NCBI GenBank assembly: GCA_045649265.1 | Contig: JAZRPO010000006.1 | Coordinates: 245 to 64,244 of the forward strand | Source of the DNA: Eubacteriales bacterium | GTDB lineage: Bacteria; Bacillota; Clostridia; Oscillospirales; JAAYXM01 | Length of the DNA stretch: 64,000 nt | Direction of reading: 5' to 3' | Part shown: one piece after another, positions 1 to 64,000 of the stretch | How positions within the stretch are numbered: position 1 is the stretch's first letter | Layout of the letters: each line of letters begins with the position of its first letter | Made by a program: the position numbers and the translations under genes | The notes under the pieces: model-generated | Databases searched by the model: none | Told to the model about the DNA's origin: nothing | What the model saw: the letters and a program-made list of their open reading frames with translations, nothing else

Positions 1-626
1 CCTGCCGCAATAAGAAGCTTCGGAACGTCTGTAAGATAATACTCGCCCTGCGCGTTGTCGTTTCTGAGTTTTGAAAGGTTTTCAAAGAGGCTTTTTGCGT
101 TAAAAACATATACGCCGACGTTGAGTTCCTTAATGTTAAGTTGTTCGGCATTACAGTCTTTCTGCTCAACGATATCAACGATTTTGCCGTCCTTACGGAT
201 CATTCTGCCGTAAGCAAGAGGGGATTCGGAAATTGCAGTGAGAATTGTGCAATCTGCTCCGGTTTCCGCATGAGTTTTGACCATAGCTTCGTAGGTTTCA
301 CGCTTGAGCATCGGCATATCACCGTAAAGAACAAGAACCGGACCGTTATAGTCTTTTAGGCTATCGCGTGCGGATGCAACTGCGTGGCCCGTTCCGAGCT
401 GCTCCTCCTGAGTTGCAAAAATATACTTGCCGTGCGTGTTGTCGATAACCTTTTCTCGCATATATCCGACAACAATAACGGTGTCTTCCTGCGGAACAAA
501 ACTGATGTTTTCAAGAACGTAGGAGAGAAGGGGGCGTCCATTTGCCTCGCGCATTACCTTAGGAGCATTAAACTTTTCACTTTGCAAGCGTTTTCCTTTG
601 CCTGCTGCCAAAACTATTGCTTTCAT
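1..626 (-). CDS. Sugar-1-phosphate nucleotidyltransferase, GlmU N-terminal-domain type (N-terminal part only; gene runs off the left edge)
   Basis: Not in the ORF track because there is no stop in the window. My reverse-strand translation from ATG at 626-624 gives MKAIVLAAGKGKRLQSEKFNAPKVMREANGRPLL...LYGDMPML...GEYYLTDVP. It has the LAAGxGxR loop and EYYLTD-type motif of GlmU/RmlA-like pyrophosphorylases. An AAGGAAG RBS lies upstream. Confidence 0.65.
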   Translation of the reverse strand, partial: MKAIVLAAGKGKRLQSEKFNAPKVMREANGRPLLSYVLENISFVPQEDTVIVVGYMREKVIDNTHGKYIFATQEEQLGTGHAVASARDSLKDYNGPVLVLYGDMPMLKRETYEAMVKTHAETGADCTILTAISESPLAYGRMIRKDGKIVDIVEQKDCNAEQLNIKELNVGVYVFNAKSLFENLSKLRNDNAQGEYYLTDVPKLLIAA

Positions 627-646
627 TTTTAACTTCCTTTCAATTT

Positions 647-1165
647 TTATTCTTTTATTAAAATATCTTTTAGTTCACATATGTAAAGATTGTGAAAATC
701 ATTATCCTCGTAAAATTTGAGGACTGATTTATCTGAAAAATCAAATGAGCTGATGTCACTTACTGCCATTTTTCTACAATTCATAATAAGGCGAGCTTCC
801 TTAAAAGCTACGGTGCCGTCTTCAAAAGAAAACGGGGTGAGGGGGACATCCTTCATTTTGTCTATATCGCGGCCACTCTTTTTACCGCACAGTGAAAGAA
901 TATCACGATACTTTTCATCAAAAAAGCTCAAGGATAAGGTTTCATTATTTTCAATAAACTCAAAGGTAAGCCGGCTTTTGCGGATAAATACGTAGCACAC
1001 ATTTTTGTTCCAAAGACAACCAAAACCACCCCAAGCAGCGGTCATCATATTGTAGGCAGCTTTGTTTCCGGCAGCTACAAGAGCCCAATCCTTTGCCAAC
1101 AAATCAAAAATATTGTCTTTCAAATTATTCGCAGTGATAGATTTAAAACCGTCCAAATAATTCAC
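647..1165 (-). CDS. Flavin reductase-like (FMN-binding split-barrel) domain protein
   Basis: 172-aa ORF. The TAAWGGFG...VCYVFIRKSR pattern is typical of flavin reductase-like domain proteins. The 20-nt gap to the upstream gene suggests an operon. Confidence 0.55.
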   Translation of the reverse strand: MNYLDGFKSITANNLKDNIFDLLAKDWALVAAGNKAAYNMMTAAWGGFGCLWNKNVCYVFIRKSRLTFEFIENNETLSLSFFDEKYRDILSLCGKKSGRDIDKMKDVPLTPFSFEDGTVAFKEARLIMNCRKMAVSDISSFDFSDKSVLKFYEDNDFHNLYICELKDILIKE

Positions 1166-1392
1166 CCTTTCAAAGTTGTAAATAAATTATAACATTGTTG
1201 AGAAAAATTTACAAGAACATATATTTTTATGTACAAGCAGTTTTTTATTTTCATTTCTCAATATTACTTGTCTTTTTTTAAGTAATTTGATATAATTAGA
1301 TCAAAAAAGCGAGTTCATTTCTTTATACAGGGAGTTCTGACTTTTCCTATAACATATACGTAAATTTTTACAAACTCGGAGGAAATGGGAAA

Positions 1393-2061
1393 TTGCACAT
1401 TCTTGACAGAATTTCTTCGCTGTTTCAGGGGACAAACTGGCTCATTATCCCGGCAGCTTTTCTTGCGATAATTTTTCATGAAATTTCGCATGGCTATGTC
1501 GCATATTTGCTGGGGGATACTACTGCGAGAGACAGGGGGCGGCTTTCCCTCAATCCGATAAAGCATGTCGATATTGTCGGACTTATATGTATGGTTTTGT
1601 TTGGTTTTGGTTGGGCAAAACCTGTTCCGATTTCTGCTTATTATTTTAAAAATCGTCGATTAGGAATTTGCCTTGTTTCACTTGCAGGGCCGGTTTCCAA
1701 TATATTAATGGCATTTCTTTCAGTTGTCCTTGCTGTTGCGATAATTACTTTTTATACACCTCAGGCAGCGTTTATGGATACAGCAATAAAAATTTTATTG
1801 GAAATTCTCGTTCTTTTTGCCGTATTAAACATAGGCCTTGCGGTGTTCAACTTATTGCCGATACCTCCGCTCGATGGCTCAAAAATTCTTTTTTCGTTTC
1901 TTCCGTCACGAGCATACAAATTTGTTTTAAATTATGAGCGGTACGGTATGCTTGTGTTAATCATCTTGATTAACACACCTTTCTTTGATTCACTTCTTAA
2001 AAATGCTCGCAGTTTTTTATTTGAGACAATCACTTATGTTGCACAACTCATTTTTACATAA
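1393..2061 (+). CDS. Site-2 protease family (M50) membrane zinc metalloprotease
   Basis: HEISHG (HExxH) sits in a hydrophobic segment, followed by NLLPIPPLDGSK (LDG motif). There are multiple TM segments. TTG start lies 9 nt after GGAGG. Confidence 0.75.
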   Translation: MHILDRISSLFQGTNWLIIPAAFLAIIFHEISHGYVAYLLGDTTARDRGRLSLNPIKHVDIVGLICMVLFGFGWAKPVPISAYYFKNRRLGICLVSLAGPVSNILMAFLSVVLAVAIITFYTPQAAFMDTAIKILLEILVLFAVLNIGLAVFNLLPIPPLDGSKILFSFLPSRAYKFVLNYERYGMLVLIILINTPFFDSLLKNARSFLFETITYVAQLIFT

Positions 2062-2074
2062 AGGAAGCTTTTAA

Positions 2075-2803
2075 ATGTCGGAGATTACATACCATTTAGA
2101 GGGGTTTGACGGTCCGCTTGACCTTCTGCTTCACCTCATCTCAAAGAACAAACTTAATATTTACGATATTCCGATTGTTGTCATTTTGGAGCAATATAAT
2201 AAGGCTCTTGAAGAGATGCAGGAAAGAAATCTGGCAGTTACCTGCGAATTTGTTGCAATGTCGGCGCATCTTCTTTACATTAAGTCAAAGATGCTCTTGC
2301 CCAAGTATGACGACATTGACGAGGAAGAAGATCCCCGCGCAAGGCTTGTTGAAATGCTTCTTGAATATCAAAAAATCAAACAGGTCAGTAGCAAGCTTAA
2401 TTCAAGTGCCGAAATCGGGCTTGATATGTACACCAAGCAGCCAGAACAGATTTCTCCGGATAAGGCGTACAAATATGTCCATGACAGGATGGATTTGCGC
2501 CTTTCGATCCTTTCGATGCTTGAGCGCTCAGAAAGCAAAGTTCCGCCTAGAATCACAAACTTTGCAGGAATTGTAGGAAGGGAAGTTTACTCTGTAAGCA
2601 AAAAAGTTGCATATATTCTGAAACGTTTGTTGTTAAACAGTAAAACGACATTTATTCAGTTGTTTGATAATGTTAAGACTCGTTCAGAGGTTGTTGCAAC
2701 CTTCCTTGCAATTCTGGAGTTATGCAAAACGAACAGAATTGATATTTCAGATCAAACGCAGAATATTTCAATAATTTCAGAAGAAAAAACAAAAAATGTA
2801 TAA
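2075..2803 (+). CDS. scpA: Segregation and condensation protein A
   Basis: N-terminus F(D)GPLDLLLHLI..NKLNIYDIPI is the ScpA signature. It is followed directly by scpB. Confidence 0.9.
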   Translation: MSEITYHLEGFDGPLDLLLHLISKNKLNIYDIPIVVILEQYNKALEEMQERNLAVTCEFVAMSAHLLYIKSKMLLPKYDDIDEEEDPRARLVEMLLEYQKIKQVSSKLNSSAEIGLDMYTKQPEQISPDKAYKYVHDRMDLRLSILSMLERSESKVPPRITNFAGIVGREVYSVSKKVAYILKRLLLNSKTTFIQLFDNVKTRSEVVATFLAILELCKTNRIDISDQTQNISIISEEKTKNV

Positions 2804-2815
2804 AGGAATGTTTAT

Positions 2816-3391
2816 ATGGAAATAGCAGATGTAGAACGTGCCGTTGAGGCTATCCTGTTTGCAGTGGGAGACCCTGTTGAGCTTTCCCGCCTTTCTGAAA
2901 TTCTGGATGTGGACGAGCCCTCTCTTGAAAAGGTTGTTACGAAGCTTAAAGACAATTACGACTTTGAAAAAAGGGGAGTTAAAATAGTTAAGCTTGAAAA
3001 CTCCTATCAGATGTGCTCAGCTCCAAGCTATGCTCCGTTTATCCGCAAAGCGCTTGAAACAAGACGCGCTCCGAGGTTGTCTCCGCCTCTTTTGGAGGTC
3101 CTTTCGGTTATTGCTTATCGTCAGCCTGTTACGAGAGCATATATTGAGCAGGTGAGGGGAGTCGACTGTTCATATTCCATCACAACCCTTGTTGAAAAGG
3201 GATTAATCAAGGAATCAGGCAGGCTTGATGTTCTGGGAAAGCCTATTCTTTACAGAACAACGAAGGACTTTTTGCGGGTTTTCGGATTGGAAACGCTCAA
3301 CGATCTTCCTGATCTTCCTGAATTTGCAGACACAGAAGATGGCCAGGTTACCTTTAACGAAATTTCAGTCCAGGAAAATAATGCTGAATAA
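2816..3391 (+). CDS. scpB: Segregation and condensation protein B
   Basis: AILFAVGDPV...LSVIAYRQPVTRAYIEQVRGV...GKPILYRTT is the typical ScpB winged-helix pair. The position after scpA fits. Confidence 0.9.
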   Translation: MEIADVERAVEAILFAVGDPVELSRLSEILDVDEPSLEKVVTKLKDNYDFEKRGVKIVKLENSYQMCSAPSYAPFIRKALETRRAPRLSPPLLEVLSVIAYRQPVTRAYIEQVRGVDCSYSITTLVEKGLIKESGRLDVLGKPILYRTTKDFLRVFGLETLNDLPDLPEFADTEDGQVTFNEISVQENNAE

Positions 3392-3405
3392 AAGGAAACT
3401 TCAAT

Positions 3406-3972
3406 ATGCTTATTGCTTTATCTGTCATTTTAGTACTGCTAGTTATTCTGTTGCTTCGCATTTTTCTTATTTTTGAATACGACAGCAACGGTGTTTCCGG
3501 ATATGTTAAGTTGGTTTTTCTGAAAATTAAATTTCCGACACAAAAAAAGAAGACTACCGTTAGAAAAGACAAAAAAGAAACTGCACAAAAGAAGCCCGGA
3601 AACCTGGTCGAACTTAAAGGGATTATTTTTCCGGCTGTGAAAACGCTTGGAAAGCTTTTGAGGCTGCTTTCGGTGAATTTGTTCATAGCAGATGTTACTC
3701 TTGCAACTGATGATGCCTTTAATACCGCTATGTCGTACGGTGCAACTTGTGCAGGGATTGGAGCTGTTTTTCCGTTTCTCGATGGCAAATTGAGAATTAA
3801 GAAAAAGAAGATATCAATAAATGCAAATTTTGAAAGTAAAACCGGCACAATCTATCTATATGCAAACATATCATTGAGGATATGGCAGATAATAATCCTG
3901 ACAATATATCTTCTTTATCAATATATAAAAAATGTGAAAGGATTTGATAAAAATGGCAGAACATGCACTTAA
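3406..3972 (+). CDS. YtfI-like (DUF2953-type) membrane protein
   Basis: It has an N-terminal TM helix and a basic linker. It is encoded immediately upstream of, and overlapping, a ytfJ/gerW homologue, as in Bacillus ytfI-ytfJ. The assignment rests on context and general shape. Confidence 0.45.
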   Translation: MLIALSVILVLLVILLLRIFLIFEYDSNGVSGYVKLVFLKIKFPTQKKKTTVRKDKKETAQKKPGNLVELKGIIFPAVKTLGKLLRLLSVNLFIADVTLATDDAFNTAMSYGATCAGIGAVFPFLDGKLRIKKKKISINANFESKTGTIYLYANISLRIWQIIILTIYLLYQYIKNVKGFDKNGRTCT

Positions 3973-4342
3973 TGAGGTTATGAAGACAACTATGGAAAAA
4001 CTCCGCAGCATGGTCGATGTTAACACGATAATCGGAGACCAGATTACAACGCCCGACGGGACCACTATTATTCCTATTTCGAAAGTTTCCTTTGGTTTTG
4101 CTTCAGGAGGCTCTGATTTTGACAGCAAAAAGGAAGGAGTTAACTTCGGTGGCGGTAGCGGAGCCGGCGTATCAATTCACCCTGAGGCCTTTCTTGTTGT
4201 TAAAGACGGAAATGTCAGAATTCTTCCGATGGCACAAGCTCCAAGCACAACGGTTGACAGGCTTGTGGAGCTTGTTCCGGACGTTATGGACAGAGTAGAG
4301 GGCTATATAAAGAAGAGCAAGAAGGATAAAGACGCAGAGTAA
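3953..4342 (+). CDS. ytfJ: Sporulation protein YtfJ/GerW family
   Basis: TIIPISKVSFGFASGGSDF...GGGSGAGVSIHPEAFLVVKDGNVRILP matches the GerW/YtfJ pattern. I prefer the ATG at 3953 over the TTG at 3944. Confidence 0.8.
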   Translation: MAEHALNEVMKTTMEKLRSMVDVNTIIGDQITTPDGTTIIPISKVSFGFASGGSDFDSKKEGVNFGGGSGAGVSIHPEAFLVVKDGNVRILPMAQAPSTTVDRLVELVPDVMDRVEGYIKKSKKDKDAE

Positions 4343-4394
4343 AACATAATACTGTAATATTTTTTCACCCCTTATCGTATTATTTTGATAGGGG

Positions 4395-5510
4395 GTGAAA
4401 AGTATTATTAAGTCCTTTTTTATACTCATTGCATTCCTTTTAATTTTGAATTTTCATTGCGAAGCGATTGAAATTTCTGCAAAATCGGCAATTTTATATG
4501 AGCCGGAAACCTCTACAGTTCTTTTTGAAAAAAACAGTTTAAATAAACGAGAGATTGCCTCTACGACGAAAATTATGACTGCGGTGGTAGTTCTTGAAAA
4601 CGCAGATTTGGATGATATCGTAACCGTGCCGGCTGCGTGTGTCGGTATTGAAGGAACATCAATGTATCTGAAAGAGGGAGAAAAACTAACTGTATCTGAT
4701 TTGCTTTATGGTATGCTTCTTCATTCAGGCAACGATTCGGCAACAGTTCTTGCACATTATGTTGGAAAAGGGGATATAGAGAACTTTATTGATATGATGA
4801 ATAAGTGTGCAAATTCTATCGGAATGGAAAACACCCATTTTAAAAATCCGAGCGGGCTTCCTGACAAAGAACATTATTCAACAGCTTCCGATATGGCAAA
4901 GCTTGCAGCATATGCAATGAAAATTCCTGAATTCCGTGAAATTGTTTCCACTAAAACAAAGACAGTTGCAGGAAGAACACTAACAAATCACAATAAGCTC
5001 TTGCGAATTTATAATGGCGCAAACGGCTTGAAAACCGGTTATACCAAAGCAGCGGGAAGATGTCTTGTTTCAGGCGCAAATCGAAACGGAATGCAGCTTA
5101 TAGCCGTGACACTTTCCGCCCCGGATGATTGGAATGACCATAAGAAGCTTTTTGACTTTGGCTTTAATAATTTTTCCGTTTATAAAGATACGTTAAAGGA
5201 CGAAGAGCCATTTGAAATCTCAGTTGTCGGAGGCAGTTCTCCGGAAGTTCTCGCTCAAATTGCATGTGATGTTTCGATTTTGGAAAAAGGATCTGAAAAA
5301 GTAGAAAAGATAATCTATCTTCCTCGATTTATCTATGCCCCTGTTTTTGAGGGAGATGTGGTGGGTAGGGTAGAGTATATCATTAATGGCAAAATTGCCG
5401 AATCTGCACCCATTGTGAGCTGTGACAACGTTAAAGAAAAGGCGTCTTCCGGATTTTTAAAAAAAACAATCTACTTTTTTAAAAAAATTGTATCGTTTTG
5501 CACTGCATAA
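4395..5510 (+). CDS. D-alanyl-D-alanine carboxypeptidase (serine peptidase S11, PBP5/DacB-like)
   Basis: A signal peptide is followed by SxxK (ASTTKIMT), SxN (HSGND) and KTG (LKTGYT) in the canonical order. GTG start follows GGGGG. Confidence 0.85.
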   Translation: MKSIIKSFFILIAFLLILNFHCEAIEISAKSAILYEPETSTVLFEKNSLNKREIASTTKIMTAVVVLENADLDDIVTVPAACVGIEGTSMYLKEGEKLTVSDLLYGMLLHSGNDSATVLAHYVGKGDIENFIDMMNKCANSIGMENTHFKNPSGLPDKEHYSTASDMAKLAAYAMKIPEFREIVSTKTKTVAGRTLTNHNKLLRIYNGANGLKTGYTKAAGRCLVSGANRNGMQLIAVTLSAPDDWNDHKKLFDFGFNNFSVYKDTLKDEEPFEISVVGGSSPEVLAQIACDVSILEKGSEKVEKIIYLPRFIYAPVFEGDVVGRVEYIINGKIAESAPIVSCDNVKEKASSGFLKKTIYFFKKIVSFCTA

Positions 5511-5619
5511 TGAATGAATTTATGTTTATTTTCAAATGGGGATAGAAAACTTTTATTGCGTCCGAATATTTTAATCACAACCGGCTAAAAATATAATTAG
5601 AATTTTTTATATTTTTTTC

Positions 5620-5648
5620 TTGACTTTTCCAAGATAGTCGATTATAAT
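5620..5648 (+). promoter_or_regulatory. Sigma-70-type promoter for tRNA-Gln
   Basis: TTGACT (5620-5625), a 17-nt spacer, then TATAAT (5643-5648), about 12 nt before the tRNA 5-prime end. Confidence 0.6.
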
Positions 5649-5660
5649 ATAGAAGTTCGT

Positions 5661-5734
5661 TGCCGGATTGTGTAAGGGTAGCACGACAGACTCTGACTCT
5701 GTTTGTCTGGGTTCAAATCCTAGTCCGGCAGCCA
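5661..5734 (+). tRNA. tRNA-Gln (anticodon CUG)
   Basis: Hand-folded cloverleaf. Acceptor TGCCGGA pairs with TCCGGCA (U1:A72, typical of bacterial tRNA-Gln). Anticodon stem ACAGA/TCTGT carries loop CTCTGAC, giving CTG. GGTTCAAATCC T-loop and encoded CCA are present. Confidence 0.85.
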
Positions 5735-5737
5735 AAA

Positions 5738-5770
5738 ATCGACAAGGTTCGTAAGAATCTTGTCGATTTT
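5738..5770 (+). terminator. Intrinsic terminator after tRNA-Gln
   Basis: ATCGACAAG (5738-5746) pairs with CTTGTCGAT (5759-5767), with an inner TTC/GAA extension, followed by TTTT. Confidence 0.7.
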
Positions 5771-5863
5771 ACTTATTACCTATTCACTATTCACTTTTCC
5801 CTAAAATGACTTGTCGATTTTTGGAAAGCAATAGGGAATAGTGAATAAGGAAGAAGTGAAGGC

Positions 5864-5891
5864 AGCTTTGCTTACGCAAAGCTTATTTTTA
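5864..5891 (+). terminator. Second intrinsic terminator-like hairpin in the tRNA-Gln / nuclease spacer
   Basis: AGCTTTGC (5864-5871), loop TTAC, GCAAAGCT (5876-5883), then TATTTTTA. There is no U-tract in the opposite orientation. Confidence 0.5.
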
Positions 5892-5920
5892 TATGCAGCC
5901 ATATTGTTCTGTGTTTTGTT

Positions 5921-5949
5921 TTGATTTTTTGAGATAGGTATGCTATAAT
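5921..5949 (+). promoter_or_regulatory. Sigma-70-type promoter (extended -10) of the 512-aa nuclease gene
   Basis: TTGATT (5921-5926), a 17-nt spacer, then TGcTATAAT (-10 at 5944-5949). A GAGGTGG RBS lies 6 nt before the ATG at 5969. Confidence 0.6.
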
Positions 5950-5968
5950 TATGTTGAGGTGGTAAAGT

Positions 5969-7507
5969 ATGGATTTTATTAAATTTGTTGAACAAATTCC
6001 CAATATTACAATAGCAAAACGAGTTGCCTCTGCGTATGTTGCTGATTATAGACGATTAGAACTCGACGAGATTAAGGTGTTTTTGAAGAAAACAACTAAA
6101 CAGTATACATCATTTGAGAATGTAAGCAATAGATTAGACGAGATTAAACTTGATTCAAATCGTGCTGTCAGAATAATTGCACCAATATTATTGCGTGACT
6201 ATTTATTAAATCAGGATGATTTTATTTCGTCTACTAGAGATACTGATTCTGCGGTTTTGAACTATGAAAAGGCTATTGTTGATGAATCAAACAATTTTGA
6301 TGAAAGCAAGATATCAAAAGATTTCGCGTTATTCAAACATATGATAGACGCTGCATGGGCACATAATGACGATATTTCGGTTGATGAGAAGAATTTGTTG
6401 GAAACTCTAAGAAAGTATTTGTCAATCTCTATTAAAGAGTTCCATATGCTTGAAGCTAAATCGAGAAGATTTCCGACCTTTGGTAATGTTTTGCATACAT
6501 ATGATGATATAGAAGATGCGAGAAAAGTGTTGCAGGCAAAAGGTTTGATTGTAGCCATAAAGAATTCCGACGGAGTTATTTGTGATATGATTCCTAGTGA
6601 TATTGCGCGATGCATCAGAAAGTATTACAGTATTGAAATACGCGCATATGGTTATGAAAAACTTGTTGATTATGTTATAAAGAAGACAAAGAAACAATAT
6701 CTTATTGATATTGTGAATAAGGCAAGTCAATATTTTTCGAAAGCTAAAATTGAAATATCAAATAATCCTACTGTAAATGAATTGAAAGATATTATTTTAA
6801 AATCTATACAGCCTTCTAATTTGATTGGCGGTTTTTCACCGAGAGATGGACTTGATGTAGCAATGTTGTCAGCTTGGTGCGGAGATATTGGTTTGAATGT
6901 GTCAGGAAATAAAGTTACGCTGATTGAGCGAATACTTGAATATTATGATTCAATGAGAAAAATAGAAATCAAGACGCAAGATGAAAGAGAAAAGCTTGTT
7001 GCATATTACAGTCAACTTGCAAGCAGAGATTTGAAAAATTTGAGAGCGAATAATATCATTGAAAAAGATTTACAATGCGAACACTTTTTTGAGGATGCAA
7101 CGAATTTCTTGTTTGAAAAAATGTTGCTTAATAAACCGCTAACTTTGACTGGTTCTGAACACCCGGATGGCAAGTTGTCTTTTAAAGACAAGTATATTAT
7201 GTGGGATAACAAATCAAAGGAAACTGCAGTGAATTTAAAGGATCATATTCAGCAGTTTGAACGATACATAAAGACATCGGATAAAGAAGTGGTGGTATTT
7301 ATGGTCATAGCTCCAGACTTTACACCACAAAGCGTTCAAGAGTGCGTTGATTTTTCTTTGAATAACGATACCCAAATTTTATTGATTACTGCCGAAGAAT
7401 TAAAAACAGTTGCAGAGACTTGGGCGAAAAAACATCCTGGGGAAATCTTTAATTTAGGATATTTTAAACAAAACGGAAGATTTGATATAAAGTTGTTAAA
7501 TCTGTGA
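5969..7507 (+). CDS. Orphan SAP/HeH-motif protein with a C-terminal FokI-type (PD-(D/E)xK) nuclease domain; candidate stand-alone defence/restriction-like nuclease
   Basis: 512-aa ORF with its own promoter, RBS and terminator. Residues about 294-326 (LDVAMLSAWCGDIGLNVSGNKVTLIERILEYY) are SAP-like. Residues about 365-512 parallel the FokI cleavage domain block by block: EHFFEDATNFLFEKM.../GSEHPDGKLS/YIMWDNKSK/IQQFERYI/VVVFMVIAPDF/ILLITAEEL/FKQNGRFD. The gene is AT-rich relative to its neighbours on spot counts. Confidence 0.6.
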   Translation: MDFIKFVEQIPNITIAKRVASAYVADYRRLELDEIKVFLKKTTKQYTSFENVSNRLDEIKLDSNRAVRIIAPILLRDYLLNQDDFISSTRDTDSAVLNYEKAIVDESNNFDESKISKDFALFKHMIDAAWAHNDDISVDEKNLLETLRKYLSISIKEFHMLEAKSRRFPTFGNVLHTYDDIEDARKVLQAKGLIVAIKNSDGVICDMIPSDIARCIRKYYSIEIRAYGYEKLVDYVIKKTKKQYLIDIVNKASQYFSKAKIEISNNPTVNELKDIILKSIQPSNLIGGFSPRDGLDVAMLSAWCGDIGLNVSGNKVTLIERILEYYDSMRKIEIKTQDEREKLVAYYSQLASRDLKNLRANNIIEKDLQCEHFFEDATNFLFEKMLLNKPLTLTGSEHPDGKLSFKDKYIMWDNKSKETAVNLKDHIQQFERYIKTSDKEVVVFMVIAPDFTPQSVQECVDFSLNNDTQILLITAEELKTVAETWAKKHPGEIFNLGYFKQNGRFDIKLLNL

Positions 7508-7614
7508 TAATGGAGGAGCATCGCTATAAATTTCTGTTAAGGTCTTCGATATGTTTGCTTTGCGGAAACGAGATTTATATCATATTGAGGTTTGAGTGAA
7601 ACGAATTTGCCAAG

Positions 7615-7648
7615 AAAAAAACGACTTGTTTCGACAAGTCGTTTTTTT
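7615..7648. terminator. Bidirectional intrinsic terminator between the convergent nuclease gene and the M20 hydrolase gene
   Basis: An A-run precedes ACGACTTGT (7621-7629), loop TTCG, ACAAGTCGT (7634-7642), followed by a T-run (7643-7648). Confidence 0.75.
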
Positions 7649-7727
7649 AGTTATATTTGGTTCATGCAAGTGATATTGTGTTTGGTACAGTGTACCATTG
7701 CTTGGATTGCGGCGACAAAAAAGGGTT

Positions 7728-9050
7728 TTATTTCAGCAAATCGTAGGTCATGCCGCAAAAAACCTTAACAGACTTGGTTAAATAACTTTCGTCAAAGTCA
7801 AAATTGCTGTGGTGAGCTTTAGCTGCGAGCGGACTGCGCACGCGCATGAATGAACCCTGGCCGCCGTGGCTCTGCACGCGGTTTATCATATAGGAGAAGT
7901 CTTCACTGCCGCCGAGCTTGACGGTGAGATTCTTTGAAACCTTCATGCCAAGCTTGTTTGCGCACACATCTGCGATGCGCTCGCACAACTGCAGATCACT
8001 GTTCAAAGATTCTGCAGCGCCCATAAGTTTCACTTCCACAGTACAGTCGTGCATTGCTGCCGAGTTCTCCAAAATGCGCATAGCATAATCGTTTACATAC
8101 TCATTAATGGCTGTGGTATCACCACGCACTTCCATTTCCATAAATGCTTCGTCTGCAATAACGTTGCGACCGCTGCCTGCAATGAGCCTGCCGACGTTAA
8201 TTCGGGTTGCTCCTGCAGAATGCCTGGGGATTGCATAGAGATTCATTACGGCGCCTGCTGCAGCAAGCAACGCGTTTTTACCCAATTGGGGGTTTCCACT
8301 GGCATGAGATGCCTTACCACGAAAGGTAACGTCGTACTTGAATGAAGCGAGCGAACCGAAAGAGCCTGGAGTAATATCGCTATCATCAATACCAGTATCG
8401 GTAGTGTGGCTTGCTAATAAATAGTCAACATGATCCAAATGCCCTGCGCCAACGATTGACTTTGCACCACGGACACCCTCCTCGCTGGGCTGGAAAATCA
8501 GTTTGACCGTGCCGTGCAGATGTTCCTTAATTTGCATAAGCACTTTGGCAACACCCAGACCTGAAGCGGCATGGCCGTCGTGGCCGCAGGCGTGCATAGC
8601 ACCGGCATTCACAGAGGCAAAGCCCTCCTTTGCAGGGATATGGTCATCTTCCATAGACTCATTAACTCCGAGTGCGTCAATATCAAAGCGCATCGCAACC
8701 GTGGGGCCCTCACCGCAACGAAGGATTCCGATCACGCCTGTAAACCCCCCTTCGGTTGCTTTGACAAACTCCGGATCTGCGCCCTGCTCAATAGCGCGGG
8801 CATAACACTTTGTGAGCATCTGATGCGAAGGTACGCCCATACGCTCGTCCTTCTTACACACATCTTGACCGACAACGACTTCGTATCCAAGTTGCGTAAG
8901 TTTTCTTGCAATAATGGATGATGTACGCATTTCCAGCCAGCCTGTTTCTGCGTGTTTGTGGAAATCGCGGCGCAAATCAATCATCTCAGGAGTCACAGCT
9001 TCGGCCTTTTCAACAATGGTCTGATAGATATTCATAATAACCCTCTCCAT
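7728..9050 (-). CDS. M20-family amidohydrolase / metallopeptidase (AbgA/hippurate hydrolase-like)
   Basis: 440 aa. MHACGHDGH metal-binding motif, FQPSEEG, and an M20 dimerisation-domain pattern are present. Confidence 0.75.
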   Translation of the reverse strand: MERVIMNIYQTIVEKAEAVTPEMIDLRRDFHKHAETGWLEMRTSSIIARKLTQLGYEVVVGQDVCKKDERMGVPSHQMLTKCYARAIEQGADPEFVKATEGGFTGVIGILRCGEGPTVAMRFDIDALGVNESMEDDHIPAKEGFASVNAGAMHACGHDGHAASGLGVAKVLMQIKEHLHGTVKLIFQPSEEGVRGAKSIVGAGHLDHVDYLLASHTTDTGIDDSDITPGSFGSLASFKYDVTFRGKASHASGNPQLGKNALLAAAGAVMNLYAIPRHSAGATRINVGRLIAGSGRNVIADEAFMEMEVRGDTTAINEYVNDYAMRILENSAAMHDCTVEVKLMGAAESLNSDLQLCERIADVCANKLGMKVSKNLTVKLGGSEDFSYMINRVQSHGGQGSFMRVRSPLAAKAHHSNFDFDESYLTKSVKVFCGMTYDLLK

Positions 9051-9086
9051 ACTTCGTGGTTGTTTTGCTATTTTGTGTTCAATTTA

Positions 9087-10382
9087 TTAAAAGCGGATAT
9101 AACCTACACCATCGACAATTTCAATCTCCGTTCCGTACGGTTTGGAGAGCTCTGCCAGGTATTTGAGCGTAGCTTCGCTCTTGTTCATTACCGGGCGACC
9201 CTTCTGGGATCTGGATTTTTCCATGTTAAGGGTTACGGGGTAAAGCTGGACTTCGGTAATTTTGCCGTCTTCCATAGTCCATGCCGCCATAACGGAGTTC
9301 CATATCTCAGGCAATGTGCCGTATCCCGCAGTTCCGTTCTTACTGCGAAGGTCCATATATTCGCCAACCTTCATTTCAGGGCTGTAGCCTTTATTGACAT
9401 AAGCATCCCAGGGTTGATATTCGACGGTTTCCGTTTCAAATATGTAATTGCCGATAGAATAGAATATCAAACCGTCCTTATATCTCTCGATGCCCTGAAG
9501 TTCATGGGGACCGTGTCCGATAATGACATCTGCACCTGCATCGATGCAGTTATGTGCAAATGTCTCAATGAATTGTGAAGGAAGGTTAGTCTGTCTTTCG
9601 TCGTAGTAGTGGCTATGGATGCTTACCAAAACAATATCGGCCTGTTTTTTCGCTTCCTTGATTCGCTTGACCATACGTTCCATGTCTCCTGCATGGGGAA
9701 CAGATTCCACCCAGCATCGGTCGTCAAGAATAAAGCGGCTGGAACCGAAGGGGAACTGCCCTTCCGGATAGGGTGCAGAGTAGCCGAGTGCAATGCTGCG
9801 CTCAGCAGACGCATTGATTTTGGTGATTTCTGCAAGCTCTTGAACCATATCAAAATGAGATTTATCCACATGGAATCGTTTCAGACAACGCATTGGGTTT
9901 GCACCGGGACGTCCGGGAAGGTCCTCGGTCTGAGCACCCGCACGGGCAGAATCGTTCGAGGAGGAATTGCATGCGAGCATAGCAACGCGAGCATGTTTTG
10001 TTTCTATATAGCACGCCTTAGAGGCATCGCCCAGGTCCTTGCCAGTACCGGCAAAGATCATATCCCGCTTTTTCAGATGTTCAATTGTGGCAAGCACACC
10101 ACTCTGGCTATAATCACAGGAATGGTTGTTGGCTGTGTTGAAAATGTTAAAGCCATATTCTTTCATATCGTCAAGAATGCGGGGGTCGGACATGGCCCAT
10201 GTACCACCGCTGGTGGCTGACGGAATACCCTCACGGTCGTGAAATGTGCTTTCCAAATTCAAAAATGCGACATCGTGTGCTTTTACGCAGGCCTGCACTT
10301 CATCAAACCCCTCATAACCGCCCTTGGGAAGGCGTTTTGTGGCGAATGCATCGCCTGCTGCGATAAATGTTGTTTTTGCCAT
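9087..10382 (-). CDS. CapA-family protein (metallophosphatase fold, poly-gamma-glutamate capsule synthesis-like)
   Basis: FIAAGD...NLES...ANNHSCDY...SIHSHYY...GHGPHELQGIE is the typical CapA/PGA_cap order of motifs. I prefer the ATG at 10382 (MAKTTFIAAGD), which has an AAAGAGG RBS, over the ORF-track start at 10430. Confidence 0.75.
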   Translation of the reverse strand: MAKTTFIAAGDAFATKRLPKGGYEGFDEVQACVKAHDVAFLNLESTFHDREGIPSATSGGTWAMSDPRILDDMKEYGFNIFNTANNHSCDYSQSGVLATIEHLKKRDMIFAGTGKDLGDASKACYIETKHARVAMLACNSSSNDSARAGAQTEDLPGRPGANPMRCLKRFHVDKSHFDMVQELAEITKINASAERSIALGYSAPYPEGQFPFGSSRFILDDRCWVESVPHAGDMERMVKRIKEAKKQADIVLVSIHSHYYDERQTNLPSQFIETFAHNCIDAGADVIIGHGPHELQGIERYKDGLIFYSIGNYIFETETVEYQPWDAYVNKGYSPEMKVGEYMDLRSKNGTAGYGTLPEIWNSVMAAWTMEDGKITEVQLYPVTLNMEKSRSQKGRPVMNKSEATLKYLAELSKPYGTEIEIVDGVGYIRF

Positions 10383-10550
10383 AACATAATACCTCTTTCG
10401 TTTATAATGATCGTATATAAAACTATTCACTTCAATTTGAAAAAACTTAATAAAATGCTGAATAATTATAAATTAAAACATGAAATTTGTCAACGCAAAG
10501 GGAGCTTTTTGCGACAGCAACAATATAACTTAAAGTATGTTTAATGTGTT

Positions 10551-11576
10551 TTACTTATCGGTTTCTTTGTAATTTGAAAGGGGATTTGCTTTAGCGGCTG
10601 TGCGAAGAGTTTCACTATCGGCATGAGTGTAAATCTCGGTTGTGTTCAAATGCTCATGGCCGAGAACCTCCTGAACAGCCTTGACATCAACACCGTTTTT
10701 ATACATAAGTGTTGCAGATGTGTGCCGGAGTTTATGAACTGATATCTTTGAATCAAGCCCTGCAAAGGTGCAATATTTCTTTACAAGCCATTTGACGGTT
10801 GATGTGCTAATTCTGTTACCATTTCTGCTTATAAATAGCGCTTTTTCGTCTTTTTGACGAATTTTTGAAATTTTTGAACGTTCTTCTAGGTACGCAGAAA
10901 TTGCATTTTGTGTAGCATCATTAAGATAAACAACACGTTCTTTTTGGCCTTTACCGATAACTCTGAGAGTTTCTTCTTTAATGTCGCCAATATTTATTCC
11001 ACAAAGCTCTGAAACACGCAAGCCACAGTTCAAAAACAGCATTACAATGCAGAAATCGCGGGTTTTATATTCGCCCTGAATATTTTCAAGAAGCCTAACA
11101 CTTTCGTCATATGTAAGGTAATGCGGAAGCTTTGTGCGGCTTTTTGGAAATTCAAGCTCTGCCATGGGATTTTCTGAAATTCTGCCGGTTTTCTGCAAAT
11201 ACTTATAAAAGGTACGTAAAGATGAAACTTTGCGGGCTCTGGCAGCGGGAGAGAGCCCATAGTCGGAATAGGAGCTGTTATGAAACTTTTTTCGCTCTGT
11301 GGACAGATAATCAAAATATTCATAAACATCCGTGATTTTAATTCTTTTAATAAAATCAATATCGATATCTGAAATTTCTATATGATTAATTCCAGTTTCT
11401 TCAGAAAACTTATCCATACCAAAAACTATTTTAACATATTTAAAAAAGGTTCTTAAATCCAAAAGATATTCATTGATTGTTCCTTCGGATTTATCATTAA
11501 TTGTATGCATATAATTTGCAAATTCACGAACAAGCGCCGGCATCTTATTTAAATCTTCACGCTTCATTAAAAACAC
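10551..11576 (-). CDS. Tyrosine site-specific recombinase, XerC/XerD-like
   Basis: An N-terminal SAM-like core-binding domain is present. The catalytic set is in order: R (GLRVSEL), HKLRHT, GHEHLNTT, IYTH. It cannot be decided from sequence alone whether it is the chromosomal dif recombinase or an island integrase. Confidence 0.8.
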   Translation of the reverse strand: MFLMKREDLNKMPALVREFANYMHTINDKSEGTINEYLLDLRTFFKYVKIVFGMDKFSEETGINHIEISDIDIDFIKRIKITDVYEYFDYLSTERKKFHNSSYSDYGLSPAARARKVSSLRTFYKYLQKTGRISENPMAELEFPKSRTKLPHYLTYDESVRLLENIQGEYKTRDFCIVMLFLNCGLRVSELCGINIGDIKEETLRVIGKGQKERVVYLNDATQNAISAYLEERSKISKIRQKDEKALFISRNGNRISTSTVKWLVKKYCTFAGLDSKISVHKLRHTSATLMYKNGVDVKAVQEVLGHEHLNTTEIYTHADSETLRTAAKANPLSNYKETDK

Positions 11577-11632
11577 CGCTTTTCCTTAATATATTATTAT
11601 AATAGCACATACAGCGCCGTAATTCAATACCC

Positions 11633-11666
11633 CGAATTGAACAAAATTTTTATTTTGTTCAATTCG
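11633..11666. repeat. Perfect 15-bp inverted repeat (4-nt loop) upstream of the recombinase gene
   Basis: CGAATTGAACAAAAT (11633-11647), TTTT, ATTTTGTTCAATTCG (11652-11666). Neither side has a flanking U-tract. Related AATTCAA/TTGAATC half-site-like words occur at about 11621 and about 11674. Confidence 0.7.
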
Positions 11667-11717
11667 AGATGCGTTGAATCGAACAATATATTTAAGCCCC
11701 CCACTCTCAATTCCTGT

Positions 11718-12902
11718 TTAATTTCTTCGCAAAGCCTTTATCGGATCCAGACGCGCAGCTTTTATTGCCGGTAAAATTGAAAACACAATTCCAAACAAAA
11801 CAGAGACTCCTTCAGAAACCAACAATGTTATTAAATTAAATTCATATTTTAGTTTTAATAGATTTGAAATTACATTTCCTAAGAATATTCCGATTCCTGC
11901 TCCTAACAATCCTCCTGATAAAGAGATTAAAATTGCTTCAGTAAGAAAACAAATTAAAATATCCTGAAACCTCGCCCCTATTGCCATACAAACCCCAATT
12001 TCCCTTCTGCGCTCTGTACAAGAGGAAAACATTGAATTCATTATACCTATTCCTGCAACGCACAATGCAATGCTTGCTATTGCCGTAATTACTAATGAAA
12101 TCAGACCTGTTATCGAGCTTATTTCTTCCATTTGTGATGAAACATTTTCTGCTGAAAAAACGTTTTCGCCCTTTATTTTATTTATATAATTTGCAAAATT
12201 TTCGCCATTATTAGCTTTTTTTGAAGATTTTATAGCGATTTGCGTGATTTCCATCGAATCTCTTATTTGATTCAGTGTTGTATACGGTAAATAAACAAAA
12301 TCTGGTATATTATTACCAAAAAGTTTATTAATACCGTCTTTTTGTGATTTTATAACGCCGATTATTTTGAATTTTTCACTTTTTCCGTTAATTTGAACAG
12401 AGATTTCTTTTCCGACAACATTCGTTCTTTTATATGTTTTCAGCGCTAATTCATCATCTATGATTGCAATGCGCTTATTTGCGCGAACTTCACTTTCGTT
12501 GGGAATTCTGCCATGAAGAATTTTCACATCATAAACAGAATCAGCCGCCCCCCCGACACCTAATAAAACAGTGTTTCCTTGTTGTTGATTCATTTTATAC
12601 GTTCCTATTTCAAGAACAACAGGGATGGCAGCTTCTATTTCACTGAATCTCTTTTTTAGTCTTTCGGCATCCTCTGCAACCAATATGCTTTCTCCTTTAC
12701 CTTCGCTTTTATATACGGTAAGCCCATCTAATCCAAGTTTTTTAAGCTCTCGTATAATTACAGCTTCACCGCTTGAGCCGATTGAAGAAACAAGCAAAAC
12801 GGAGGCTATGCCTATTGTTATGGAAAGCATCGTGAGCACAGTTCTCATTTTTCCTCTGAAAGCATTGATTGCCGATAATTTTAAAACATCAAAAAATAAC
12901 AT
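11718..12902 (-). CDS. ABC transporter permease, MacB/FtsX type
   Basis: 394 aa. An N-terminal TM is followed by a large extracytoplasmic domain and a C-terminal FtsX-like 3-TM bundle. The start overlaps the adaptor stop by 1 nt (TAATG). Confidence 0.8.
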   Translation of the reverse strand: MLFFDVLKLSAINAFRGKMRTVLTMLSITIGIASVLLVSSIGSSGEAVIIRELKKLGLDGLTVYKSEGKGESILVAEDAERLKKRFSEIEAAIPVVLEIGTYKMNQQQGNTVLLGVGGAADSVYDVKILHGRIPNESEVRANKRIAIIDDELALKTYKRTNVVGKEISVQINGKSEKFKIIGVIKSQKDGINKLFGNNIPDFVYLPYTTLNQIRDSMEITQIAIKSSKKANNGENFANYINKIKGENVFSAENVSSQMEEISSITGLISLVITAIASIALCVAGIGIMNSMFSSCTERRREIGVCMAIGARFQDILICFLTEAILISLSGGLLGAGIGIFLGNVISNLLKLKYEFNLITLLVSEGVSVLFGIVFSILPAIKAARLDPIKALRRN

Positions 12903-13900
12903 TATTCCCTCACTGATACAGTAACTTGCATTCCTTCTTTTAAATTCTCATCCGGATTGAAGATTATTCTGTTCTTTTTATTTACCCCTGATATAATTTC
13001 CACTTCGTTTTCAAGTTCGTGCCCTGTCTTTATTAAATGTTTTCTGGCTGTATTATCGTTCTCGACGCAAAAGACAAACTCATTGCCGTTTTCATCCTGT
13101 CTTATGCACTCATACGGGAGTATAAGGGCATTTTTTATGGTATTTACCGTTATTTTTGCATTGACGGTAAGTTCGGGTATAAAGAGTTTATTGCTTGAAT
13201 TTGGGCGTATTACGGCGCTGATAAAGGTCTTCCCCTCTCCTGTTATAGACGGAATATATGTTGCTGTGGGTTTTATTGATTCGATTTTTCCCGAATAAAC
13301 ATTTTCGCCAAAGGCTTCAGCACTTATTTTTGCATCCGTTCCGGGTTTAATTTTTGTTGAATATGCCTCAGGTATCATTGTTTCTATATACAGATTTGAA
13401 AAATCAGAAACGCTGATCGCTTTTTTAATAGGAGCAATGTTTTCACCCATTTTGATATTTAAATCAGTAATAATCCCATCTATCGGGCTACTGATTATAT
13501 TTTTTTCACTTGAAATATAAGAAAACGAGCTTATATCAGGAATTTCTATTCCGTATTCCTTAAAAACTTCATAAATTTCACTTGTATTTAAGTTGTTTTC
13601 AACATCATTAAAAACCTCTTCGGAAATCTCTTCAACCTCAAATAACGGGTCACCTTGATTAACGCTCTGTCCCTCATCGACAAAAACATCTTTTACTTGC
13701 GAAAGATGTTTAACATATATGTCTTTCCTGTTCCCCTCTTTTATTCGTCCTTCAGCATTTATATGGTCTGTAATATTTTTTTCTATCGGATATACTGCTG
13801 TTACATTAATCTCATCAGTTGATGTTTTGTTCGGTGCATTAAGATGCATAATTGAAATGATTGCAAGAGTAACAACAATAAGAGTAATATTTTTTTTCAT
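12902..13900 (-). CDS. Efflux periplasmic adaptor subunit (HlyD/MacA family)
   Basis: Signal/anchor helix, a lipoyl-like motif (VDEGQSVNQGDPLFEV; SPIDGIITDLNIKMGENI) and a beta-barrel C-terminal part are present. Confidence 0.75.
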   Translation of the reverse strand: MKKNITLIVVTLAIISIMHLNAPNKTSTDEINVTAVYPIEKNITDHINAEGRIKEGNRKDIYVKHLSQVKDVFVDEGQSVNQGDPLFEVEEISEEVFNDVENNLNTSEIYEVFKEYGIEIPDISSFSYISSEKNIISSPIDGIITDLNIKMGENIAPIKKAISVSDFSNLYIETMIPEAYSTKIKPGTDAKISAEAFGENVYSGKIESIKPTATYIPSITGEGKTFISAVIRPNSSNKLFIPELTVNAKITVNTIKNALILPYECIRQDENGNEFVFCVENDNTARKHLIKTGHELENEVEIISGVNKKNRIIFNPDENLKEGMQVTVSVRE

Positions 13901-13970
13901 TTCACCCTCCGAAAGAAAGAATAAATAACAATTTTACGCAAATAACTATAAAAAAAGAGGTGGGAAATTT

Positions 13971-14180
13971 ATGAGCATAATTCCCTGCATAAGTAAATGC
14001 AAATTTCAAAAAAACGGAATTTGTGTACTTGAAAGCACAAATTATTACGTTACTTCGCTTAACTGCGGATGTGTTTATTATGTCCCGAAAGACGAATGTA
14101 AATACAAAAAAGCTTCAAGTAAGAAGGATGGAAACCTTTTAAAAGTAGCTGGGCTAATTAATATGCACACCAAAAGTTAG
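13971..14180 (+). CDS. Small cysteine-rich hypothetical protein (69 aa)
   Basis: ATG follows a strong AGAGGTGGG RBS. There are 6 Cys in the first 43 residues (C6, C10, C18, C32, C34, C43) and a Lys-rich tail. It is divergent from the adaptor/permease operon. Coding status is inferred. Confidence 0.45.
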   Translation: MSIIPCISKCKFQKNGICVLESTNYYVTSLNCGCVYYVPKDECKYKKASSKKDGNLLKVAGLINMHTKS

Positions 14181-14213
14181 ACGTTTTTAAAGATAAATAT
14201 TTACATTATACAA

Positions 14214-14251
14214 CTAAAAGCAATGAGTCCGGTATTGTTACCGGACTCATT
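14214..14251 (-). terminator. Terminator hairpin downstream of ldh
   Basis: A 13-bp stem, AATGAGTCCGGTA (14222-14234) / TACCGGACTCATT (14239-14251), has a short U-run on the minus-strand side. Confidence 0.55.
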
Positions 14252-14322
14252 CACTGACAATTCAATATTTAATTCGTCTAAATTTTGATGTTAACATCAT
14301 CTCGCTGCTTTGCTTTTGAGAT

Positions 14323-15267
14323 TTACATGCACTGCTCAAGAACTCGCTTGCATGTTTCTGCTGATTTTCTGAAGAGAGCACATTCATCTTCAGTAATAGC
14401 AGGAATTAAAACTTTTTTCGCCCCACTTGAACCAATAATCGTAGGAAGAGAGAGAGCAACATCATATACTCCGAGTTCTCCGTTGAGAACTGTGGTGACT
14501 GTTCTTATTGTATCGCTGTCTCTCATGAGTGAATCAACAAGCGTCTCTACACAAACCGCTACACCGTAGTAAGTAGCGCCTTTTCTCTTTATAATCTCTG
14601 CTCCCCCGGTTTTAATTTGTTCAAGCACGTCAAATTTCAATTGATCATTTAAATTGATTTGGTTCGCTGCGCAATAATCATCAATCTGGATTCCTGCGAT
14701 ATGGGTGTTGCTCCAGACAGGAACCTGAGAATCTCCGTGTTCCCCAATGATGTAACTGTGAATATTGGTACAGTCTATCCCTGTGATTGAAGCAAGTGCA
14801 CTACGAAAACGAATAGAATCCAGAGTTGTACCGCTTCCGAGAACCATTCCTTTGGGAAGGCCCGTCCACTTCTGAATCATATATGTCAGAATATCAACGG
14901 GGTTTGCTACAACAAGGATAACACCACCATTGTAGTACTTCATAATGTTCTCGGTGATATTTCTTGCGATAGCCGTATTCTTGCGAGCAAGATCAAGGCG
15001 AGTTTCACCGGGCTTTCTGTTTGCGCCCGCTGTAACAACAATAACGTTACAGTCCTTGACACAAGAATAATCCCCGGCATAAACATCCATATCCCCGATA
15101 AAAGGAAGAGCATGAGAAATGTCTGCAGCCTCACCAATTGCTTTGTCAATGTTCGTATCAATTAAAACGAGCTCAGAACATGTCTTTTTGAGTGCGAGTG
15201 TAAAAGCTGAAGCGGCACCTACAAAGCCGGCACCGATTATGGCTACCTTGGATTTTCTTTTTTTCAT
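14323..15267 (-). CDS. ldh: L-lactate dehydrogenase
   Basis: VAIIGAGFVGAA Rossmann motif, IIGEHGDS catalytic-His motif, about 314 aa. I prefer the ATG at 15267 (MKKRKSKVAIIG). Confidence 0.9.
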   Translation of the reverse strand: MKKRKSKVAIIGAGFVGAASAFTLALKKTCSELVLIDTNIDKAIGEAADISHALPFIGDMDVYAGDYSCVKDCNVIVVTAGANRKPGETRLDLARKNTAIARNITENIMKYYNGGVILVVANPVDILTYMIQKWTGLPKGMVLGSGTTLDSIRFRSALASITGIDCTNIHSYIIGEHGDSQVPVWSNTHIAGIQIDDYCAANQINLNDQLKFDVLEQIKTGGAEIIKRKGATYYGVAVCVETLVDSLMRDSDTIRTVTTVLNGELGVYDVALSLPTIIGSSGAKKVLIPAITEDECALFRKSAETCKRVLEQCM

Positions 15268-15334
15268 GATTGCTCCCACATTCTTTCACTTAAAATTGAC
15301 ATACTCATATTCTGCTCAAAAGATACATAAATAT

Positions 15335-15688
15335 TCATATCTTGGATTTAGCAAGCTCAACAAGTGCAGTGAATGCCGCAGGATCGTTATGAGCCATATC
15401 TGCAAGCATCTTACGGTTAATGTCAACGTTTGCTTTTTTAAGACCATTCATAAAGCGGGAATAGTTCATTCCATTCATCTTTGCAGCTGCAGAAATTCTG
15501 GTGATCCAAAGACGGCGGAAATCACGCTTTTTGCGTTTACGGCCAACATAAGCATATGTCAAAGACTTCATGACAGCCTGATTAGCCATCTTAAAGTGTT
15601 TGGATTTAGCACCCCAATAGCCCTTTGCGAGCTTTAAAATCTTTTTTCTTCTTTTGCGCGTCATCATTGCGCCTTTAACTCTAGCCAT
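15335..15688 (-). CDS. rplT: 50S ribosomal protein L20
   Basis: [29 protein letters not shown] is canonical L20. Confidence 0.95.
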
Positions 15689-15715
15689 TATAAAAAACCT
15701 CCTGTTACGTAAATC

Positions 15716-15913
15716 TTAATTGTAAGGAACTAAACGCTTGAGAGTTGCTTCATTAGCCGGCGAAGCATATGCTGCCTGGCGGAGGCCTCTCTTGAGTTTC
15801 GTGCTCTTCTTGTTCAAGATGTGACGGCGATTTGCACGATTGATTTTTACCTTGCCGTTTTTTGTAACCTTGAAGCGCTTTGATGCACCACTGTGTGTTT
15901 TAATCTTTGGCAT
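15716..15913 (-). CDS. rpmI: 50S ribosomal protein L35
   Basis: [21 protein letters not shown] is canonical L35. Confidence 0.95.
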
Positions 15914-15941
15914 TTTTATTTCTCCTCTCGTTTATTGATTA

Positions 15942-16469
15942 TTAATTTGATTTTGGCGGAAACTTTGACGTAAGAAACATAATCATCTGTCGCCCTTCAA
16001 ACTTCGGAAGCTTGTCAACGTTGCTGAATTCTGAGCATCCGTCAGCAAAGCGATTAAGAAGGTCTGTTCCGAGATTCGTATGAGCAAGCTCACGCCCTTT
16101 GAAGCGGACGGCAACTTTAACCTTGCATCCTGCTTTCAAGAAACGGATAGCATTATTCATTTTAACTTCAAAGTCATGTACATCAATGCTCGGAGTCATT
16201 CTGACCTCCTTTACATCAATAACACGCTGATTTTTGCGTGCTTCCTTTTCTTTCTTTTCCTGCTCAAATTTAAACTTGCCGTAATCCATAATTCTGCATA
16301 CAGGCGGCACAGCCTGCGGAGCAATCTTGACAAGGTCAAGCCCGCTTTCGTCGGCTAATTTCAAAGCTTCAGCTGCTGAAACGATGCCGACCTGGTTCCC
16401 TTCTGCATCAATAAGCCGGATTTCTTTGTCGCGAATCTCTTCGTTGATTTGATGTTCTAACTTGCTGAT
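15942..16469 (-). CDS. infC: Translation initiation factor IF-3, non-canonical ATC start
   Basis: The ORF-track version (TTG at 16364) lacks the N-domain. The frame stays open upstream and encodes ISKLEHQINEEIRDKEIRLIDAEGNQVG (IF-3 N-domain). An in-frame stop lies at 16490-16488, and no ATG/GTG/TTG lies between it and that motif. ATC at 16469 lies 9 nt after GGAGG. Confidence 0.8.
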   Translation of the reverse strand: MSKLEHQINEEIRDKEIRLIDAEGNQVGIVSAAEALKLADESGLDLVKIAPQAVPPVCRIMDYGKFKFEQEKKEKEARKNQRVIDVKEVRMTPSIDVHDFEVKMNNAIRFLKAGCKVKVAVRFKGRELAHTNLGTDLLNRFADGCSEFSNVDKLPKFEGRQMIMFLTSKFPPKSN

Positions 16470-16627
16470 ACTAAAGCACCTCCAAAACTAAAAAGCACGG
16501 GTAAACTGTACCCGTGCTCATAAAGTCTGAAAATAACGGCAATTATGCCAAAACAGAGACAATATTAACCTCTTTACAATTGTTTGAGGTGAGGACGGGA
16601 AAGCCCTACTTTCTTCTTAACGTTGGT
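16470..16627 (-). promoter_or_regulatory. infC-rpmI-rplT leader with terminator/attenuator hairpin (L20-leader-type)
   Basis: The leader is about 150 nt, between the promoter and the RBS. Hairpin AGCACGGGTA...TACCCGTGCT (16494-16518) is followed on the minus strand by TTTTTAGTTTT, immediately before the infC RBS. This location matches the Firmicute L20 leader; the covariance model was not run. Confidence 0.5.
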
Positions 16628-16656
16628 AGTATATCACGATAAGATAATTTTGTCAA
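16628..16656 (-). promoter_or_regulatory. Sigma-70-type promoter of the infC operon
   Basis: On the minus strand: TTGACA (16656-16651), a 17-nt spacer, TATACT (16633-16628). Confidence 0.6.
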
Positions 16657-16673
16657 GAAAAAGAAGTATATTT

Positions 16674-17984
16674 TTACAATAAATCATTGGAAATAAGATC
16701 ATCATACGTTTCTCTCTTTACAACAAGCCTATCTTTCCCACCTTTTATCATAACAACCGGAGGGCGCGGAACTCTGTTGTAATTTGATGACATTGAATAA
16801 TTGTATGCGCCTGTCGTAAGAACGGCGAGCATATCCCCTGCCGAAATCTCAGGCAGTTGTATATTCTCACCAAGCAAATCTCCGCTCTCACAGTTGCGCC
16901 CTGCAATCGTATATGTGTTTACTGGTTCCTCAAGCGGGCGATGCGGCAAAAGCATTGAATATTCGGAATGATAAAGTGCATAGCGAGGGTTGTCCGTCAT
17001 TCCTCCATCAACCGAAACATATGTCCTTATACCTTCAATTTTTTTTACAGAGCCGACGGTGTAGACGGTAATTCCCGCATCTGCAACAATTGAACGCCCG
17101 GGCTCAATTGAAAGGAAAGGAAGGCTTAAACCGAGAGCAGCTGCCTCTTTCTTGACAACATCCGTAAAGTTTCTGACAGAGGAAATGATTTTCTGGGGGT
17201 CATCCTTTTCAACGTATCTGACTCCAAATCCTCCGCCGAGATTCAATCCTGAAACCTCAAAACCAAGCTCGTTCTTGATTTTTGCAATAAACTTCATCAT
17301 TATACTTGCTGCATGAGCAAAAGGCTCTGAATCAAAAATCTGGGAGCCGATATGACAGTGAAGGCCAATAAGCCTTATATTTTTAAGCTTCAAAGCATCC
17401 GAAACTATTTCAAAAGCTTCGCCGTTTTCAAGTGCAACGCCAAATTTCGAATCAATCTGGCCTGTTTTCACAAAATCGTGCGTATGTGCATCTACTCCCG
17501 GTTTTACCCTGAATGAAATATTTGCAACTTGGGAAAGCTTTTCAGCCTCTTCGTTTATTGCATAAAGCTCTTCGCGATTATCTACTATAAACTCTTTAAT
17601 GTTGTTTTTTAGAGCAAAGGAAATTTCCTCGCGGGTTTTGTTGTTGCCGTGAAAGGAAATTTTTTCAGAAGGAAAATTTGCAGCGAGTGCAGTAAAAAGC
17701 TCTCCTCCTGAAACAACGTCAGCCCCTAGGCCTTCTTCTTCAATAATTTTATAAATCGCTTTTGTGGAAAAAGCCTTGCTTGCGTAATGAACTGAAAATC
17801 TTTCACCATAGCACTGCGACATAGCATCAATATAAAGCTTGCAGGTGCGCCGAATTTTTTCCTCATCCATAATATAGAGAGGTGTTCCGTATTTTTCAGT
17901 TAGAGAAACGACATCTGCGCCGCCGATTGTAAGATGACCAATATTATTTACGGACAACGAATCTGAAATAAACAATTCTGACAC
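16674..17984 (-). CDS. lysA: Diaminopimelate decarboxylase
   Basis: PLP-lysine context HYASKAF, GGGFG, CESGD, about 436 aa. Confidence 0.9.
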   Translation of the reverse strand: MSELFISDSLSVNNIGHLTIGGADVVSLTEKYGTPLYIMDEEKIRRTCKLYIDAMSQCYGERFSVHYASKAFSTKAIYKIIEEEGLGADVVSGGELFTALAANFPSEKISFHGNNKTREEISFALKNNIKEFIVDNREELYAINEEAEKLSQVANISFRVKPGVDAHTHDFVKTGQIDSKFGVALENGEAFEIVSDALKLKNIRLIGLHCHIGSQIFDSEPFAHAASIMMKFIAKIKNELGFEVSGLNLGGGFGVRYVEKDDPQKIISSVRNFTDVVKKEAAALGLSLPFLSIEPGRSIVADAGITVYTVGSVKKIEGIRTYVSVDGGMTDNPRYALYHSEYSMLLPHRPLEEPVNTYTIAGRNCESGDLLGENIQLPEISAGDMLAVLTTGAYNYSMSSNYNRVPRPPVVMIKGGKDRLVVKRETYDDLISNDLL

Positions 17985-17993
17985 CTCCTGTAT

Positions 17994-18596
17994 TTATTCA
18001 AGTGAATTTTGGATAACCCGCACAAGCTCATCTTTGCCTGCTCCCTTTTCTGCGGAAAACGGAATAATGATTTCTATGGGAATATTAAGCGTGTCCGAAA
18101 TAAGCTTCAAAGCCTCGGAAACTTGACTTTTTTTAAGCTTATCCAATTTATTGGCAATAACATAAAATGGCATTTCTGACTGAATAAACCAGTTCGCCAT
18201 TATGATATCGTCATCCGTCGGTTTGTGTCGGATATCGACAATAAAGATACCAAGATTAAATGAATCATCGCGATTCAGATATGTTTCAATAAGTTTTGCC
18301 CATCTCTTTTTTTCACTCATCGAAACTTTTGCATATCCATACCCGGGCAAATCTACAAAATATGCCTTTTTATCAATAAGAAAATAGTTGATGTGTATTG
18401 TTTTTCCCGGAGAAGCTCCGACTCTCGCAAAGTTTTTTCTGTTTAAAACTCTGTTTATAACAGAGGACTTCCCCACGTTTGATTTTCCGGCAAAAATAAT
18501 CTGCGGAAAGTCGGTTTCAATAAATCCTGCCGGGGTTGCGGCAGACTTGACAAATTCTGCGATATGCAAATTAAGATTGGGCTTTCCTGTCATAAC
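17994..18596 (-). CDS. engB: Ribosome biogenesis GTP-binding protein YsxC/EngB
   Basis: G1 GKSNVGKSS and DLPGYGYA are present, and the position after lon is conserved. I prefer the ATG at 18596 (GGAG RBS), which also removes the overlap with lon. Confidence 0.85.
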   Translation of the reverse strand, partial: VMTGKPNLNLHIAEFVKSAATPAGFIETDFPQIIFAGKSNVGKSSVINRVLNRKNFARVGASPGKTIHINYFLIDKKAYFVDLPGYGYAKVSMSEKKRWAKLIETYLNRDDSFNLGIFIVDIRHKPTDDDIIMANWFIQSEMPFYVIANKLDKLKKSQVSEALKLISDTLNIPIEIIIPFSAEKGAGKDELVRVIQNSLE

Positions 18597-18604
18597 CTTT
18601 TCTC

Positions 18605-21028
18605 CTATTGCCTGATTCCTCTGATTTCTCCGCATGGACGGGAATCTTCGGCAAGTGATGTATAAGCTTCTTCTGCATTTTTCGGGCTGTCTGTCGGTTC
18701 AGGAAGATCTATTGCACATCTGATAACCTGGTCAGCATGGCTTACGGGGCAAAAAGAAAGCTCTTTTCTCACTGTCTTGTCTATCTCATCGAGGTCCTTA
18801 ATATTATCCTCAGGAATGATGACGGTTTTAATTCCGTGTCGATAAGCCGCCATTGTTTTTTCTTTGAGGCCTCCTATTGCAAGAACTCTGCCACGGATGG
18901 AGATTTCACCAGTCATTGCAATATCATTCTTTGCGGGAGCTCCCACGAGCGCCGAAACAAGCGCGGTTGCGATAGTAATTCCCGCAGATGGACCATCCTT
19001 CGGGATTGCACCTTCAGGAAAATGAATGTGAATATCACGTGTTTTATAAAAATCAGGTGTAATGTTATATTGCTTTACACGACTTCTGACGTATGTCAGA
19101 GCTGCTTTTGCGGATTCACTCATAACAGTTCCGAGATTTCCGGTGATCTCAATCTTTCCGGTGCCCTCAGTGACATTAACTTCAACTTCAAGCATCTCAC
19201 CTCCGACTGAAGTCCATGCAAGACCGTTAACAACTCCTGGCTCGGTACCGCCGGAGATCCCTTCCTGTTTAAACTTTTCAACACCGAGAAAATCAGAAAC
19301 ATTATTTGCCGTTATTTTAACTTTTTCAGTATTTCCAGAAACAATAAGCTTTGCAACTTTTCTCATGATTGTTCCGATTTCGCGTTCAAGAGTTCTCACT
19401 CCCGCTTCGCGTGTATAGCTTGAAATTATCTTATAAATTGCATCATCAGTGATTTTGACGAGAGAAGAATTGATGCCGTTTTTAATCATTTGCTTCTTAA
19501 TGAGATAATTTCTGGCTATTTGGAACTTATCCTCGACAGTATAGCTTGTTAATTCTATAACCTCCATTCTGTCAAGAAGCGGAAGCGGAATTGTTGATGT
19601 TGTATTTGCGGTTGTTATGAAGAAAATATCTGATAAATCAAAAGGAACTTCGAGATAATGGTCGCGGAATGCTATGTTCTGCTCGGAATCAAGAACTTCA
19701 AGCATCGCAGCTGATGGGTCTCCTCTGAAATCGCTTGACATTTTATCGATTTCATCAAGAAGAATCAAGGCATTTTTAGAGCCGGCGAGCTTAACTGCGT
19801 TCATAATTCTACCAGGCATTGCACCGATATAGGTTTTTCTATGCCCCCTGATATCGGCCTCATCACGCACTCCGCCAAGAGAGAGCCTCGCAAACTTTCT
19901 GCCCATTGCATCAGCAATACTCTTCCCTATTGACGTTTTTCCCACACCCGGAGGGCCGACAAGACAGATTATCTGGCTGTTTCCTTTTGGAGCAAGCTGC
20001 TTAACTGCAAGAGTTTCAAGAATTCGCTCTTTAACCTTATCCATTCCGTAATGTTCACGGTCAAGAATTTTTTGTGCCGCAGAAAGGCTCAGCTTATTTT
20101 TTGTTGACTTGTTCCACGGGAGTTCTAACACCGAATCAAGGTAGGCACGGATTACACCGCTTTCGGGCGAATTAACCTGCATTTTACGAAGTCTTCCTGC
20201 TTCCTTAATGAGCTTTTCGGAAATTTCCTCAGTGAGCTTAAGAGCTTCAATTCTTGAGATATATTCCTCGTATTCACTTTCGTTCTCATCGCCATCGCCA
20301 AGCTCATCATGAATGGCTTTCATTTGCTCACGGAGAAAGTAATCCCGCTGATTTTTGTCCATTTGTTCCTGAACCTTGCCGGCAATGCTTGTTTCAACCT
20401 TATAAATTTCAAGTTCACGAAGAAGAAGCTTGTGTACAAGAAAAAGACGCTTGTATGGGTGAAGCTCCTCTAAAACCATTTGTTTATTAGTGAATCTTGA
20501 CGGTATACTTTGCGCGATGTAGTCGGCGAGATCACCCATGCTTTCTGCTGAAATAACATTAAGCATAACATCATTTGAAAGCTTTGGAGCAAACTCAATA
20601 TATTCTGAAAAAAGATCCTGAGTGGTTCGCACAAGCGCCTCACACTTAACGGTGTTTTCCCTTGGTTTTGGAATTGCAAGCTCCTCAACCTCAGCTTCCA
20701 TAAAGGGTTCTGTATGAATGATTTTAAGTATTTTTGCTCTGTAAACTCCCTCAACGAGAACTCTTGTGTTGTTGGCAGGAAATTTGAGAACCTGCTTAAC
20801 GCGAGCAACAGTTCCTACCAAATAAATGTCATCAGGCTTTGGATTATCAGTTCTGATTTCTTTTTGTGCGACTAAAAAAATATTCTGGTCCTTAGCCATT
20901 GCACTGTCAAGAGATTTCATGGATTTATCACGCCCAACGTCGAAGTTGAGCATCATATGCGGAAATGCCGTAAGTCCGCGAAGCGGAAGAATCGGCATTA
21001 TACTTCTCCTCATTGTATTTTCAGGCAT
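18605..21028 (-). CDS. lon: ATP-dependent protease Lon (LonA)
   Basis: LON N-domain, Walker [10 protein letters not shown], catalytic Ser in [10 protein letters not shown]. An alternative start is at 20998 (MPILPLRG). Confidence 0.95.
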
Positions 21029-21041
21029 GATATTTTCTCCT

Positions 21042-22292
21042 TTACTGTGCCGTTTTAATCTCTTTTCTTACGATTTTAGGTTTGCCTTTTTTGTCGATAG
21101 AAGCTTTTGTAACGGTGATACTTACGATATCAGGGTCAGACGGCACGTCATACATGATCTTCTGCATAACGCCCTCTAAAACCGCTCGCAGTCCTCTGGC
21201 TCCGATTCCTCGCTCTATTGCAAGCTCAGCAACTCTTTCAAGCGCTTTTTGTTCAAAGAAAAGCTTGACACCGTCCATCTCAAGTAAACGAATATATTGT
21301 TTTGTTAAAGCATTCTTTGGTTTTGTCAATATACTTATCATCGCTTCCTTATCAAGAGGCGAAAGCGGAGCAATGACAGGAAGCCTGCCCACAAGCTCAG
21401 GAATTATTCCGAATTTCAATAAATCATGTGGTTGAACATCTGCAAGAAGCTCGGCTTTATCTTCGTTGCTCTTTGATGAAATTTCGGAAGCAAATCCGAT
21501 TCCGTTTTGCGTTTTTCTCTTGGAGACAACACGTTCTATTCCGTCAAAGGCACCACCGCAGATAAAAAGAATGTTCTTTGTGTCAATTTGTATAAATTCC
21601 TGATGCGGATGCTTGCGCCCTCCCTGAGGCGGAACGTTTGCAACCGTCCCTTCAAGAATCTTCAAAATCGCCTGCTGAACTCCCTCGCCGGAAACATCCC
21701 TGGTTATTGATGTATTTTCACTTTTTCTTGCAATTTTATCAATCTCATCGATAAAGATAATTCCACGTTCTGCAGCTTCGATATCATAATCGGCAGCCTG
21801 GATAAGACGGAGAAGGATGTTTTCAACATCCTCACCAACATAGCCCGCTTCGGTAAGCGTTGTCGCATCCGCAATGGCAAACGGAACATTGAGCATTTTT
21901 GCAAGTGTTTGTGCAAACAAAGTTTTTCCCGAACCGGTCGGACCAATCATCAAAATATTGCTTTTTTGGAGCTCAACATCATTTTCTGCCCTGCTTGAAA
22001 TTCGCTTATAATGATTATATACAGCAACACTTAGAGCGAGCTTCGCTCCCTCCTGACCAACTATATATTCATCAAGTTTTTCGTGGATTTCTCGTGGTTT
22101 TAGAAGTGTAAACTTCTCATCTTGCGCCGGGGTTGATTTCTCATCTTCCTCGCGCATTGAATCAAGGTATGCTTTGCAAACATCAATGCAGTTTTCACAA
22201 ATCGTTCCATTCAACCCGGCGATAGAATGTGTGCCGGGCGTTAATTCTTCACCGCAAAATGTGCAAGTCATTCTAATATTCTTGTCAGACAT
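21042..22292 (-). CDS. clpX: ATP-dependent Clp protease ATP-binding subunit ClpX
   Basis: N-terminal zinc ribbon (CTFCG...CENC), Walker [12 protein letters not shown]-like loop region. Confidence 0.95.
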
Positions 22293-22316
22293 ACGTTACT
22301 CCGTTCTCAAAAAGGA

Positions 22317-22901
22317 TTATTGTCTTTTTGAAATAACTTTATCAATAAGGCCGTATTCCTTAGCTTCTTCCGCGGTCATAAAATTATCTCTTTCGGTGTC
22401 TTGCTCGATAACTTCAAGTGACTTTCCGGTAAATTCTGAGAGTTTTTTATTAAGCTGTTCCTTAATTCTGATGATGCGGTCAGCGTGAATTTTTATATCG
22501 GTTGCCTGTCCCTGCATTCCTGAAAGCGGCTGATGAATCATTATTTCGGAATTTGGAAGAGCCAGACGCTTTCCAGGAGCACCCGCAGCAAGTAAGAATG
22601 CGCCCATTGAAGCCGCCATACCTACGCAAATCGTTGAAACATCACATTTGATAAAGTTCATTGTATCAAAAATCGCCATACCGGCAGTTATTGATCCGCC
22701 AGGAGAATTAATATAGAAATAAATATCTTTGTCAGGGTCCTGTGATTCAAGATACAAAAGCTGTGCAACAACGAGCGATGCTGTCACATCGTTGACTTCT
22801 TCTGACAAAATAATAATTCTGTCATTAAGTAAGCGCGAGAAAATATCGTATGAACGCTCGCCACGATTTGTCTGTTCTACTACTACCGGAACTAAACTCA
22901 T
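22317..22901 (-). CDS. clpP: ATP-dependent Clp protease proteolytic subunit ClpP
   Basis: The true start is [25 protein letters not shown] at 22901. Ser (GMAASMGA) and His (MIHQP) motifs are present. The longer ORF-track version is a frame artefact of the tig tail. Confidence 0.9.
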
Positions 22902-22995
22902 TATATTCACACTCCTGTCAATTTTCAAAGATAGGCGCGAGGAAAACTCCTCCCGCCTATCCCAACGTATAATATTATGCTCAAATACTGGAAAA

Positions 22996-24492
22996 TTATT
23001 CTTTATCTGCAGCCTTTTTAGCCGTAGTTTTCTTAGCAGTTGTTGTCTTTGTTGCTGCTTCTTTTTTTGTGGAAGTTGATTTTGCTGTTGAAGTAGTCTT
23101 TTTAGCAGTAGTTGACTTTGTTTCTCCTGTTTTCTTAGTAGTTGTTTTTGCAGTAGTCTTTTTCTCAGCCGGCTTTGCTTCACCGTCTGCCTTCTTTGCT
23201 GCTGCCTTCTTCTCAGGAGCGATTGCCACTGCATTTTCACGAAGGAAAGCGAGAGCTTTTATTGTGTAGAGGTCGCTCTTCATTGCATCTGCAGAGAGGA
23301 AGCTGCGAATTCTCTCTACCGGCATACCGTACTGCTCAGAGAGCTTTGTGTATTCCGCTTCAACATCCTCGTCAGTCGGTTCAAGCTTTTCCTTCTTTGC
23401 GATTGTCTCAAGCGCAAGGCTTGACTTAACCTGCTCAATAGCCTGGTCGCGGAAGTTCTTGCGGAAGTCTTCAATATTTGACTGCATCATTTCAAGGTAC
23501 TTTTCGAGTGTTATTCCCTGCATCTGGAGACGCTGAGCAAAATCGTTGCAAATGTTGTTAAGCTGATTTTCAATCATAACATCAGGAATTTCAACCTTCA
23601 TCTCAGAAACGATTTTCTTCATTATAGCAGCTTCAAATACTTCGTTTGACATTCTCTCGCGACTCTCGCGGATTTTGGACTGTATGTTCTTTTTAAGCTC
23701 ATCGAGTGTTTCAAACTCAGAAACATCTTTTGCAAACTCATCATCAGCAACAGGAAGCTCTGTTTCCTTAACCTCATGAACCTTAACTTTGAAAACAGCT
23801 TCCTTGCCTGAGAGGTCATCAGCGTGATATTCCTTCGGGAACGTAACATTAACATCACACTCATCTCCCGCATTCTTGCCGATAAGCTGAGCTTCAAATC
23901 CCGGAATAAACTGATTTGAACCGAGCTTTAAGCTGTGATTCTCACCCTTGCCGCCTTCGAATGCAACGCCGTCAACAAAGCCTTCAAAATCAATGATAAC
24001 GGTATCGCCGTCAACCGCAGCACGCTCTACGGACACAAGGCGGGCATTCTTTTCAAGCATAACCGAAAGCTCTGCATCGACATCTTTCTTGGTAACGGAA
24101 ACAGCCGGCTTTTCAGCTTCTATTCCCTTATAATTTTCAAGAGAAACCTCGGGCTTTACGGTAACTGTTGTCTTCATTATAAAGCCATCATCACTAACAT
24201 CAACAAGCTCAACCTCCGGATAATCAACCGGCTCAATTCCGCTTTCCTTAACTGCGGCTTCATATGCATCGGGATATGCAATATTGATAGCATCCTCTGT
24301 AAATACACCTGCGCCGTACATGCGCTCAATCATAGCTCTGGGAGCTTTGCCCTTTCTAAAGCCAGGAATTGTGATTTTTGCTTTGTTTTTGAGGTATGCT
24401 TTGTTCATAGCATCAGCAAATTCAGGCTTCTCTACCTGGATTTCGAGACACACCTTTCCGTTCTCGAGTTTTTCTGTTGATTTCAACTGCAT
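22996..24492 (-). CDS. tig: Trigger factor with an unusual about-75-aa Lys/Thr/Ala-rich C-terminal tail
   Basis: The N-terminal ribosome-binding motif GFRKGKAP, an FKBP-type PPIase domain and a C-terminal arm domain are present. These are followed by the low-complexity tail [38 protein letters not shown]... Confidence 0.9.
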
Positions 24493-24643
24493 TTGAGATC
24501 ATTCCTTTCGAATCCGTTATAACCTAATTATTGTAACAGATTTTAACTAAATTTTCCACATATTTTTTGTTTTTTTTAAAATTTTTTTATCTTTCGTTGT
24601 TTTGACAGAGTTTTAATGCGTAAAAGCTCAGAAAATTGTGCTT

Positions 24644-25333
24644 TTATACTATTAAAAGCGGGCTAAATTTCAGATAATCCGCAGAAACGAGCTTGTATTC
24701 CACATTTTTATGGCTCCCGAGAAAAGCGCTTTTATGTCCGCTGCCGTGCAGATGCCCGTAAAAACAAGTGCTGACCCCGAACTCGGAGAGCATATCTGTA
24801 ATCTCTCCGCATTCATACCCTGTTGCGATTGGCGGGTAATGTAAAAAGCATAATATTTTTTTCGGAGAGAAGCTTTTGCCCTCTTCAAGCGAACAGCGCA
24901 GGCGTCCTATCTCTCTTTCGTAAATTTTCCGGTTTTTCGCGTCCTCCTGTTCGTAAAACCAGCCCCTTGTTCCGCAAATTGCAACATCACCAACTTTAAA
25001 GGCGTTGTTGTGGAGCAAATCAATCGTTTTAATTTCATTTTCGCAAAAGAAACGTTTTATCTTAGTGGCGGTATCCCACCAATAATCGTGGTTTCCTTTT
25101 GAAATAATTTTTTTTCCGGGGAAGGAATCTATAAGTTTAAAATCAAGCAGAGATTCTTTAAGCGACATCCCCCAGGAAATATCTCCGGAAATGATTGTCA
25201 CATCTTCATCTGAGAGCTGCGAAAAAGCTTGGATAAGCTTATTTTCGTAATCACTCCAGAATTCTCCAAAAACATCCATCGGCTTATTACTTGCCCTTGA
25301 TAGGTGTAAATCTGCTATCGTATAAACAGACAT
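24644..25333 (-). CDS. Metallophosphoesterase family protein
   Basis: ADLHL, GDISW, GNHDYW and GHLHG calcineurin-like phosphoesterase motifs occur in order. Confidence 0.75.
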   Translation of the reverse strand: MSVYTIADLHLSRASNKPMDVFGEFWSDYENKLIQAFSQLSDEDVTIISGDISWGMSLKESLLDFKLIDSFPGKKIISKGNHDYWWDTATKIKRFFCENEIKTIDLLHNNAFKVGDVAICGTRGWFYEQEDAKNRKIYEREIGRLRCSLEEGKSFSPKKILCFLHYPPIATGYECGEITDMLSEFGVSTCFYGHLHGSGHKSAFLGSHKNVEYKLVSADYLKFSPLLIV

Positions 25334-26830
25334 TTAAATTTCTCCATTTGTGAATTTAACGACCATCTCCGGCAAATCCTCACGCGAAGCGGTATTAACA
25401 AAGCGTTCTTCTTTTTCAAAAATCGAAGCAAGCGGAGCCGGGATTTTGTTTCTTGTTGTTTTTGAGAGAATTTCAAGGAGCTCTTCTCCTCCCGAGGAAA
25501 TATCTATACCAAGTGCAGAGAGAACGCTGTCGGCAAATTTAAACGGGCTTGCAGTTGAAGCAAGAAGTGTAACAGCATCATCGCCACTCTGTTTGACATA
25601 TTTCTTGTAAACATTTACAGCAACAGCCGTATGTGTATCTATGAGATAATTATGTTCACTGAAAATTTCAGAGATGGTTTTGAGTGTATCCTCTTCGCTA
25701 CAACATCCACCACAGAAAAGCGCTGAAATCTTTTCAAATATCTCGGAGCTTACCGTATATGCACCATTGCTTGAAAGCTTTGACATATACTTTTTCACAG
25801 TTTTGTCATCGTTGCCTGAGAGATTAAAAATAAGCCTTTCAAGATTACTTGAAATAAGAATATCCATCGCCGGAGAATTTGTTACAAAAAACTCACGGCA
25901 CTTGTCATATTTTCCGGTTTCAAAGAAGTCAGTCAGAACATTATTGGCGTTTGAAGCGCAGATAAATTTCTTTATCGGAACACCCATCTCCCTCGCATAA
26001 AATGCGGCAAGAATGTTGCCGAAGTTTCCGGTGGGAACGCAGACATTAATTTCTTCATTTTCAGTGATTGCACCGCTTTTTAAGAGATCAAAATACCCGG
26101 AAACATAATATGCAATCTGCGGAACTGCGCGCCCCCAGTTAATAGAGTTTGCCGATGAAAAAATGCATCCGTTCCCTGAAGCTTTTGCTCTGATCTCTTC
26201 ATCTGAAAAAATTGTTTTCATGGCAGACTGAACATCATCAAAATTGCCGACAACAGAGGAAACGTAAACGTTATCCCCTTTCTGTGTTGTCATCTGGCGC
26301 TCCTGAATTCTGCTTACGCCATCCTTCGGATAGAAAACTGCGATTTTTGTTCCCTCAACATCAGAAAAACCTTCAAGCGCTGCTTTGCCCGTATCTCCGG
26401 AGGTAGCAACAAGAATGCAAGCAAGTCTCTTTTCGCCTGTTTTCTTTAATGAAGCCGAAAGAAGATACGGCAAAACCTGAAGCGCCATATCCTTGAACGC
26501 ACAGGTAGGCCCGTGCCAGAGTTCAAGAATTCCCAGCTTTTTATCGAGCATATGAACAGGCGCAACATCAGAAGCATCAAACTTTTCAGAGCTATATGCT
26601 TTCTCGGAAAACTCATTTAACTCATCTTCCGAAAAGTCAGTAAGGAACTTTCCAAGAACAAATGCAGCTCTTTGCTGATAAGATGCATTCAAAAGAAAAG
26701 TTTTGTCTTCATCTGTAAGTTTTGGGATGCTTTCAGGGCAAAAAAGACCGCCATCATTGCTTAAACCTTTTACAATTGCCTCAGCTGAACTGAGTTTTAA
26801 AGAGGTATCTCGTGTGCTAAAATATTTCAT
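25334..26830 (-). CDS. thrC: Threonine synthase
   Basis: PLP-lysine motif GPTCAFKDMALQ, about 498 aa (long-form ThrC). Confidence 0.9.
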   Translation of the reverse strand: MKYFSTRDTSLKLSSAEAIVKGLSNDGGLFCPESIPKLTDEDKTFLLNASYQQRAAFVLGKFLTDFSEDELNEFSEKAYSSEKFDASDVAPVHMLDKKLGILELWHGPTCAFKDMALQVLPYLLSASLKKTGEKRLACILVATSGDTGKAALEGFSDVEGTKIAVFYPKDGVSRIQERQMTTQKGDNVYVSSVVGNFDDVQSAMKTIFSDEEIRAKASGNGCIFSSANSINWGRAVPQIAYYVSGYFDLLKSGAITENEEINVCVPTGNFGNILAAFYAREMGVPIKKFICASNANNVLTDFFETGKYDKCREFFVTNSPAMDILISSNLERLIFNLSGNDDKTVKKYMSKLSSNGAYTVSSEIFEKISALFCGGCCSEEDTLKTISEIFSEHNYLIDTHTAVAVNVYKKYVKQSGDDAVTLLASTASPFKFADSVLSALGIDISSGGEELLEILSKTTRNKIPAPLASIFEKEERFVNTASREDLPEMVVKFTNGEI

Positions 26831-26848
26831 ACTAACTCCCTCCAGAAG

Positions 26849-27205
26849 CTAAAATGCATTTTCAATTTGATTGATTGTATATTTTCCCGATGCGCCATCA
26901 GGTGCATATATTTCTATTATATCAAAACGAATGTCTTTTTTTGTTGTATTTTCAGAAAGCCAAAGCTCAGCAGTAGTCCTAAGCTTCCTTTGCTTTGCAA
27001 GAGTAACAAACTCATACGCAGAAGCAAACTTGTCATTCTTACGAAGTTTTACTTCCACAAAAATTACTGAACTTTTATTTTCGGCAATGAGGTCAATTTC
27101 ACCAAAGCGTGTTCGGTAATTTGCAGAAATAATTTGAAATCCCTTTTTCCTCAAAAACTCAGCGGCCTGCGCCTCTCCCCATTTTCCAAGCAAGGATGTT
27201 GTCAT
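26849..27205 (-). CDS. YraN-family (UPF0102) endonuclease-like protein
   Basis: GE..A..FL...G..I...N.R...GEIDLIA......IFVEVK pattern. The position next to rnhB is conserved. Confidence 0.8.
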   Translation of the reverse strand: MTTSLLGKWGEAQAAEFLRKKGFQIISANYRTRFGEIDLIAENKSSVIFVEVKLRKNDKFASAYEFVTLAKQRKLRTTAELWLSENTTKKDIRFDIIEIYAPDGASGKYTINQIENAF

Positions 27206-27822
27206 TTCAAAAGCGCACCGCCTTTGTATTTTTTGAAAAAGCTTCTTCTATGTACCGGGGACAATCCAAAGCTTTCAACACACTCATAATGTAGCTTTGT
27301 GGGATATCCCTTATGCTTTTCAAATTGGTATTGTGGGTATTCCTTTGCAAGCTCTGACATAAATCTGTCACGGCTGACCTTTGCAAGAATAGACGCGGCA
27401 GCAATATTGGCTGATAAGCTATCTCCCTTTACAACATGTTGCATCGGAATATCATAATCAAAAAGCTGATTTCCGTCAATCAGAATATACCCAGGCCGTG
27501 TATCAAGCAGAGAAACTGCCCTTTTCATGGCAATAAGCGATGCGCGAAGAATGTTTATATCGTCAATCTCAGCTTCGCTGCTTTGTGCAATGCCGTATGC
27601 AACCGCCTTTTCACAAATAACATCAAAAAGGAGCTCTCGTTTTTTATCGCTTAACTTTTTCGAGTCATTAAGCCCCTCAATTTCAATCCCCTGCGGAAGA
27701 ATAACCGCAGCGGCAAAAACAGGCCCCGCAAGCGGACCGCGCCCCGCCTCGTCAACTCCGCAGAGATTTGAATATCCTTGTCCAAACAGGCTGTTTTCGA
27801 TTCTCCACAAATTTCCACCCAT
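27202..27822 (-). CDS. rnhB: Ribonuclease HII
   Basis: GVDEAGRGPLAGPV and DSKKLS motifs. Confidence 0.9.
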   Translation of the reverse strand: MGGNLWRIENSLFGQGYSNLCGVDEAGRGPLAGPVFAAAVILPQGIEIEGLNDSKKLSDKKRELLFDVICEKAVAYGIAQSSEAEIDDINILRASLIAMKRAVSLLDTRPGYILIDGNQLFDYDIPMQHVVKGDSLSANIAAASILAKVSRDRFMSELAKEYPQYQFEKHKGYPTKLHYECVESFGLSPVHRRSFFKKYKGGALLK

Positions 27823-27834
27823 AAATATTCTCTC

Positions 27835-28737
27835 CTATTCAGAAAGCATACCCCGAAATTCTATTTTATCAAGTGGTTCTCGTTCTGCATCCGAAACATC
27901 CTCTAAAGTAATTCGCCCGAGTTCTCCGGAGCGAAACTCATCGAACAAAGTCTTTGCCATTCGCTCTGTATTAATTTCTCCGCCCGAAATCAAAAAGCCA
28001 CGCGCACGTCCGGCACGTTCTAAAATTTCATACCCCGGCTCATTTGGCGAAGAAGTAATTTTATATCTTGTATTAAGGTTATTTGCATATCGCTCAGAAA
28101 GGAGCTCCATAAAGAGAGATGCGAGTGACTCAATATCGAGGATTTCATCCTTTATAGCTCCTGTAAAAGCGAGATTTAACGCTGTTCGCTTATCATCAAA
28201 TTTAGGCCAAAGCATACCGGGAGTATCAAGAAGCTCAATACCTTCTCCGGTACGAATCCATTGTTTTTCACGGGTAACACCGGGCCTGTCCTCTGCTTTT
28301 GCTATATTTCTGCCGGAAACTCTGTTAATAAAAGAAGATTTACCGACATTCGGAACTCCGCAAATCATAACACGGACACTTCTACCAATCTGCCCTTTTT
28401 CCCGATACGAAGAAAGCTTCTCGGTGAGAAGATTTTTAATTGCAGAGGAAAAAGCGGATACTCCCGCCCCGTTTTTAGAATTTGTTTCAAGGACCGAGTA
28501 ACCAAGTTTTTTGTAATATGCCGCCCAATCCTTTGTTTTTTTTGCATCAGCCAAATCAACCCGATTTAAAACTATCAGTCTGGGCTTTGTTTTTGACAAT
28601 TCAAAAATATCATAATTCCTGCTTGAAATCGGAATGCGGGCATCAAGAATTTCACAAACGGCGTCAACCATTTTCAAGTTTTCAGAAATCATTCTGCGGG
28701 TTTTGGTCATATGCCCGGGATACCATTGTATATCCAT
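27835..28737 (-). CDS. rbgA: Ribosome biogenesis GTPase A (YlqF/RbgA)
   Basis: MDIQWYPGHM start, circularly permuted GTPase (DARIP...NRVDL...GVPNVGKSS). Confidence 0.9.
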   Translation of the reverse strand: MDIQWYPGHMTKTRRMISENLKMVDAVCEILDARIPISSRNYDIFELSKTKPRLIVLNRVDLADAKKTKDWAAYYKKLGYSVLETNSKNGAGVSAFSSAIKNLLTEKLSSYREKGQIGRSVRVMICGVPNVGKSSFINRVSGRNIAKAEDRPGVTREKQWIRTGEGIELLDTPGMLWPKFDDKRTALNLAFTGAIKDEILDIESLASLFMELLSERYANNLNTRYKITSSPNEPGYEILERAGRARGFLISGGEINTERMAKTLFDEFRSGELGRITLEDVSDAEREPLDKIEFRGMLSE

Positions 28738-28763
28738 TTTCGCGCCTCCAACAGGTTTATCCG

Positions 28764-29339
28764 CTAATTCACAGTGCCAAAATCTTTAATGGGAAAAACC
28801 CTTAAAACAACCTTGCCTAGAATGTTCGATTTGTGGACCATTCCAAGGCTTGAATCACGGCTGTCTGCGCTGTGGTTGCGATTATCACCCATAACAAAAA
28901 TGCAGTCTTCCGGCACGGTTGCCGGGAATGTCATATCTATCTGACGGTTGGTTTTATCGGCAATATACGGCTCATCTAACGCTTCACCGTCAATATAAAC
29001 AATTCCATTTTCAAAGTCGATATCAATTTTTTGCCCCTCAGTAGCTATAATGCGCTTGACAATCATCTTCCCATCAAGAAAGGATTTCTTTGCAAGCACA
29101 ACTATATCACCGTTATCAGGCTCATATAAAAAGTCAGAGGTAATAAGCCAATCCTTATCATGAAGTGTTGGGATCATTGAATCACCGTCAACACCAACGA
29201 TTCTGAAAAGAAATATAAAAATCAGAACAATCGTGCTTAAAATAAACGTTATATTCTGAACCCAATCAAATATTTCGTCTTTAACGGAAAAGTTTGAGGC
29301 TTTATTGGAACTTTCCTCAAATTGAACGTTTTCAGACAT
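28764..29339 (-). CDS. lepB: Signal peptidase I
   Basis: TM anchor, catalytic Ser (GDSMIPTL), Lys box (VKRIIA), GDNRNHSADSR. Confidence 0.9.
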   Translation of the reverse strand: MSENVQFEESSNKASNFSVKDEIFDWVQNITFILSTIVLIFIFLFRIVGVDGDSMIPTLHDKDWLITSDFLYEPDNGDIVVLAKKSFLDGKMIVKRIIATEGQKIDIDFENGIVYIDGEALDEPYIADKTNRQIDMTFPATVPEDCIFVMGDNRNHSADSRDSSLGMVHKSNILGKVVLRVFPIKDFGTVN

Positions 29340-29399
29340 AAAATCACGCTCCCTAACAAGTGAAAAGGGGGAAGACTGACAAGCCCTCCCCTTCTCCTT

Positions 29400-29741
29400 T
29401 TAGATATCTTCCTTGACCTTTGCCGCTTTTCCGACTCTGCCACGCAGATAGTAAAGCTTTGCACGTCTGACTTTACCTTTGCGGACGACCTCGAACTTCG
29501 CAACATGCGGTGAATGAATCGGGAAAACCCTTTCAACACCTACGCCGTAAGACAAGCGACGAACCGTAACCGTTTCCTGAATACCGCCATGCTTTCTGGC
29601 GATAATCGTGCCTTCAAAAACCTGAACACGCTCACGGTTACCTTCCTTAATAAGGACATGGACACGGACAGTGTCACCAATGCTTATTTCGGGTAAATCC
29701 TTTTTAATCTGACTGTCTGTCAAATTCTTAATAAGATCCAT
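29400..29741 (-). CDS. rplS: 50S ribosomal protein L19
   Basis: [32 protein letters not shown] is canonical L19. Confidence 0.95.
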
Positions 29742-29938
29742 TGATGCACGCCTCCCTTCTTCATAGCCGTTCTTATTTTAACACAAGAAAACAGAGGACC
29801 GACCGTTATATGACTAGGATATAATATCATATTCAAACTAAAAAATCAAGTATTATTTTTTGTTGCAAATAATATTTCTATTTGCACTTTTGAAAGATAT
29901 TTGTTATACTGAGTCAAGAGTAAAATCGGAGGTGTGCA

Positions 29939-30895
29939 ATGAAAGAATTTATTATAAATAAGAATGACGCTGATAAGCGCCTTGATAAATTTGTTTCAAA
30001 GGCAGCTCCGTCTCTTCCATCTAATCTTATACAAAAGTCAATCCGCTTAAAACGTATTAAAGTTAATTCTGCCCGTGCAACAGCAGATATGCGTCTCTCT
30101 GTGGGTGACGTTGTTTCCCTGTATCTGAATGATGAATTTTTTGAGGTTTCAAGGGTAAGCAGAGTAGAGAGCAAGCTCACCTCTTCTTTCCCCTCAATTC
30201 TGTATGAGGACGAAAATATTCTTCTGCTAAACAAGCCTGCGGGAATTTCCGTTCACGATGATGATTTTGGTGGAGAAACTCTTCTTTCGCAGATGCTCAG
30301 CTATCTTGCTTTCAAGGGTGAATGGTCTCCGCAAAAAGAAAACGCATTTATTCCGGCTCTTTGCAACAGAATTGACAAGAACACCTCAGGCATTGTTATT
30401 GCTGCTAAAAATGCCGAAGCGCTTCGCATAATGAATGATAAAATCAAGAACCGCGAAATTTCAAAGTTCTATCTTTGCGCAGTTTTCGGAACGCCAAATC
30501 CAAAGAGCGGAACGCTGAGAGGCTACATATTTAAAGATGCAAAAGAAAATCGCGTTTATGTCAAACCCTATCCTTCTCCGGGTGCAAAGACGGCAATAAC
30601 AAAGTATTCTACACTCAAAACAAACGGAGAAATTTCTCTTGTTGAATGCGAGCTTATAACCGGGAGAACCCACCAGATAAGAGCACAGATGGCAGCGGCA
30701 GGGCATCCGCTCGTAGGTGACGGAAAGTATGGCAGAAACACGAACAACAAGCGTTTTGGTATGAAACATCAGGCGCTCTGCTCCTATAAGCTCATATTTA
30801 ATTTCTCCTCTCCTTCCGGAATTCTTGAATATCTCGATAAAAAAACCTTTCTTATAAGTGAAATCCCATTTAAAGCAAAACTTTTCCCAAAATAA
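29939..30895 (+). CDS. RluA-family pseudouridine synthase (S4 domain plus catalytic domain)
   Basis: N-terminal S4-like RLDKFV..., catalytic NRIDKNTSGIVI (Asp motif), TGRTHQIRAQ. Confidence 0.85.
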   Translation: MKEFIINKNDADKRLDKFVSKAAPSLPSNLIQKSIRLKRIKVNSARATADMRLSVGDVVSLYLNDEFFEVSRVSRVESKLTSSFPSILYEDENILLLNKPAGISVHDDDFGGETLLSQMLSYLAFKGEWSPQKENAFIPALCNRIDKNTSGIVIAAKNAEALRIMNDKIKNREISKFYLCAVFGTPNPKSGTLRGYIFKDAKENRVYVKPYPSPGAKTAITKYSTLKTNGEISLVECELITGRTHQIRAQMAAAGHPLVGDGKYGRNTNNKRFGMKHQALCSYKLIFNFSSPSGILEYLDKKTFLISEIPFKAKLFPK

Positions 30896-30910
30896 TAAAA
30901 ACACACTTAA

Positions 30911-30949
30911 ACAGCAAAAGAGCAGCGATACTCGCTGCTCTTTTGCTGT
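30911..30949. terminator. Bidirectional terminator hairpin (18-bp stem)
   Basis: ACAGCAAAAGAGCAGCGA (30911-30928), loop TAC, TCGCTGCTCTTTTGCTGT (30932-30949), between convergent genes. Confidence 0.7.
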
Positions 30950-30954
30950 TACTT

Positions 30955-32253
30955 TTAATTGTTTTCCTGTAAGGTTTTTATGTTTTCTAATGTTTCATTT
31001 AGCAAAACAAAGTCTGCATCTTCTGTATATGGCTGAACTCTATCATACTTAAACATTGCAATTTCATATCCAGCCCGGCACAGCTGGTCTTTTGTCGGCA
31101 AATATCCCAAAGAGCCATTTGAAAGAGAAAGTGAAATAACATCAAATTCCTTAACTGCATTATCTATGCGCAAACCAATTTCTGAAAACAGTTCAAAAGG
31201 AAACGTTACAAAAACTACATTCCCTATTCTCAAAACCGTTTGCGGCAATTCAACATATTCTTGTTCCGTATAACCATTTTCATATGAGAGTTTAACGTTT
31301 TCATAGTATTCATTAATGTGCTTACCAAGGTTTGACTCGGATTTTTTTAATGTATCAACCATTTCTGAGGCTTCTTCATATGAAATTCTCGGTGTAAGCG
31401 GCATTTTAATTATTCTGCTTGCAATATCAAGGCTTACATCTTCGTATGAAGAAATTGAATTGTATATTTTAAGCGCATCCGCCACTGCAATCTTAGAAAT
31501 TTCCTCCATAAGCGCTATGCTTTTCGCAGTGCTGCCGTCTGAAAGGCGCGGGCCAACATCTCCTTCAGGCCCATTAAAAAAGGCTGTTATACCACCGCTT
31601 ACCGCTTCTATTTTATCTATCATTTCACCCGGCCAGTCGCGGCTGATTTCATGAGATCTGCCTGAAGCTGTACAATGGCAGCCATAGGAAATAATATTAG
31701 CAACAACTCCGTTTTCACCTTTAAAAGAGATTATAGTCATTTTTGGATTGAAAATTCCCCAAGGACACTGCCCAAGACGAATTTGATTATTCGAGCGAAG
31801 CTCACGTCTGTTAACACCAACATAACTATCTCCGCTTGCAACCGCAACCTTAACAGGTTCAAGATTTTCAAACGCCTCAGCACTAGCTCGGATTATTGCA
31901 GGCTTAAAAATAGATGTATAATACTCCTCATCAATTCCGCCCCAACCCGCCATATCTTGCATCGCGGGGCCTGTATGTGTATGAGTGGCAGAAATAATTA
32001 TGTTTTCAGCGGGAATATCCAGCATTTTACCAAGTTCAGCTCTGAGCTCATCAGATACTTTTGTGTCAATACTGCATACGAAAGCACTTATCATTAATGC
32101 TTTTGCGTCACCATATTTAAACGCAAAAGCTGTTAAAGTCAAATTATCGTGTACACTCTCTGATCTGAAATTAACAGTGTAACCAAAAAGTCTACAGCCA
32201 ATCTCAGGAGTTATATCAACCTTCGAGGCTCCAAAATGTAATTTTCCAGACAT
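30955..32253 (-). CDS. Neutral/alkaline ceramidase N-terminal-domain-like hydrolase
   Basis: GASKVDITPEIG..LFGY...HDNL...ISATHTHTGP matches the order of motifs I associate with the non-lysosomal ceramidase N-domain. The substrate is unknown. Confidence 0.55.
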   Translation of the reverse strand: MSGKLHFGASKVDITPEIGCRLFGYTVNFRSESVHDNLTLTAFAFKYGDAKALMISAFVCSIDTKVSDELRAELGKMLDIPAENIIISATHTHTGPAMQDMAGWGGIDEEYYTSIFKPAIIRASAEAFENLEPVKVAVASGDSYVGVNRRELRSNNQIRLGQCPWGIFNPKMTIISFKGENGVVANIISYGCHCTASGRSHEISRDWPGEMIDKIEAVSGGITAFFNGPEGDVGPRLSDGSTAKSIALMEEISKIAVADALKIYNSISSYEDVSLDIASRIIKMPLTPRISYEEASEMVDTLKKSESNLGKHINEYYENVKLSYENGYTEQEYVELPQTVLRIGNVVFVTFPFELFSEIGLRIDNAVKEFDVISLSLSNGSLGYLPTKDQLCRAGYEIAMFKYDRVQPYTEDADFVLLNETLENIKTLQENN

Positions 32254-32325
32254 AGTAAAATCCTCCTTTTAAACTATGTATATTATACAACCGGAATTTT
32301 TAAAAAGCAAGGAAAATGTTTCTTT

Positions 32326-32361
32326 AATAAAAAAACCGAAGCAAAGTAAACTTTGCTTCGG
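32326..32361 (-). terminator. Intrinsic terminator after tRNA-Pro
   Basis: CCGAAGCAAAG (32336-32346), loop TAAA, CTTTGCTTCGG (32351-32361), with a T-run on the minus strand. Confidence 0.7.
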
Positions 32362-32363
32362 TT

Positions 32364-32440
32364 TGGTCCGAGTGACAGGAGTCGAACCTGCGGCCTCTTG
32401 AACCCCATTCAAGCGCGCTACCAAGCTGCGCCACACCCGG
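32364..32440 (-). tRNA. tRNA-Pro (anticodon GGG)
   Basis: The reverse complement folds by hand. Acceptor CCGGGTG pairs with CACTCGG (one G:U). D-stem GCGC/GCGC. Anticodon stem CTTGA/TCAAG with loop ATGGGGT gives GGG. TTCGACT T-loop, discriminator A, encoded CCA. Confidence 0.8.
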
Positions 32441-32454
32441 ATATCAACTATGAA

Positions 32455-32483
32455 AGTATACCACACCTTGCATAAACTTTCAA
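32455..32483 (-). promoter_or_regulatory. Sigma-70-type promoter for tRNA-Pro
   Basis: On the minus strand: TTGAAA (32483-32478), a 17-nt spacer, TGgTATACT (-10 at 32460-32455). Confidence 0.55.
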
Positions 32484-32607
32484 GTATTAATTCAAAAATT
32501 TAAAAACTTTCTTTTTAATTCATGTATGTGCGTTATATTTTCTGCAAACTTGAACAGAATATAGCTATATACGGAAGTCCCTTATTCTTCTGTAAAGAAG
32601 GTTTTTT

Positions 32608-33288
32608 ATGACAATTTCACTTGTGCGAACCATAATACTTTATATCCTCATTATTGTTTGTCTGCGAGCCATGGGAAAACGTCAGGTCGGAGAGCTTTCT
32701 CCATCTGAGCTTGTCGTAACCCTTTTAGTTTCAGAGCTCGTCACAATTCCTATGCAAAATACGGCTTCACCGCTTGCACATGGAGTTGTTCCAGTTCTTA
32801 CGCTTCTCGCCCTTGAACTTTTGATTTCAACAATATTCATACACAACCGTTTTATACGAAAACTCACACTCGGAAGAATAAGCATTCTGATTGAAAACGG
32901 AAAAATGAATCAAAAGGAAATGAGAAAGCTTCGCATCTCACTCGATGAACTTCTTGAAGAAATCAGATTAAAGGGTTTTATAAACATTTCAGAAATTAAA
33001 TACGCAATCCTTGAAGCCAGCGGAGAGCTCAGTGTATTCCCCTTTTCAAAAAGCGCCGCCGCTACTCAAGAGGACCTTGGTATTACTCAAGAAAAAACCT
33101 TTTTTCCGCATACTATAATTTCTGACGGTATTTATATTAAACGTGAAGCTGAGACAATCAAGAAAAATGAAAAGTGGATACAAAAGCAGCTTTCAAAACA
33201 AGGAATCAATTCATACGATGAGGTTTTCCTTATGCAGATTGATGAACAAGGTAAAACAATTATAATACCGAAGGAGAGCAAAAGATGA
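32608..33288 (+). CDS. DUF421 (YetF-like) membrane protein
   Basis: The N-terminal TM region with the GKRQVGELSPSELVVTLLVSE motif is typical of DUF421. Confidence 0.75.
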   Translation: MTISLVRTIILYILIIVCLRAMGKRQVGELSPSELVVTLLVSELVTIPMQNTASPLAHGVVPVLTLLALELLISTIFIHNRFIRKLTLGRISILIENGKMNQKEMRKLRISLDELLEEIRLKGFINISEIKYAILEASGELSVFPFSKSAAATQEDLGITQEKTFFPHTIISDGIYIKREAETIKKNEKWIQKQLSKQGINSYDEVFLMQIDEQGKTIIIPKESKR

Positions 33289-33665
33289 AAGAGACATTGA
33301 TTTCCTGTTCTATTTTTTTCTTCTTCGCTATTACATGCCTGATAAGTATTAAATACACAGACAAATTTTGCGCCGACATTTCAGCACTCACAAAAGAGTG
33401 TGAAACAAAAATAAAGTTGAGCGATTGGGACGGAGCTTCTGAAGCTATAAAAAAAGCACGAGAAGTTTTTGTAAAAAAAACTCCTGTGCTTGAAAGCTAT
33501 TTATTGCACAATGACGTAGAGTGCCTCTCAGATATTCTCACAGACATTGAGGTATCGGTTGAATTGCGCGAAAAAGGCGGTGCAATTTCAGCAATACGAA
33601 TCTTTGCAAGACGCCTGTCAGAGCTTGCCGAGTCTGATAAATTGACAATTAATAATATCTTATAG
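33285..33665 (+). CDS. DUF4363-like small membrane-anchored protein
   Basis: 126 aa. An N-terminal TM is present, the start overlaps the DUF421 stop (ATGA), and this pairing is common in Clostridia. The assignment rests mostly on context. Confidence 0.5.
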   Translation: MKETLISCSIFFFFAITCLISIKYTDKFCADISALTKECETKIKLSDWDGASEAIKKAREVFVKKTPVLESYLLHNDVECLSDILTDIEVSVELREKGGAISAIRIFARRLSELAESDKLTINNIL

Positions 33666-33668
33666 CCT

Positions 33669-34121
33669 TTACTTTGATTTCATGCTATTAAGCTCTTTCA
33701 GGAATGACTCAACGTCTTCAAAAGAGCGATAAACAGAAACAAATCTGACATAAGCAACCTGGTCAATCTCTTTGAGGCGCTTCATTGTCATTTCACCGAT
33801 CTTGCTGCTTGAAACCTCTTTTTCCATAGTGTTTTGCAAGGCCTGCTCAATCTCGTCCGCAATCTCTTCAAGAGTATGAATCGCGACAGGACGCTTGACA
33901 CATGCGCGAAGCAAACCGGAAAGGAGCTTGTTTTTGTCAAATAACTGGCGGGACCCGTCATTTTTTATAACATATAACGGCATACTTTCAACTGTTTCGT
34001 ATGTCGTAAAACGCTTCTGGCAAGAAAGACACTCGCGACGGCGGCGAATTGACCCCCCGCCTTCAGCCGGGCGAGAGTCGAGAACCTTACTTTCCAAATA
34101 TCCGCAAAAAGGACATTTCAT
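33669..34121 (-). CDS. nrdR: Transcriptional repressor NrdR
   Basis: MKCPFCG...CLSCQKRFTTYE zinc ribbon plus ATP-cone. Confidence 0.95.
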   Translation of the reverse strand: MKCPFCGYLESKVLDSRPAEGGGSIRRRRECLSCQKRFTTYETVESMPLYVIKNDGSRQLFDKNKLLSGLLRACVKRPVAIHTLEEIADEIEQALQNTMEKEVSSSKIGEMTMKRLKEIDQVAYVRFVSVYRSFEDVESFLKELNSMKSK

Positions 34122-34206
34122 AAATTACACCTCCGGAAAGGATATATTTTCCTGACTTGATAATAACACAAACGGCTTGCAAATTTCAAGTCAGTTTCCA
34201 AAATCG

Positions 34207-35022
34207 TTACATAATTGTAATGTTAGATTTAATTTGCGAAAAAACAGATTCAAGAAAAAATTTCGAATTCATGAGTTGTTTATCGTCTTTGATACTCTTT
34301 GAATATACCTCAATTAAGACATCCCCGGCATAATTGATTTCTTTAATTTGGTTGCAAAAAAGATTAAAATCAAACAAACCTTCTCCGGGTAGAATACAAT
34401 TACTTTCTTCGTTGTAATCGCTCACGTGAATATTGCAAAGCCTGTCACCCATTGCGGAAATGTAGCTTTCGTAAGGAATGCCTGCACGGCGCGCTTGCTT
34501 TAAATCCAATGTAAAAAATATATCAGGAACACTTTCATAAACGTTTTTAAGATAGTTTATGTTTGCAGACTTGCACCATGACACATTTTCAAGAGCAAGC
34601 CAAATTCCCTCTTCCCTTGCAGCTCTTGCAAGACAGGAAAGAACGGATATATCGTTATCGGAAAGAGAGCATGTTTTGTCATCAATACCATTTAACGCAC
34701 GGTCACCATGAAGCGTAAAGAATCTTGCGCCGAGCTTTTTTGCCATTCTGAATGAATTTCTGTATTTTTCAATAGCTTCTTCCGTTCTTCGTTGATAACC
34801 CGAAAAAAACAATATAGCCTCCGCGAATGCTGTATAAGGATGAACTGAGGCAAAATTGCATTTTTTGCTTATATTTCCAATCTCATTGATGAAGTCTTTT
34901 GAAATTTCTTCGTCACAATTATAAAAAAACTCAAAAGTGTCAAATCCGAGAGAAACGAGTTTCTTTATAGCTTTTTCGGATTGCATCGGATATAAAACTG
35001 CGCTTGAAATCCCAATTTTCAT
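34207..35022 (-). CDS. Sugar phosphate isomerase/epimerase (xylose isomerase-like TIM barrel)
   Basis: 271 aa with the general AP-endonuclease-2/xylose-isomerase-like TIM-barrel pattern (FTLHG, LALEN, HVSD). Confidence 0.6.
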   Translation of the reverse strand: MKIGISSAVLYPMQSEKAIKKLVSLGFDTFEFFYNCDEEISKDFINEIGNISKKCNFASVHPYTAFAEAILFFSGYQRRTEEAIEKYRNSFRMAKKLGARFFTLHGDRALNGIDDKTCSLSDNDISVLSCLARAAREEGIWLALENVSWCKSANINYLKNVYESVPDIFFTLDLKQARRAGIPYESYISAMGDRLCNIHVSDYNEESNCILPGEGLFDFNLFCNQIKEINYAGDVLIEVYSKSIKDDKQLMNSKFFLESVFSQIKSNITIM

Positions 35023-35086
35023 TTTGCACCTCTCAATATTTTAAGACAAAGGCTTGCAGTTTTATGTGCAAGCCTTTGTCTTAACT

Positions 35087-36028
35087 TTACTTTGAAGTTT
35101 TAATAAGTTTTACCCAGACAGGCCCTGAAATGAAGATTGAAGAGTAAAGACCTGCAATAATTCCAACGATGAGCGGAATTACGAACTGGCGGATAGACGG
35201 AACTCCGAAAATTGCGATAATAACAATTGCAAGGAGTGTGGTTATCGTAGTGTTAATGCTGCGTGTTACCGTCTGCCAAATGCTTTTCGTGACGATGTCA
35301 CTAAAGCTCGTCTTCTTCATAACCTTGCGATTTTCACGGACACGGTCAAATATAATGATCGTCGCATTGATTGAGTAACCGAGGATTGTGAGGATAACCG
35401 CGATAAATGACATATTGACAGGGATTCTGAAAATTACATATGCACTGAGAATAACGAAAACGTCGTGCACAAGAGCGCAAACTGCCGCAAGCCCCGATCT
35501 CCAATCGAAACGTACTGCGATGTATGCAAGCATACAGAGAATCGCAAGGAGTGCGGAAATGATAGCTGAGTTGCGAAGGTCAGCACCCATTACGGGGTCA
35601 ACATTATCAACAGCAAGAAGGTCGGTGGGAATAATTTCACCTGCTTCATCTTTTTCAGTGCCGTCATTAAGATTGTAAGCTTCTTTGAGCGCTGCGAAAA
35701 CCGCCTCGCGCTTCTGGGCATCAAGCGTTGTTGTTTTTATAACAACCTCTGTCCCGTCTCCCGACTTCTGAACGGAAGATACTGAGGTGCCCGTTGCTTG
35801 CTCACAGATTTTTGCGATATTGTCAAGCTCTGTCTTATCAAGCTGTTTATGCATGCTGTAAGTCATGGTTGTTCCGCCGGCAAAGTCAATATCGAAATTA
35901 AAGAGATTAACGTTGAACGGAAGAAGAATAAGTGAGATTATTCCTACAAGAGAAAATACAAGACCAATTATGCCAAGGATGTTGAATTTTTCAACAACAT
36001 TAAATTTGTTTTCGAGTTTACTAAACAT
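35087..36028 (-). CDS. secF: Protein translocase subunit SecF
   Basis: FNFDIDFAGGT motif, 6-TM topology, position after secD. Confidence 0.9.
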   Translation of the reverse strand: MFSKLENKFNVVEKFNILGIIGLVFSLVGIISLILLPFNVNLFNFDIDFAGGTTMTYSMHKQLDKTELDNIAKICEQATGTSVSSVQKSGDGTEVVIKTTTLDAQKREAVFAALKEAYNLNDGTEKDEAGEIIPTDLLAVDNVDPVMGADLRNSAIISALLAILCMLAYIAVRFDWRSGLAAVCALVHDVFVILSAYVIFRIPVNMSFIAVILTILGYSINATIIIFDRVRENRKVMKKTSFSDIVTKSIWQTVTRSINTTITTLLAIVIIAIFGVPSIRQFVIPLIVGIIAGLYSSIFISGPVWVKLIKTSK

Positions 36029-36040
36029 TTTCGTTCCTCC

Positions 36041-37339
36041 TTATGCACCATAAGCCTTATTAGACTTAATTTTCATATCAACAAGACGGTAGAGCAAGAA
36101 GCGGGAAACAACAAGAACCGTAAACATCGAAACGATAACTCCGAGCCCAAGTGTAACTGCAAAACCTCTTATCGTACCCATACCAAAACTGAAAAGAACT
36201 ATCGCTGCAATAAGAGTTGTTATGTTAGAGTCAAGAATCGCTGTGAATGCGCGCTTAAAGCCTGCATCAATCGAAGCCTTCAGGGTTTTTCCGAGTCGAA
36301 GCTCCTCTTTGATTCGCTCGTAGATAACAACGTTTGCGTCAACCGCCATGCCTATTGAAAGTATGATACCTGCAATTCCGGGCAATGAAAGATTAACTCC
36401 GAGAAGAGCCATGATAACCAGCATAAGAGATGCGTAAAACGCGAGAGAAATGCTCGCAACTACACCTGACATACGATAAATAATTATCATAAACAGCATA
36501 ACGAGGATAAGCCCGATGAGGCCTGCAAAAAGACTTGTTTCGAGAGCCTTTTCGCCAAGAGTCGGGCCAACTGAACGAAGCTCAATTTCTTTAAGCGTTA
36601 CAGGAAGAGCACCTGACTTAATAAGGTTTGCAAGGGTTTTGGCTTCCTCACCACCGGTAGCAGATGCACTGTTAGCATTACCAAGAGTAATAATTGCTTC
36701 CTCAGAGTTAATACCAGTGCTTGCGTATGAGGCATCAACAAACGGAACGCTGAGAATTTCACCGTCAAGATAAATTGCAATATAGTTTTTATTCTCAGCT
36801 GCTGCTGCGGCGGCTTTCTTCGTTGCCTCCGTAAACAAATTGCGGGCGGTATCGCTGAATCTGAGAACAATATGGTGCTGGCTGAAACCGGTTTCTGAAA
36901 CCTGACCATACTGAGCAGAAGCATCCTTTATATCAGCGCCTGTTAAGATGACATTATCGTCTGCATCACGGAATTCAAGAACTGCGGGCTTTCCAAGAAG
37001 CTCTATTGCCTGTTCAGGATCGGTTATAGACGGGATTTCAACAGTAATTCTGTCATCGCCAACCTTCTGAACAGTTGCCTCAGTATAACCTTCTTTGTCA
37101 AGTCGTTCAATAAAGATAGACTTTGTGACTTCCATATCGTCTGCTGACGGTATGCCGCCGTCTTCCGCGTAAGCTTCAAATGTAATCGCAGCTCCGCCGG
37201 CAAGGTCAAGCCCTAAACGGATTCCTTCTGTCGCACTTGGGATTTCAACTACTCCAAGGTTAAGACCACGTATTGAAGTAAAAACTATCAATGTAATTAC
37301 GACAATAACTGCGACAAACCAAAGTATGCCTTTTTTCAT
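36041..37339 (-). CDS. secD: Protein translocase subunit SecD
   Basis: LGLDLAGG motif and a C-terminal TM bundle. I prefer the ATG at 37339 (MKKGILWF) after AGGAGG. Confidence 0.9.
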   Translation of the reverse strand: MKKGILWFVAVIVVITLIVFTSIRGLNLGVVEIPSATEGIRLGLDLAGGAAITFEAYAEDGGIPSADDMEVTKSIFIERLDKEGYTEATVQKVGDDRITVEIPSITDPEQAIELLGKPAVLEFRDADDNVILTGADIKDASAQYGQVSETGFSQHHIVLRFSDTARNLFTEATKKAAAAAAENKNYIAIYLDGEILSVPFVDASYASTGINSEEAIITLGNANSASATGGEEAKTLANLIKSGALPVTLKEIELRSVGPTLGEKALETSLFAGLIGLILVMLFMIIIYRMSGVVASISLAFYASLMLVIMALLGVNLSLPGIAGIILSIGMAVDANVVIYERIKEELRLGKTLKASIDAGFKRAFTAILDSNITTLIAAIVLFSFGMGTIRGFAVTLGLGVIVSMFTVLVVSRFLLYRLVDMKIKSNKAYGA

Positions 37340-37434
37340 TTGTATGAACCTCCTTAAATTTTGCACAAAACCTGAACCGTTTGCACAACCACTAAAATAT
37401 TATATATTTTACATAAATTTTAGTCAATAAATTT

Positions 37435-38865
37435 TTAAACCTTGAGCTCTGCTTCTTTTACAATCTCTGTGCTGTATTTTGAGATTGCAGGTTTAACGAA
37501 GTCTCTTATAAACTCTGTTACCTGTGATGCGCTTCTTCCGGTATAATTCTTCGGGTCAAGATTTGACTCTATCTCCTCTTTAGACATGCCAAAAGCGGGG
37601 TCGTTCGCAATTCTGTCGATTAAGTCATTAGCTCCTCCCTCTTCCTTAACAACCTTTCCGGCTGCAACAGAATGAGTTCTGATAAGCTCATGAAGCTCCT
37701 GACGGTCGCCGCCACGTTTAACAGCATCCATCATAATGTTTTCACTGGCCATAAACGGAAGTTCTTCCATTATATGTTTTTTAATTACTTTCGGGTAAAC
37801 TACAAGTCCCGATGCAATATTAAGATAGATAGAAAGGATTGCATCTGTTGCGAGGAATGCCTCGGGCACTGCAAGGCGTTTATTTGCAGAGTCGTCAAGA
37901 GTTCTCTCAAACCACTGTGTAGCCGCAGTCAGCGCCGGATTAACAGATGTGCTGATTACGAACTTCGAAAGGGCGCAAATGCGTTCGGAACGCATCGGGT
38001 TGCGTTTATACGGCATTGCAGAAGAACCAATTTGGTTCTTCTCAAACGGCTCTTCCATTTCCTTAAGATTTGAAAGCAAGCGAAGGTCCGTTGCAAACTT
38101 GCAAGCACTCTGAGCAATTCCGGAGAGCGTAGCAAGCGCCATGGAATCAATTTTTCTTGAGTAGGTTTGTCCTGAAACAGGAACTACACCATCAAAGCCA
38201 AGCTCTTCTGCTATGTACTCTTCCATCCTTTTGATTTTGTCTTCATCGCCGTCAAAAAGCTCAATAAAGCTCGCCTGAGTTCCGGTTGTTCCCTTTGAAC
38301 CGAGAAGACGCATTGAATCAATTCTGAATTCAAGCTCAGACAAATCATATAAAAGCTCGTTTATCCAGAGTGTTGCGCGTTTTCCAACTGTAGTGAGCTG
38401 TGCTGGCTGATAATGCGTAAAGCCGAGAGTCGGCATATCTTTATACTTTTCTGCAAATTCAGCAAGTGCGGAAATTACGCTCACAAGCCGCTTTCTTATA
38501 AGTGTGAGTGCATCGCGCATAACGATAATGTCCGTGTTGTCGCCGACATAACAGCTCGTTGCTCCAAGATGGATTATTCCGCGTGCCTTCGGGCATTGCA
38601 AGCCGTATGCATAGACGTGAGACATAACATCATGACGGACTTCTTTTTCGCGAGCCTCAGCCTCTTCGTAATTGATGTCATCTTTAAAGTTTTCAAGCTC
38701 ATCAATCTGCTCCTGAGTAACCGGAAGCCCTAATTTCATTTCTGCACGTGCAAGAGCAATCCAGAGCTTTCTCCAAGTGCGAAACTTAGTGTCCGGAGAA
38801 AAAAGCTCTGTCATCTCACGGCTTGCATAACGAGTGTTTAACGGAGATTCATATAAATTTTTCAT
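37435..38865 (-). CDS. purB: Adenylosuccinate lyase
   Basis: SPLNTRYAS start region, GSSAMPYKRNP signature. I prefer the ATG at 38865. Confidence 0.95.
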   Translation of the reverse strand: MKNLYESPLNTRYASREMTELFSPDTKFRTWRKLWIALARAEMKLGLPVTQEQIDELENFKDDINYEEAEAREKEVRHDVMSHVYAYGLQCPKARGIIHLGATSCYVGDNTDIIVMRDALTLIRKRLVSVISALAEFAEKYKDMPTLGFTHYQPAQLTTVGKRATLWINELLYDLSELEFRIDSMRLLGSKGTTGTQASFIELFDGDEDKIKRMEEYIAEELGFDGVVPVSGQTYSRKIDSMALATLSGIAQSACKFATDLRLLSNLKEMEEPFEKNQIGSSAMPYKRNPMRSERICALSKFVISTSVNPALTAATQWFERTLDDSANKRLAVPEAFLATDAILSIYLNIASGLVVYPKVIKKHIMEELPFMASENIMMDAVKRGGDRQELHELIRTHSVAAGKVVKEEGGANDLIDRIANDPAFGMSKEEIESNLDPKNYTGRSASQVTEFIRDFVKPAISKYSTEIVKEAELKV

Positions 38866-38875
38866 AATATCTTCC

Positions 38876-40156
38876 CTACCCAACTATATTTTCAAGCGAA
38901 GCAATCTTAACACAAAGTGCGAGAAGCTTGGAAGCTGTTTCAAGCTCTGCAACAGTGGGATATGACGGTGCAATACGAAGATTTGAGTCCTCGGGATCAT
39001 TTCCGTACGGGAATGTTGCGCCGCATCCTGTCATTACAACCCCAGCTTCTGCCATCAGCTTATGAACTCTCTTTGCAGAGCCGCCGGTAACATCGAGGCT
39101 AATGAAATATCCGCCATTCGGTGCAGTCCACTTTGCAATACCAAGCCCTGAAAGCTCAGAATCGAGAATATTGAGAACAACATCAAACTTCGGAGACATA
39201 ATTTTTGCATGCTTCTTCATATGTGCTTTAAGTCCGTCAAGATTCTTAAAGAAACGAACATGGCGAAGCTGATTTACTTTATCAGGACCAATCATCTGGA
39301 AGTTCAAAACTTTTTTAGCCGATGCAATATTTGCCTCACTTGTTGCCATAACAGCAACACCTGCACCGGGGAAAGTCATCTTTGAGGTAGAAGCGAAGAT
39401 ATAGCACATATCTTCCTTCCCTGCCTTCTTACACTCATCAAGAAGGTTGAGAATTTCATCGCCCTTCTCATAAAGGTCATGAACGCAGTAAGCATTATCC
39501 CAGAATATTCTGAAATCCTTTGCAGCCGGGTTAAGTGCTGCAAAAGCACGAACAACATCATCAGAATAGCTGATTCCGCTCGGATTGGAATATTTCGGGA
39601 CACACCAGATTCCCTTTACAGATTCATCATTTTCAACATGCTTGCGAACTTCGTCCATATCAGGTCCGCTTTCTGTCATCGCAATCGGAATCATTTTTAT
39701 ACCAAAGCATTCGCAGATTCCGAAATGCCTGTCATATCCCGGGACCGGGCAAAGGAACTTAACCTCCGGAAGCTTGCACCAAGGAGCGCTTCCCATAACG
39801 CCATGTGTAACAGAGCGTGAAACCGTATCAAACATCATCGTGAGGCTTGCGTTTCCGCCGACAACGATCTCAGAAGTTTTTACACCAAGCATTTCTGCAA
39901 AAAGAGCTTTCATTTCCGGAATACCGTCAATTCCGCCGTAGTTTCTTACATCGGGCGAAACACTTGAAACATCTTCATTCTTCGAAAGAACAGTGAAAAG
40001 CTCTTCGCTGAGGTCAAGCTGATTCGGAGCCGGCTTTCCCCGAGACATATCTAGTTTAAGTCCTTGAGCAACATAGGCAGCATACTCTTTCTGAAGCGAT
40101 GAAAGAAGAGCCTTTGCTTCTTCTTTGGCAAGTGTCCGATAAGAAGTATTATTCAT
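38876..40156 (-). CDS. Class I/II PLP-dependent aminotransferase (aspartate aminotransferase-like)
   Basis: 426 aa. Aminotransferase fold-type I pattern with a probable PLP lysine in STSKMTFPGAGV. Confidence 0.7.
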   Translation of the reverse strand: MNNTSYRTLAKEEAKALLSSLQKEYAAYVAQGLKLDMSRGKPAPNQLDLSEELFTVLSKNEDVSSVSPDVRNYGGIDGIPEMKALFAEMLGVKTSEIVVGGNASLTMMFDTVSRSVTHGVMGSAPWCKLPEVKFLCPVPGYDRHFGICECFGIKMIPIAMTESGPDMDEVRKHVENDESVKGIWCVPKYSNPSGISYSDDVVRAFAALNPAAKDFRIFWDNAYCVHDLYEKGDEILNLLDECKKAGKEDMCYIFASTSKMTFPGAGVAVMATSEANIASAKKVLNFQMIGPDKVNQLRHVRFFKNLDGLKAHMKKHAKIMSPKFDVVLNILDSELSGLGIAKWTAPNGGYFISLDVTGGSAKRVHKLMAEAGVVMTGCGATFPYGNDPEDSNLRIAPSYPTVAELETASKLLALCVKIASLENIVG

Positions 40157-40187
40157 ATTTATTCTCCTGAATTAAAATTTTTCAAAC

Positions 40188-41576
40188 TTAAAAGAGCTTA
40201 CCTGTGCATCTCGGGAACGGAAGAACGTCACGAATGTTGCTTATTCCCGTAAGATACATAATCAAGCGTTCAAAACCCAGCCCATATCCTGCGTGAGAAA
40301 CACCGCCAAAACGGCGAAGATTGAGATACCAATCATAATCAGCACGGTTAAGACCCATTTCATCCATCTTAGCCGCAAGAACGTCATACCGTTCTTCACG
40401 CTGGCTGCCGCCAATAAGTTCTCCGATTCCGGGAACAAATAAATCCATAGCAGCAACTGTTTTTCCGTCATCGTTCTGACGCATATAAAATGCTTTGATT
40501 TCCTTAGGATAATTGATTAAGAACATCGGCTTTTTCATAACCTCTTCTGTAAGGAACCTCTCATGTTCAGTTTGGAGGTCACATCCAAAGAAGACGGGAT
40601 ATTCAAACTTTTCCTTATGCTGTTCCAAAATTTTGATTCCATCAGAATATTCCATAACACCAAACGAAGAATTAGCCACGTGTTCAAGGCGTTCTATGAG
40701 GCCCTTGTCAACGAAATTGTTGAAGAAGTTCATTTCTTCCTTGCAGTTGTCGAGAACGTGACGTATTACGAACTTTACCATTGCTTCGGCAAGCTCCATA
40801 TCATCATTCAAATCAGCAAAAGCAATTTCAGGCTCAATCATCCAGAATTCCGCAGCGTGACGGGCAGTATTTGAATTTTCTGCCCGGAAAGTTGGCCCGA
40901 AGGTATAAGTCTTTCCAAATGCAAGAGCAAAGGTTTCGGCTTCAAGCTGGCCGGAAACCGTAAGGCTTGCTTCGCGGCCAAAGAAATCTCCAGAGTAATC
41001 AATTTTTCCATCCTCGCCGCGAGGAGGATTTTCCATATCAAGCGTTGTAATCTTGAACATCTCGCCTGCGCCCTCGCAGTCGCTGCCGGTAATAATCGGT
41101 GTATGAGCATATACAAAGCCGCGCTCATTAAAAAACTTGTGAATTGCATACGCGGCTTCGCTTCTCACTCTGAAAACAGCGGAGAACGTATTCGTTCTCG
41201 GACGAAGGTAAGAAATCGTTCTCAAAAATTCAAGAGAATGCCTTTTCTTTTGCAACGGATAATCGGGGGCAGACTCACCTTCAATGCTTACTTCCTCTGC
41301 TTTAATTTCAAACGGCTGCTTTGCATCGGGAGTGAGAATAAACTTACCCGTGACAACAACAGCGCTTCCTACATTTAAATGAACAAGCTCAGAGAAATTA
41401 TTAAGAGAATCATCAAGAACAACCTGAACGCTTTTAAAATATGAACCGTCATTTAACTCGATAAAACCAAAGACCTTTGAGTCGCGAACTGTTCGCACCC
41501 AACCGCCCACAGTTACAGAGTTTCCGGAAAAGGCATCTGGTGAGTTAAACAACTCTCTTACGTTTGTAAGCTTCAT
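40188..41576 (-). CDS. asnS: Asparagine--tRNA ligase
   Basis: OB-fold N-domain and class II motifs (GPTFRAENS; GGSQREER; GLGFERL). I prefer the ATG at 41576. Confidence 0.9.
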
Positions 41577-41765
41577 AAAATTCAACTCCATTACATAAAA
41601 CTACATAATATATATTTAAACATAATTTTGTCAAAAAGTCCATAGATAATTTCCTGTTTTTTATTTAATTTCCAAATATTGCAGAAGAATTTACGAATTT
41701 AACATAAGGTGTTTTGGAATACTTGTTTTGTAGGCTAAAATCAAAGACTTAAGGAGTTGAAAATT

Positions 41766-41990
41766 ATGTTTGACAGAATCGCACTTCTTCTCACAATAGT
41801 TGGCGCACTAAACTGGGGCTCGATCGGTTTGTTCCAGTTTGACATTGTTGCTGCTATTTTTGGCGGTCAGGGTGCTATCCTGAGCAGAATTGTCTATACA
41901 CTCGTCGCACTTGCAGGAATCTGGTGCATTTCCCTATTCTTCCGCGATGATGCTGTTATGACAACTCACAGAGAAAAGGGCCATATGTAA
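41766..41990 (+). CDS. DUF378 small membrane protein
   Basis: LLLTIVGALNWGSIGLFQFDIVAAIFG is the typical DUF378 motif. ATG at 41766 follows AAGGAG. Confidence 0.75.
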   Translation: MFDRIALLLTIVGALNWGSIGLFQFDIVAAIFGGQGAILSRIVYTLVALAGIWCISLFFRDDAVMTTHREKGHM

Positions 41991-42007
41991 ACTAAGAAAA
42001 CTGAATT

Positions 42008-42052
42008 AAAAAAATTCCCGCAATGCTATATCGCGGGAATTTTTTGTTTTTT
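42008..42052. terminator. Bidirectional intrinsic terminator
   Basis: An A-run precedes ATTCCCGC (42014-42021) paired with GCGGGAAT (42033-42040), followed by a T-run, between convergent genes. Confidence 0.7.
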
Positions 42053-42060
42053 ATGTAAAA

Positions 42061-43254
42061 TTAAAGGGAATTTACAATTTCTTCGGTATCTTTTGCAATC
42101 ATGAGCTCTTCGTTTGTCGGGATGATGAAAATCTTGACCTTAGAATCAGCCGCAGAAACATCAATCTCTTTTCCTCGAACCTTATTCTTCTCTGCATCCA
42201 TCTTCACACCCATATATTCGAGGCCTGAGCAGATATCGTAGCGAAGGTCAGTTGAATTTTCGCCGATGCCTGCGGTGAACACAATGGCATCTACCCCGCC
42301 CATCGCTGTCGCATATGCACCGATAAACTTCTTTACTTCATAAATGAACTTATCAAGAGCAAGACGTGCACGTTCATTTCCGTTTACAGCTGCGGCTTCA
42401 AGATCACGGAAGTCAGAGCTTACGCCGGAGATTCCGAGAACGCCTGACTTTTTGTTAAGGATATTGTTCATTTCCTTGATGTCATAGCCGTAACGACCCA
42501 TGAGATATTCAAGAATCGTTGCATCAATATCGCCGGAGCGAGTACCCATAAGGAAGCCTGCAAGCGGGCCGAGCCCCATGCTTGTATCCTGACACTTGCC
42601 GTCAACTACTGCAGAAAGTGATGAGCCATTTCCGAGGTGGCAGCAGATAACGCGGCTGTGCTCAGGATTGCCGAGCATATCAATCGCACGTGCAGAAACG
42701 TAGCGATGGCTTGTTCCGTGGAAACCGTAGCGACGAACATCGTCCTTTTCATAGTATTCATACGGAATCGGGTAAATATATGCCTTTGGCGGCATTGTCA
42801 TATGGAAAGCAGTGTCAAAAACTGCAACCTGCGGAGTGCTCGGCATGACCTTCTGACAAGCGCGGATACCCATAAGGTTTGCAGGATTGTGGAGCGGGCC
42901 GAGCGGGATACACTTTTCAATCGCAGCAATGCAAGCATCGTCAACAAGGCAGCTCTTGGTAAACTCCATACCCCCGTGGAGAACCCTGTGACCGACAGCA
43001 GCAATTTCATCGGTAGAAGCGATAACGCCTTTTACAGGGTCAACAAGAATATCAAGAACTGACTGGATTGCCTCAGCATGAGTAGGCATAGCGATGTCAG
43101 CCTTAACATCATCACGACCGGGAACCTTGTGAGTAAGACGGCCATCGATGCCTATGCGTTCACAAAGACCTTTTGCAAAAACCTGACCGCCCTCTGATTC
43201 CATAAACTGATATTTAAGCGAGGAGCTTCCTGCATTGATAACAAGAATTTTCAT
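42061..43254 (-). CDS. ackA: Acetate kinase
   Basis: MKILVINAGSSSLKYQ start, HRVLHGG, FHGTSHRYV. Confidence 0.95.
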   Translation of the reverse strand: MKILVINAGSSSLKYQFMESEGGQVFAKGLCERIGIDGRLTHKVPGRDDVKADIAMPTHAEAIQSVLDILVDPVKGVIASTDEIAAVGHRVLHGGMEFTKSCLVDDACIAAIEKCIPLGPLHNPANLMGIRACQKVMPSTPQVAVFDTAFHMTMPPKAYIYPIPYEYYEKDDVRRYGFHGTSHRYVSARAIDMLGNPEHSRVICCHLGNGSSLSAVVDGKCQDTSMGLGPLAGFLMGTRSGDIDATILEYLMGRYGYDIKEMNNILNKKSGVLGISGVSSDFRDLEAAAVNGNERARLALDKFIYEVKKFIGAYATAMGGVDAIVFTAGIGENSTDLRYDICSGLEYMGVKMDAEKNKVRGKEIDVSAADSKVKIFIIPTNEELMIAKDTEEIVNSL

Positions 43255-43424
43255 AAAAACATTCCCTCCGGTAAATTAATTCTGCCGCACATCTTGAAAA
43301 AAGATGGCTTTGCGGTTAAAATATAAATAACTATGTTGCCTTTCCAGACAGTAAAGTATATTTTACAATATATCGTTGCTTTTTGCAAGCTTTTTTTAAT
43401 TTTTTCAGCAAAAGGAGTGAGAAA

Positions 43425-44618
43425 ATGAACATTTATGGCATTGTATGCGAATACAACCCATTTCATAACGGCCATCTGTACCAAATCGAACAAATAAAAG
43501 CCTGCGGAGCTGACGGAATTGTCTGCGTTATGAGCGGTAATTTTGTTCAGCGCGGAGACTTTGCAATAATGCAAAAGCATGCACGCGCAGAAGCTGCAAT
43601 CCGATGTGGAGCCGACATTGTTTTTGAGCTTCCGGTGCCGTATGTTCTCTCCTCTGCCGAGCGCTTTGCTTACGGTGCAATTTCTATTTTTGAAAATCTC
43701 GGCATCATTTCTTCTCTTGCTTTTGGAACAGAGAGCAATGATCTCAACTCGCTTCTTGAAATTGCAAAGCTTTTGATTTCAGGGGACCTGAATTCCGAAA
43801 TAACAGCTGAGCTTTCACTCGGAGTTTCCTACCCTACTGCGTTATCTGCTGCCTTAAATAAACGAAACAAAAGCCTCGCAGAGCTCATTTCAACTCCAAA
43901 CAACATTCTTGCAGTTGAATATTTAAAAGCGCTTCTTATGTTAAATTCTGATATTAAACCCATAGCATTTAAAAGAATCGGCGCGGAGCACGATTGTGCA
44001 ATATCATCTGACACTTTCGCCTCAGCCTCTCATATTCGCTCACTTATTACGGATAATGCTCAGATTAAAAAACTCATACCGCCTCCCAGCCTCGAAATTG
44101 TTGAAAGGGAAAGCAGTCTTGGTCATGCGCCGGTAAATATAAAAACCGCTTCGACTTCTGTCATTTCTTCATTAAAGCGCCTTTCCCCCGAAGATTTTAG
44201 GAAGTATCCCGATGTTTCCGAGGGACTGGAAAACCGGATTTTTGATGCGGTTGCATCAAGTAATTCACTTGAAGATGCGATAAATTCAGCAAAAACAAAG
44301 AGATATACACATTCCCGACTTCGCCGCATTTTTCTTAATGCTTTTCTAAATATCACCTCTGATTTTCCAAGCACTCCACCGTATGTAAAGCTGCTTGCCT
44401 TTTCGGATTCAGGCAGAGCGATTTTAAAGAGGACAAAAGAAGTTTCGAGGATACCGATTATAACCAGGCCGTCTGCTATAAAAAACGAGAGCGACGAAGC
44501 AAAAAAACTCCTCGCTCTCGAAAAACGTGCAGATGATATATATTCTCTTTTCATGGAAACTCCGCTACCCCCGGGAGCGGCGCTTAAAACATCTCCTGTT
44601 TTTGTGTCAGACAAGTGA
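43425..44618 (+). CDS. tmcAL: tRNA(Met) cytidine acetate ligase (UPF0348/YlbM family nucleotidyltransferase)
   Basis: GIVCEYNPFHNGHLYQI (HIGH-like) and MSGNFVQRG motifs. ATG at 43425 follows AAGGAG. Confidence 0.8.
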   Translation: MNIYGIVCEYNPFHNGHLYQIEQIKACGADGIVCVMSGNFVQRGDFAIMQKHARAEAAIRCGADIVFELPVPYVLSSAERFAYGAISIFENLGIISSLAFGTESNDLNSLLEIAKLLISGDLNSEITAELSLGVSYPTALSAALNKRNKSLAELISTPNNILAVEYLKALLMLNSDIKPIAFKRIGAEHDCAISSDTFASASHIRSLITDNAQIKKLIPPPSLEIVERESSLGHAPVNIKTASTSVISSLKRLSPEDFRKYPDVSEGLENRIFDAVASSNSLEDAINSAKTKRYTHSRLRRIFLNAFLNITSDFPSTPPYVKLLAFSDSGRAILKRTKEVSRIPIITRPSAIKNESDEAKKLLALEKRADDIYSLFMETPLPPGAALKTSPVFVSDK

Positions 44619-45989
44619 GTTTACGAGCTTTTTGAAAGTTTCTCCTCTGAGCATAAAGTTTTCAAACATGTCAAAGGAAGCACAAGCCGGAGAAAGAGCC
44701 ACGATATCTCCTCGTTCCGAAATCTCCGATGCAACGCGTACAACATCTTCAAAGGTATCACACATAACTATCGGAAGCTCGTTTTCATCGTATCCCTCGG
44801 CCTTTACCACTGCATCGCGTATGCTATTTGCAGTCGCACCTACAAGAATGAGTTTTTTAACATATTTGACCGCGGCATCACCAAGAACATCAAACGGAAT
44901 TTTCTTATCATATCCACCGGCTATCAGGATAACCTTTCTGTCAAAGGCCGAAAGGCCGGCTATTGTTCTTGTGGGGCTTGAAGCTATTGAATCGTTATAG
45001 TATTTAACTCCGCGAAGCTCACGGATAAATTCCATTCTATGCTCCACACCACCAAAACTTTTTGCAACGCTCAAAATATCTGTTTCCGATACTATGCCCT
45101 CTGTTGCCGCAATAGCTGCCATGTAGTTTTCAACATTGTGCATTCCGGGAATTTTAATATCTGAAAGTGACAGAACTTTTTTTGTTTTTTCGTCAGTTTT
45201 TCTCACGATATATCCATTCTCAACGCAAAAGCCATTTGCAAGAATATGTTTTGACGAGAACAAAACTGCCCGCTCTCCCAGCTCCTCGGCAATAAGCCTT
45301 GTAACTTCATTATCATAATTCAAGACAACCCTTCCTGTTGAGTGACGAAAAATTTCCTTTTTAGCATAAATATATTCTTCAAAGGATTTATGCACATCAA
45401 GATGATTCGGTGTCACATTTGTTATAACAGATATTTGCGGGCTGAATTTAATATTCATTAACTGAAATGAGGAAAGCTCAACAACGGAAAAATCAGTTTC
45501 AATCATGGAGTCAACCTCATCAAGCAAAGGCTTTCCGATATTCCCGCCAACAAAGCAACGCTTTCCTGCCTGTTCAAGCAGTTTTCCTATGATTGTTGTT
45601 GTGGTTGTTTTTCCATCACTACCGGTTACTCCAATACACGTGCATGGGCATAGCTTTAAAAACTGCTCCATTTCAGATGTAATAACGACACCGTTTCTTT
45701 CCGCTTCCAAGAGCTCCGGAACATCATAACGAAGCCCCGGCGTCTTAAAAATAAAGTCAACATCATGCAGGTTTGAAAGATAACTTTCTCCGAGAGAAAA
45801 CTCTGCACCCATGGCTATAAATTCATTTATCAACTCCGAATTATGTTCCGCCTTTTTGTCGCAAACCAAAACCTGCGCACCGCATCTTAACATCATTCGT
45901 ATAAGCGGTGTATTGCTGACACCCATACCAATGACAGCGCAACGCGTTTTGCTAAGTTTTTCGAGTAACTTTTTAAGCCCCTTGCTCAT
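44607..45989 (-). CDS. murD: UDP-N-acetylmuramoyl-L-alanine--D-glutamate ligase
   Basis: GMGVSN Rossmann-like N-domain, GVTGSDGKTTTT P-loop. ATG at 45989 follows GGAGG. The 3-prime end overlaps the tmcAL 3-prime end by 12 nt (convergent). Confidence 0.9.
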   Translation of the reverse strand: MSKGLKKLLEKLSKTRCAVIGMGVSNTPLIRMMLRCGAQVLVCDKKAEHNSELINEFIAMGAEFSLGESYLSNLHDVDFIFKTPGLRYDVPELLEAERNGVVITSEMEQFLKLCPCTCIGVTGSDGKTTTTTIIGKLLEQAGKRCFVGGNIGKPLLDEVDSMIETDFSVVELSSFQLMNIKFSPQISVITNVTPNHLDVHKSFEEYIYAKKEIFRHSTGRVVLNYDNEVTRLIAEELGERAVLFSSKHILANGFCVENGYIVRKTDEKTKKVLSLSDIKIPGMHNVENYMAAIAATEGIVSETDILSVAKSFGGVEHRMEFIRELRGVKYYNDSIASSPTRTIAGLSAFDRKVILIAGGYDKKIPFDVLGDAAVKYVKKLILVGATANSIRDAVVKAEGYDENELPIVMCDTFEDVVRVASEISERGDIVALSPACASFDMFENFMLRGETFKKLVNSLV

Positions 45990-46060
45990 ACTGCTCCTCC
46001 GATTAATTAAAAACAAATAGGCAACCGCAAATGTTCGGTTGCCGGGTTGTTATGTATCAA

Positions 46061-46300
46061 TTAGCCTTCGATAATAATGTTTTTTACTGCTTCGCGGAAA
46101 GCCTTATACTCTTCTTCTGTTCCGTTGACAGTAACAGTCACCGGCTTTGAGAGGTCAATGCTGAAAATGCCCATGATTGATTTTGCATCAATAACATAAC
46201 GACCTGAAATAAGGTCGATATCACACATTTGCTTGCAAGCTGCATTCACAAAGTTCTTAACCTCATTGATTGATGAAAGTGAAACGTTGAATTTGTACAT
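46061..46300 (-). CDS. HPr-fold small protein lacking the His15 site
   Basis: 79 aa from ATG 46300 (GGAAGGAG RBS). DAKSIMGIFSIDL aligns with the HPr Ser46 region. Asn sits where His15 would be (SSINEVK). Confidence 0.65.
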   Translation of the reverse strand: MYKFNVSLSSINEVKNFVNAACKQMCDIDLISGRYVIDAKSIMGIFSIDLSKPVTVTVNGTEEEYKAFREAVKNIIIEG

Positions 46301-46405
46301 AAATATAGCTCCTTCCAAATTTGTATTGCTATTTTCCTTACAAATAAAGTATAATACTTTTGTGGAGATTTTTCAACTATTTTATTGTAAAATTTAGGTG
46401 AGTTT

Positions 46406-47698
46406 ATGAATATCGCTTTTTATACACTCGGTTGCAAGGTTAATCAATTTGAAACGCAGTCACTTGAACTTTTGCTTGCAGAAAAAGGTCACACTGTTGT
46501 TCTTGATTATTCTCTTGCAGATGTCATTGTTATGAATACTTGCAGCGTCACTTCCACCAGCGACCAAAAATCAAGACGAATGATACGATACATGGCAAAA
46601 ACCTACCCTGATGCCAAAATTGCGGTATGTGGATGTCTGGCACAGCTTTCCCCTGATGAAATCGCCAAAATTGAGGGGGTTTCGCTCGTTTCAGGCACAT
46701 CAGAAAAAGAAGCCTTTGCTGATGCGATTTCTTCCCTTTTAACTAAACGTTATGCGAAGCTTCCGATCGATAATCCTCTTTTGCGCCGAAAATTCGAATG
46801 TCTTCCGGCTGGCGGGCTTTACGGACATACCAGAGCGCTGCTCAAAATTGAAGACGGTTGCAGCAACTTCTGCACATATTGCATTATTCCGTATTCACGC
46901 GGCCCTGTCCGCTCGATGCCTTTTGACTCTGCCATTTCAGACTGTCGGAAGCTTGTTGACTCCGGCTACAAAGAAGTTGTAATTACCGGTATCGAAATTT
47001 CATCTTACGGTCGGGATCTTTCACCAAAGCGAACACTTCCCGACATAGTATATGCTCTTTGCAGCGCTTTCCCAAGGATAAGATTCCGGCTCGGCTCTCT
47101 CGAACCGAGAATAATTGACGATAATTTCTGCCAAAAACTGAGTGGTTTATCAAATCTATGTGACCACTTTCACCTTTCTATGCAAAGCGGTTGTGACGAA
47201 ACACTTTCGAGGATGCACAGAAAGTATGACTCGTCCCGCTTCCTTGAAGCAGTAAAGCTTTTAAGGCAACATTTTCCGGGTTGTGCAATTACGACAGATA
47301 TGATAGTAGGATTTCCCGGTGAAGATGAGAATGAATTTGAAAAATCCCTTTCTTTTATCAAAAAATGCGAGTTTTCTTCTATGCATATTTTTCCCTATTC
47401 AAAAAGAGCCGGAACTGCTGCTGCGAAAATGGAAGGACAGATAATTAAGAAAGTTAAAGCACTAAGGGCGAAGCGGGCTGCTGAAATTTCTGCCGAAATG
47501 TCCAAAAACTATCTTTCTTCGAGGCTACAAGGAATAGAATCTGTTCTTTTTGAGGAGGAACACAAAGGTTTCTGGGTCGGCCACGCGAAAAACTTCGTCA
47601 AGGTGTATGTAAAATCTGACCGTGATTTAAAAAATACCGTTTTTGACGTTAAAATTTCCTCGCTATTATTTGATGGGCTGTTTGGAAATATAATATAA
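46406..47698 (+). CDS. mtaB: tRNA t6A37 methylthiotransferase MtaB (radical SAM, MiaB-like)
   Basis: UPF0004 N-domain Cys triad, radical-SAM CSNFCTYCIIP, TRAM-like C-terminus. Confidence 0.8.
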   Translation: MNIAFYTLGCKVNQFETQSLELLLAEKGHTVVLDYSLADVIVMNTCSVTSTSDQKSRRMIRYMAKTYPDAKIAVCGCLAQLSPDEIAKIEGVSLVSGTSEKEAFADAISSLLTKRYAKLPIDNPLLRRKFECLPAGGLYGHTRALLKIEDGCSNFCTYCIIPYSRGPVRSMPFDSAISDCRKLVDSGYKEVVITGIEISSYGRDLSPKRTLPDIVYALCSAFPRIRFRLGSLEPRIIDDNFCQKLSGLSNLCDHFHLSMQSGCDETLSRMHRKYDSSRFLEAVKLLRQHFPGCAITTDMIVGFPGEDENEFEKSLSFIKKCEFSSMHIFPYSKRAGTAAAKMEGQIIKKVKALRAKRAAEISAEMSKNYLSSRLQGIESVLFEEEHKGFWVGHAKNFVKVYVKSDRDLKNTVFDVKISSLLFDGLFGNII

Positions 47699-47728
47699 AT
47701 ACATAATTCTTAAAGGACTGTGTTTTGT

Positions 47729-48622
47729 ATGAATAACGAACTTATTACTGCATTAAAAGACATAAAAAACATTCGTTTTTCCGAAAACGAACCGATGTCT
47801 AAGCACACAACCTTCAAAATAGGCGGTCCCGCACGGCTTTACATTGAGATTTCAGAATCTTCTGCCGTTACGGAAGTAATTCCCCTTATCAAAAGCTATG
47901 GGATTTCTCCGGTAATAATCGGCAACGGCAGTAACCTCCTTTTTCCTGACGAAGGCATCGACGGCGTTGTTATAAAGCTCACCTTCAATAAAATCTCAGT
48001 TAACGGAACAAGCCTAATCACAGAGGCGGGTGCTCTGCTTTCCGTTTGCTCGGTCATCGCTTTGAAAAACTCCCTGTCCGGCCTTGAATTCGCACAAGGA
48101 ATCCCGGGAAGCGTCGGTGGTGCGCTTATAATGAATGCCGGCGCATATGGCTCAGAAATAGCAGATTGTCTTGTTTCTTCAACGTATTTGTGCGGTGACA
48201 AGGTTTTTACCCTGTCAGGGAGCGAACATGATTTTTCATATCGGAACAGCTTTTATAAGAAAAACCCTGAGCTTTTAGTTTTATCAGCTGAGTTTTCCCT
48301 TACTCCTTCCCAACATGAGGAGATTAGCTTGAAAATGCGCGACTTTGCTTCCCGCAGGCGCGAAAAGCAGCCTTTGGAGCTTCCGAGCGCCGGAAGTGTT
48401 TTCAAGCGGCCTCAGGGACATTTTGCAGGAGCTCTCATCGAGCAATGCAACTTAAAGGGATATTCAATCGGTGGTGCTGAAGTTTCAAAAAAGCACGCAG
48501 GTTTTATTGTAAATCGTGGCGAGGCAACAGCAAATGACGTTAAAAGCCTTATTTATCACATTCAAGAAACCGTACTCAAAGAAACCGGAGTTTCTCTTGA
48601 ATGTGAAATTTGCATACTTTAG
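47729..48622 (+). CDS. murB: UDP-N-acetylenolpyruvoylglucosamine reductase
   Basis: FKIGGPA FAD-binding start, GNGSNLL, the SAGSVFKRP motif and a MurB C-domain. Confidence 0.9.
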   Translation: MNNELITALKDIKNIRFSENEPMSKHTTFKIGGPARLYIEISESSAVTEVIPLIKSYGISPVIIGNGSNLLFPDEGIDGVVIKLTFNKISVNGTSLITEAGALLSVCSVIALKNSLSGLEFAQGIPGSVGGALIMNAGAYGSEIADCLVSSTYLCGDKVFTLSGSEHDFSYRNSFYKKNPELLVLSAEFSLTPSQHEEISLKMRDFASRRREKQPLELPSAGSVFKRPQGHFAGALIEQCNLKGYSIGGAEVSKKHAGFIVNRGEATANDVKSLIYHIQETVLKETGVSLECEICIL

Positions 48623-48633
48623 GGGGTAAAAAC

Positions 48634-49494
48634 ATGGATTTCTTTATCATATCAGGAATGTCGGGAGCCGGAAAGAGCCGTGCAGCTGCCGTTTTTGAGG
48701 ACCTTGGATTCTACTGTGTTGATAATATGCCTCCGGAATTAATTCCAACCTTTGTGGAAATGTGCATAGCTGCAAACAGCCGTTTTTCTCACGTTGCGCT
48801 CGTCACAGATATCCGTGCGGGTGTTGATTTTTCTGCGCTTTTTACGACGCTTGATAACATAAAAAAATCCAACTGTAATTATAAAATTATTTTCTTCGAA
48901 GCATCTACGAACACTATTATTCAGAGATATAAAGAAACAAGGCGGCGTCACCCTCTCTTTTCCGAGGGAACGCCCATTGAAAAAACTATTGAAAAAGAAA
49001 TGGAAATGCTGGCGGATGTTCGTGCTCGCGCGGATTATATTGTTGATACTACCTCTCTTACAGCGACAAACCTTCGCGAATATATGCTTGGTTTTCTTGA
49101 CGCAAACGAACTCCGTGACCAGTCAATGATTATCAATGTTTCATCCTTTGGTTTTAAACACGGGCTTCCTCTTGACGCTGATCTGGTATTTGATGTCAGG
49201 TTTTTGCCTAATCCTTATTACGATCTTTCTTTGCGCCAGAAAACAGGGCTGGATGAAGCTGTTCGTGACTATGTTATGAAGTGGCAGCAAACAAAGGATT
49301 TTCTCGAACACCTTTACAACATAATTGACTTTCTCCTTCCTCAATATATCGAAGAAGGAAAAACAGCGCTCAATATTGCAATAGGCTGTACCGGTGGCAG
49401 ACACAGATCTGTCGCTCTTGCAGAAGAACTTGGAAACCACATCTCCTCTCTCGGTTACAAGTGCTTAAAAATGCACAGAGATTTTCTACGTTAG
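48634..49494 (+). CDS. rapZ: RNase adapter protein RapZ (YvcJ)
   Basis: ISGMSGAGKS Walker A, C-terminal GCTGGRHRSV motif. Confidence 0.9.
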   Translation: MDFFIISGMSGAGKSRAAAVFEDLGFYCVDNMPPELIPTFVEMCIAANSRFSHVALVTDIRAGVDFSALFTTLDNIKKSNCNYKIIFFEASTNTIIQRYKETRRRHPLFSEGTPIEKTIEKEMEMLADVRARADYIVDTTSLTATNLREYMLGFLDANELRDQSMIINVSSFGFKHGLPLDADLVFDVRFLPNPYYDLSLRQKTGLDEAVRDYVMKWQQTKDFLEHLYNIIDFLLPQYIEEGKTALNIAIGCTGGRHRSVALAEELGNHISSLGYKCLKMHRDFLR

Positions 49495-49506
49495 AAAGGT
49501 GATAAT

Positions 49507-50427
49507 ATGACTTTTTCTGCAAAAATTAAGGAAGAGCTTTCTATTTTGGAAATCAGAAACGCTGACGAAGCACTCGCAGAATGCTGCGGAATTATTCTTT
49601 TTGCAAATACAACCAGAAATAATAAAATCAAGATTGTAACAGAAAATAAAAATGTTTTTGCAAGAGCTTCTCGCCTTTTGAAAAGCTTATTTGCTTTTGA
49701 TTTTGACAAAAAAATCATTCCCGAAGCATCTCTTAAAAAATTCAATCTGATTGTTGAGAATCCCGCCAAAATAGCTGAAATCTTCGGTGCTTTCGGTATC
49801 AATGCGGACGGAACCCTTTCTCTTCACCTCAACGGTGCTCTTGTTGAAACAGACGAAGCCCGCGCTGCTTTTTGCAGAGGTGCTTTTCTTGCAGGTGGCT
49901 CGGTTTCTGACCCGTCCTCACGGTATCATTTAGAGCTTGTTACTTCACATTCGGCCCTGAGCCGTGAGGTTGTTTCACTTCTTCTTGACCTTGACCTTCC
50001 TGCAAAGCTTGCAACACGAAAGTCGAACAATATTATTTACCTCAAAGAGAGCGGTCACATTGAAGATTTTCTCACTCGAATCGGCGCGCCTCTTTGCGCT
50101 CTTGAGCTCATGCAGACAAAGCTTGTTAAGGATGTACGGAACAACATTAACAGACAGGTTAATTTTGAAGTCGCAAACCTCTCAAAAACGGCTGATGCGG
50201 CAAAAAACCACATCGCCGCAATTAAAAAACTTCAGGATCTTGGTGTTCTTGACACGCTTTCTTCTCAGCTTCAAACAGCAGCGAATTTAAGGCTCTCCAA
50301 TCCTGAAATCTCTCTTTCTGAGCTTGCAAAGCTTTCTGAAGACGGAGTCGGAAAATCCGGGCTTAATCACCGTTTAAACAAACTTGTTTCATTGGCAGAA
50401 GAACTAACTACAAGAAAGGATTCATAA
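49507..50427 (+). CDS. whiA: DNA-binding protein WhiA
   Basis: MTFSAKIKEEL start, LAGLIDADG-derived middle domain, C-terminal HTH (SKSGLNHRLNKL). Confidence 0.9.
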   Translation: MTFSAKIKEELSILEIRNADEALAECCGIILFANTTRNNKIKIVTENKNVFARASRLLKSLFAFDFDKKIIPEASLKKFNLIVENPAKIAEIFGAFGINADGTLSLHLNGALVETDEARAAFCRGAFLAGGSVSDPSSRYHLELVTSHSALSREVVSLLLDLDLPAKLATRKSNNIIYLKESGHIEDFLTRIGAPLCALELMQTKLVKDVRNNINRQVNFEVANLSKTADAAKNHIAAIKKLQDLGVLDTLSSQLQTAANLRLSNPEISLSELAKLSEDGVGKSGLNHRLNKLVSLAEELTTRKDS

Positions 50428-50431
50428 TCTG

Positions 50432-53400
50432 ATGAGTAGATTTGCACATCTTCATCTACATACTGAATATAGTCTTTTAGACGGGGCATGCAGAATCAAC
50501 AAGGTTTGTGAACGTGCAAAAGAGCTAGGCCAACCTGCCATTGCGATAACTGACCACGGAGTTATGTACGGTGTCATCGACTTTTACCGCGCAGCAAAAG
50601 CAGCAGGTATCAAGCCTATTATCGGCTGTGAAGTTTATATGGCTCCTCGCTCGATGTTTGATAAGGATTATTCTTCTGACCGCGAGCCTGCCCACCTTGT
50701 TCTACTATGCAAAAATGAGACAGGCTATAAAAATCTCATACACCTCGTAAGCAGAGCTTTCATTGACGGCTTTTACGGCAAACCGAGAATTGACCTTGAA
50801 ATCCTCAAAAATCATTCCGAAGGTTTGATTTGCCTTTCTGCATGTCTTGCCGGAACCATCCCGAGGCTGATTCTTCGTGGTGATGTTGAAGGCGCAAAAG
50901 AGCACGCAAAAGCTCTTAATGAAATTTTCGGCAATGATAACTTCTATCTGGAAATCCAAGACCATGGAATTGAAGAACAAAAAGAAGTGAACCGCGAGAT
51001 TATTAAATTTTCCGAAGAGCTTAATATCCCGCTTGTAGCTACAAACGATGCACACTATATAACTCGCGAAGATGCATATACTCAAGACGTTCTAATGTGT
51101 GTTCAGATGAACAAAACCTTAAACGACACATCACGCATGAAGTTTGCAACAGATGAGTTCTATCTTAAAAGCGAAGATGAAATGGCAGAGCTGTTCCCTT
51201 CTCATCCTGAGGCTCTTGAAAACACCATTAAAATTGCAGATATGTGTAACCTCGAATTCGAATTCGGAAACCATCATCTCCCACAATATGACACTCCTCC
51301 AGAGTTTTCAAGCTCTTTTGAATATCTGAAAAAACTCACATCTGATGGATTTGAACGCCGTTATCCTGATGCACCTGCCTCATACAGAGAACGGCTTGAA
51401 TATGAGCTTAATATGATTTCCCGAATGGGATATGTTGATTATTTTCTCATTGTTTGGGACTTTATTTCGTATGCCCGTTCACAGGATATTCCTGTCGGCC
51501 CCGGCCGAGGTAGCGCCGCAGGAAGCATTGTTTCATACTGCCTTGAAATTACCAATATCGACCCGATGAAATACAACCTGTATTTTGAGCGATTTCTGAA
51601 CCCTGAAAGAATAAGCATGCCTGATATTGACGTGGATTTTTGTCAGGAGCGAAGGCAGGAGGTTATTGACTATGTCGTCAGAAAGTACGGTTCAGACCGC
51701 GTAGCACAGATTGTCACATTCGGAACTATGGCTGCAAAGGGCGCAATACGTGATGTTGCACGAGTTATGAGTCTTCCCTACGCCGAAGCCGATGCAATCG
51801 CAAAAAGCGTTCCAAATGAGCTTCATATGACTCTCAATAAGGCGCTTGAAATTTCAAAGCCTTTCCGGGATTATTACGAAGCTGACGAGCGATACAAAAA
51901 GCTTATTGACACCGCCGTTGCGCTCGAAGGTATGCCGCGCCATGCCTCTACGCATGCGGCAGGCGTTGTTATAACCAAAAACGAAGTTTCTTCATATGTT
52001 CCCCTATCCGCAAACGACGAATCAATAGTTACACAGTTTACAATGGTCACTCTCGAAGAGCTTGGGCTTTTAAAAATGGATTTTCTCGGGCTGCGTAACC
52101 TTACTGTTCTCCACGATGCTGAAAACTTAGTCCGCATTCACACTCCCGATTTCTCAGTTTCGGATATTCCTGATAATGATGAGCTTACTTTCTCCGAATT
52201 GTCACAGGGACACACAGCAGGAGTCTTTCAGCTTGAAAGTCAAGGTATGACTTCCGTTGTTGTCGGCATGAAACCACAGTCAATTGAAGATATAACAGCA
52301 ATCGTTGCTCTCTACCGCCCCGGACCTATGGATTCGATTCCTCACTATATAAGCTCAAAGCAAAATCCCGGAAACATAAAATATCTCCATCCGATGCTCA
52401 AAGATATACTTGAAATAACATACGGTTGCATAGTATACCAAGAGCAAGTTATGGATATATTCAGAAAAGTAGCCGGATTTTCTCTTGGCCGCGCAGATAT
52501 GGTTCGCCGTGCAATTTCAAAGAAAAAGGAAAAGGATCTTCTTCGCGAACGCAAGAATTTTATTTTCGGAAATTCCGAAGAAGGTATTCCCGGTGCAATT
52601 AATAACGGAATTCCCGAAGAAACCGCAAATAAAATTTTTGATGAAATAGTTGCTTTCGCAAACTATGCCTTTAACAAAGCTCATGCAGCGTCATATGCGG
52701 TAGTCTCATATCAGACTGCATATATGAAATTTCATTATCCGAGAGAATACATGGCGGCCCTTCTGACCTCTGTTCTCGATTCTACCGACAAGCTTGCCTC
52801 ATACTTTGAACTGTGCCGTGAGATGGGAATTTCAGTTTTACCGCCTGATATCAATGAATCTGAAGATACTTTCACGGTAAGCGGAGAAAATATTCGTTTT
52901 GGGCTTGCTGCTGTTAAGAGTGTTGGTCGTGACTTTGTTCGGGCTATTTCGGAAGAACGCTCATTTGCAGGTAACTTCCGGTCACTGCGTGATTTTTGCA
53001 AGCGTATGCAAAACAAGGGGCTTAACCGTCGCGCACTTGAAAACCTCATTAAATGTGGCGCGTTTGACAGCACCGGTGCAAACCGTGCACAGCTTCTCAA
53101 CATTTACGATAGTATTTTGACGGGAATTTCATACACTAAAAGCAGAAACCTTGATGGGCAATTTGACCTTTTCTCGCTTGACTCTTCTGAGGAAAAGATA
53201 ACCTATAATGAAGATTTGCTTCCCGATATTCCCGAATATCCAAAACAAACCATACTTTCCTTTGAAAAAGACACGCTTGGCATCTATCTTTCAGGGCATC
53301 CTCTTGATGATTATTCAGGCCTTTTAAAAAGGCTTGCTGTCGAAAAGCTTTCTGATTGCATAATTCCTGACAAACACGATGACGGTGACTCTGTTTTTGT

Positions 53401-53893
53401 AGCCGGCTGTGTTTCCTCAATAAAGCTGAAAACGACTAAAAACAACTCATTGATGGCATACATGACGCTTGAAGGTCCTGTTAATTCTTTGGAATGCATA
53501 ATCTTCCCGAAGGTTCTTGAAAAATATCAGCCACTTCTCAGTGAGAATGCCATTGTGACCGTTCGCGCGAGAATAAATTTCCGAGAAGACTCTTCCCCGC
53601 AGCTTATCTGTGACGAAATACGCTCAATCAATGAATACAATAACATTGATGCAGATGCTTCTCAAACAAAAAAACGCCTTTATATAAGGCTTTCTGATGA
53701 GGAGTGTGAAAATGCAAAAGCGGTCCGCGCTATTATCTCAGCCTTTCCGGGAGAGCTTGAAACAATACTTTTCTATGAAGATAGCAAAAAACGGATGAGA
53801 ACGCATACTTCAGATGAAATAGCTCTCCTTACCCGTTTAAAAGAGATTCTCGGAAGCGATAATGTCGTTTTAAAGGATTCTGTTTCGCGATAA
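50432..53893 (+). CDS. dnaE: DNA polymerase III alpha subunit (DnaE type)
   Basis: PHP domain HLHLHTEYSLLDG, polymerase core, OB-fold. 1153 aa. Confidence 0.95.
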   Translation: MSRFAHLHLHTEYSLLDGACRINKVCERAKELGQPAIAITDHGVMYGVIDFYRAAKAAGIKPIIGCEVYMAPRSMFDKDYSSDREPAHLVLLCKNETGYKNLIHLVSRAFIDGFYGKPRIDLEILKNHSEGLICLSACLAGTIPRLILRGDVEGAKEHAKALNEIFGNDNFYLEIQDHGIEEQKEVNREIIKFSEELNIPLVATNDAHYITREDAYTQDVLMCVQMNKTLNDTSRMKFATDEFYLKSEDEMAELFPSHPEALENTIKIADMCNLEFEFGNHHLPQYDTPPEFSSSFEYLKKLTSDGFERRYPDAPASYRERLEYELNMISRMGYVDYFLIVWDFISYARSQDIPVGPGRGSAAGSIVSYCLEITNIDPMKYNLYFERFLNPERISMPDIDVDFCQERRQEVIDYVVRKYGSDRVAQIVTFGTMAAKGAIRDVARVMSLPYAEADAIAKSVPNELHMTLNKALEISKPFRDYYEADERYKKLIDTAVALEGMPRHASTHAAGVVITKNEVSSYVPLSANDESIVTQFTMVTLEELGLLKMDFLGLRNLTVLHDAENLVRIHTPDFSVSDIPDNDELTFSELSQGHTAGVFQLESQGMTSVVVGMKPQSIEDITAIVALYRPGPMDSIPHYISSKQNPGNIKYLHPMLKDILEITYGCIVYQEQVMDIFRKVAGFSLGRADMVRRAISKKKEKDLLRERKNFIFGNSEEGIPGAINNGIPEETANKIFDEIVAFANYAFNKAHAASYAVVSYQTAYMKFHYPREYMAALLTSVLDSTDKLASYFELCREMGISVLPPDINESEDTFTVSGENIRFGLAAVKSVGRDFVRAISEERSFAGNFRSLRDFCKRMQNKGLNRRALENLIKCGAFDSTGANRAQLLNIYDSILTGISYTKSRNLDGQFDLFSLDSSEEKITYNEDLLPDIPEYPKQTILSFEKDTLGIYLSGHPLDDYSGLLKRLAVEKLSDCIIPDKHDDGDSVFVAGCVSSIKLKTTKNNSLMAYMTLEGPVNSLECIIFPKVLEKYQPLLSENAIVTVRARINFREDSSPQLICDEIRSINEYNNIDADASQTKKRLYIRLSDEECENAKAVRAIISAFPGELETILFYEDSKKRMRTHTSDEIALLTRLKEILGSDNVVLKDSVSR

Positions 53894-53975
53894 TCCCCTT
53901 CTGCTAATTTTGCTTTTTACGTACACACGGATAATTATTACTACATTTTAAAACTTTTTGAAAGGTTGATTTTCA

Positions 53976-54947
53976 ATGTCTGCCATAAAAACGATTGGGG
54001 TCCTTACAAGTGGAGGCGATGCCCCCGGAATGAATGCTGCAATACGCGCTGTTGCAAGAGCTGCTGCATATCACGGCATTACATGTCTTGGTATCCGCCG
54101 CGGATACAATGGGCTTATCAACGGAGATGTCGTTGAACTTAATGCACGAAGCGTTAACGGCATTATCTCAAAAGGCGGAACAATGCTTTTTACTGCGCGT
54201 TGTCCGGAATTCGTTACAGAAACCGGGTTTGAAAAAGCTGTTTCTACATGCAAATATCTCGGACTTGACGGAATTGTTACTATCGGTGGGGACGGTACTT
54301 TCAGAGGCGCGCGTGACTTGGCAAATCGCGGAATCCATACAATCGGAGTTCCCGCCACAATTGATAATGACATATCCTCCACACAATACAGCATAGGCTT
54401 TGACACAGCTTGCAATACAGCTCTTGACGCAATCGACAAGCTACGCGACACGATGCAATCGCACGAGCGTTGCTCTGTTGTTGAGGTTATGGGCCACAAC
54501 GCCGGACACCTCGCGCTTCACGTCGGTATTGCGTGCGGTGCTCAGGCTGTTCTCGTTCCCGAAAAGCCATTTGATTTTCAACGTGATGTTGTTGAAAAAA
54601 TTCGTGCAGGTAGAATCAACAAACGTTCTCACTACATCATTATCCAGGCCGAAGGCGTTGGAAATTCCATTGAGATTACAAATCGAATAATCGAAGAAAC
54701 CGGAATAGATACAAGACTTACGATTCTCGGGCATATTCAGCGAGGAGGGAGCCCGACTGCACGAGACCGTGTTATGGCAAGCCGTTTTGGTGCATATGCC
54801 GTTCAAACCCTTTTAGCCGGCGAAACCAATCGCGTTGTCTGCTTGAATAACGGCGAAATTTGCAACATCGATATAAACAAAGCACTTGAAATGAAAAGGG
54901 ACATTCAGGAAGATATGTATTTGACATCAAAAATCATGTCTATATGA
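53976..54947 (+). CDS. pfkA: ATP-dependent 6-phosphofructokinase
   Basis: GVLTSGGDAPGMNAAIR, IGGDGT, PATIDND, MGHNAG motifs. Confidence 0.95.
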   Translation: MSAIKTIGVLTSGGDAPGMNAAIRAVARAAAYHGITCLGIRRGYNGLINGDVVELNARSVNGIISKGGTMLFTARCPEFVTETGFEKAVSTCKYLGLDGIVTIGGDGTFRGARDLANRGIHTIGVPATIDNDISSTQYSIGFDTACNTALDAIDKLRDTMQSHERCSVVEVMGHNAGHLALHVGIACGAQAVLVPEKPFDFQRDVVEKIRAGRINKRSHYIIIQAEGVGNSIEITNRIIEETGIDTRLTILGHIQRGGSPTARDRVMASRFGAYAVQTLLAGETNRVVCLNNGEICNIDINKALEMKRDIQEDMYLTSKIMSI

Positions 54948-54952
54948 GAGAA

Positions 54953-54995
54953 ACGAAAAAAGGCTCGCAATCCGTCAGGATTGCGAGTCTTTCTA
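54953..54995. terminator. Bidirectional intrinsic terminator
   Basis: CTCGCAATCC (54964-54973), loop GTCA, GGATTGCGAG (54978-54987), flanked by an A-run and a T-rich run. Confidence 0.7.
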
Positions 54996-55001
54996 TTGAT
55001 T

Positions 55002-55487
55002 TTATTCTTCTGTATCAGCAGTATTTGTTTTTACAACCGCAGTCTTAAATTGCTTTCTGGATTCTCTTGTTTCATTCAACGCCTGCTCAATAACTGATTC
55101 AAGCCTGCGAAGAGTATCCTCTGCATAATCATTTGCGGCACGGCGAAGCTCTTTTGACTTTGTCTCGGCAACAGCCATAATCTCACTTGCCTTTTGTTTT
55201 GAAGTGAGCGTAATTTCCTCCTCTGAAATCATATGGAGGGCACGCTCCTCCGCAGCGGCCTTGATAGCTTCTGCTTCTCTTTTTGCCGCAGCAAGAATCT
55301 CGTTTCTGCTGTCCACAATCGTTCTTGCCTGTTCAATATCTTTTGGAAGATTAACCCGAATCTCATCAATGAGGTCAAGAACCTTTTCCCTTTCAAGAAG
55401 ACACTTTTCAGCTCCAAAAGGAAGTGCCCAAGCCTCAGACACCATATCATAAAGCATATTTACCAATTCATCAATTCCACTTGCCAT
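55002..55487 (-). CDS. Coiled-coil hypothetical protein (ATPase-stalk/subunit-H-like low-complexity helices)
   Basis: 161 aa, rich in E/A/K/R heptad-like helices. The start overlaps the coaD stop by 1 nt (TAATG), implying co-translation with coaD. Confidence 0.45.
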   Translation of the reverse strand: MASGIDELVNMLYDMVSEAWALPFGAEKCLLEREKVLDLIDEIRVNLPKDIEQARTIVDSRNEILAAAKREAEAIKAAAEERALHMISEEEITLTSKQKASEIMAVAETKSKELRRAANDYAEDTLRRLESVIEQALNETRESRKQFKTAVVKTNTADTEE

Positions 55488-55978
55488 TATTTCCCGTCTC
55501 CCCTCATAAACTTTTTTCTTACATCCTCAAGAATTTTTTCATCAACAAAAGCTGAAATATCGCCGCCCAAAGAACAAACTTCTTTAACAATACTTGACGA
55601 AAGATAAAGATTTTCCTCCGATGTCGGCAAAAACAAGGTTTCGAGCTTTGGATTAAGCTTTCTGTTGATAAGGGCCATCTGAAATTCGCTTTCAAAATCG
55701 CTGACAGCTCGAAGCCCTTTTATAATAACGCAATCACCAACGGATTTTACCCACTCCGCAAGCAAAGCATCAGATAATCGGATTTCAACGTTTCTGAATT
55801 TTTTTGTGCATCTTAAAAGAAATTCACTTCTTTCTTCTAAGGAAAACGCCGGTTTCTTTTTGCCGTTAACCATAACAACGACGACCACTTTGTCAAAAAT
55901 TTCTGATGCTCTCTCTATAATGTCGAGGTGCCCTTTTGTGACCGGGTCAAAGCTACCGGGATATACTGCAATTTTCAT
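55487..55978 (-). CDS. coaD: Phosphopantetheine adenylyltransferase
   Basis: AVYPGSFDPVTKGHLDI signature. Confidence 0.95.
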   Translation of the reverse strand: MKIAVYPGSFDPVTKGHLDIIERASEIFDKVVVVVMVNGKKKPAFSLEERSEFLLRCTKKFRNVEIRLSDALLAEWVKSVGDCVIIKGLRAVSDFESEFQMALINRKLNPKLETLFLPTSEENLYLSSSIVKEVCSLGGDISAFVDEKILEDVRKKFMRGDGK

Positions 55979-55983
55979 ATCTA

Positions 55984-56535
55984 TTACCCCTCAAACGGTG
56001 TGTTGCGTATTACCGTGAGCTTAATCGTGCCATATTTATACTCTTTAAACGAATAACACTCCGGCAAAATTTTCGCAACATCGGTGGCAGCATCTGTCTC
56101 ACAGATTATTATACCATTTTCTGATAATATGTCAAATTTATTGATCCTTTCAAGCGCAGAGGCAAGGAGCGAAGCTTTATATGGCGGATCTAAAAATATT
56201 ACATCATATTTCGCGCCTTTTGTCAATACTTCTGAAAAATCACAGTTGTGAATACTTATCGTATCCTCAAAGCCACACTTTTTTACGTTTTCCCTGATAA
56301 CCGACACCGCAGCCTTTGAGATGTCAACTGCAACAGCCCACCTTGCGCCGCGGCTGATAGCTTCAATAGCGAGCTGACCGCTGCCCGAGAAGAGGTCAAG
56401 CACACGTTTGCCGGCTATCTCAAACTGAATTATGTTAAAAATCGAACCCTTGACTTTATCTGTTGTCGGGCGAGTAGCTTCGCCTTCAAGTGTTTTCAGA
56501 ACTCTCCCTCGAGCGCTTCCTGCAATAACGCGCAT
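55984..56535 (-). CDS. rsmD: 16S rRNA (guanine966-N2)-methyltransferase RsmD
   Basis: MRVIAGSARGR start, DLFSGSGQL SAM motif, DPPY. Confidence 0.9.
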   Translation of the reverse strand: MRVIAGSARGRVLKTLEGEATRPTTDKVKGSIFNIIQFEIAGKRVLDLFSGSGQLAIEAISRGARWAVAVDISKAAVSVIRENVKKCGFEDTISIHNCDFSEVLTKGAKYDVIFLDPPYKASLLASALERINKFDILSENGIIICETDAATDVAKILPECYSFKEYKYGTIKLTVIRNTPFEG

Positions 56536-56537
56536 GT

Positions 56538-58355
56538 TTATTCCTCCCCGCCGCGAAAATATTTATAAACACTTACTGCCGTTTTTTCCGGTAAAACAGC
56601 AGCAAGCTCCGGTATTGATGCATTTTTTACTTTATCAATACTCTTGAAGTGCTCAAGGAGCTTAATTGCACGTTTTTTCCCCACACCATCGATTTTCGTC
56701 AATTCGCTTTGTGTCACACTCCTCGCACGAAGCTTTCTGTGATATTCAATAGAGTATCTGTGAACCTCATCCTGGAGCGTTGCAAAAAAACGAAAAACTG
56801 CTTGGTTTCCGGAAATGCCGATTTCTCTCCCTTGTGAATCAATTATCGCACGTGTCATATGCTTATCATCTTTTACGATACCAAAAAGAGGAGCGTTTAT
56901 TTCTGCTTCCCGTAAAAAGCTCAAAACTGCGCGCACCTGACCAATCCCGCCATCAAGAAGAATGAGGTCCGGACAGTTTAAAAACGCTTTGTCTCCGTTT
57001 TTATACCTGAAAAATCGGCGTTTGAGCATCTCTTGCATTGCTCGCGGATCGTCCTGACCTTCAAGCGTTTTAATCTTGAAACGCTTATATTCACGCCGTG
57101 CCGGCGCTCCATTTAAGAATACGACCATCCCGCCCACCATTTCTTTTCCGGCAAAATTTGAAATATCGTATGCCTCAATTCTTTTCGGAAAATCGGGAAG
57201 AGATAGAATTTTCTTTATATCTTCCAGAATTCTTGCATTTTTCTCTTCTTTGTTCGTGGAGGCCACCGACTTTTCTTCGGCGTTTTTATAGGCCATTTGT
57301 ACGAACTTAAGCTTGTCACCACGTTGCGGGCAAATCACGCGCACACGCCTTCCTGAAAGCTCCGAGAGCCATTCTGAAAGCACATCCGGCGAGGAAGGTG
57401 CATATTGCAAATAGATTTGACGAGGTAAAGTACTTCTATCGGAATAATATCGAAGTAAAAATTCTTCTAAAAGCTCTGACAGTTCTCCATAGACGGGAGT
57501 TTCAATCGTCTTTGTTTCGCTTTCAAGCAAAGTACCGTTGATAAAATGAAGAATTGAAAAAAATGTCTTACTTTCCCCTGCATAAAGCGCAAGCACATCG
57601 GTATCCGACATCATACCCGAGATGATTTTCTGTTTTGTTGAAAGTGCATTTATTGAACGGATTTCATCGCGCAGCTTCCCTGCTCGTTCAAATTCAAGGT
57701 TTTCTGCATGCATCAGCATTTTTTCTTCAAGAAGTTCGAGAACATCACTTGTTTTCCCGGAAAGTATCATACATGCCCTTTCAATCCGCTCTCTGTACTC
57801 TTCTTTTGATACGTTTCCTGAGCAAATCGCATCACACTTGCCAATGTGGCTATTAAGGCATGGGCGCCCTTTTCCTATATCACGCGGAAATTTTTTATTG
57901 CATAATGGAAGGTGCAAAAGCTCCGACACGGTTTCGATTGCGCGGCGCGATTGTACCCTTCCTCCATACGGCCCGAAATATTCTGCACCATCATCCGCAA
58001 TCTTTGAGACGATTGAAAACCCGGGATACTCATCCTTAACCGAAAGGCGAATAAACGGATAGCCCTTATCATCTTTAAGAATGATATTATACTTCGGTTT
58101 ATGGCGTTTTATCAGAGAGTTCTCAAGAACAAGTGCTTCAAATTCGGTATCTGTGATTATATAATCAAAATCAAAAATCCGAGAAATCATCATTTTTGTT
58201 TTTGAATTATGAGATGCGTTTGACCTGAAATATGAATTAACTCTGTTATATAACTTTTTTGCCTTGCCAACATAGATGATTTCTTTGTCGGAATTCATCA
58301 TAATATAAACTCCGGGAGATTGCGGCAGCTTTAAAGCCTTCTCTTTAACAGTCAT
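56538..58355 (-). CDS. uvrC: Excinuclease ABC subunit C
   Basis: GIY-YIG (PGVYIM...IYVGKA), UVR domain (FERAGKLRDEI), C-terminal (HhH)2. I prefer the ATG at 58355. Confidence 0.95.
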   Translation of the reverse strand: MTVKEKALKLPQSPGVYIMMNSDKEIIYVGKAKKLYNRVNSYFRSNASHNSKTKMMISRIFDFDYIITDTEFEALVLENSLIKRHKPKYNIILKDDKGYPFIRLSVKDEYPGFSIVSKIADDGAEYFGPYGGRVQSRRAIETVSELLHLPLCNKKFPRDIGKGRPCLNSHIGKCDAICSGNVSKEEYRERIERACMILSGKTSDVLELLEEKMLMHAENLEFERAGKLRDEIRSINALSTKQKIISGMMSDTDVLALYAGESKTFFSILHFINGTLLESETKTIETPVYGELSELLEEFLLRYYSDRSTLPRQIYLQYAPSSPDVLSEWLSELSGRRVRVICPQRGDKLKFVQMAYKNAEEKSVASTNKEEKNARILEDIKKILSLPDFPKRIEAYDISNFAGKEMVGGMVVFLNGAPARREYKRFKIKTLEGQDDPRAMQEMLKRRFFRYKNGDKAFLNCPDLILLDGGIGQVRAVLSFLREAEINAPLFGIVKDDKHMTRAIIDSQGREIGISGNQAVFRFFATLQDEVHRYSIEYHRKLRARSVTQSELTKIDGVGKKRAIKLLEHFKSIDKVKNASIPELAAVLPEKTAVSVYKYFRGGEE

Positions 58356-58417
58356 TTTTTCACCTGCCAATAGCAGTATAGACGGCCAAGAGCCGTCTAT
58401 AACAAAATGCAATTAAA

Positions 58418-58687
58418 TTAAAGTTTATCGGAAAAGTTGCTTCCGACAAGTTCCGTCAAAGCGACAAGCGCCTCGTCTTCATCAACGCCGTCTGCAATTA
58501 TGGTAACCTTTGTGCCTTTGACGATTCCAAGGGACAAAACCCCGAGCAAGCTCTTTGCATTAACGCAACGCTCTTCGCGTTCAACCTGAATACTGCATTT
58601 GAACTCGTTTGCCTTCTGAATAAAAAATGTAGCAGGTCGTGCACGGAGACCTATTTCATTGTTAATGATAACTTCTTTAGAACACAT
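58418..58687 (-). CDS. HPr-like protein, Crh-type (Arg at position 15, Ser46 retained)
   Basis: From ATG 58687 (AGGAG RBS): MCSKEVIINNEIGLRARPATFF...VNAKSLLGVLSLG. The canonical GxHARPA motif reads GLRARPA here (codon 15 = CGT at 58645-58643). The Ser46 motif KS(L/I)(L/M)GV is intact. Confidence 0.8.
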   Translation of the reverse strand: MCSKEVIINNEIGLRARPATFFIQKANEFKCSIQVEREERCVNAKSLLGVLSLGIVKGTKVTIIADGVDEDEALVALTELVGSNFSDKL

Positions 58688-58777
58688 TTGGAGCAATCTC
58701 CTTTTTTAAAATTTAAACTCATTATCCCACATACATATAATAACAAATTCAGCACGTATAAGTCAATATATTTTTAA

Positions 58778-61165
58778 TCAAATTCTCAGTTCTGCAATAG
58801 TTACTCCGTCCTCACCCTCGCCGTAAACTCCCAGTCTCCAGCTTTTAATATGGGGATGTGAGCGCAGATATGAATGCACGGTCTTTCTGAGAATTCCGGT
58901 TCCCTTTCCATGTATTATCGTAACTGAATTCAGTTTTGCAAGGAAAGCTGTGTCGAGATATGAGCCGAGGGTGTATTCAGCTTCATCTGCAGTCATTCCT
59001 CTCAGATCCACCTCGGGTTTTACTGATATATTGCGAAGCTCTGCCTTTTTCTTTGCAACAAAATCATTAACCGTTTTTTGTCCGCTTTCTTCAATGAGAG
59101 AAACCTCTTGGGGCCGAGCCGAAACTTTCATTATCCCCGCCTGAACAGTAAGAAGGCCGGTTTTTTCGGAAATCTCAACCACCGTTCCTTGAAGACCGAG
59201 CTCACAAAGCTCAACGGTATCACCCGGACGAAGCTTTCTCGGAAGTGGCTTTGGGGTGGGCCTTGGTTTTGAACGGATAACTCCGCGTTCTGCTTCGTTA
59301 AGTCCGCGTTTTAATTCATTCTGCGCCTCGTTAATTCTGTTTCTATCTGCCTTTTTTGATTCAAGCTTGCGAATTTCTTTAATTTCTTCAAGCGCCTTGT
59401 CCGCAGCTTCCCTGGCATCCTTCAGAATCTTTTCTGCATCCTCGCGCGCTTTTTCAATAACACTTATTTTTCTTTTTTCAAGCTCTTTTTCAAATTGCTC
59501 AGATTTCTTCTTTCTGTTTTCGACATCAGCGCGCAGAGTATTTGCACGTTCAAGCTCTATATCGAGCTCTTTTTGCTTTTCTTCAAGACGGGAAAGAATT
59601 TCATCAAACCGTTTATCCTCCCGCTCTACTAAACTTCCTGCACTTTCAATAATATTCATCGGAAGCCCAAGACGTTCGGAAATCGCGAAAGCGTTGCTCT
59701 TCCCCGGAATGCCAATAAGCAACCTATACGTTGGTTTTAATGTTGTAACATCAAACTCACAGCTTGCATTTTCAACGCGTTTTGTGATGAGCGCAAAGCT
59801 TTTTAACTCTGCATAGTGAGTTGTTGCTATTATTTTTGCCCCGAGCGACATAATATATTCGATTATTGAAACAGCAAGCGCAGCGCCCTCAACCGGGTCT
59901 GTTCCTGCGCCAAGCTCATCTACAAGAACGAGAGAGTTATCATCTGCCTCACCTACTATTTCAACAATGTTTTTCATGTGTGATGAAAAGGTCGAAAGCG
60001 ATTGTTCTATGCTCTGTTCATCTCCGATATCTGCAAAAATCTTAGTAAATACGGATATTTCACTTCCGTAGTCACACGGAATATACATTCCGCACTCTGC
60101 CATAAGAGTGAGAAGCCCGACTGTTTTAAGGGAAACGGTTTTTCCTCCCGTATTCGGGCCGGTGATGACGAGTGTATCAAAGTCTTCCCCTAGCCTTATT
60201 GATATCGGCACGGTCGTATCCTTATTCAAAAGCGGATGCCTTGCATTTATGAGGTTAACCGTTCCCTTATCATTAACAACGGGAGCTTCGGCATTCATTG
60301 TATAGGAAAGCTGCCCCATAGCAAATATTAAATCAAGTCGGGTGAGAACCTGAAAGTCGCGCTCTAAACCCTCCGAGATATTGGAAGCCTCAGCCGAAAG
60401 GCAGGCAAGGATTCTTTCTATCTCCTTCTTTTCTTCAGCTTCAAGCTCACGCAGGGAGTTATTAAGCTCAACAACCTGCATCGGCTCAACAAAAACCGTT
60501 GCTCCTGTTGAAGAAATATCATGGACAAGGCCCTTAATCTCTCCCTTGTACTCACTCTTAACAGGAACTACATATCTGCCTGAGCGCTGGGTTATTATGG
60601 CTTCCTGCAAGTATTTTGATTTGTTGGGAGAAGACACTATCTGAGCAAGAACTTCTCTTATTTTTTCTCCGCTACGGCGTATTTTTCTGCGAATGGAAAG
60701 AAGCTCTGCAGATGCCGTATCCGCTATCTCCTCCGGGCTAAGAATTGCGCCTCTGATTTTATCTTCAAAACTTTTGTCAATAAACAGAGCTGCAAAAAAA
60801 GAGTCAAGCTCTGTTTTTTCATTTCTTCTGTCATCTTCAAGGTAGCTCTGTGCACCTCTCGCAACTTTAAGGATGTCTGCAACAAATAAAAGTTCTGAGG
60901 GGTTTAAAAGCCCCCCTATTGCAGCACGCCGCAGGAGGGGCGCTATATCCCGCACTCCTGAAAAAGACGGCGCCCCTTTAAGCCCAATCAGCTTTCTTGC
61001 TGCACCTGTCCTTGCCAGGGCAAGTCGCACTTCACCGGCACTTGTAACCGGAACAAGCTCACGAGCAAGTTTTTTTGCACCTTCACTAACCGCATGCTCT
61101 GCCAGAAGCTCAAGGACTGCTGAAAGTTCAAGCGTTTTTATCGATTTTTCATACAAATTGTCCAT
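58778..61165 (-). CDS. mutS2: Endonuclease MutS2
   Basis: Walker A GPNTGGKT, long coiled-coil linker, C-terminal Smr domain (IIHGKGTGILR). Confidence 0.95.
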   Translation of the reverse strand: MDNLYEKSIKTLELSAVLELLAEHAVSEGAKKLARELVPVTSAGEVRLALARTGAARKLIGLKGAPSFSGVRDIAPLLRRAAIGGLLNPSELLFVADILKVARGAQSYLEDDRRNEKTELDSFFAALFIDKSFEDKIRGAILSPEEIADTASAELLSIRRKIRRSGEKIREVLAQIVSSPNKSKYLQEAIITQRSGRYVVPVKSEYKGEIKGLVHDISSTGATVFVEPMQVVELNNSLRELEAEEKKEIERILACLSAEASNISEGLERDFQVLTRLDLIFAMGQLSYTMNAEAPVVNDKGTVNLINARHPLLNKDTTVPISIRLGEDFDTLVITGPNTGGKTVSLKTVGLLTLMAECGMYIPCDYGSEISVFTKIFADIGDEQSIEQSLSTFSSHMKNIVEIVGEADDNSLVLVDELGAGTDPVEGAALAVSIIEYIMSLGAKIIATTHYAELKSFALITKRVENASCEFDVTTLKPTYRLLIGIPGKSNAFAISERLGLPMNIIESAGSLVEREDKRFDEILSRLEEKQKELDIELERANTLRADVENRKKKSEQFEKELEKRKISVIEKAREDAEKILKDAREAADKALEEIKEIRKLESKKADRNRINEAQNELKRGLNEAERGVIRSKPRPTPKPLPRKLRPGDTVELCELGLQGTVVEISEKTGLLTVQAGIMKVSARPQEVSLIEESGQKTVNDFVAKKKAELRNISVKPEVDLRGMTADEAEYTLGSYLDTAFLAKLNSVTIIHGKGTGILRKTVHSYLRSHPHIKSWRLGVYGEGEDGVTIAELRI

Positions 61166-61180
61166 AACAGTCTCCGCAAA

Positions 61181-61921
61181 TCAAAGAAGCCCTTTATAAA
61201 AGGCATCTGTCTTAAAATTTCTGTCAAAATGAAATGTCAGATATTCATTCGTTATCTTAGACATTTTTTTCATGGAATCCTCATTGATTGAAAAGGAAAA
61301 TATTTTTTTCGGGTCCTCAGAAACAACATATTTCATTGCATCAATTACACTTGCATCGACAGAATAGTTTCCGCCAGCGTTGCAGTTTTCACAAACTATG
61401 CCGCCGTTTTTTATATCAAAAAACGAAAAACCTGACTGATGACCGCAGCAAATGCACGAGTTAAGACTTGGAGAATATCCCGATAGTTCAGCCGCTTTCA
61501 GTTCAAAAACCGCCTTAATTCTGTCGTTTGGGATATTGGTCTTTGCAAGTGCATAAAGAGCATTAAGCCCAAGCCTCAAAAGCTCAGGGTTTATCGTATC
61601 TGCATCTGCCGCTTGCTCCAGAACCTCTGCAAAATATGACGCAAGTGCAAGCTTCACAATATCGCCGCGCACACCAAAGAACATTTCAATCGGTTCTGCC
61701 TCGTTGAGAGTATATCTCCCTCCGCTTTCATACAGAGTAAATTCTGAGTATGTGAGAAGCTGTATTGCCGCAGAGACCTTGCTGCCCTTTCTTTTTGCAC
61801 CTCGTGCAAGAACAGAAAGCTTCCCCGAACATTCCGTAAGAACACTCAGCATAACATCAGCATCTTTATACGGAGTTTCGCGTAATATCAATCCTTTTTC
61901 AACTATCTGCACCTGCAACAC
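61181..61921 (-). CDS. recO: DNA repair protein RecO
   Basis: OB-fold N-domain, zinc-finger CxxC...CxxC (CICCG...CENC), position after era. Confidence 0.85.
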   Translation of the reverse strand: MLQVQIVEKGLILRETPYKDADVMLSVLTECSGKLSVLARGAKRKGSKVSAAIQLLTYSEFTLYESGGRYTLNEAEPIEMFFGVRGDIVKLALASYFAEVLEQAADADTINPELLRLGLNALYALAKTNIPNDRIKAVFELKAAELSGYSPSLNSCICCGHQSGFSFFDIKNGGIVCENCNAGGNYSVDASVIDAMKYVVSEDPKKIFSFSINEDSMKKMSKITNEYLTFHFDRNFKTDAFYKGLL

Positions 61922-61948
61922 CGCCTATAAAGCAAAATAACTTTACAG

Positions 61949-62839
61949 TTAAAGCTCGTATCCGAAATTTTTAATGAGAATATCGTTATCACGCCAGTTT
62001 TCTTTAACCTTAACCCATGTTTCGAGATAAACCTTTGTTCCCATAAACCTCTCTATCTCACGGCGCGCACTCTCTCCAATTTTTTTCAGCATCGCACCAT
62101 TTTTACCTATTATGATTCCCTTATGGCTGTCGCGTTCACAGTAAATCGTTGCCACAACATCTATAATTTCGTTATCACGCTCTGAAAAGCGCGTAATCTC
62201 AACTGCTGTGCCATGCGGTATTTCGTGATTCAAAAGCCTTAAGAGCTTTTCTCTTATAATTTCAGCAACCATGTGTTTTTCAGGCTGGTCAGATACCATA
62301 TCCTCAGGAAAAAGAGCAGGCCCTTCAGAAATGAATCTGTCAAGCTCGCTGTATATGCTTTCAATTCCATCGCCACAAGCTGCGGAAATCGGAATTATCG
62401 CAGCAAAATCAAATGCTTTGCTATACTCCTCAATAACCGGGAAAATATCTTTTTTTTCTATTGTGTCAATCTTGTTTATCAGCAAAACAGCAGGGACATT
62501 GCTCTGTGAAATACGGGCAATTATATCTTTCTCAATCTGCCCGATATTTGCAATGGGCGCAACAAGCATAAGAATAACATCCACATCAGAAATTGAGTCC
62601 CCCGCTACCTTGACCATATACTCAGCAAGATGGGTTTTCGGCGTGTGGATGCCCGGAGTATCAAGGAAGACATACTGCGTTTTTTCGCGATTGATAATTC
62701 CGCATATTCTGTTTCTTGTAGTCTGCGGTTTATCGGATACTATCGCTATTTTCTCACCCGCAAGTGAATTAATAAGGGTTGATTTTCCCACATTTGGGCG
62801 ACCTATAATTGCAATCATCCCTGATTTTTTAATCTCCAT
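61949..62839 (-). CDS. era: GTPase Era
   Basis: G1 GRPNVGKST, DTPG, NKID, C-terminal KH domain (VKENWRD). Confidence 0.95.
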   Translation of the reverse strand: MEIKKSGMIAIIGRPNVGKSTLINSLAGEKIAIVSDKPQTTRNRICGIINREKTQYVFLDTPGIHTPKTHLAEYMVKVAGDSISDVDVILMLVAPIANIGQIEKDIIARISQSNVPAVLLINKIDTIEKKDIFPVIEEYSKAFDFAAIIPISAACGDGIESIYSELDRFISEGPALFPEDMVSDQPEKHMVAEIIREKLLRLLNHEIPHGTAVEITRFSERDNEIIDVVATIYCERDSHKGIIIGKNGAMLKKIGESARREIERFMGTKVYLETWVKVKENWRDNDILIKNFGYEL

Positions 62840-62864
62840 ATTTTTCTCCTCTTTGTATAATGTT

Positions 62865-64000
62865 CTACTTTTTTACTCTTTTTGAAAGCAAATATGTCGG
62901 TATCATCCACATCATCATATAAACGAATACAGAATGCGGCGGAATCAGATTCGGTTTTTGAATGAAAGTCAAATAAAACATAAGCAGCATACCTATAATT
63001 GCGCCAAGCGCCGTAAGGCAGATGTTACGCACAGTTGCTCTCCTGAGCTTTTTAGAGGCAAGCACCGCGTTTGCAAAAGGATAAAGACCGCTTCTTGTTA
63101 TTACAGCGCAAGCATCCTCATTTATAAATTGTTCTTCCGATGATAAATCTATTCTTTCTTCAATTTCAGGATATTCAAGCGATGAATCAGGCAGATCAAA
63201 CGTCTTTTCAACCATCATTGGCAAGAGATTGAAATCACGCAAAGCAAGAACAACCGGAACTCTCTTTTTAACCATAATATGCAGGGCGCGTTCAACCTCT
63301 ATATTCGCTTTATAATTTACATTGAAAACTCCGGCAGCTTCTTTGTTTATAGCTACAAAAATTGAGTTTTTAGTATTAGTTCCCGCACCGATCTTGACAC
63401 CTGAGCGCAGCATAAAGCCTGCACTTCCAACCAAAACTGCATCATCTCCAATCCGAGCCTCTATTCCTCCCGACTCATGATACTGAAGGTTTTTAACGTT
63501 CGTCGGCAGTGCATATCTGCTTTTTAAAAGGTCTGCAAAAACATCTGAAAGCCCACTCTTTGTTTCAGCTATAATGCTTGCGGCATAGCAGACGGTTTGT
63601 TCAAGTGAAAATTCACCCAAAACCTTAAGACCATGGAGGGAGATTGTCCCCTTCGGGAATATATCCTCATCACAAACAATAACGTTCGCACGATTTGAAA
63701 GGTTTCTCGCTGAGAACCATCCCGAAATTGCAGCGCCTATGGATGACAGATTCTTAGCTACGCATGAAAACGGATGTGAAAATGAAAGCATTGTAAAAAA
63801 CGGAGTTGATACCGAAGAAATAGCTGCAAGTGCCCAGAAAAAATGCTCGGGAGTTCTTGTTCCCACCGATGAAACAAGCGCAAATACGATTGAGGAAACT
63901 ATGACAAACGGAGCTAAGAAGGTCCAGAAGGTGCGAGAGGCATCTTTGTCGTTTATATGGGATATAAACGAACGCGTATCCTCCGTTGCCTGCTTGACTA
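62865..64000 (-). CDS. P-type (heavy-metal type) ATPase-like membrane protein with degenerate catalytic motifs (C-terminal part; continues past the right edge)
   Basis: The frame stays open beyond the GTG at 63866 to the window end by my translation (...FWTFLAPFVIVSSIVFALVSSV GTRTPEHFF...). The layout matches the P1B-ATPase cytoplasmic loop plus the last two TMs. The DKTGT position reads VIVCDEDIFPKGT and the TGDN position reads LALRDFN. Confidence 0.5.
   Translation of the reverse strand, partial: VKQATEDTRSFISHINDKDASRTFWTFLAPFVIVSSIVFALVSSVGTRTPEHFFWALAAISSVSTPFFTMLSFSHPFSCVAKNLSSIGAAISGWFSARNLSNRANVIVCDEDIFPKGTISLHGLKVLGEFSLEQTVCYAASIIAETKSGLSDVFADLLKSRYALPTNVKNLQYHESGGIEARIGDDAVLVGSAGFMLRSGVKIGAGTNTKNSIFVAINKEAAGVFNVNYKANIEVERALHIMVKKRVPVVLALRDFNLLPMMVEKTFDLPDSSLEYPEIEERIDLSSEEQFINEDACAVITRSGLYPFANAVLASKKLRRATVRNICLTALGAIIGMLLMFYLTFIQKPNLIPPHSVFVYMMMWMIPTYLLSKRVKK

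Follow-up and report, generated by a model that had tools for sequence, protein, structure and literature searches.

A horizontally mobile single-gene nuclease with SAP repeats and a predicted FokI-type cleavage domain, inserted downstream of a tRNA gene in a member of the Clostridia

What does a nuclease of the FokI type do when its gene stands alone, with no methyltransferase gene beside it, and why is that gene found behind a tRNA gene? FokI-type cleavage domains are the workhorse of engineered nucleases; to our knowledge, examples come almost exclusively from type IIS systems protected by a methylase. The question is raised by a coding sequence of 512 codons (positions 5969 to 7507, forward strand, ATG start) in a 64,000-nucleotide stretch of contig JAZRPO010000006.1 of a Eubacteriales bacterium, the whole of which is referred to here as the window. 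An initial annotation, made from the letters of this stretch, had described the product as an orphan protein and a candidate single-gene defence nuclease. The explanation that we prefer, and to which we give an even chance of being correct, is that the gene encodes a horizontally mobile, methylase-independent FokI-type endonuclease that acts on a conserved target and has a type IV-like (Mrr-like) role in restriction or defence.

The gene is equipped with its own expression signals. A sigma-70 promoter (TTGATT, a 17-nt spacer and a TG-extended TATAAT; 5921-5949) and a GAGGTGG ribosome-binding site (5956-5962) precede the start codon, and a bidirectional intrinsic terminator with a 15-bp stem between an A-run and a T-run (7615-7648) is common to the nuclease gene and its convergent neighbour, an M20 peptidase gene (7728-9050). 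Upstream, and on the same strand, lie the tRNA-Gln(ctg) gene identified by ARAGORN (5661-5734), its terminator hairpin (an inverted repeat at 5735-5770), a palindromic element of about 93 nt with 31-nt arms (5768-5860), and a terminator-like hairpin with a T-run (5864-5883) between the tRNA and the promoter. Promoter-like matches occur in the region at chance level (11 found, 10.4 expected); the -35 and -10 hexamers and the GAGGTGG motif are nevertheless kept in ten loci with otherwise different upstream DNA, and the ribosome-binding site is nearly invariant in the alignment of related loci. The conserved unit across loci comprises only promoter, ribosome-binding site and nuclease gene. The reading frame, tRNA, promoter, ribosome-binding site, terminator and convergent hydrolase gene of housekeeping type that had been annotated initially are thus all borne out, as is the view of the gene as self-contained. 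A hairpin near-identical to the terminator at 7615-7648 is also present in two unrelated loci, L221 and L228. In a search of the flanking elements, Rfam models identified no known RNA besides tRNA, rRNA and one Gut-1 RNA.

The assignment of residues 365-512 (7061-7504, forward strand) to the FokI type of PD-(D/E)xK cleavage domain draws mainly on structure prediction and on relatives of the protein. A shallow alignment (76-93% identity) gave a poor AlphaFold model (pLDDT 55), and an alignment of 78 sequences was used instead, which yielded a model of the 512-residue protein with a pLDDT of 92 and a pTM of 0.75. Searched with Foldseek, this model ranked FokI first (2fok and 1fok, E=7.5e-7 to 1.5e-6, probability 1.00), followed by a second group with Nt.BspD6I (E=1e-4) and the small subunit of R.BspD6I (2p14, TM 0.55 over 177 columns); FokI and Nt.BspD6I were also the top structural matches across the whole chain. 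An hhalign comparison pairs D400 (codon 7166-7168), D413 (7205-7207) and K415 (7211-7213) with FokI residues D450, D467 and K469. Conservation of each of the three is 90% or more in two sets of diverse homologues, of 46 and of 78 sequences, in agreement with the catalytic role first proposed for them. The protein itself scores below threshold for the Pfam family FokI_cleav_dom (PF09254; residues 367-437, 13.9 bits, E=0.038, cut-off 25 bits). The same domain was found in 15 of 46 relatives with a best E-value of 9.3e-8, two of those listed being borderline at 24.9 and 23.8 bits. Judged from alignments and model together, the prediction of a FokI-type cleavage domain at the C-terminus, with all three catalytic residues in place, holds.

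The remainder of the protein is predicted to consist of modules of quite different recognisability. The all-helical N-terminal domain (residues 1-135; 5969-6373) is modelled with confidence and has no significant fold or HMM match in Foldseek, profile or viral fold library searches; the viral library returned no significant match, with phage Mrr-like domains among the weak ones. A stretch of the front half had been called vaguely TerB-like. The TerB family (Pfam PF05099, gathering score 24.4 bits) has no match in the window's own protein and sub-threshold matches in 7 of 46 relatives (residues about 90-160, best E=1e-4), two of the listed ones scoring 17-18 bits, which leaves the suggestion with sub-threshold support. 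Residues 136-208 (6374-6592) may form a winged-helix-like DNA-binding module: the model has three helices and a beta-hairpin here (helices 138-150, 155-164 and 178-190, strands 195-198 and 204-207), Foldseek gives weak matches to ArsR/MarR regulators, and conservation is marked by an 'IPEEIA' motif and an invariant boundary residue, P209.

A SAP domain follows at residues 297-326 (6857-6946), where Pfam PF02037 matches above its 23.9-bit cut-off (28.3 bits, E=1.3e-6), within the segment for which a SAP/HeH motif had been proposed. Every one of 36 close relatives has it, as do 28 of 46 diverse ones, and profile matches of the region in the PDB include the SAP domains of Ku70, SIZ1, DEK and Tho1. 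The degenerate copy suspected to precede it is real as well: residues 261-290 (6749-6838; helices 269-279 and 282-287) correspond to the position at which relatives carry a bona fide, Pfam-significant first SAP repeat. Single-sequence searches of the PDB and NCBIfam with the window protein returned nothing useful, and no modified-base reader domain (SRA, YTH, Mrr_N or DpnI-type) was found by Pfam, PDB profile or Foldseek searches, the winged-helix-like pattern of secondary structure being the nearest feature to one.

Far from being an orphan in the sense of lacking relatives, the protein belongs to a large family. A total of 507 homologue matches were obtained, representing at least 316 clusters at 50% identity, from many bacterial phyla and from haloarchaea, including a haloarchaeal virus and a megaplasmid. 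The homologues are named in databases solely as 'SAP domain-containing' or 'hypothetical', and no description of a SAP-FokI family was found in the literature on SAP proteins with FokI, on their defence or anti-phage roles or on TerB-linked endonucleases. The family is uncharacterised, and its size, its mobility and its preference for tRNA and rRNA genes had all been overlooked in the initial annotation. The fusion of a FokI-type domain to SAP repeats and to a confidently folded but unrecognisable N-terminal region sets the family apart from the known FokI-type systems.

Genes next to the family members offer no candidate partner. Across about 80 loci, no neighbour family recurs in more than nine and none of these is a DNA methyltransferase; no methyltransferase, nor any other partner, recurs within 3-6 kb, the Pfam families that recur in a set of 130 close-family neighbours include none, and none is encoded at 4395-12902 of the window. 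The absence of a methyltransferase partner, as originally claimed, is therefore confirmed on this wider basis. In the close family the gene has mainly metabolic or housekeeping neighbours, with no defence islands and with a few matches to WYL, PDC-S02 and PD_DExK (raw occurrences among the 130). The 135 neighbours of distant subfamilies include retron/DRT reverse transcriptase, HEC-05, PD-Lambda-1, PD-T4-6, GajB-like and mad2 matches (again raw occurrences), AbiEii and Panacea lie near the nuclease gene at L170, and IS110 is found beside some distant members. On these raw counts, an association with defence or mobile genes appears only in the distant subfamilies and is modest. PADLOC-DB v2 has no match for the window protein and only single weak ones among 46 relatives. 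Of the proposal of a candidate single-gene defence nuclease, the nuclease part stands, and the defence part gains no support from PADLOC models or from the mostly housekeeping neighbours of the close family.

Comparison of loci shows that the gene is an insertion which moves horizontally as a single-gene cassette. It is missing from all 80 dacB-syntenic loci, those of the nearest relatives included. One gene-less relative, L087, has the same tRNA-Gln and terminator, and its homology to the window ends at about 5775-5791, close to the tRNA terminator hairpin, so that it represents the empty site and the window the filled one. The GC content of the gene in the close family is 32% against 43% in the flanks, and is lower in 58 of 58 loci, by 11 points on average. 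The loci occupied by homologues are variable and non-syntenic, and do not form the conserved housekeeping neighbourhood that had been named at the outset as a refutation; the match to FokI-type nucleases and the conserved catalytic residues likewise pass the refuting conditions set initially. The palindromic element at 5768-5860 was probably imported with the cassette, since it is present in a single copy in the window and is scattered through intergenic regions in other lineages of Clostridia: it is common to L008, L017 and L020, where it lies downstream of tRNA-Met and tRNA-Cys genes, and also occurs at the unrelated loci L199, L205, L213 and L238.

In gut Clostridia the cassette is usually located just 3′ of a tRNA or rRNA operon. 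In 17 of 60 close-family loci a tRNA gene on the same strand precedes the nuclease gene by less than 700 nt; among background genes the count is 1 of 1,404. The tRNAs concerned belong to at least nine different species and stand 96 to 686 nt away, and 5S/23S rRNA takes the place of the tRNA in L028, L052 and L063. Genes of distant subfamilies are not adjacent to tRNA genes. A classic tRNA-integrating genomic island was considered and rejected: the tRNA-Gln 3′ end is not repeated elsewhere in the 64-kb window, which also has no tRNA-derived repeat, the conserved unit is the nuclease gene only, and the tyrosine recombinase gene at 10551-11576 lies 3 kb away, outside that unit. Direct repeats of 24-36 nt that flank the gene in L008, L010 and L050 were likewise rejected as att sites or IS200/IS605-like ends. 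Exact copies of their motif number more than 120, spread over many genomes and lying after stop codons of unrelated genes; only 3 of 120 adjoin the nuclease gene, and the window has none, which identifies the repeats as generic dispersed intergenic elements and not as cassette-specific ends. An upstream module apparently shared by Bacillaceae loci and L071 proved to reflect coincidental coordinates and a duplicate assembly.

A gene that travels alone in this way is nevertheless conserved like a core gene, a combination that also distinguishes the family. The dN/dS ratio is about 0.03 in every domain, indicating strong and uniform purifying selection; the ratio in the recognition half (0.02-0.06) shows it to be no less conserved than the nuclease half, and the length of 512 residues is invariant. 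Such a ratio together with a fixed length is more typical of core than of defence genes. The low ratio speaks against a selfish or toxic gene in decay, a selfish or toxic nuclease being one of the options raised initially, and also against a restriction enzyme with diversifying specificity.

Under our preferred explanation, that of a type IV-like restriction or defence enzyme, the putative winged-helix-like module and the two SAP/HeH repeats, behind the helical domain, would position the enzyme on DNA, and the C-terminal PD-(D/E)xK domain would cut it by means of D400, D413 and K415. FokI cleaves as a dimer, and cutting would probably occur here, too, only after two molecules have paired through the conserved 'QFxRYI' helix. 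With no methyltransferase, the gene would be expressed from its own conserved promoter and spread as a single-gene cassette. Because all domains are under purifying selection and the recognition half is not diversifying, the target is most likely a conserved feature, such as modified DNA or a particular DNA structure, and not a sequence that varies. A target of this kind would in turn point to modification- or structure-dependent, type IV-like function, and a role in defence is plausible.

The same conservation could be expected of an accessory nuclease for chromosome maintenance or repair, which would benefit the cell by acting on host DNA structures at tRNA and rRNA loci, such as R-loops, stalled forks or recombination intermediates. 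Beyond the housekeeping-grade selection in all domains and the fixed length, this explanation would account for the conserved, constitutive-looking promoter, the mostly housekeeping neighbours and the closeness to stable-RNA operons, and it is in line with the SAP profile matches to eukaryotic repair and chromatin proteins (Ku70, PIAS/SIZ1, Tho1) and with weak Foldseek matches to RecU/Hjc-type resolvases. We consider it unlikely, however, given the patchy, non-syntenic distribution with absence from the nearest relatives, the foreign composition in every close-family host, carriage on an archaeal virus and a megaplasmid, and top structural matches that are restriction enzymes and not repair nucleases.

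A further candidate is a selfish self-homing cassette, whose enzyme would cut at or near the tRNA or rRNA 3′ flank, the break then receiving a copy of the gene; the diversity of tRNA species upstream and the 5S/23S rRNA positions would follow from this. Type IIS enzymes of FokI type cleave at a distance from their binding site, and it is tempting to imagine a protein-guided homing element in which the winged-helix and SAP front recognises some conserved feature of stable-RNA genes or their terminators, and the enzyme cuts the 3′ flank at a distance and favours insertion or retention of its own cassette, or, as a variant, a nuclease dedicated to the DNA structures that form where transcription is so strong. 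The enrichment behind tRNA genes and the three rRNA flanks speak for homing, as do the single-gene unit with its own promoter, a unit in L009 that begins directly after the CCA of tRNA-Arg, and the 2.24-kb unit of L010, which contains a tRNA 3′ fragment and lies between duplicated segments of at least 153 nt. Against it, the tRNA-to-gene distance varies, the repeats flanking some cassettes are generic, the window holds no tRNA-derived repeat, distant subfamilies do not follow tRNA genes, and the low dN/dS suggests a benefit at the level of the host; either recombination anchored on conserved stable-RNA genes or selection for a safe harbour could also place the gene next to tRNA and rRNA. Homing in its simple form is accordingly judged quite improbable, and the protein-guided version is no less so. 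Least probable is a classical sequence-specific type IIS endonuclease protected by a methyltransferase encoded elsewhere in the genome, for while the overall layout is FokI-like, FokI and Nt.BspD6I are the best whole-chain matches, and isolated methyltransferase genes occur 5-8 kb away in L004 and on a Natrinema plasmid, none recurs within 3-6 kb of the gene in about 80 loci, a lone mobile cassette cutting an unprotected specific sequence would kill a new host, and the recognition half lacks the diversification that is normal for type II specificities.

Returning to the preferred reading, a modification- or structure-dependent restriction enzyme would add to single-gene defence, or to type IV restriction, a new class that is common among gut Clostridia, and would give FokI nucleases a natural module of a new kind for targeting DNA. 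Among known systems, FokI itself (1FOK/2FOK, PF09254) shares the C-terminal PD-(D/E)xK domain with its PD...DxK triad in register, a helix after the DxK motif ('ERYI' here, 'QRYV' in FokI) where FokI has its dimer interface, and, according to the model, an N-terminal helical and winged-helix-type DNA-binding region. It differs in having a cognate methyltransferase, in the marginal sequence similarity already apparent from the Pfam score, and in a longer hairpin between the catalytic Asp residues (17 residues against 13 here); the SAP/HeH repeats and helical domain have no detectable similarity to FokI domains D1-D3. Nt.BspD6I/R.BspD6I (2EWF, 5LIZ, 2P14), which combines a nickase large subunit with a small FokI-like catalytic subunit, has the same type of catalytic domain and is a methyltransferase-protected type IIS heterodimer, in contrast to the single polypeptide without partner gene described here. 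Mrr-type type IV enzymes, with an N-terminal winged helix, a C-terminal PD-(D/E)xK domain and no methyltransferase, resemble the present nuclease as methylase-free, horizontally mobile single genes in which an N-terminal DNA-binding module (putative here) is fused to the cleavage domain. They are set apart by the lack of any Mrr_N or Mrr_cat Pfam match in our protein and by its FokI-subtype nuclease and SAP repeats, and a dependence on modification is only putative for it.

Restriction-gene units are known to move as small units without a transposase or integrase of their own, sometimes with long target duplications (type IIS first) or between repeats (Furuta, Abe and Kobayashi 2010, PMC2853133). 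The duplication around the L010 unit is reminiscent of these, although the units in that study carry both R and M genes and the cassette a lone nuclease gene, and the integrase-free bias towards tRNA and rRNA 3′ flanks seen here is not described there. This preference is open to experiment as a concrete example of small cassettes reaching safe landing sites, or homing to them. Finally, the SAP motif is regarded as mainly eukaryotic. The proteins that carry it there (Ku70, PIAS/SIZ1, DEK, Tho1, SAF-A) have the same helix-extension-helix DNA-binding motif as the family described here and are non-catalytic chromatin or repair factors, whereas in these prokaryotes SAP is fused to a nuclease.

The nuclease gene of the window belongs to a large, unannotated and horizontally mobile family of stand-alone, methylase-free FokI-type endonucleases, which combine SAP and winged-helix-like modules predicted to bind DNA. 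The sequence features described in the initial annotation were confirmed almost point for point, and its interpretation, of an orphan nuclease with no methyltransferase partner, was supported in part. The annotated open reading frame was recovered exactly (5969-7507, forward strand, ATG start, 512 aa). As described, it lies downstream of a tRNA-Gln(ctg) (5661-5734, forward strand) and is convergent with a housekeeping-type hydrolase gene, here an M20 peptidase (7728-9050). The protein gene upstream is a DacB-type carboxypeptidase. A consensus scan located both the proposed promoter TTGATT-17-TATAAT, with a TG extension (5921-5949, forward strand), and the terminator, a hairpin with a 15-bp stem (7615-7648). 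Promoter-like sites occur in the AT-rich nuclease region at chance level (11 observed, 10.4 expected), so that the scan by itself is no proof of a nuclease promoter. Ten aligned loci, wholly unlike each other further upstream, nevertheless keep both promoter hexamers (-35 and -10), the ribosome binding site GAGGTGG (5956-5962, forward strand) and the start codon, and the promoter thus belongs to the nuclease gene.

The proposed FokI-type cleavage domain was borne out by three independent lines of evidence. The Pfam FokI_cleav_dom profile matches residues 367-437 of the window protein below threshold (13.9 bits), but in relatives it reaches E=9.3e-8. Alignment with hhalign places D400, D413 and K415 on FokI D450, D467 and K469 (numbering checked against 1FOK/2FOK). 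For the AlphaFold model, based on an alignment of 78 homologues (mean pLDDT 92, pTM 0.75), FokI ranks first among PDB structures (E=7.5e-7 to 1.5e-6, probability 1.00), followed by the nickase Nt.BspD6I (E=1e-4), HindIII and R.BspD6I2, an isolated FokI-like catalytic subunit (TM 0.55 over 177 columns). The three residues proposed as catalytic are at least 90% conserved among homologues as remote as 20% identity, as are E375, Q429, F430 and Y433. The helix "QFERYI", C-terminal to the DxK motif, is aligned to "MQRYV", the helix at the dimer interface of FokI, and the window nuclease may therefore dimerise as FokI does.

A SAP domain at residues 297-326 scores above the curated Pfam threshold (E=1.3e-6) and is present in 36 of 36 close relatives. 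The degenerate copy thought to precede it is real in the sense that many diverse relatives carry an additional SAP domain at that position. In the AlphaFold model the N-terminal half folds with confidence into helices and, at residues ~138-207, a winged-helix-like unit of three helices and a beta-hairpin. Fold and profile comparisons of this half gave no significant match, and the vague TerB likeness noted initially is supported by matches below threshold only.

The label "orphan" has to be abandoned, since a word-index search returned 507 matches to the window protein and an exhaustive profile search at least 316 clusters at 50% identity, many of them full length (500-610 aa). The best 120 of the 507 matches, from Clostridia and Oscillospiraceae MAGs, are 512-529 aa long (exactly 512 in almost every case), at 76-93% identity. 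Genome scans found the family in at least 159 species-representative genomes, mainly of gut Oscillospirales and relatives, as well as in Izemoplasma and Acholeplasmataceae, with two copies in some genomes. Candidatus Izimoplasma sp. ZiA1 (L081/L082) and CBFCWH01 (L083/L084) each carry two paralogous genes on separate contigs, 43-44% identical to the window protein and equal in GC to their low-GC hosts. A distant subfamily occurs in Bacillaceae, Gemmatimonadota, Bacteroidota, Balneolaceae, Desulfobacterales, Campylobacterales, Aminicenantes and one CPR bacterium. Homologues were also found in Halorubrum virus Humcor1 and, adjoining an integrase, on a Natrinema megaplasmid. The former, HrrHm1_140 (L167:5659-7299), is an accessory-region gene of this tailed haloarchaeal virus, and the latter, on pNVE500 of Natrinema versiforme (L168:7635-9275), has the integrase at a distance of 3 kb and an N-6 DNA methylase at 5 kb; both are full length (546 aa), align to 80-83% of the query at 22-24% identity and are annotated as hypothetical. 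Public names of homologues are limited to "SAP domain-containing protein" or "hypothetical protein", and no description of the family was found in the literature.

No PADLOC model matched the window protein, and 46 relatives gave no more than single weak hits. Close-family neighbours are for the most part metabolic genes, with a minority of WYL regulators, 23S-rRNA-IVS-type four-helix proteins, DUF559 genes and integrases. The small four-helix-bundle genes (PF05635) stand directly upstream of the nuclease in up to 6 loci (e.g. L021:16-417), and DUF559 (Vsr-like endonuclease) genes downstream in 2-3. In one lineage a SLFN_AlbA_2, HATPase_c_4 and Fic-like_C protein precedes the nuclease (L001-L003:8432-9877, upstream of P0042), and a WYL/WCX regulator does so in four loci, L043 among them; such neighbours may have a regulatory or defence-associated role. 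Among the neighbours of distant members are a retron/DRT reverse transcriptase, HEC-05, PD-Lambda-1, PD-T4-6, mad2 and IS110 transposases, with AbiEii and a Panacea-domain protein at L170, an association with defence that is suggestive only.

Fifty close-family genes align without gaps, with a median dN/dS of 0.034 overall and of 0.02-0.06 domain by domain, so that the recognition half is constrained as much as the nuclease. Constraint on both halves speaks against a selfish gene in decay, and against a sequence specificity that diversifies, and for a conserved target. The likeliest function, to which we give about an even chance, is restriction or defence by a nuclease of type IV-like character, dependent on DNA modification or structure; a nuclease serving chromosome maintenance is an unlikely alternative.

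Between species, DNA homology comprises the nuclease gene with 30-65 nt upstream and ~15 nt downstream, and nothing more. Synteny of the block upstream, scpA-scpB-ytfJ-dacB, extends to 80 genomes, none of which has the nuclease gene at this site. The nearest relatives (ScpB ~86%, ScpA 79-84%, DacB 57-63% identical) have glg genes after dacB instead; one of them, L087, also has the tRNA-Gln, and its homology with the window ends directly after the tRNA-Gln terminator. The nuclease gene is thus an insertion in the window genome. It is AT-richer than its flanks in 58 of 58 close-family loci (mean GC 32.4% versus 43.3%, difference up to 23 points) and equals genome GC in low-GC Izemoplasma and Acholeplasma; its composition is foreign to close-family hosts. 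Where comparable, the nuclease is more conserved than housekeeping genes, as in the L004/L006 genome (identity 76% for the nuclease, 48% for LysA and 65% for AsnRS). Further downstream, M20 peptidase and PGA_cap (CapA-like) genes (within 7728-11576) have 46-52% GC versus ~35-40% around them, and a tyrosine recombinase gene comes next (10551-11576). The gene order shared with the nearest relatives breaks off at the tRNA-Gln, and the whole stretch beyond it may be a composite acquired region.

A same-strand tRNA lies less than 700 nt upstream in 17 of 60 close-family loci, with nine identities once the tRNA-Gln of the window is counted (Gln, Met, Arg, Gly, Cys, Thr, Asn, Asp and Glu), and loci with 93-94% identical nucleases adjoin unlike tRNAs. 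A further 24 contigs stop within 1.5 kb upstream, the readable ends being 23S/5S rRNA (L052, L028, L063) or a truncated tRNA (L022); in L022 a Gut-1 RNA (107-175, Rfam RF01706, 59 bits) separates this tRNA from the nuclease gene. In control loci 1 of 1,404 genes is so placed, and the excess is far too large to be explained by the non-independence of the loci or the tRNA-poor control regions. A homing cassette directed at stable-RNA flanks seems improbable to us. Least probable is a type IIS enzyme whose methylase is unlinked: when 729 neighbour ORFs from ~80 loci were clustered, each family occurred in at most 9 loci and none of the families was a DNA methyltransferase, in keeping with the absence of a partner noted initially. 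No window gene recurred near the nuclease elsewhere.

In the closest clade CATCTAAACCATTCGGCTCTTCCA lies 12-15 nt past the nuclease stop codon, with a copy 97-99 nt ahead of the start in three loci. It was ruled out as the cassette ends, being in a collection scan a lineage-wide intergenic element with more than 120 exact copies, which stand behind many unrelated stop codons, have a terminator after them in every case, and adjoin the nuclease in only 3 of 120. The window lacks this motif. More than 120 exact copies of a dispersed 24-nt motif, CATCTAAAYCATTCGRCTCTTCCA, were counted in MAGs of Clostridia, including Congzhengia and Ructibacterium (L199-L318, e.g. L200:597-620, L212:300-323 and 3534-3557), a few bases past the stop codons of many unrelated genes and always followed by a variable terminator hairpin. 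Absent from the window and matching no Rfam family, it looks like a lineage-specific 3'-UTR or intergenic element. A palindromic element of ~93 nt beginning TTTTACTTATTACCTATTCACT (5768-5860; 31-nt arms, 81% complementary) occurs once in the window, exactly between tRNA-Gln and nuclease gene, and in other genomes after tRNA-Met and tRNA-Cys and at unrelated loci (L008, L017, L020, L199, L205, L213, L238). The position of this lone dispersed palindrome suggests that the cassette arrived with donor intergenic DNA attached. At L010 (1-2391), a 2.24-kb unit containing a tRNA 3' fragment (~170-216), palindromic leader, promoter, nuclease gene and terminator lies between duplicates (1-154, 2239-2391; 89-97% identity) of at least 153 nt, a lower bound as the contig begins within the repeat. 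The arrangement is similar to what has been described for restriction genes as "insertion with long target duplication" (PMC2853133).
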